From Candidatus Jordarchaeia archaeon (GTDB lineage Archaea > Asgardarchaeota > Jordiarchaeia > Jordiarchaeales > Jordiarchaeaceae), in the NCBI GenBank assembly GCA_029856435.1, contig JAHQXB010000160.1, positions 1-27,640 on the forward strand: a DNA stretch of 27,640 nt. Direction: 5' to 3'. The translations under genes and the position numbers were made by a program. Below are positions 1 through 27,640 of the stretch, in pieces (the first letter of the stretch is position 1; each line of letters begins with the position of its first letter). Below the pieces are notes generated by a model that saw nothing but the letters and a program-made list of their open reading frames with translations, ran no database searches and was not told the DNA's origin.

Positions 1-10
1 CTTGCCTTAG

Positions 11-470
11 CCTGCCTCTGCATCCCTTCCCACCTCCATTTTTCTACACAAAGGTGTTAAAAGATGGGGAGATGGTTTCTCTCAAAGCCAGCCACAAAAA
101 CAGATCCCTACAAACAGGAGTGCGGCCTAAACATATGGCCTTTTCTGGCTTGGTTTTTGGGAAATACCGTTTAAAGGGAGTAATCAGAATTTGGAAAAAA
201 GGGCATTCGCCAAAAATGTGTAAAAAGGGATTAAATAAAAGAAAAGGAAGGGTTTTTCCATATGTTCAAATATGGCTCCTGATAACCGGTTTTGCGATTC
301 CTGCCCTGTCCTCGCCTCATTGGCCCTCCCCGCCCCTAATTTTTTATGCAGAGTTATGTTAAAAATTGGGGGATTTTTCCCGAAAGCCCAGCCACAAAGA
401 GGGAACCACTACAAATAGGAGTACCACCTAAACATATGGGATGTTTACTGGTAAAGACCGATTAAAAACA
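11..470. repeat. Degenerate tandem direct repeat, ~300 bp period, non-coding
   Basis: CAGCCACAAA at 89 and 389; CTACAAA(C/T)AGGAGT at 108 and 409; CCTAAACATATGG at 126 and 427; weaker similarity continues on both sides. Confidence 0.8.
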
Positions 471-514
471 TACACGCCTTTTTACTTCTTCTAGGGGGAA
501 GGGTGATGTACTTT

Positions 515-868
515 CTAAACCGCAGATGAGGGTCTTACTAATAATAATGGTTCGGAGTATAGTTTGAAGCCAAATTTCTCGTACCAAGGAATAAGCGATT
601 CAAAAGTTTTTACATATATATCTCTTTCTAAATGATCACTGATTATCTTCTGAAGCAGTAAACTTCCAATACCTTCTCCTCTGTGAAGGCGGTCAACATT
701 TATGATTTTTATCTCCGCGCTATTTCCTTTTTGGTAAACAACTCCGTACCCAATAACCCCGATTCCATAGATGTCATATACAAGGTATTCATATTTTTGA
801 TATTCGCCGGCCTGTTCAATCTCGCACTTTACTTCTAGCGACGCTGCACTCACTGATAATTCCTCCAA
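515..868 (-). CDS. GNAT-family N-acetyltransferase (start uncertain)
   Basis: Motif A-like INVDRLHRGEGIGSLLL and motif B-like WYEKFGF. Confidence 0.8.
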   Translation of the reverse strand: MEELSVSAASLEVKCEIEQAGEYQKYEYLVYDIYGIGVIGYGVVYQKGNSAEIKIINVDRLHRGEGIGSLLLQKIISDHLERDIYVKTFESLIPWYEKFGFKLYSEPLLLVRPSSAV

Positions 869-1350
869 GTCGAATTGGATAAGTTGAAGAGTAAGGCGCG
901 GTATAAAAAGTTTCTCAACATTTTCTTAACACAATTTAAAAGAAGTGCTTTTATATTGTAGAAGCTCTTCTAACTCTTCAACTGAGACTTGTGAACTAGC
1001 GCATAAAACCCAAATTCTACATGCAACTCATAAACAAAAACCCAAACCCCCAATTAAACACTGAAAAGACATATCTGTTTCTTTATGCTTAGGAAAATCA
1101 GGAATATTAGGTAAATGCCTTCCATGTTGACAATTTCATTAGCAAAAAATATAAATGAGTAAAACATAAATTTGCAAGCTATTACTATCTTAAGTGTTAT
1201 GAAATTAAAATATGAGGCATTTTTCTAGGCGTTGTTTACCATAATTGAGTTTCTAAAAATATTTAGAAGCAATATAGAATTCCTCAAAAATCTTGGAATA
1301 ACTCACTACGCTTAGAATGCCAAGATGCCCAACGCTATGAGGTGTTAGTA

Positions 1351-3552
1351 ATGCCAAGATTCAAACAAACCGAGGAAATATTGAAGCTAATGAGAGACAA
1401 GGAACATATAAGAAATACGGGAATAATTGCACACATCGACCACGGTAAAACAACTCTTTCAGACTCACTATTGGCAGAAGCAGGATTGCTATCTCCCAGC
1501 ATCGCAGGAGAAGCAAGGGCACTAGACTACTTGGAAGAAGAACAGAAAAGAGGCATAACAATAAAGGCTGCAAACATTTCCCTCCTACACGATATCGAGG
1601 GAAGATCATACGTTATTAATCTTATTGACACACCAGGCCATGTTGATTTTACTGGCAATGTTACGCGGGCGCTTCGTGCTATTGATGGTGCGCTTGTAGT
1701 GGTTGATGCTGTTGAGGAGGTAATGGTTCAGACAGAGACGGTAACTAGGCAGGCGTTAGGGGAAAGGGTTAAACCTGTGCTTTTCATTAATAAAATTGAT
1801 CGTTTGATTCGAGAGCTTAAGTTGGATGCTCCTCAGGTGCAGGAGAAGCTTAATAGGATTATAAGGGATTTTAATGGGCTCATTGATACTTATGGGGAAA
1901 AGGAGTTTAAGGATAAGTGGAAGGTGAATCCTGCAGCGGGTTCCGTTGCTTTTGGTTCTGCGCTTCACGGTTGGGGTTTTACCATTCCTCAGATGCAGGA
2001 GAAGGGATTAAAGTTTAGTGATATTGTTGCGTATTATAGTAATGAGCATTTTGAAGATTTGAAGGAGATACTTCCTGTACACTCGGCAATTTTGGATATG
2101 TTTGTAAACCACTTGCCCAACCCCTTAGAGGCTCAACCCTATCGAATTCCAAAGATTTGGCTTGGCGACCCAGAGAGCGAAATTGGAAAAGCCATGAAGA
2201 ACTGCGACGAAAATGCGCCGACTGTGATATGTCTCAATAAAGTTGTGGTGGATCCACACGCGGGAATTGTTTCAACTGGAAGAGTTTTTTCTGGAACTAT
2301 AAGTGAAGGGGACAACGTCTATCTTCTTATGGGTAAGAAGGGTTACCGTGTGCAACAGACGAGTATTTATATGGGTGCTCGACGAGAAATTGTGGACACC
2401 ATCCCGGCGGGCAACATAGCGGCTTTATTGGGTTTAGACATTGCTAGGGCTGGTGAAACAGTGGTTAGTGAAAGCATAAAAGATCAGATGGTTCCTTTTG
2501 AAAAGATTAAGTATGTTTCAGAGCCGGTGATCACGATAGCCGTTGAGCCGAAACATCCTAAGGACTTACCAAAACTCATTGACCTGATGCAAAAATTGTC
2601 AATTCAAGATCCCAACCTTGTGACTACTATTAATCAGGAAACTGGCGAGTACCTGTTGTCGGGGATGGGTGAACTTCATCTTGAAATCTCAGTAAAGGAA
2701 ATACAGTCAGCGGTAGATGTAGTGACCTCTCAGCCTATAGTTGTTTATCGTGAAACAGTCACCAGTCCTGCTGGTCCAATACTGGGCAAAAGCCCTAACA
2801 AGCACAGTAGAGTTTGGATAACTGTAGAACCGCTTAACCAAGAGACCATTGATCTTATAGTTAATGGGGAAATATCTGAATATCAGGACGCAGCTACTAG
2901 GACCAAAATTCTGAGGGAAAAGGCTGGTTGGGATGCTAAAGACGCGAGAAACGTATGGGCTCTAGATGAACATGTAAACATAATTGTGGACCAAACTAAA
3001 GGGGTTCAATATTTGAGAGAAGTTAAAGACACCATGATAGCGGGAGCCAAGTGGGCTACTGAGGCAGGCCCGTTAGCCGAGGAACCAATAAGAGGTATAA
3101 GAATTAACATAACGGATTGCCAGCTCCACGAAGACCCCATCCACAGAGGCCCAGCCCAAATAATGCCCATGACTAGAAGGGCCATATGGGGTGCGTTTCT
3201 AAGCGACGAACCCACATTATTGGAACCCATTTACAAAATCCAAATCACTATCCCCCAAGATTACATAGGCACGGTTTCAGGCATATTATCACAGAGACGA
3301 GGCCGCGTAATTGATGTGCAGCAGAAGGGTCCACTAACCTTCATAACGGGAGAAATACCAGTTAGGGAAACATTTGGACTGGCTAACGACATGCGTTCGA
3401 AAACCTCCGGGAGAGCCTTCTGGCAAACACAATTCACAAGATGGGAAGCATTACCGAAAAGCTTAGCTAAAGAGGTAATAGCAGAAATTCGCAAGAGAAA
3501 AGGACTTAAACCAGAACCACCAGAAGCTTCAGAATACATAGACACACTCTAA
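1351..3552 (+). CDS. fusA: Archaeal translation elongation factor 2 (aEF-2)
   Basis: AHIDHGKTT, RGITI, DTPGHVDF and NKID GTPase motifs; diphthamide loop HEDPIHRGPAQ intact; ATG at 1351 follows SD GAGGTG. Confidence 0.98.
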   Translation: MPRFKQTEEILKLMRDKEHIRNTGIIAHIDHGKTTLSDSLLAEAGLLSPSIAGEARALDYLEEEQKRGITIKAANISLLHDIEGRSYVINLIDTPGHVDFTGNVTRALRAIDGALVVVDAVEEVMVQTETVTRQALGERVKPVLFINKIDRLIRELKLDAPQVQEKLNRIIRDFNGLIDTYGEKEFKDKWKVNPAAGSVAFGSALHGWGFTIPQMQEKGLKFSDIVAYYSNEHFEDLKEILPVHSAILDMFVNHLPNPLEAQPYRIPKIWLGDPESEIGKAMKNCDENAPTVICLNKVVVDPHAGIVSTGRVFSGTISEGDNVYLLMGKKGYRVQQTSIYMGARREIVDTIPAGNIAALLGLDIARAGETVVSESIKDQMVPFEKIKYVSEPVITIAVEPKHPKDLPKLIDLMQKLSIQDPNLVTTINQETGEYLLSGMGELHLEISVKEIQSAVDVVTSQPIVVYRETVTSPAGPILGKSPNKHSRVWITVEPLNQETIDLIVNGEISEYQDAATRTKILREKAGWDAKDARNVWALDEHVNIIVDQTKGVQYLREVKDTMIAGAKWATEAGPLAEEPIRGIRINITDCQLHEDPIHRGPAQIMPMTRRAIWGAFLSDEPTLLEPIYKIQITIPQDYIGTVSGILSQRRGRVIDVQQKGPLTFITGEIPVRETFGLANDMRSKTSGRAFWQTQFTRWEALPKSLAKEVIAEIRKRKGLKPEPPEASEYIDTL

Positions 3553-3829
3553 ACCACTATTTTCATAAAAGTAGTAAAAAGCTGAAACAATCAGAACGTT
3601 TTACTTCTTTATTAAACAAATAAAAGGACTTGGCCTATGTAGATCTGCTGGGTTATGTACTCTTCTTTAGGGAATGTGAATTGCTCCAGGTCAGTTAAGT
3701 TCTCGGCGCTCGCCATAAAGAGGGCAAAATAGTCCTCTTTTTAATTTTTGAAGCTATACAAGTCACTCAGTCGCAACTGCAGAATGGTACCAAAAAGAAT
3801 TTATGAAACCTAGTTCAAAACAACAATGA

Positions 3830-3959
3830 GCGGCTGTAGTCCAGAAATAGTGTGGGTAACTATTGGACATTCTGGTCTAGGACATTGGCCTCCCAAGCCA
3901 GTAACCCGGGTTCGAAAAAAAGAGGGAAGCCCCCCTTTTTGAAATTCCCGGCAGCCGCA
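3830..3959 (+). tRNA. tRNA-Gly(CCC) with two non-canonical introns (3845-3870 at 15/16; 3917-3945 at 59/60)
   Basis: Acceptor GCGGCTG/CAGCCGC-A, D stem GTCC/GGAC, anticodon arm TTGGC-CTCCCAA-GCCAG, T stem CCGGG/CCCGG. Removing both BHB-bounded inserts gives a 75-nt cloverleaf with D loop AGTCTGGTCTA and T loop TTCGAAT. AT-rich TATA-like TTTATGAA at ~3800. Confidence 0.95.
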
Positions 3960-4111
3960 GTCCAATCTCCTCTGACCATTTATATTTATGATTAATCTGG
4001 GCTGCAAGGAATTTTTTACGTTAGTTTTTTAGGGAGTTTTGGGAATAATATTATCATTTCATATTCGTATTGGGATATTGTTTGATGTGATTTTTGTGGT
4101 GGTGATGGTTT

Positions 4112-5053
4112 TTGATTATTGATAGTCATGTTCACTTGTTTTTTGAGGGGTCTGATCCTGAAGAATTTTTTATGGGTTGTGCTCGTACCGCGTCTGCCCT
4201 TTTTGGTAGGGAGACTGGTGAGTATTCTGATCCTGTGGAACTTTACAAGTATTTTTTGGGCATTTTGAGTGACAGGACGGGGGATAAATTGGTGGCGTCG
4301 ATGAATGAGGCGGGTGTTGATAAAGCTATACTTCTTCCTCTTGACTTCTGGCTCAAGTACCCAAAAGCATCTGGGGCTTGTTTAACTATGGAGGAGAAGA
4401 ATAGAATTTATGCTGAGGCTACTGAAAGATATCCCAACCGCCTACTCTCTCTTTTTGGGATTGATCCTCGCAGAAGGGATGCTTTAAGATTATTTGAAAA
4501 AGGTATTGAAGAGTGGGGAATGAAGGGATTAAAAATACATCCGACTGCAGGGTTTTATCCAGACGATCCTATTTGTTATCCTATTTATGAGCGAGCTCAA
4601 GAATATGGTGTGCCAGTATTGATTCATTCTGGGAATGAGCCGACTCCTATGGCAGTAAAGTATTCGCAGCCTAAATACATTGACACCGTTGCCGCTGACT
4701 TCCCAGAACTCAAAATAATCATTGCACATATGGGACATGGCTGGTGGAGGGAAGCGGTGGACATTGCCACTATGAAACCAAACATTCATTTGGATTTCTC
4801 GGGGTGGCAACCTCTCTACACTAGCAACCCCGATTATCTTTGGTACCCATTAAGAATGGCCATTGATCTAATTGGGCCTTGGAGAGTTCTGTTTGGAACT
4901 GACGGTTCTATGCTTAATGCACTAATGCCCCTCAAAGACTGGGTGAATGCGGTAAAGACTCACAAATCACTTACAGGGATAGAGTTCAGCCCAAAAGAAA
5001 TAGAAATAATAATGAGTAAGGCGGCAGCTAAACTTTATAGTATCCATCCCTAA
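4112..5053 (+). CDS. Amidohydrolase family 2 metal-dependent hydrolase
   Basis: IIDSHVH, GLKIHP, LIHSG, IIAHMG and VLFGTDG motifs; TTG start after GGTGGTGA. Confidence 0.92.
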   Translation: MIIDSHVHLFFEGSDPEEFFMGCARTASALFGRETGEYSDPVELYKYFLGILSDRTGDKLVASMNEAGVDKAILLPLDFWLKYPKASGACLTMEEKNRIYAEATERYPNRLLSLFGIDPRRRDALRLFEKGIEEWGMKGLKIHPTAGFYPDDPICYPIYERAQEYGVPVLIHSGNEPTPMAVKYSQPKYIDTVAADFPELKIIIAHMGHGWWREAVDIATMKPNIHLDFSGWQPLYTSNPDYLWYPLRMAIDLIGPWRVLFGTDGSMLNALMPLKDWVNAVKTHKSLTGIEFSPKEIEIIMSKAAAKLYSIHP

Positions 5054-5120
5054 CCAGCCATAGAAATATTGGTGATTAAGCGATACTATTTAATAAGCAA
5101 AAAGGGTATATGTAGTATGT

Positions 5121-5185
5121 GCAAACGATGATGAATCTGACCCCTCCGACTAAAAGATGACGACGATCTTGAGTGTTGAGTTTGC
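5121..5185 (+). ncRNA. Box C/D methylation-guide sRNA; D guide predicted for Cm34 of tRNA-Leu(CAA)
   Basis: Terminal stem GCAAAC/GTTTGC; C box ATGATGA 5128-5134; D' CCGA 5146-5149; C' ATGACGA 5157-5163; D TTGA 5176-5179; 11- and 12-nt guides. TATA-like TTTAATAA at 5089-5096 and T-rich tract downstream. Confidence 0.85.
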
Positions 5186-5309
5186 GTTTTTATTCTCTTA
5201 TTTCTCTATTCTCATTTTTTGGCCACTGTTTGTTAGGCAACCCTCAGATTTAAGTATTGACTTGCTTCTTTGTTTTAATTAGTTTCTTTGAGTTTGAACT
5301 GGTGGTTTT

Positions 5310-6320
5310 ATGAAACTGCCCATTGGCAAGGTTCCCAACAATTTGTTGGAGAAGATTGTTTTCCCCTACGGTGGTGTTAATTGTGGCAGGGTGATTTGTG
5401 GCCCTGCTGTGGGTCAAGACGCAGCAGTCATTGATTTTGGAGAAAAGTTATTAGTTGTGGGCGCGGATCCCATTACTGGCACTCAGAGCAGAATGGGGTG
5501 GTATGCGGTTCATGTAAATGCAAACGATGTGGCAGTGAGAGGTGCTGTACCACAATTCTTCACTTCGACTATTCTGCTGCCTAATGGAGCTGATACCAAT
5601 TTGTTGGAGAAGATTTGTAGGGATATAGACGAGGCGGCCCGCGAGGTAGGGGTTTGCGTTGTTGGTGGGCACACGGAAGTAGTACCTTACTTGGAGAATG
5701 CCCTGCTTTGTGGGGCCATGTTTGGCGAGACCACCAAGGAGAGGTTAGTGTTAACAAGTGGGGCGCAGGCTGATGACGTTATAATTATGACTAAACACGC
5801 AGGTTTGGAGGGGGCTGCAATTCTTGCTACAGATCGTTTTGAGGATTTGAGTAAATTTTTAAATAAAAAACTTCTGTTAGAAGCAAAGTCTTTCTTTTCT
5901 AGTCTGAGTGTTGTGAGAGAAGCTTTGGCTGTTAATGAAACGGGAGTCGTAACCTCAATGCATGATCCAACTGAAGGGGGTTTGCTGGGGGGTTTAGTTG
6001 AGATGGCTGAGGCTTCAAATGTAGGTTTTAGGGTTGAGGAGGAATTGATTCCGGTTGCAGAAGAGACGCGTGACATATGTTCCCTTTTGAGAATAGATCC
6101 TTTGCGTTTAATTTCCAGTGGAGTTTTATTGGTGACCGTCAGACCTGGGGGGGAGTCTGAGGCTTTGAAGGCTATTAGGTCTGTTGGAAGTATCCCTACC
6201 ATAATTGGACGAGTTACTCCAAGCAGGAGAATATTGGTGAAAAGGGGAGGAGAAAAGGTTAATGTAGGAATGCGGGTTAGGGAACAGTTATGGGATGCTC
6301 TTCGGGCTAAACCGAGTTGA
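5310..6320 (+). CDS. AIR synthase-related (PurM/HypE-like) protein
   Basis: GQDAAVI, DPITG, NANDVAVRGA, VGGHTE, MHDPTEGGL and DPLRLISSG motifs. Confidence 0.9.
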   Translation: MKLPIGKVPNNLLEKIVFPYGGVNCGRVICGPAVGQDAAVIDFGEKLLVVGADPITGTQSRMGWYAVHVNANDVAVRGAVPQFFTSTILLPNGADTNLLEKICRDIDEAAREVGVCVVGGHTEVVPYLENALLCGAMFGETTKERLVLTSGAQADDVIIMTKHAGLEGAAILATDRFEDLSKFLNKKLLLEAKSFFSSLSVVREALAVNETGVVTSMHDPTEGGLLGGLVEMAEASNVGFRVEEELIPVAEETRDICSLLRIDPLRLISSGVLLVTVRPGGESEALKAIRSVGSIPTIIGRVTPSRRILVKRGGEKVNVGMRVREQLWDALRAKPS

Positions 6321-6352
6321 TTGACAAACTTGTTAACGAGAATCTTTGATGC

Positions 6353-7723
6353 TCAAATTTTCGGGATTTGATAATAGGGAAATTCTAGGTTTCGATTGAT
6401 TTTGTGGTATATTTTGAGGGCTGGGGGACCCCACATCCAATTTTGGTTCTTTTCATCGAAAGCCTCTGTGATTGCTTCGGGAAAGTTTTCTATTTGAATT
6501 GTGTAGTTTGAGAATTGAGTGTCTGGGTTTTTTCTTTCTAGGATTTCTTTGATTCTTGTTTTTGAACCGGGCGGAAGTTGTGTTTGAATTACAGTTTGTT
6601 TTGTTTTGCTGCTATATTCAGTTAGTTCATAAATTGTTGTTTGAGGGAGTCTCAAGAAGGCAGATGGTATTTCCTGGATTTTTTCCTTTAATATAATGAG
6701 AAGGTTTTCGGTTAATCCCGCTCTATTTGTGAGTTGCAAAACTGGAGTGAAGTATTTATCATTGTATAAATTTTTTTTGCAAAGAGATACCTTCGATTCA
6801 CTGGTATTTAGGGCTTGGGCGATTTCTCTTTGTTCCCTTCTAAGATTTTGTGTCAAAAAGTGCAGAATTTTCAAGTCCATTCTTTTGATTCTTTGTTTTC
6901 TGTGGCGGTTTTCATGGTCTAAAATAACCTTGACAGTTTCATCTTTCTCTAGTTCTAGTTCCCATTGGGGCCAATTAATATTCCAACTTCTGCTGCCACG
7001 ATCAAAGTAAGTGAAATTAACACTATGGAGTAAGAATAATCTTTCAAATATTCGTGAGTTTTGCAAATGTTTGAAGATGAGTTTTGCAAATTCTTGGAGA
7101 TTTGATTTAGGTATTAACATCTCCCATAATCTATTGGTGCTACACCAACCGTTATTTACTTGAATTGATGTTAGGTATGGACTGGATATTTCTCTTTCAC
7201 TGTCTAGGGTGAGCACTATTATTGGTGCAAGTCCTAATTTGTCATAATTAGGGACTGCTACTATTTTGTAAACTTTGCTGCCCGCTAGGTTGTTATATCT
7301 TTTTTGAACCGTTCCCCAGCTCAGTTTAGTGGCTGAACATATGCCCTCTAGTGTTAGTAGTGGTTGCTGATAAATTGCTTCGAGTATTTTAACATCGCTA
7401 GAATTCAGTCTTATAGTGTAACTTTGAAGTAGACTTTTAACTATTTCAAGAATTTTGCCCGCTTTTCGTGGTTCGTCCAGTTTAAAAGTTTTCAGCGCTC
7501 CTTGAAGATGCTGCCAGAATTGCTTTTCCCTTATCCCATCCAGAGAGTCTAGTTGGCTTTGTAATTTTTTGTAATCTTCCAGTATTTGTTGATCATTTAC
7601 GGAAATGAACTCCACGAGTTTTTCTTTGAGGGTATTATTTGTATCTTTTTCTTTTCTCTCCCTTCTCGGCCTGTATTTTCTGTCCACTACCGATTTTATT
7701 TTTCCTTGAGCAATCATATTCAT
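6353..7723 (-). CDS. Tandem winged-HTH (Lrp/AsnC-like) putative transcriptional regulator with helical N-terminal extension
   Basis: Two HTH-like units (DVKILEAIYQQP...LSWGTVQKRYNNL; DLKILHFLTQNLRREQREIAQALNTSESKVSLCKKNL), each followed by a beta/alpha domain. Confidence 0.7.
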   Translation of the reverse strand: MNMIAQGKIKSVVDRKYRPRRERKEKDTNNTLKEKLVEFISVNDQQILEDYKKLQSQLDSLDGIREKQFWQHLQGALKTFKLDEPRKAGKILEIVKSLLQSYTIRLNSSDVKILEAIYQQPLLTLEGICSATKLSWGTVQKRYNNLAGSKVYKIVAVPNYDKLGLAPIIVLTLDSEREISSPYLTSIQVNNGWCSTNRLWEMLIPKSNLQEFAKLIFKHLQNSRIFERLFLLHSVNFTYFDRGSRSWNINWPQWELELEKDETVKVILDHENRHRKQRIKRMDLKILHFLTQNLRREQREIAQALNTSESKVSLCKKNLYNDKYFTPVLQLTNRAGLTENLLIILKEKIQEIPSAFLRLPQTTIYELTEYSSKTKQTVIQTQLPPGSKTRIKEILERKNPDTQFSNYTIQIENFPEAITEAFDEKNQNWMWGPPALKIYHKINRNLEFPYYQIPKI

Positions 7724-7797
7724 CTCTTAAAATTCTCGTAGTATGGTATTTATTCTCCACGAAAATGTTGTTGGGTAATTGGTTGGAAAAAAGGTTT

Positions 7798-8091
7798 TTA
7801 CGATTCTTGCCAAGCTGTTTTCTTTTTTAGAATAATTAACCTCAACTTCTTCTCGTCTATCTGAAAATCGTTTTTAATTACAGAAATTACTGAAAACGGG
7901 ATATAGATATTCCCCTTTTCGTCTTTAGTTAATTTTTGTAGGATTTCTTCGGACTTGTCTATCTTTGCAACAACCGCTTGTATCTTGCCACTTTTCTTAT
8001 CAATTATTAGATCTAATACTTGCCCAACCTTCTTTCCAAATTCGTTTAATATCTTTCTGTTGATGAGATTTTGTAGAAGCTCTTTTGACAA
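7798..8091 (-). CDS. PRC-barrel domain protein
   Basis: LINRKILNEFGKKVGQVLDLIID..SGKI and IYIPFSVISVI match the PRC-barrel pattern; TTG start with GGGGT SD. Confidence 0.85.
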   Translation of the reverse strand: MSKELLQNLINRKILNEFGKKVGQVLDLIIDKKSGKIQAVVAKIDKSEEILQKLTKDEKGNIYIPFSVISVIKNDFQIDEKKLRLIILKKKTAWQES

Positions 8092-8394
8092 CGTAGAACC
8101 CCATTTTGTTTATGGTTAAAAAAATAGTGACTTAACCTTTTAATAAAATTTTGTGAAACATAAAAACTCTGCATTTTCGGGGCTTAGTCATCTTTGTAGC
8201 TGGTTTCTTGAGAAGCTCCTCTCCCATAAAAGCCACAAAACGGACGCACCTGAGCAAGAGGGAGTATAAGCGCTTTTAGAAGGCTGCAAACTGACGAACA
8301 AAAAGCTTCTATACACAAGAGCACCAAAAATCTTTTACGACCATTTCGTGAGATTTAAAGCATTGACTCGTGAAAAATTAATCGTATTTTTACC

Positions 8395-8416
8395 ATGAAA
8401 AACTTTAGGTTTTCAT
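8395..8416. promoter_or_regulatory. Palindromic operator-like site (copy 1)
   Basis: ATGAAAAAC-TTTAG-GTTTTCAT in the divergent PRC-barrel/archaemetzincin intergenic region; near-identical to 14337-14359. Confidence 0.55.
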
Positions 8417-8628
8417 CTTTTGTCTAAAGCGCTTTTGTGTATGAGTGTTTAGCGTATATCCTTTTTTTACAATTATTTTTAAGGTTCCATCATTTCAGAA
8501 CTAAGGACGGCTCTTAACCACTCGAATGACCAAAAAAGGTAAATCAACGCAATTTAAATTAACAAGTAGAATAACTATCATAATACTTTTATTTATTTTG
8601 TTTAATTAGTTTCGTTGAGGATAAAAAC

Positions 8629-9180
8629 TTGAGGCCTAGCATAGTTCTTGTAGCAATTGGGGAAATTAAGGGTAATCTGCTTGAAAGGCTAAGAGAAGAA
8701 CTAAGTGTCATATTCTATCCTTTGCTAGTCGAAATTTCTGGTACACTCTCCATCCCCAAGGAGGCTTATAATTTTTCCAGAAAACAGTACAAATCCTCAC
8801 ATTTTTTGGAAGCCTTAAAAATTTATGCTACTGATAAAAACTCCAAAATTCTGGGAATAACACCAGTAGACCTTTACACAAAGGGGCTTAATTTTATATT
8901 CGGCCAAGCCACTTTGGAAGACAATGTATGCGTAATATCCATCCATAGGCTCAAACCTGAATTCTATGAGCAAGCCAAGAACGAAAAAATCTTTATTGAA
9001 CGTTGTACAAAAGAAGCAGTTCATGAATTAGGACATACCTTCTTTTTGAATCACTGCCCAAATCCCCAGTGCGTGATGCATTTTTCAAATCACATACTGG
9101 ACACTGATAGAAAAAGCAAGAATTTTTGTGAGAAGTGCCAATCTAAAATTACCGAAAAAATCAAAAGTCTAGAGGTATAA
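8629..9180 (+). CDS. amzA: Archaemetzincin zinc metalloprotease
   Basis: LNFIFGQA, HELGHTFFLNHC-x4-CVM, and C-terminal FCEKC. Confidence 0.93.
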   Translation: MRPSIVLVAIGEIKGNLLERLREELSVIFYPLLVEISGTLSIPKEAYNFSRKQYKSSHFLEALKIYATDKNSKILGITPVDLYTKGLNFIFGQATLEDNVCVISIHRLKPEFYEQAKNEKIFIERCTKEAVHELGHTFFLNHCPNPQCVMHFSNHILDTDRKSKNFCEKCQSKITEKIKSLEV

Positions 9181-9197
9181 CTGTGAGGAATATGCTT

Positions 9198-9395
9198 CTA
9201 AAGCTCAGTAATGGAGCACTTAATTTTGCCTTTTAATTCTTCAGCCTTCTTTTTATCAACTTTTAAAGTGTAAAGATACTTATTAGTTCTGAGTTTAAAT
9301 TTAACTTCATTCTCCCCTAAAACTTTCATACGACACTCAGTAGCATTTTCGGATAATTCAACGAATTTCTCAGTGTCAAATATCTCCTTCGGCAA
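9198..9395 (-). CDS. rpl38e: Ribosomal protein eL38 (L38e)
   Basis: MPKEI...VKFKLRTNKYLYTLKVD..KAEEL; TTG start with GGAGGT SD. Confidence 0.93.
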   Translation of the reverse strand: MPKEIFDTEKFVELSENATECRMKVLGENEVKFKLRTNKYLYTLKVDKKKAEELKGKIKCSITEL

Positions 9396-9701
9396 AATTT
9401 AACCTCCATCAATTTATTGTTAAGTCCCAAATATAAACCTATTTCAAAAATTGGACAAGCAAACCCATTGTTTAAACAAAATCATTTAGGGGGCGTGTTA
9501 GCTTATTTTGAGTTTAATGTTTTTGTCTGCCTCCACAACTACCTTTCCACCTTTTTGTAAAAAGATGTTAAAAAAGGAAGGAAAACACTTCCTCCAACCT
9601 GCAACTACAAAAGTTATCCTAAAAACTAAAGGGGTATTATACACATCGTTTTATTAAACTTAAATGTTTTCTTAAATATTTAACGATTTATAAAGAGTTT
9701 A

Positions 9702-9796
9702 TGGTGGGCGCACCCGGATTCGAACCGGGGATTCGGCTCCCAGAAAGGATTTACCGCGGTGTGAACGCGGTGTCATAACCACTAGACCATGCGCCC
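9702..9796 (-). tRNA. tRNA-Val(CAC), CCA encoded, with a 19-nt intron in the variable loop (9732-9750)
   Basis: Minus strand: GGGCGCA acceptor/TGCGCCC-ACCA, anticodon arm CCGCG-TTCACAC-CGCGG, T arm CCCGG-TTCGAAT-CCGGG. Removing the insert restores the 5-nt variable loop TAATC and a 76-nt tRNA. Confidence 0.93.
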
Positions 9797-10093
9797 AATC
9801 TTTGTAATCTGCACTATCATTAAGTGTAAACACCTATTTTTTAGTTTTGCTCTCAAGGGGAAATTTATTATATCATATTTTTTGGGGATAACCTTTGTGT
9901 AGAGAGTGCTGTCATAAAAAATGGGATAAGCCAATTATGCTTATTTGTTAGTTTTCAACACCATATTCTTCAGGTTTAGGTAGGTATACTTTTCTACTCA
10001 AACTAGAATGAATGAGAAGGGGGCTAAAGAAAAAATAAACCTAACCCCCATATAAGCGGGAGATGCTTAAGGGAAGGCTCTTTTTCTTTTTTA

Positions 10094-10223
10094 ATATAGT
10101 TTTTCTCTTTAATCTTTTTCTAAATCTCTTCTTAACCGGGGTTATTTTAGGCTTCTTTTCCAAAAAAGGCGGAAAACCACATTTCTAGAAGGCGAAAAGG
10201 AAAAAATTAAATGGAAAGTCTAT
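10094..10223. repeat. Dispersed ~130 bp intergenic repeat, copy A (inverted relative to 17837-17970)
   Basis: Its reverse complement aligns along its full length to 17837-17970, beginning with an identical run ATAGACTTTCCATTTAATTTTTTCCTTTTCGC. Confidence 0.9.
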
Positions 10224-10412
10224 AGCACTTTTGCGGGATAAAATTCCATAAACTCTTCCCCAAAAAAGGGATAATAATAGGTTATGATCTTTTTCTATGG
10301 CTCAAATTTTGCATTATGTCCTGAATTTGATTTCGTATATTAATTGTGTAGTGTTGAACTTATTCAAGATTGGTTTGGAATCTTTCATAGACTAAAGGGG
10401 AAGAGAATTAAG

Positions 10413-10688
10413 TTATAGTAAGACTTGTTGTCCCTGCCCCGTTAAGTACCATTGACTTGGTTTTTGCTCGGTCTTTACCACGATGCCTTCTCTTGTCATA
10501 TTCCTTAGCTGTAACAGCACCCTTGAATATGACATGTTTAGTTCTTTTGCTATTTCACTAGTTGTTTTTGGTTCGCGTTTAATAAGCTCAAGTATTAATG
10601 TTCTAGTTTCGATCCCTGGTGTAACATTTCGCTTTTTTCTTAAAATAGCCTTAGCCTCATGTACCTTTTTTCTCCAGATAGGAGACAT
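10413..10688 (-). CDS. Small winged-HTH (ArsR-like) DNA-binding protein
   Basis: RTLILELIKREPKTTSEIAKELNMSYSRVLLQLRNM..EGIV...WYLT; lies directly downstream of polC. Confidence 0.85.
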   Translation of the reverse strand: MSPIWRKKVHEAKAILRKKRNVTPGIETRTLILELIKREPKTTSEIAKELNMSYSRVLLQLRNMTREGIVVKTEQKPSQWYLTGQGQQVLL

Positions 10689-10763
10689 TTTTACCCTCTC
10701 ATGTCCTATTAAGATTTACCATAATTTTTCTCCTTGCTATATTTTTCAGAATTAGTCAAATAA

Positions 10764-13700
10764 TTAGCAGAATTCACTAAGTTTTGCTTGTTTAACCTTC
10801 TCCTCCTCAAATATTAGACCGATGTTTTGCTTGAGGAGGTTTAGTCTCTGTTTTATATATGGTGGCAAATCAAATCTATCTGCAATGGATAGTGCAAAGG
10901 GGAGGTACTTTTCTATTCCTGCTTGGTGTACTGTTAAAACCAGCTTTCCTCCGCAGGATGTGCATTTTCCTTGAAGAGGGGGGCGCCTATACTTTTTGTT
11001 ACAGTTTAGGCATCGACTTTTTTGTGTGGAAAATGCTTTTAAGTTGCCTGCAATGTCACGGATAAAGTGTTTTTGAGTTATTTTGATGGCGACCATCTTT
11101 GCGTTTGATGCTCTTATTTTGTTTGATAGTTCCAGCTGAGCTTCTACCTTTTCTAGCATAGTGTTAAGTTCTTTATACTTTGATTTTTGGGGACCTTGAA
11201 AGATTTCTTTGGTTGGATGGGTAAATTTGAAATTTTCATACTGTTCCGGCTTACCAAGTCTGTGTGCAATTATATCTATTAGTTTCTCATTGCTTTTCGG
11301 GTCCTCATAGTTTAACGTTTTCTCGTAAAATTCTAGGGGGTACTGTTCCATTACGTCCATATTATGTGACTCACTGTCTACTTCTTGAGGGTCTAAATGG
11401 ACCGATATGACTAGGGGGGTATCCATCATCCCCCCTCTTTTTTTGGGCACAAATAATTTAGAGAAGTTCAGTAAGGGATCTAGTGCAAGCATTATAGAAT
11501 CTTCGTCTCCATCACAGTTTCTTCTTTTTGCGGCGTGCCAATAAGGGTGTGCATAGCAGACTTGAGCTTTTGTGAATCCGATAATGCGCCCAACAATACC
11601 TACCGATGTGTGTGGGGCGAGACCTACTATAAGATGGCCGACAAGATCTCCCGGGCTCTTTATTTGGTAGTATGCAGGCATCACGTAGAATTTAGTTAGG
11701 AGTTCGTCTATAAAGTTAGCTACTCTTACAAGGTAATTGGCACAGTTCTCTGAAATTATAACATCTTGAGGTTTTAACTCTACTATTTGGTCTTCGTTCT
11801 CCAAAAGCGCTCCCTTATAATCGTGGGTGTAACCCAGTTTTCGTAGTTTTTCTACAGTCACGGATATTTCCTTGGGTTTGAAATGAGTAAGCGGAGCATC
11901 GGTAGCGTCAAATCTCACGGTTCCGTCTTTGTAAACATATAGGCCGTATTTAGCTCGGAGGATACCTTTCTCAAGAGGCTCTGGAATTTTTGCTTCACTG
12001 ACTAACCCGCGAACGCCCTTTACTTCGGTGACCTTTTCTTCTCCAATTTTTCTCATAGCTTTTTGGAGTTCATCTTTAATATTTATTTTTCTAGTTTCGT
12101 ATGGTTGCATTTTCCCCCCGCATTTAGGGCAAGTCGCCGCGTTTTGAGATAAACCGCACTGTGAGCAAGTGTATATCGTCAAGGTTTCCTTTTTGCAGGA
12201 GGGACAAAAATTATTGAAAGTTACAGTTTCACAATCAGGACAGATCCTTTTTGCCACTTCAATAGAGATTGCTCCTTTCTCTGCCGCTTTAACTATATTT
12301 CTCGTACTTCCTCCTTCCAATCCAACTGGAAACAAGACATGCACCGGAGGAGAAAGCATTCGTTCCTTAGCCTTTTCTGGTCTTCCCATTCTTGCCCCAA
12401 CATAAATTGGGGCTCTCTCTCTTATAGGTATATCACAGAGCGATTTTACCACGTCAAGACCACTCATTCCCTCTCCAAATTGGTAAAATGAAATTTTTTG
12501 ACCCACCTTATTTTTCGATAGGCATCTCATTAAAACTGGAGTGTGCTCGGAGATTATGATTTTATTATCTTTAAACTTGTGGGGCACACCGAGCCTCTCC
12601 AAAATTTCTTTGATGCCTTTCGGTGCTTTTGAAGCAATTTCGCCCTTTTCGTTTACCTCCACTTTTTCTAACCATTTTTGAAGTTCTATGGCTTCATCAG
12701 CATGTATATCATGCCAACAATATGTGTATTCAGGATGGAGGGGTACCCCTAGTGCCTCACTAATGTTTAACGCCTCCTTGGCAGTTGGTTTGAAATAAAA
12801 CGGATCTTCAATCATACGTTCTAAACGTTCTTTGTTGATGCCTATAGAACTAGAAGCACCCTGAATATCTTCGCTAAATTTTTCACTGATTTTTTTCTTG
12901 AGTTCTTGGACCCACCATTCTTCACAGTAGGCAGAGGGAACTAAGGGATGATTATTTTCCAAAAATTCTCCAAACGCTACTAGAAGGTCTCCTAAAAACA
13001 AAATTTTATCTATTTTTTTAGCAACTTCCATAGCTTCCTTTATTGTATTGATCTTTACTACCGAACCGTCCAATGTCTTCACAATGGGCCCTTCAATACT
13101 GTCCACAGGTAGAACTATTGCGCCCTTACCAGGCCTTTCTGTGCGAATATGTGTCCCCGGAGCTAAGAATTCGTCTAAAACAATCATAGTTGCAGGGTTA
13201 ATACCGACTGCTGAAAGTCCTGTGTTTCTTGAACGACCATATCTGAGCCGAAAACCACCAGTAGCTGAGGGTTCTCCAAAAACTGGCCTGCCAGCAATAA
13301 CGTCTGCTAGATAGGTTGCGCTAGGCTTCACTTCCAACTTCTCTTTTTTCTCTTTAGACTCTGACAGCCATTCCCATCCTTCGAAGCCCATACGATCAAC
13401 AATTTTTTTAATTTTTGAAGCTTTGCCAATTAAACCATCATTTAGTACAAGAATAGCCCCGCCTCTTAACTGATTTGTCTCAACTCTTGGGAGATTTCGA
13501 TGCCCTGAAACTTCTATTGTATCGGTGGGTTCACCTGTTACCTCGACTGGAAGATTTTTCAAGACCCTTCTTATCATATCGGGGGTTGAAGGATATTGTA
13601 GGTGAGTCACTCTATGTTCATATAAATCAATCTCTTCTACAAAGCGTTCAATTTCGTCATCTGTAGGTTTATACCTATCTAAGTGAAGAAGCCTCCTTAC

Positions 13701-14189
13701 AAAATCCGCCACTAGAACAGTCTTTGCTTGTTCTGTTCCCCCGGCGGATCTAATAGGTCCAGCAAAATAGATTGCGAGATATTCAGTATTATCAGGATTC
13801 CTTTTAATTTTAATATCCGCTATTCCCTCAATGGGGGCTGCGGTAACTCCCTCAGTTAATAAAGCTAATGCCAAACGGATGGCTTTATCTGCAACTTCTT
13901 CGTCATTATTGAAATTCCCAATCGTCCTATAGACCACTTCTTCTGCGATTTTAAAAGCTACTTCATCTCTAGTCATTTTTGTGCTTAATTCTCTTATACG
14001 GTCTGCTACGCCCTTAAGTCCAATCAATCCTTCAACTCTTGCGGCAACATCTTTCGCAGTCAAAATCTCAGGCTCAATAGAGGGGTCAAATCTCCTGCTA
14101 CGTGCCTCTCTTACGATATTGTATAAATTTTCAAAACTAGTTTCTATCGTCTTAAAATATTCTTGCATCTCTTTACTGGCGTTCGTCAT
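10764..14189 (-). CDS. polC: DNA polymerase II (PolD) large subunit DP2, intein-free
   Basis: FAGPIRSAGGT, RYGRSRNTG, GARMGRPEKA, RRNCDGDED, Zn-finger clusters and C-terminal PIP-like QAKLSEF. ATG at 14189 has GGAG upstream; the ORF track extends to 14219. Confidence 0.98.
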   Translation of the reverse strand: MTNASKEMQEYFKTIETSFENLYNIVREARSRRFDPSIEPEILTAKDVAARVEGLIGLKGVADRIRELSTKMTRDEVAFKIAEEVVYRTIGNFNNDEEVADKAIRLALALLTEGVTAAPIEGIADIKIKRNPDNTEYLAIYFAGPIRSAGGTEQAKTVLVADFVRRLLHLDRYKPTDDEIERFVEEIDLYEHRVTHLQYPSTPDMIRRVLKNLPVEVTGEPTDTIEVSGHRNLPRVETNQLRGGAILVLNDGLIGKASKIKKIVDRMGFEGWEWLSESKEKKEKLEVKPSATYLADVIAGRPVFGEPSATGGFRLRYGRSRNTGLSAVGINPATMIVLDEFLAPGTHIRTERPGKGAIVLPVDSIEGPIVKTLDGSVVKINTIKEAMEVAKKIDKILFLGDLLVAFGEFLENNHPLVPSAYCEEWWVQELKKKISEKFSEDIQGASSSIGINKERLERMIEDPFYFKPTAKEALNISEALGVPLHPEYTYCWHDIHADEAIELQKWLEKVEVNEKGEIASKAPKGIKEILERLGVPHKFKDNKIIISEHTPVLMRCLSKNKVGQKISFYQFGEGMSGLDVVKSLCDIPIRERAPIYVGARMGRPEKAKERMLSPPVHVLFPVGLEGGSTRNIVKAAEKGAISIEVAKRICPDCETVTFNNFCPSCKKETLTIYTCSQCGLSQNAATCPKCGGKMQPYETRKINIKDELQKAMRKIGEEKVTEVKGVRGLVSEAKIPEPLEKGILRAKYGLYVYKDGTVRFDATDAPLTHFKPKEISVTVEKLRKLGYTHDYKGALLENEDQIVELKPQDVIISENCANYLVRVANFIDELLTKFYVMPAYYQIKSPGDLVGHLIVGLAPHTSVGIVGRIIGFTKAQVCYAHPYWHAAKRRNCDGDEDSIMLALDPLLNFSKLFVPKKRGGMMDTPLVISVHLDPQEVDSESHNMDVMEQYPLEFYEKTLNYEDPKSNEKLIDIIAHRLGKPEQYENFKFTHPTKEIFQGPQKSKYKELNTMLEKVEAQLELSNKIRASNAKMVAIKITQKHFIRDIAGNLKAFSTQKSRCLNCNKKYRRPPLQGKCTSCGGKLVLTVHQAGIEKYLPFALSIADRFDLPPYIKQRLNLLKQNIGLIFEEEKVKQAKLSEFC

Positions 14190-14336
14190 TAGTGCATCTC
14201 CACTCAAAAAATAATGCATTTTTTAATTAAAAACAATTTTTACAATACCAACATTTTACTTTTAAATATAAAACATTAAAACTTACATTTATGTCTATGG
14301 TTAATTTGGATTTATGTGCTGTGTTAAACAATTGCT

Positions 14337-14359
14337 ATGAAAAACTTGAGGTTTTTCAT
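14337..14359. promoter_or_regulatory. Palindromic operator-like site (copy 2)
   Basis: Perfect 9-bp inverted repeat ATGAAAAAC-TTGAG-GTTTTTCAT in the divergent polC/rpl2 region; degenerate extra copy at ~14395-14425. Confidence 0.55.
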
Positions 14360-14790
14360 TCTTTATCTAAAAAGCGTAAGCGTATGTACGTTTGCCATGA
14401 AAACATTTTTAATGCTTTGTCTAAGAAGCAGAGCTTATGTAGCTTTTTTAATTTCCTTATATATTTTGATGTATTTTTTATAATTTTACAATGTTAATTT
14501 GAAAGATTTTCAACAATTTAAGAAATAGATTTAAAAAAGTAAAATTATACAACAAAGCAGATTTATGAAAAGCTTTATGTATCCTTTATGGTATCTGTAT
14601 AAGTCCAATTAAAAATTAATCTGAGGAAAAAACAGAGTTCTAAAGAGAAACACAAAAAGGTTTATACAATCAACTTCAAATAAGACTAAATACGTCAAGA
14701 TAGATAATACTTAATTCAAAAACTTTTTAAATATCGAATCAATATCCAGCTTGAACTCCTAAATTTACTTTTCCAATGGAGGTTCTACTC

Positions 14791-15516
14791 ATGGGCAGAC
14801 GGTTAATTGTTCAGAGACGAGGCAGAGGCGGCTCAAACTTCCGAGCACCCAGTCATAAAAGGAAAGGCGAAGTTAAACACCACCCCACCGAAAAAGACAG
14901 AAAAATAGTGTCTGGCATAATCAGGGAATTATCACATGAATCAGGAAGAGGCGCACCGCTGGCTAGGGTAAGATTTGAAGATGATAGGGAGCAATGGATC
15001 CTTGTACCTGAAGGCGCCTTCGTAGGACAAAGAATTGAGTACGGAGCAGAAGCTAGCATAGGACTTGGTAATACCCTTCCCCTTCGCGAAATCCCTGAAG
15101 GAGTACCCATCTTCAATTTAGAGGGAGTGCCCGGAGACGGCGGAAAATTTGTTCGCTCTTCGGGAACTTACGCTACGATTCTTACTCACAGCGAAGATAA
15201 GGTAATGGTCCGACTTCCCTCAAACAAAATAAAGGCATTCAATCCCAATTGCTGCGCCACTATAGGAGTGGTTGCCGGCGGAGGACGCACTGATAAGCCC
15301 TTCGTAAAAGCAGGTAGTGTATATCATCTTTCAAAAGCAAAAAGCTGGAAATGGCCCAAGGTACGTGGCGTAGCTATGAATGCGGTATCACATCCACATG
15401 GTGGAGGAAGTCACCAACATGTAGGAGGCCCTTCCACTGTTCCTAGAACCGCGCCTCCAGGCCAAAAGGTTGGTCTGATAGCTCCACGCAGGACTGGAAG
15501 AAAACAACGGAAGTAG
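14791..15516 (+). CDS. rpl2: 50S ribosomal protein uL2
   Basis: MGRRLIVQRRGRG, WPKVRGVAMNAVSHPHGGG; ATG at 14791 after GGAGGT. Confidence 0.98.
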   Translation: MGRRLIVQRRGRGGSNFRAPSHKRKGEVKHHPTEKDRKIVSGIIRELSHESGRGAPLARVRFEDDREQWILVPEGAFVGQRIEYGAEASIGLGNTLPLREIPEGVPIFNLEGVPGDGGKFVRSSGTYATILTHSEDKVMVRLPSNKIKAFNPNCCATIGVVAGGGRTDKPFVKAGSVYHLSKAKSWKWPKVRGVAMNAVSHPHGGGSHQHVGGPSTVPRTAPPGQKVGLIAPRRTGRKQRK

Positions 15517-15611
15517 CCTGTTGGACGAAATCTTGGGAGTAATCATAAAAAATATTATGCTAATGCAAGGATTTTATTCACCTAAAATTTGTAATTCAGG
15601 AGGTTAACAAG

Positions 15612-16622
15612 TTGGGGCATCGTAAGACACATGCGCCAAAAAGAGGAAGTTTAGCATATCTACCTAGAGGAAGAGCGTCTAGTCCGATAGGACGCGTTAG
15701 AAGATGGCCCAAATATGCAAAATCAACAACTATGCTTGGCGCTGCAGGATACAAAGCGGGAATGACACATGTTTTACTAGTTGAAGACAAGCCAAACAGC
15801 CCTTATTTTGGACAAGAAAGGGTGTTTGCAGCGACTGTAATCGAGACTCCTCCCCTAGTGGTTTTCGGAATAAGAGCCTATAGTTTAACTCCCTATGGTT
15901 TAAAAACACTTACAGAAGTTTGGGCACCAGAACTGTCAAATGACTTGAGGAGAAATCTTACCCTCCCGCAGGATTATAGTTATGAGAAAAATCTAAATTA
16001 CCTCGAAGAACAAAAAGAAAAAATATCTGAGATTAGAGCCTTAGTTCACACTCAACCACGGATGACCGGTGTGCCTAAGAAAAAACCAGACATAGTAGAA
16101 ATCAAAATCGGAGGCGGCTCAATACAGGAACAAATAAATTATGCAAAACAAATCTTGGGAAAACAAATTCGAATCAATGAAATCTTCAAAGAGGGGCAAT
16201 ATGTTGACGTTATTGGGATAACCAAAGGGAAGGGGTTTCAAGGAGCAATAAAAAGATGGGGAGTTCGTAGACTACAGCATAAATCCAGAAAAACAAAAAG
16301 AGGAGTGGGCGCAATTGGTCCATGGCGGCCGGCTAGAGTATCTTATACGGTTCCCCGACCTGGACAAATGGGCTATCATCAACGCACAGAATATAACAAG
16401 AGAATCTTAAAAATCGGTGAGAAAGGAGAAGAAGTTACCCCACAAGGTGGATTCATACGTTATGGCCCGGTGCGAGGAGACTATATCCTAATACAGGGCA
16501 CTGTACCTGGACCCTCTAAGCGGCTGATAACCCTTCGTTATCCGATAAGACCGCCAATCAACATACCCGAAAAAGCACCCCAAATTTCCTATATAAGTAT
16601 TGAATCCAAACAAGGAGTTTAG
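15612..16622 (+). CDS. rpl3: 50S ribosomal protein uL3
   Basis: GHRKTHAPKRGSL, GYKAGMTH, TKGKGFQG, GQMGYHQRTEYNK; TTG start with GGAGGT. Confidence 0.98.
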   Translation: MGHRKTHAPKRGSLAYLPRGRASSPIGRVRRWPKYAKSTTMLGAAGYKAGMTHVLLVEDKPNSPYFGQERVFAATVIETPPLVVFGIRAYSLTPYGLKTLTEVWAPELSNDLRRNLTLPQDYSYEKNLNYLEEQKEKISEIRALVHTQPRMTGVPKKKPDIVEIKIGGGSIQEQINYAKQILGKQIRINEIFKEGQYVDVIGITKGKGFQGAIKRWGVRRLQHKSRKTKRGVGAIGPWRPARVSYTVPRPGQMGYHQRTEYNKRILKIGEKGEEVTPQGGFIRYGPVRGDYILIQGTVPGPSKRLITLRYPIRPPINIPEKAPQISYISIESKQGV

Positions 16623-16636
16623 AGGAAGCGATTCAA

Positions 16637-17425
16637 TTGGCGAAAAAAGTTAACGTTTATGGACTTAATGGAGAACCGATACGCAGCATTAAACTACCCG
16701 AAGTATTCACCACACCATATAGGCCAGATCTCATTAAAAGAGCAGTATTGTCCTCAATGACTGCGAGGATTCAACCCTACGGAGTAAATGAAAAAGCAGG
16801 TAAACGAACAACTGCTGAATCTCGGGGCCCCGGTTTGGGTATCTCTAGAACGCCTAGAGTAAAGGGTTCACGGTATCCCGCGGCTATGCGTGGCGCACTA
16901 GTAACCATGGCGGTAGGAGGCAGGAGAGCGCACCCACCCAAACCAGAAAAAAGATATCTAGAGAAAATCAATAAGAAAGAAAGAAAATTAGCAATCTGCT
17001 CAGCTATAGCTGCCACTGCGAAACCTGAGATAGTTAAAAAGAGAGGACATTTAATCGAAAAGGTGCCAGAGTTACCACTAATAGTATCTGACGAAGTACA
17101 GAACATTAGCACCACCTCCGAAACAAGAAACCTGTTTATCAAATTGGGCGTGTGGCCGGACATATTGAGAGCCAAAAATGGCAAGAAGGTCAGACCGGGG
17201 AGAGGAAAAAGCCGTGGAAGAAAATACAAGAAGCCCAAAAGTGTTCTAATAGTGATAAATGAAGATCAAGGTATAGTTAAAGCATCAAGAAATCATCCTG
17301 GCTTAGACATAGTAAATGTAAAAAACTTAAATGCAGAACTATTAGCGCCAGGAACCACGCCAGGAAGGCTAACCATATGGACCGAATCCGCTGTTAATCA
17401 ACTAGAAAAACTTTTCTCGTCATAA
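16637..17425 (+). CDS. rpl4: 50S ribosomal protein uL4
   Basis: YRPDLIKRAV, GGRRAHPP, LAPGTTPGRLTIWT. Confidence 0.98.
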   Translation: MAKKVNVYGLNGEPIRSIKLPEVFTTPYRPDLIKRAVLSSMTARIQPYGVNEKAGKRTTAESRGPGLGISRTPRVKGSRYPAAMRGALVTMAVGGRRAHPPKPEKRYLEKINKKERKLAICSAIAATAKPEIVKKRGHLIEKVPELPLIVSDEVQNISTTSETRNLFIKLGVWPDILRAKNGKKVRPGRGKSRGRKYKKPKSVLIVINEDQGIVKASRNHPGLDIVNVKNLNAELLAPGTTPGRLTIWTESAVNQLEKLFSS

Positions 17426-17836
17426 AGTAGGGACCTCGTCTTAAGTATGTAGCTTCTCTTATATGTGTAATCGTTTGATCCTTCTCAAATAAAAGGGGGC
17501 TTTACAGGGCTTCTTTCCAAATAAGCCTAAAAAATGGTAAGACTGGCTAACCCTGCACACATACCATGTCAACAAACCACATACTTACAACAAGGTCTCC
17601 ATTAAGTAAATATTAATTCTATTTGGTTATTCACCCTCTTTTTTGTAGTTGCCCCCTGCACCTCTTCAATTATAGTTTGGGCATTATTCCACGAAGAGGC
17701 AGTTAGGGAATAATTTGAAAACGTATATAAACTGTCTTCTGCATATTTTGTTTTTAAGTTTGGCAAGCCGGAAAAGGTAGTACTGGCCTTTGTGGAACAA
17801 GTTTTAATTGAGTTTCACAATACCTTCAGGGAAAAA

Positions 17837-17970
17837 ATAGACTTTCCATTTAATTTTTTCCTTTTCGCTTCCAGAAAGTATGGCTTTTTCCGCCTTTTTT
17901 GGGAAAAGAAGCCTTAAATAAACCCCGGGTTAAGAAGAGGTTTAGGAAATATTAATGAGAAAATCTATAT
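17837..17970. repeat. Dispersed ~130 bp intergenic repeat, copy B
   Basis: Inverted partner of 10094-10223, with scattered substitutions and small indels. Confidence 0.9.
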
Positions 17971-18329
17971 AGAGTTTGGAAAATAAAAAAAGACATTTAT
18001 GGAACATTCGCCTAATGTAGGGTTCACTTGGACGAAACAAAAATATTCACAAGTAAAATTAAGGACTAAATTAAATAGGTATTTTAGGTTTAGAACAATA
18101 AAAGCATCTTAGTAGGATAGTTGTAGAAAAGCAAATATAGGAACTGACATTTTTAACTTACTAAAGTTAGAGTTAATAAATTATGTTAGAGGATAATTGT
18201 TGAAAAAAAGAGTAATTTTAGTAGTTCTGTAGTTAGTCATCAGACCTTATGCGTTCCTTCTAATCTATGTAGGGGCTGATTATCACTTTTAGAGTAACTG
18301 CCTGATTGTTGGAAAATATGGAGTGAAGC

Positions 18330-18866
18330 TTAGAATGTTGACTCTGAAGGTAACCATCTGCGGAGTTTGTGAAATACTCTGGCGATGATTTCGGCTCTTT
18401 CTTTTTGTCTTGTTATGTCTTCTCTTGACAATTCTCGGACTTGTTTTGCCGGCGCGCCTGAAACAGATAACCGGGGGGGTACGACCATGTTTTGTACCAG
18501 AATGGATCCTGGAGCAACGAAGGCTCCTTCCCCGATGGTTACGCCTTCATATATTATTACTCCATCACCTATCGTAACTGCGTCTCCACAGTAACAACCA
18601 TGCATCACCACATTGCTTCCAACACTGACAAAGTTTCCCAAGATGACTGGTGCGTCCTCTGAGTGGGCGTGAATAACGCATCCGTCTTGAATATTAGTGT
18701 AGGCACCAATTTGCACTTTTGAAAAGTCTCCCCTGATTACGCTACCCGGCCAAATGTTTGAGTATTCTCCTACTTCAACATCTCCTACCAAGGTGGCTTG
18801 TGGGCTCACATATGCATCTTTGTGTATCTTTGGTTTTTTTTCCTGAAACACAACTATCGGACTCAT
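18330..18866 (-). CDS. Gamma-class carbonic anhydrase family (hexapeptide-repeat) protein, one His ligand apparently lost
   Basis: GDVEVG..SNIWPGSVIRGD, TNIQDGCVIH, VSVGSNVVMHGC. Confidence 0.88.
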   Translation of the reverse strand: MSPIVVFQEKKPKIHKDAYVSPQATLVGDVEVGEYSNIWPGSVIRGDFSKVQIGAYTNIQDGCVIHAHSEDAPVILGNFVSVGSNVVMHGCYCGDAVTIGDGVIIYEGVTIGEGAFVAPGSILVQNMVVPPRLSVSGAPAKQVRELSREDITRQKERAEIIARVFHKLRRWLPSESTF

Positions 18867-18966
18867 CTTTTAATCCTCCACATTTTTCTGTTTCCAATCT
18901 ATTTATCAGATACTCATTTTTGAAAATAAGTCTACCCATTTATCTTTGAAAAAAGATTCCTTAATA

Positions 18967-20049
18967 TTACTTGTATTTATTGGGCGTTCTGTTCCAAATA
19001 AATTCATCTTCACAGTAGTCACGCCACTCATTTTTACAGTCACATTCAGCCTTTAGCAGTACTTCTGGGTTTTGATTTAATGTGAATTCAGCTAAAAGGT
19101 CTTTAATTCTTTTATCACATTTTCCACAGTTATGCGGGCCCTTTTCACTTCCTATCCCTACTAAACTGCAGATGAGTCTTTTGTTTTTAGTCAGATTCTT
19201 AGAGATAATTTTCAGGATTTCAATCACGCTCCAAAGCCATGGGGGCCTATACTTACCCTGATTCCAAAGGTATTCCACTAGAGTGCCTCTGTGAACTGTG
19301 CAGGGATTAAAGGATATAGAATTTACGCCGATTTTAAAAGAGTACTCAGCAGACCATATAGAATCTATTATGGCTTCTCTTTCCCTTAGAAATGGTGGCT
19401 TAATAAGTATGTATGATTTTACACCGACCCCGCTTTTGTTAGCTATTGAAACAGCTCTCTCAAATTCATTTAGATTGAAACCTTTGTTTATGTAATGATT
19501 CCTGATTTCATCGTTACTTGTTTCAAGGCCAATTCCTATCTCTAAATAGATGTCCCTTAGTATGTCGTGGCATTCGCTTAAAATTTCATAATTCACATAC
19601 TGCGGTCTTGTTTCCACAATTACTTCCTCAACCCGTTCATCTGACGCGATTTTTTTAAAAATAGCTTCCCTTACAGCTTTAGGGATCTCCAGCTCGTCCA
19701 AAAAACTACCAGAAGTGAAAATTTTAACTGCTAAGGAATCTTCAACTGAGCGACAAGCATCATAAGCTAAATCAAATTGTTTAATTAAAGATTCGGAATC
19801 AGGGACAGTAATAGGCGTGTCATATATGTACCCGCACATGGAGCAGCCTCCCTTATCTGATAAAGCCCAGCTGCAGCCCCTTGTAGCGAGAATAACCACT
19901 AGAGATGTTCCAACCTTATTTAACAACCTGTCCCTTTCCAACCAGAATTTTACAGGCCTTCTGATAAAGTCCCCTCTGTATCTGTTTAAACTTTTTTGAC
20001 GGATTTGAAATATCTTATTGGATAATTCAGAATCATTATATCCTAGCAT
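18967..20049 (-). CDS. Archaeosine biosynthesis radical SAM protein RaSEA
   Basis: TRGCSWALSDKGGCSMCGY extended radical SAM motif, IFTSGSFLD, ETRP, IGLET, YRPPWLWS and HNCGKCD; adjacent to arcS. Confidence 0.9.
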   Translation of the reverse strand: MLGYNDSELSNKIFQIRQKSLNRYRGDFIRRPVKFWLERDRLLNKVGTSLVVILATRGCSWALSDKGGCSMCGYIYDTPITVPDSESLIKQFDLAYDACRSVEDSLAVKIFTSGSFLDELEIPKAVREAIFKKIASDERVEEVIVETRPQYVNYEILSECHDILRDIYLEIGIGLETSNDEIRNHYINKGFNLNEFERAVSIANKSGVGVKSYILIKPPFLREREAIIDSIWSAEYSFKIGVNSISFNPCTVHRGTLVEYLWNQGKYRPPWLWSVIEILKIISKNLTKNKRLICSLVGIGSEKGPHNCGKCDKRIKDLLAEFTLNQNPEVLLKAECDCKNEWRDYCEDEFIWNRTPNKYK

Positions 20050-20052
20050 TTT

Positions 20053-22101
20053 TTAATCCTTCTTTTTCTCGGTGAGCTCAACGGCAACACCTTTTTTACA
20101 TTGTTTCATCTCTAACCCACTCATATTAGATATCCCCACAGCAATTAGTTCTTTTTCCACATTGTAGATCATTACAGAGTCTCCCGGTCTAATCTGTGGG
20201 TCTGCATCTTTAACGCCTGGGGCGAAAAGGTGTTTCCCCTCCAGAATATATCCATCAAATTCTATCCAATAGCCGTGACCAACTAACCTTTCGGCGCCTT
20301 TTAGAGTCATTCTAAGTAAACCAAATATTGGGGTAAATACAGTAATTAATCTTTGATCTACTAAAATTTTCACATTCCCCATTCTATCTCTCCTAAAATC
20401 TGCATCGTTAGGTATTAACTTTTCTGCGGCGCCTATCCCGAATTGGTAGTCAGCGATTTTTCTTAAATAGTCTATTGTCCCAATCTTTTTAGAGCCTGAC
20501 AAGTCAGCATACTCTTCTAGAGTTCTTTTTAAACTAGACAAGCTTTTTTCTCCAGCTATGTTGCCGCTCACCTCGGTGAATATAATATCTTTTCCAGAAA
20601 TCTCAGAAGCCTTTAAACAGGCTTTGCGGTACCCTCCATCTAAATGTGCTATTACCACCGTTTCTTTATCTAACTTTTCCAAATATTTTGAAAGAGAACT
20701 TGAAGCAATTTCTATTTCTTCGTAATTCCAATCGCCTGTCACGGGAATATCATAATGCGCAGCGGGATAAACTTGTTCTAGCTCTCTTGGAACAAGTCCA
20801 AGAGGGGACGAAAGTATAACCTCTTGTATCATTCCCTTACCAACACTTCTTATAACTTCCCTAAACCTTTTATGTGATTGTGAAAGTGAATAGGGCTTTT
20901 TTGCAGAACAAGGTAAAATGACTACCGTTTTGATACCTATGATGGGAGTATATCGTTCTGAAACCCTTATTCTAAATCGTTTAATTTCCGGCCTATTATA
21001 GGACTCCGACCCTATGCAACAAACCAATCCCTTTTTAGCAACTGGAGTATACTCCTCAAGAAAATTATAGTGAGTGTTATCCATAATTCGAAGAGAGGCC
21101 GCCATTGCCGGCGAGTAATGTGATGATAGCTCCACCCTCTCCCGCAGGAACCCCTCTCTTATATCTAACCTAATCTTTTTTAATACAGAAGTTGAAAAAA
21201 GAATGTTGTGTTGCAATAATTTATAAAATCGCTCGTTTGAATGCATCTCTCTTAATTCAGAAATAGTGTATGTCGAGCATATCTCACAGTTGCAAGGAAG
21301 CTCAACTAGATCCCAAACCTTTTTTGACCCAGCTTCTTGTAATAAATTATTTCTTCTTGCCTCCTGTATCATAAGTGTTGTATCGAAAATATCAACTCCG
21401 AAATAAACTAGATGAGAATAATATGCGGGATGAATTGGACCCGGAACATAAACTAAAGAGTTGGGCGAAATTTTTCCCCTGACCTTTATGATAAATTCAA
21501 CCAACTCACGGGGATTCCCTATAACATCGCATATATTCTTCAAAATATAAACGTCAAAACCTAGTTGAGAGAGATCATCTATGTGCTTTTCACACAGATC
21601 GAAATACCTTGAATAGAACATTGGAACCGCGAGATACCTTTTTTCAGCTCTTTCTTTGAAATAGACAGAATTCTTAAATAGATTATCGAAAAATTTTCTA
21701 GTATTTTCCCGTTCCAGTTCTAAAAAAAGGCCACATGGAACTGTTAAAATCTTTGGCTGTAATTTTAATTGATCTTCCAAACATTGATCTAAGTTGTCAT
21801 AAATGAGAGGATTGGCCGTGTTTGTCATAAAAACATTCGCATAACTGTTTTCTTTTAAAGAGTCAGGGAGAATATTAAAAATTAACATTTCTTCAGAAAC
21901 ATAATTTATATGAGGGTATTTAGCATGGATAATTGAGGGTGTTAGAATTTTTTTATCTATTAACTCTATTCTTCCAATTCTACCCGGGCCATCATGTTTG
22001 GCGACTTCAAAAATGGGCTTTTTATCTTCTTCCAAATTTAGCCACGCCTCGATAGTTAGTCTTGTAAAATATTGATTTTTAAAATCCAGCAGGGTTACCA
22101 A
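20053..22101 (-). CDS. arcS: Archaeosine synthase alpha subunit ArcS (TGT-like, ArcS core and PUA domains)
   Basis: HDGPGRIG, LPCSAKKPYSLSQSH, YDIPVTGDW and PUA segment LFAPGVKDADPQIRPGD. Confidence 0.92.
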   Translation of the reverse strand: MVTLLDFKNQYFTRLTIEAWLNLEEDKKPIFEVAKHDGPGRIGRIELIDKKILTPSIIHAKYPHINYVSEEMLIFNILPDSLKENSYANVFMTNTANPLIYDNLDQCLEDQLKLQPKILTVPCGLFLELERENTRKFFDNLFKNSVYFKERAEKRYLAVPMFYSRYFDLCEKHIDDLSQLGFDVYILKNICDVIGNPRELVEFIIKVRGKISPNSLVYVPGPIHPAYYSHLVYFGVDIFDTTLMIQEARRNNLLQEAGSKKVWDLVELPCNCEICSTYTISELREMHSNERFYKLLQHNILFSTSVLKKIRLDIREGFLRERVELSSHYSPAMAASLRIMDNTHYNFLEEYTPVAKKGLVCCIGSESYNRPEIKRFRIRVSERYTPIIGIKTVVILPCSAKKPYSLSQSHKRFREVIRSVGKGMIQEVILSSPLGLVPRELEQVYPAAHYDIPVTGDWNYEEIEIASSSLSKYLEKLDKETVVIAHLDGGYRKACLKASEISGKDIIFTEVSGNIAGEKSLSSLKRTLEEYADLSGSKKIGTIDYLRKIADYQFGIGAAEKLIPNDADFRRDRMGNVKILVDQRLITVFTPIFGLLRMTLKGAERLVGHGYWIEFDGYILEGKHLFAPGVKDADPQIRPGDSVMIYNVEKELIAVGISNMSGLEMKQCKKGVAVELTEKKKD

Positions 22102-22146
22102 TCAATATTGATTAATATTTTGCATTAGTAAGACTATTTACTATGT

Positions 22147-22842
22147 TCATTTTTGAAATTTCTCTAGAAACTTATTTACTGTATAATATGATTTGGATAG
22201 ATCCTGCATCAGAGTTAAAAAATCGGTTTTCTCGTATCTTGCCTGCATATTTTTAAGATTCACCCAGTCTAGTTTACTTTCTTTGAGAATAGAGGTGTAA
22301 ATCTGTTTAGCCAACCAGTAATAGTCCTGCCTACGCAACTTTCGACGCTCTTTCTCTTCTAAAGAAGATCTTACTAGGTTAAAGATCTTTTTTGCTCCTA
22401 TCCTATCTTCATTAATTAAAGAAGTTAGGACAAAGAGCAACACACTTAGAGAAGCGATTATTTTAGCAAGATTAAAATTTTTCCAGTCAAGGATGGCAAG
22501 TTCGTATCCGCGTACAAAACTGTCTCGCGCCTTGTTCGCATTATTTTTTGCTGAGAAGCAATCACCAACTTCTATAAAAAACCCGCTTGCTCTACCGTAA
22601 TCTTTCTCCCCTTCAAAAAATTCAGCACAGCGCAAAAAAAGTTTAGCCGCCTCCTCATAATCGCCCCTCTCTTTTAAGTTCACACCAGTTTGTATCAAGT
22701 TTCCAATAGAACCCAAAGCAGCTATGTAAAGATCACAAGCTTTTTTCTCATCTTCCAAAACGTATTTTGCTATCCTATATGCTTCAATAAAATCTTTTCT
22801 GGAAATTGCCTCATTGAACGGCCTTTTTTGCACTTCGAACAC
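22147..22842 (-). CDS. All-helical TPR-like protein resembling alpha-SNAP/Sec17
   Basis: Repeats such as GDYEEAAKLFLRCAEFFEGEKDYGRASGFFIEVGDCF; manual colinearity with the C-terminal half of alpha-SNAP. Confidence 0.6.
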   Translation of the reverse strand: MFEVQKRPFNEAISRKDFIEAYRIAKYVLEDEKKACDLYIAALGSIGNLIQTGVNLKERGDYEEAAKLFLRCAEFFEGEKDYGRASGFFIEVGDCFSAKNNANKARDSFVRGYELAILDWKNFNLAKIIASLSVLLFVLTSLINEDRIGAKKIFNLVRSSLEEKERRKLRRQDYYWLAKQIYTSILKESKLDWVNLKNMQARYEKTDFLTLMQDLSKSYYTVNKFLEKFQK

Positions 22843-23004
22843 CAGAAATTATTTCCAAAAACTTACATAAATATTATACCAGTAAATTTAAACGATAAAC
22901 ACTAAAATCTTGATTTCATAGTATGGTCATAGGAATTAACAATTTTTAAATTCCAATCGCATCCAAGACAGAGCCGGTATAGCTCTAAACAGTAGGTTGA
23001 TTTT

Positions 23005-24003
23005 ATGGGAGTGAGCATTACAAACTCAGGCGCCATTATTCTGGATAAAGTTACTTGCGACGGGCATGTTCCCGGCAGTAAGATAAGAGTTATAACTCAT
23101 GTACATTCAGATCACCTTCAGGGATTAGAAAAGAGTATTAGAGAATGTGATTTAATCTGCTCAACTCCTGCCACTAAGGATTTACTTGAAGTTATGGAGG
23201 GACTGTATCCATTACAAATGATTACCCCCCTCTATGGAACCCCCTTCAATTACGAGAAGAACACTATTACTCTATATCCTTCTGGGCATATTCTTGGGGC
23301 AGCACAAGTCTTAGTAGAAACAGAGAATGGGGAAAGGTACCTTTATAGTAGCGATTTTGTTTATGAGAAAATACAGGCATTAGAATGTGACGTTCTAGTT
23401 TTAGATGCCACATACGGTCACCCCTCTTGTATTCGACCTTCCCTCAGTACTATTAGACGTGAATTAATTAATATTGTTCGTGAAGAGTTAGAGAATAATA
23501 ACTCAATTATCATCTTGGGATTTTATGGAAAGCTCCAAGAAGTGATGAGTTTACTTCACAAGAAGAAAATTGAAGTACCCTTCATTAACCCACCGAAAGT
23601 TTACTTGATTTCAAAGATTTATGAAAAATACGGTATTCGTCTAGGCGAGTTCTACTCCTCAACTAGCGAATTAGGGAAGAGGATAACTAAATCGCAACAG
23701 CACATCGGGTTTTACCATCCATCATCAAGGCCTAAAATATCTGAGGATTCCGTTTTCGTACATCTAACAGGGTGGCAATTTGGAACACCATACAAAAAAG
23801 TTTCATCAAGAGAATATATTTTTTCATTCAGTGGACATGCAGATTTTAACCAACTAATTAAGTATGTGGATGAGTGTAAACCGAAATTAGTAATAACTGA
23901 CAACGCTCGTCCGGGTGAAGCATCCAGACTGGCGGAAGAAATTAAGGCGAGGTTGGGAATAGAAGCGAAACCTGAGCCGTTCAACAATAATACCAAAAAA
24001 TAA
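23005..24003 (+). CDS. Metallo-beta-lactamase/beta-CASP family nuclease (compact form)
   Basis: THVHSDH, SGHILGAAQV, YSSDF, LVLDATYG and FSGHADF. Confidence 0.88.
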   Translation: MGVSITNSGAIILDKVTCDGHVPGSKIRVITHVHSDHLQGLEKSIRECDLICSTPATKDLLEVMEGLYPLQMITPLYGTPFNYEKNTITLYPSGHILGAAQVLVETENGERYLYSSDFVYEKIQALECDVLVLDATYGHPSCIRPSLSTIRRELINIVREELENNNSIIILGFYGKLQEVMSLLHKKKIEVPFINPPKVYLISKIYEKYGIRLGEFYSSTSELGKRITKSQQHIGFYHPSSRPKISEDSVFVHLTGWQFGTPYKKVSSREYIFSFSGHADFNQLIKYVDECKPKLVITDNARPGEASRLAEEIKARLGIEAKPEPFNNNTKK

Positions 24004-24085
24004 GCCTTTTAAACACAGAAAAAGGGAAAAGTGGGTTTACTAAATTTTATGAAAGGTTTTTTAAAGTTGAAATAAGAGAAGGAAT

Positions 24086-26467
24086 CTAAATATTTAGATT
24101 ATACCTTCTGCGTTCTAGAAATTCTTGCTTTTTGGGATCATTCCAAGTTCCTTTCAGCCCCTGCAGGTATCCCGTTATTCTTGAAAGAATTTCGGCATTT
24201 GGGCTCCCACACTTCGGGCATTTAAAGTCTAAGAGTTCCTCTATGGAATTGAACTGGTTCTGTTTCCAATCCATTCGACCTTGACTGTGGCAACTGCTAC
24301 AAGTCCACATATCCACTGTGAAATCAAAATAGGCAGTAAGAGTGTTTCTGGCTATTTTTTGAATGAATTTCCATAAAGCTTCAGGATCCGGATAGGCATC
24401 GTCCAAGAAAATATGCTGAAGGAAACCTCCTCCAAGGAGTGGAGCAAACATCGCTTCCTTCTTTATTCTTTCAGATAACGGTATATCTGCGTCTACTGGC
24501 TGATGAACCGAGTTCGTTAGATAAACATTTGGATAACTACCTCTAAGAAACGGTCGAATTTCAGGATACCGCTCATACATTATTTTAGCAAGTCTACCAG
24601 CAGCCGACTCAGCAGGTGTCCTAGTTATCTGTATCGAGAGCCCAGTTTCCTCTGACCACTCATCAGCCAGTGCCTGCATTGTTTTTATAACCTTTAATGC
24701 AAATTTCAACCCCTCTTCATGCCAGAGGGGGTAACCGACCACTATTTCGGTCATTTCAGCGAAACCAATGGTTCCTATAAGAAGCTTCCGCTCTTCAGGA
24801 ATAATCATATCTTTTCCATTTGGACGCTTAACATTGTATAGTGGAGCTAGCCCAAGTTTTTTAATTCTTTTAATTATGCTATATCGGTTTAGAAGGCTTG
24901 GTATAGTCACATTATTTATTATTTGTGTAAAGTCCTCGAAAAATTTACTTTCATCCTGTTTAAAGGTTCTGGCAGCACTAGCAACAGGATTGGGAGTATC
25001 CATTTGAATCGCGCCGAACACTGCATTTCCTGTGAGGTACTCCTCCTTTTGTTCTGGAGTGTCTGCTGCCCAAGTATGGGAACAACAGGATACGCACCCG
25101 CCAACGATTTTTCTTCTCCAATTGAGGTAGTTTACAAAATATGGAAGACCATACTTAGCGGTTAACTTTGCAGCCCAGATATAGGCCTCCTCAAACTCAG
25201 GCTTCATCCATTCCTCGCGAAGTTCTATGTTAATCTTTGGGTAATTGAAAAGTTTACCGTGCCTATCGCCGTTATACATTGTTTTCATCAGAGTTATAAA
25301 GTATTTTTTAACTTCCTCGACAAAATCTCCATAAACATAGCGTTCACTAACTTTGCCGCCAGGCATGATTACTGGCTCATCCAAAAATTCCTTTTTTATG
25401 CCAGGACCAATATCAATGGAAGTGAAGGGCACTTGGCCGCCACGGGCAACATACTGCTGAGTAGCGATAAAAGGTGTGTGTTGGCAAGCTTGTTCCACTT
25501 CACGCTCATAAAAAACTCTCATAGTGTAAGCCACTATGGAATCTATTATCTCCCTGGGAATCTGGCTGAATTTTGTGTATAAATCTTCATTAAGATTTAA
25601 AGTAGCAGGGTTCATACTGGATACTAAGTTTTGTGCTGCCCTTGTGAGTTCTTCTTGTTTTAATTCTTTTAGGTACCAAGCAATTGCTTCCATCCAATTG
25701 TGAAACCCTTGACCTCCAGACATGTTACTTTGCCACGAGGCAAGCCATATCGCAGCATGATTTGTAAAAACTATTAGGTGCTTGGCAGGCCCAGCGCTCG
25801 AAGAGTGAGCGCCCTGTAGCCCATCTGGCTCTAATCCTAAAACCATAAATAGTCTGGGATCCCATGATGCGCAGTAATCTCTTATGCTGGTGTATTCCCT
25901 ATCTTTGTGATAGTTATCACCCATTAAATGAGCGTCGGCTATGTTGGTTGTGAATCTTAAGGTTTTCCCAGAGGGAACCTCAACTTCTAAATATCCGGGT
26001 AGTGTTAGGTAAGTGTGTTCGGACATAACTTTGTCATAAACTATTTTAGCAATAGTTTCGGGATTTATCTGTAAGTTTGCATTCCAAGTATGCTTGAGTG
26101 GATTAACAATCATCTCGTTTAGGTCATAAATCGGCACACCGATTCTGGTATACCGCCTTCTTTCCTCAACCATACCCATTTCTGCTAGTACTGAGCAGGC
26201 CATTTCGCGTATCATGGGACTTGAAAGCCATTGGATATTAGAGGATATGATTCGTTGTACGATTCTTTTTGCTACCTCAGCAGCCTTCTCTTTTTCGATT
26301 CCTGTTTCTTTAACAAGACTTTTAATTATTTTAGAAACATCAAAGTTCTCGATTGCTCCCCTCGAAGTCCTCACTGGGGGTAGTAAGGAGTGAATAAAGT
26401 CTTCATTGTTTTCGGGTACCAAAGGGAGCTCTTCTCTCTTTTTTGATGAATGACTAGAGTTAGACAT
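24086..26467 (-). CDS. nrdD: Class III (anaerobic) ribonucleoside-triphosphate reductase with N-terminal ATP cone
   Basis: ATP cone (VRTSRGAIENFDVSKI), TPAESAAGRLA, YLTNSVH, CSSC/CPKC Zn site and glycyl-radical SRITGYL; ATG at 26467. Confidence 0.95.
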   Translation of the reverse strand: MSNSSHSSKKREELPLVPENNEDFIHSLLPPVRTSRGAIENFDVSKIIKSLVKETGIEKEKAAEVAKRIVQRIISSNIQWLSSPMIREMACSVLAEMGMVEERRRYTRIGVPIYDLNEMIVNPLKHTWNANLQINPETIAKIVYDKVMSEHTYLTLPGYLEVEVPSGKTLRFTTNIADAHLMGDNYHKDREYTSIRDYCASWDPRLFMVLGLEPDGLQGAHSSSAGPAKHLIVFTNHAAIWLASWQSNMSGGQGFHNWMEAIAWYLKELKQEELTRAAQNLVSSMNPATLNLNEDLYTKFSQIPREIIDSIVAYTMRVFYEREVEQACQHTPFIATQQYVARGGQVPFTSIDIGPGIKKEFLDEPVIMPGGKVSERYVYGDFVEEVKKYFITLMKTMYNGDRHGKLFNYPKINIELREEWMKPEFEEAYIWAAKLTAKYGLPYFVNYLNWRRKIVGGCVSCCSHTWAADTPEQKEEYLTGNAVFGAIQMDTPNPVASAARTFKQDESKFFEDFTQIINNVTIPSLLNRYSIIKRIKKLGLAPLYNVKRPNGKDMIIPEERKLLIGTIGFAEMTEIVVGYPLWHEEGLKFALKVIKTMQALADEWSEETGLSIQITRTPAESAAGRLAKIMYERYPEIRPFLRGSYPNVYLTNSVHQPVDADIPLSERIKKEAMFAPLLGGGFLQHIFLDDAYPDPEALWKFIQKIARNTLTAYFDFTVDMWTCSSCHSQGRMDWKQNQFNSIEELLDFKCPKCGSPNAEILSRITGYLQGLKGTWNDPKKQEFLERRRYNLNI

Positions 26468-26472
26468 AGCAA

Positions 26473-26763
26473 TCACTCTTGGTTAAATATTCGCCTCTCT
26501 AATTCTTCATGATAGATGATTTCTCCCAACACTAATTCCCTAATTGACCCATCTTCGTTTACCAATACTACGGAAGGAGTTGATGAAATGTAAATTTGAT
26601 TTTGTAGTAAATCGAATTCTAAAGATTCTGGTACACTATTTGTGATATCTACCAATTCTACGGGTATGTTTAGCTTTTTGCCCACTTCTAAGGTAATCTT
26701 TTTCATTGTTGGACAGTTAGGGCAATTCATTTGTGTAAATACTAATAGCTTTTTTACACGCAT
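26473..26763 (-). CDS. Thioredoxin/glutaredoxin (NrdH-like) protein
   Basis: FTQMNCPNCP CXXC motif and cis-Pro-like STPSVVL; immediately upstream of nrdD. Confidence 0.88.
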   Translation of the reverse strand: MRVKKLLVFTQMNCPNCPTMKKITLEVGKKLNIPVELVDITNSVPESLEFDLLQNQIYISSTPSVVLVNEDGSIRELVLGEIIYHEELERRIFNQE

Positions 26764-27310
26764 TTTGTTTACGCCCTCTATATCTAATTTTGAACATTTA
26801 ATAAGGGGTAGCCTTAGATTTTTTATAAGAATCCAGCGAAGCTGTTGCCAATGTGCTCATTTGACCGTTGGAACCCGCAATTAATTGATTTTTTAGGGTC
26901 TAATTAATTTGGTCTCTCAATAATATTATTTTTAATTATTTAAAGTCCAAACTTTTGAAACGGGGAAGTTTAATTAAGGGTAGTGTTGTATTATTTTCAC
27001 TTATAATTACTAAAATTTTTTAGATAGTTTACTCCATTTTTTTTGAGCTATATAAAATTTTCGCGTGGCCGCAATATTTTCCATCTTAAGTAGACTTCGT
27101 GCAGTGTGCTTAATGGAGAAAAAAGCGCCAAAATTCATTCAGTATAAATAAGCTTAATAATTTAGAGTTCAGCTGAGTTTAATACGATTTTTCCGTTAAA
27201 AAAAGCGAGTAATACATGAGTAAATTAAAACGAAGCCCACTATCTCAGCCCTTTAGTTGCAATATTCCTTTTAAAAGGTAAGTGATTAGAGCAACAATAG
27301 GCACGGTTAA

Positions 27311-27417
27311 CTGAGTGTCACCTTTTGGGTGTATATTTGGGGCGCATCCTGCGTCCTCATATTGAAGCCCATTTTGAGTTTTTCTGCAGGGTAGAAACAC
27401 CGAAAAGGGCGCCTCAG
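27311..27417 (+). ncRNA. Candidate structured RNA or DNA stem-loop element (unidentified)
   Basis: Long imperfect outer stem 27311-27332 with 27397-27417, enclosing the hairpin GGGCGCA-TCC-TGCGTCC and a GCCC/GGGT stem; G-U pairs favour the + strand. Confidence 0.3.
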
Positions 27418-27497
27418 GGTTGTGACAAAAAGCCGAAAAACAAATGACACACAGCATGCGACACCAAATTAATTATGCCAATAATATACATAGTGCT

Positions 27498-27640
27498 TCA
27501 GTAAGCTTTTGTATCAGTTGTTTGGAACTGTTTTTGTGTGGCTTTCATCAAGCTTTCCGCGTTTCCTTTCAGTACGTTGTCTATGTGGTGGGTGAGTTTG
27601 TGGCGGATTTCTGAGGCGCTCCTGATGAGGGTGTTGCTTA
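27498..27640 (-). CDS. C-terminal fragment of an unidentified protein cut by the window edge
   Basis: Open minus-strand frame ...SNTLIRSASEIRHKLTHHIDNVLKGNAESLMKATQKQFQTTDTKAY ending at TGA 27498-27500. Confidence 0.55.
   Translation of the reverse strand, partial: SNTLIRSASEIRHKLTHHIDNVLKGNAESLMKATQKQFQTTDTKAY

Follow-up and report, generated by a model that had tools for sequence, protein, structure and literature searches.

A tRNA-Gly(CCC) gene with two BHB introns, in the D loop and the T loop, in a Freyarchaeia/Jordarchaeia (Asgard) archaeon

Introduction

The closest described counterpart of the gene reported here is found in the complete genome of Ca. Freyarchaeota SRVP19_Freyarchaeia-1 (CP147778.1, 3,576,204 bp), in which tRNA #19 is listed as Gly CCC at 1739627-1739754 with two introns and a tRNAscan-SE score of 89.6 bits, as the one Gly(CCC) entry of this closed genome (Valentin-Alvarado 2024, PMC11291895, Supplementary Data 4). 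According to the same study, introns interrupt 92-95% of tRNA genes in the complete genomes of Atabeyarchaeia and Freyarchaeia; they often sit at non-canonical positions, and several occur together in over half of the genes. A motif-free census of the Freyrarchaeaceae, Jordiarchaeaceae and Atabeyarchaeaceae arrives at 2.2-2.4 intervening sequences per tRNA gene (Goswami 2026 preprint, 10.64898/2026.10.13.758758), and with about 2.2-2.4 introns per gene the Freyarchaeia/Jordarchaeia and Atabeyarchaeia possess the most interrupted tRNA genes known. The census further depicts D-arm insertions as often missed, the rate of canonical bulge-helix-bulge (BHB) motifs as highest in the T arm and gains as repeated, with two paralogues of the splicing endonuclease EndA in 44 of 60 genomes and intron copying between tRNA genes being rare in Asgard archaea (1.5%, versus 28% in the Thermoproteales comparison).

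Outside of this lineage, multi-intron tRNAs are found in the Thermoproteales, for instance tRNA-Pro(UGG) of Pyrobaculum islandicum, which is interrupted at 25/26, 37/38 and 56/57 (reviewed in PMC4090602; Sugahara 2007/2008), and 59/60 is among the non-canonical intron positions (Yoshihisa 2014). Endonucleases with (alpha-beta)2 architecture and an L1/CSL loop have been described in Asgard archaea and linked to relaxed-motif cleavage, as has the role of Lys44 within the specific loop of Aeropyrum pernix EndA (Kaneta 2018, PMC5829648). A D-arm intron of the relaxed HBh' class is found in pre-tRNA-Glu(UUC) of Methanopyrus kandleri, whose own EndA is devoid of the specific loop and cuts HBh' motifs inefficiently (same study).

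The window analysed here, i.e. the whole stretch of 27,640 nucleotides, contains the same gene as CP147778.1 (same genus, G005 below) with introns at the same positions, 15/16 and 59/60, and a tRNA-Val(CAC) gene lies about 5 kb downstream in both. The BHB boundaries computed here for CP147778.1 are 1739642-1739663 and 1739710-1739737, in exact agreement with the introns that tRNAscan-SE gave in the published table. The two copies differ in sequence (exons 92%, introns 69-76% identical), in intron length (22 and 28 nt in CP147778.1 versus 26 and 29 nt in the window) and in the 3' CCA, which is encoded in CP147778.1 and missing from the window copy. The source genome belongs to the Freyarchaeia/Jordarchaeia lineage, the coordinates of three tRNA genes in G005 equalling those of the published table, and the Freyarchaeota are classified in Promethearchaeati, the Asgard kingdom. 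The two-intron tRNA-Gly(CCC) gene is already known, and the sequence-only reading of the window from which this work started is a correct rediscovery of it.

As in the families of the motif-free census, T-arm and D-arm introns occur in the window genome together with a predicted (alpha-beta)2 EndA background; the census stresses D-arm insertions missed by annotation, whereas the D-loop intron of the window has a clear HBh' motif and is called in the sister genome. Several BHB introns and non-canonical positions including 59/60 are shared with the multi-intron tRNAs of Thermoproteales, and so, it appears, is the kind of EndA, a loop-bearing heterotetramer, but the window lineage is an Asgard lineage carrying PolD. 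Contrary to the M. kandleri enzyme, the alpha-like subunit of the window genome has both the loop and its lysine.

Architecture of the gene and its in-silico product

The tRNA-Gly(CCC) gene consists of three exons and two short introns located in the D loop and the T loop (Table 1). The locus reads GCGGCTGTAGTCCAG, a 26-nt insert, TCTGG...GGTTCGAA, a 29-nt insert and TCCCGGCAGCCGCA. A BHB core, i.e. a 4-bp central helix H with 3-nt bulges on opposite strands, is present in both introns, the bulges being AG/A and AT/T in intron 1 and AA/A and AT/T in intron 2 (the slash marks the cut after the second base). In intron 2 the core is seated on the T stem as outer helix h, one of the four central pairs is G.U and the inner hairpin h' has one A.C mismatch in nine positions. 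For intron 1, 0 bp of outer helix were found, and its class is relaxed HBh' only. Every element that the sequence-only reading had described, from the gene and both introns to the strict motif of intron 2 and the relaxed one of intron 1, is found at the positions it had given.

Table 1. Coordinates of the tRNA-Gly(CCC) locus and of further features in the window
Feature	Position	Strand	Description
Conserved upstream block	3789-3809	+	ACCAAAAAGAATTTATGAAAC; TATA-like TTTAT at -30 to -26 from first tRNA base
tRNA-Gly(CCC) gene	3830-3959	+	three exons, two introns
Exon 1	3830-3844	+	tRNA positions 1-15: acceptor 5' strand GCGGCTG, T8 A9, D-stem 5' strand GTCC, A14 G15
Intron 1	3845-3870	+	26 nt; D loop, position 15/16; relaxed HBh' motif
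Intron 1, central helix H	3839-3842 / 3865-3868	+	GTCC/GGAC
Intron 1, inner hairpin h'	3846-3851 / 3859-3864	+	AATAGT/ACTATT, 6 bp
Exon 2	3871-3916	+	positions 16-59: D-loop remainder, D-stem 3' strand GGAC, anticodon arm
Exon 2, continued	3871-3916	+	CCC at 3892-3894, 4-nt variable region, T-stem 5' strand, T loop TTCGAA
Intron 2	3917-3945	+	29 nt; T loop, position 59/60; strict hBHBh' motif
Intron 2, central helix H	3911-3914 / 3940-3943	+	TTCG/TGAA
Intron 2, outer helix h	3906-3910 / 3947-3951	+	5-bp T stem
Intron 2, inner hairpin h'	3918-3926 / 3931-3939	+	9 positions
Exon 3	3946-3959	+	T60, T-stem 3' strand CCCGG, acceptor 3' strand CAGCCGC, discriminator A73; CCA not encoded
T-rich tract	3979-3989	+	TTTATATTTAT; 20-30 nt 3' of gene
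tRNA-Val(CAC) gene	9705-9796	-	one intron
tRNA-Val(CAC) intron	9732-9750	-	19 nt; variable region; H = CGGT/GCCG
ArcTGT gene	20053-22101	-	TGT + DUF5591 + C2 + PUA

Cutting after the second bulge base and joining the exons by script yields a 75-mer which is folded by ARAGORN as a full-length tRNA-Gly(ccc), in agreement with the claim that an exact tRNA would result. The product has a perfect acceptor stem (7 bp) along with D (4 bp), anticodon (5 bp) and T (5 bp) stems and displays T8, A14, G18G19, T33, T54T55C56, a TTCGAAT T loop and the anticodon CCC; its cloverleaf amounts to -31.2 kcal/mol, versus -34.5 kcal/mol for the minimum free energy (MFE) fold. It also has C35, C36, A73 and the pairs G1-C72, C2-G71 and G3-C70, all of which we take to be glycine identity elements.

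For the 130-nt precursor the MFE fold is at -51.6 kcal/mol and does not form the BHB of intron 1, while the conformer with both BHB motifs lies at -43.9 to -47.1 kcal/mol, about 4.5-7.7 kcal/mol above. Since 4-bp helices adjacent to bulges are poorly predicted, the MFE fold is discounted as counter-evidence.

The last bases of intron 1 together with the first base of exon 2 are a copy of the D-stem 3' strand and the three bases following it, giving rise to a 7-nt direct repeat GGACATT (3865-3871 and 3880-3886). A target-site duplication was considered as its origin and rejected, as the repeat is not retained in G005 or in the second distant relative, G002; it is probably a pairing decoy plus chance.

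Flanking signals and 3' end

The upstream block ACCAAAAAGAATTTATGAAAC is nearly invariant in all six orthologues, while farther upstream G005 and G002 diverge completely, the two sub-clades being unalignable there. Its TTTAT element lies where the archaeal TATA box is positioned. Judged by this position and by its conservation, the block is a putative BRE/TATA promoter. A T-rich tract is found at a similar distance downstream in six of six orthologues and is likely the transcription stop.

Besides G005, the 3' CCA is encoded in G002 (in both as ACCA) and in the contig NJEG01000044.1; it is not encoded in the clade of the window (window genome G000, with G001, G003 and G004). Many other tRNA genes of the window genome do encode it.

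Conservation and covariation

In a DNA search of 40 relatives, orthologues were found in five of the five other genomes of the genus. Both introns are present at identical positions in the six same-genus genomes (window genome included) as well as in contig NJEG01000044.1. Exact matches to the junction of exon 1 and intron 1 occur in SRVP19_Freyarchaeia-1, Ca. Freyarchaeota SQRJ_82, Ca. Jordarchaeum madagascariense EB_bin_7 and Ca. Jordarchaeia QZM_A3. Intron lengths among the relatives range from 22 to 28 nt (intron 1) and from 27 to 32 nt (intron 2). The exons are 100% identical to those of the window in three genomes and 91-92% identical in the two more distant ones (G005, G002), for which the introns are 66-76% and the flanks 58-65% identical. 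Exon 1 is identical in four genomes and has a single change (C13 to T) in G002.

Within the six-sequence alignment the central helices, the hairpin of intron 1 and the T stem are 100% paired and the hairpin of intron 2 is 80% paired. The central helix of intron 1 occurs with the variants UA/UG and CG/UG, four of four H pairs being retained, and its inner hairpin displays one compensatory double change (AU to GC). In intron 2 the fourth pair of the central helix is GU, GC or AU depending on the genome, and the outer T stem contains a compensatory CG to GC double change. Altogether 95.8% of the cells are paired, versus 36-50% with slid partners, and of 500 shuffles only 2 attain the covariation score; by the number of pairs with changes in both partners the alignment does no better than shuffles (346 of 500). 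Covariation among these six close relatives, of small power, supports the BHB structure and does not prove it.

Detection by common tools and copy number

The unspliced gene is detected neither by ARAGORN nor by Rfam at the gathering threshold. Nothing useful is obtained with the intron mode of ARAGORN (-i) on the raw locus or on the whole genome, removal of a single intron does not lead to a Gly(CCC) call, and even at E<=10 RF00005 gives zero matches at the locus. The expectation that standard annotation may miss such tRNAs holds for these two tools; it does not hold for tRNAscan-SE 2 in archaeal mode, which called the CP147778.1 orthologue with the score given above. Genome-wide, ARAGORN finds two tRNAs and RF00005 six above cut-off, where forty-odd are expected of an assembly of 3.54 Mb and 97.8% completeness; the 13 RF00005 matches at E<=10 include no compact tRNA gene of full length.

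In order to recover interrupted genes, a scan similar to SPLITS was used, in which all BHB candidates are listed, a contiguous or spliced T arm serves as anchor, up to two further introns are admitted on walking upstream, canonical central helices (4/4) are required and every product is confirmed with ARAGORN. The sole solution at the Gly(CCC) locus in the genome-wide scan consists of the introns 3845-3870 and 3917-3945. The scan returned 14 loci in the real genome versus 2 weak AT-rich loci in the reversed (non-complemented) control. As a motif-free check, compact intron-less Gly(CCC) genes of 73-75 nt from other Asgard families align to the locus with two insertions, at the D arm and the T loop.

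An intron-less tRNA-Gly(CCC) elsewhere in the genome, which the sequence-only reading had named as pointing to a pseudogene, was not found. A search of this genome for 5-bp stems enclosing a YU-CCC-RN loop turned up no second CCC anticodon arm with tRNA-like surroundings, and a DNA search for a second copy matched the Gly(UCC) paralogue only; the gene is probably single-copy, as judged from the 181 contigs of this metagenome-assembled genome (97.8% complete). As GGG can probably be decoded by tRNA-Gly(UCC) as well, the tRNA-Gly(CCC) gene may not be strictly essential. Two scans of a metagenome contig collection for the spliced form (junction 1; exon 2-3) gave no match, which has no bearing on RNA but excludes an intron-less close homologue in that collection.

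Splicing and maturation enzymes

The idea that a PolD-bearing lineage would command broad-specificity splicing, and the proposal to classify its EndA, fit the predicted proteins. The window encodes PolD DP2, in addition to aEF-2, the archaeosine tRNA-guanine transglycosylase (ArcTGT), NrdD and ribosomal proteins, and the genome encodes two EndA paralogues of 192 aa (contig C104) and 197 aa (contig C64), both of which match PF01974 and PF02778 (N- and C-terminal domains) above cut-off. The C104 protein is alpha-like: it matches the catalytic alpha subunit of A. pernix (3P1Z_B, E 3e-45), its catalytic histidine aligns with the residue mutated to alanine in 3AJV, and its loop GQPLGIRKPKSPQF aligns without gaps to GQPLDVEKPRGADF of A. 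pernix with Lys47 opposite Lys44. The tyrosine (within DFSVY) and the lysine (within SVRKK), in conserved motifs shared with A. pernix alpha, presumably complete the triad. The C64 protein is beta-like and closest to M. jannaschii EndA (1A79, E 5e-27), with a serine at what we take, from the numbering, to be the catalytic histidine position of that enzyme. By its sequence features the predicted EndA is of the (alpha-beta)2 architecture with the L1/CSL crenarchaea-type specific loop, i.e. of the broad-specificity type, and would assemble into a heterotetramer able to cleave relaxed motifs.

RtcB and a class-I CCA-adding enzyme are encoded in the genome as well. The only rtcB gene contains itself a 30-nt BHB insert including a TGA (contig C93, 1547-1576, minus strand; H = CCCG/CGGG, 4-bp inner helix), whose removal restores the active-site motif LPDAHQGYGFPIGG. 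On contig C64 the CCA-adding enzyme gene (match 3709-4056, minus strand) lies within about 2 kb of the beta-like EndA gene (5845-6330, plus strand), and an interrupted tRNA-Ile(GAT) gene is located on the same contig (10421-10527).

Proposed maturation and alternative explanations

The best explanation of the locus, with a probability of roughly 0.93, is that a Freyarchaeia/Jordarchaeia (Asgard) archaeon has here a functional tRNA-Gly(CCC) gene, present in one copy and interrupted by two BHB introns. From the observed anatomy, in-silico product, conservation and presence of the enzymes we infer the following course of transcription, in vivo cleavage, ligation and order of events. A TATA-type promoter lying some 30 nt upstream would drive transcription. 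In the pre-tRNA, intron 2 would base-pair through its 3' end with the T-loop bases 54-57, forming a strict hBHBh' motif atop the T stem, and the D-stem 5' strand GTCC would be engaged by the decoy GGAC in the 3'-terminal part of intron 1, forming the relaxed HBh' motif. A heterotetrameric (alpha-beta)2 endonuclease with a loop-lysine alpha subunit would cleave each 3-nt bulge behind its second base, and RtcB would join the three exons, whereupon the freed GTCC would find its genuine partner strand in the D stem and the T loop would close. As CCA is not encoded by the gene, it would have to be put on by the CCA-adding enzyme.

It is improbable that intron 1 is instead retained as an enlarged D loop, or removed without EndA, with only the strict T-loop intron being spliced. 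Such a course could appeal to the missing outer helix and to the MFE fold, in which the BHB of intron 1 does not appear, and also to the finding that tRNAscan-SE often leaves D-arm insertions in 'mature' Asgard tRNAs, with canonical BHB boundaries at only 33% of the missed ones (preprint 10.64898/2026.10.13.758758). All seven orthologues, however, retain the 4-bp central helix of intron 1, its two 3-nt bulges and an inner hairpin of 5-6 bp, while its loop and length (22-28 nt) vary and one change is compensatory. Furthermore, a D loop of 37 nt would disrupt the interaction of G18-G19 with the T loop, which counts against retention. D-arm HBh' introns are processed in M. kandleri as seen by RNA-seq, and they are efficiently cut by a loop-bearing (alpha-beta)2 EndA (PMC5829648), the lysine of this loop being present in the EndA alpha subunit of the window genome; in the sister genome CP147778.1 the orthologue of intron 1 was called by tRNAscan-SE.

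A decaying pseudogene, with GGG codons being read by another tRNA, is very improbable: the exons are 100% identical in four genomes with changes elsewhere being compensatory in the stems, the promoter block is conserved, another CCC gene was not found and nearly all tRNA genes of the genome are interrupted likewise, although the raw locus goes unrecognised by ARAGORN and Rfam and a tRNA-Gly(UCC) exists. Least probable of all, at next to no weight, is a chance assembly of tRNA-like fragments mimicking a split gene. Relaxed BHB candidates do abound (about 0.25-0.37 per nucleotide on each strand), but the product is a perfect 75-nt cloverleaf with features of glycine identity, and chance resemblance is excluded because the reversed-genome control gave just two poor loci and the structure is conserved in seven genomes or contigs.

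Interrupted tRNA genes of the lineage

The two-intron gene is one more verified example of a published phenomenon, and its practical value lies in annotation: ARAGORN and Rfam/Infernal RF00005 overlook nearly all tRNAs of such genomes, so inferences on completeness and codon usage that build on their calls will be wrong if neither tRNAscan-SE in archaeal mode nor a BHB-aware scan is employed. How the introns arrive and why the lineage tolerates many of them, in protein genes as well as tRNA genes, is not advanced by the Gly(CCC) locus alone.

A partial census by BHB removal gives 27 introns in 14 genes, with one to three in each; one of the 14, the rebuilt Arg-TCG with 'introns' of 70-143 nt, is probably false. 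Eleven of the 14 rebuilt genes have a T-arm intron (seven at 59/60, four at 53/54), and the 59/60 intron is common to all three Gly isoacceptors, with the same helix design and diverged interiors. That the T-loop introns at 59/60 are a maintained lineage-wide feature with a function, and not neutral clutter, is nevertheless an unlikely proposition. If it were true, they might destroy the T-arm targets of integrating elements, or else introns might gate maturation, intron 1 lying directly 3' of the archaeosine site G15 and an ArcTGT gene being encoded in the window.

The ArcTGT of the window has the domain composition given in Table 1. Its target, which we take to be G15, is the last base of exon 1, directly 5' of intron 1 and within the 5' BHB bulge.

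The tRNA-Val(CAC) gene of the window has a BHB intron in its variable region, which is also found in G003 (20 nt). The G005 orthologue is a compact 73-nt gene, and it is intron-less in the published table for CP147778.1 as well (PMC11291895). This is a gain or loss within the genus; were the 59/60 introns functional as considered above, the difference could be a fresh gain event in which to read the mechanism of intron arrival.

Gly(CCC) genes with D-loop and T-arm insertions are also present in a sister family within the same order (L017, 1455-1578, minus strand; L018, about 1457-1585, plus strand). The T-arm insertion is 28-30 nt long, lies near 53/54, where it separates the T-stem 5' strand from the T loop, and is unrelated in sequence. 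A strict BHB was fitted to neither of the insertions in L017 and L018, and the SPLITS-like scan gave no solution at these two loci, partly because their anticodon loop CCCCCAA has C33 instead of the near-universal U33. Together with the compact Gly(CCC) genes in other Asgard families, these insertions fit the picture of repeated gains drawn in the preprint 10.64898/2026.10.13.758758.

A two-intron Gly(CCC) gene is also found at 3865-3994 of NJEG01000044.1 (L028, 5906 bp), which has been deposited as 'Candidatus Altiarchaeales archaeon ex4484_2'. The aEF-2 encoded on this contig is syntenic and has 90% protein identity to that of the window, and the contig looks like a Freyarchaeia/Jordarchaeia sequence that was wrongly binned or labelled.
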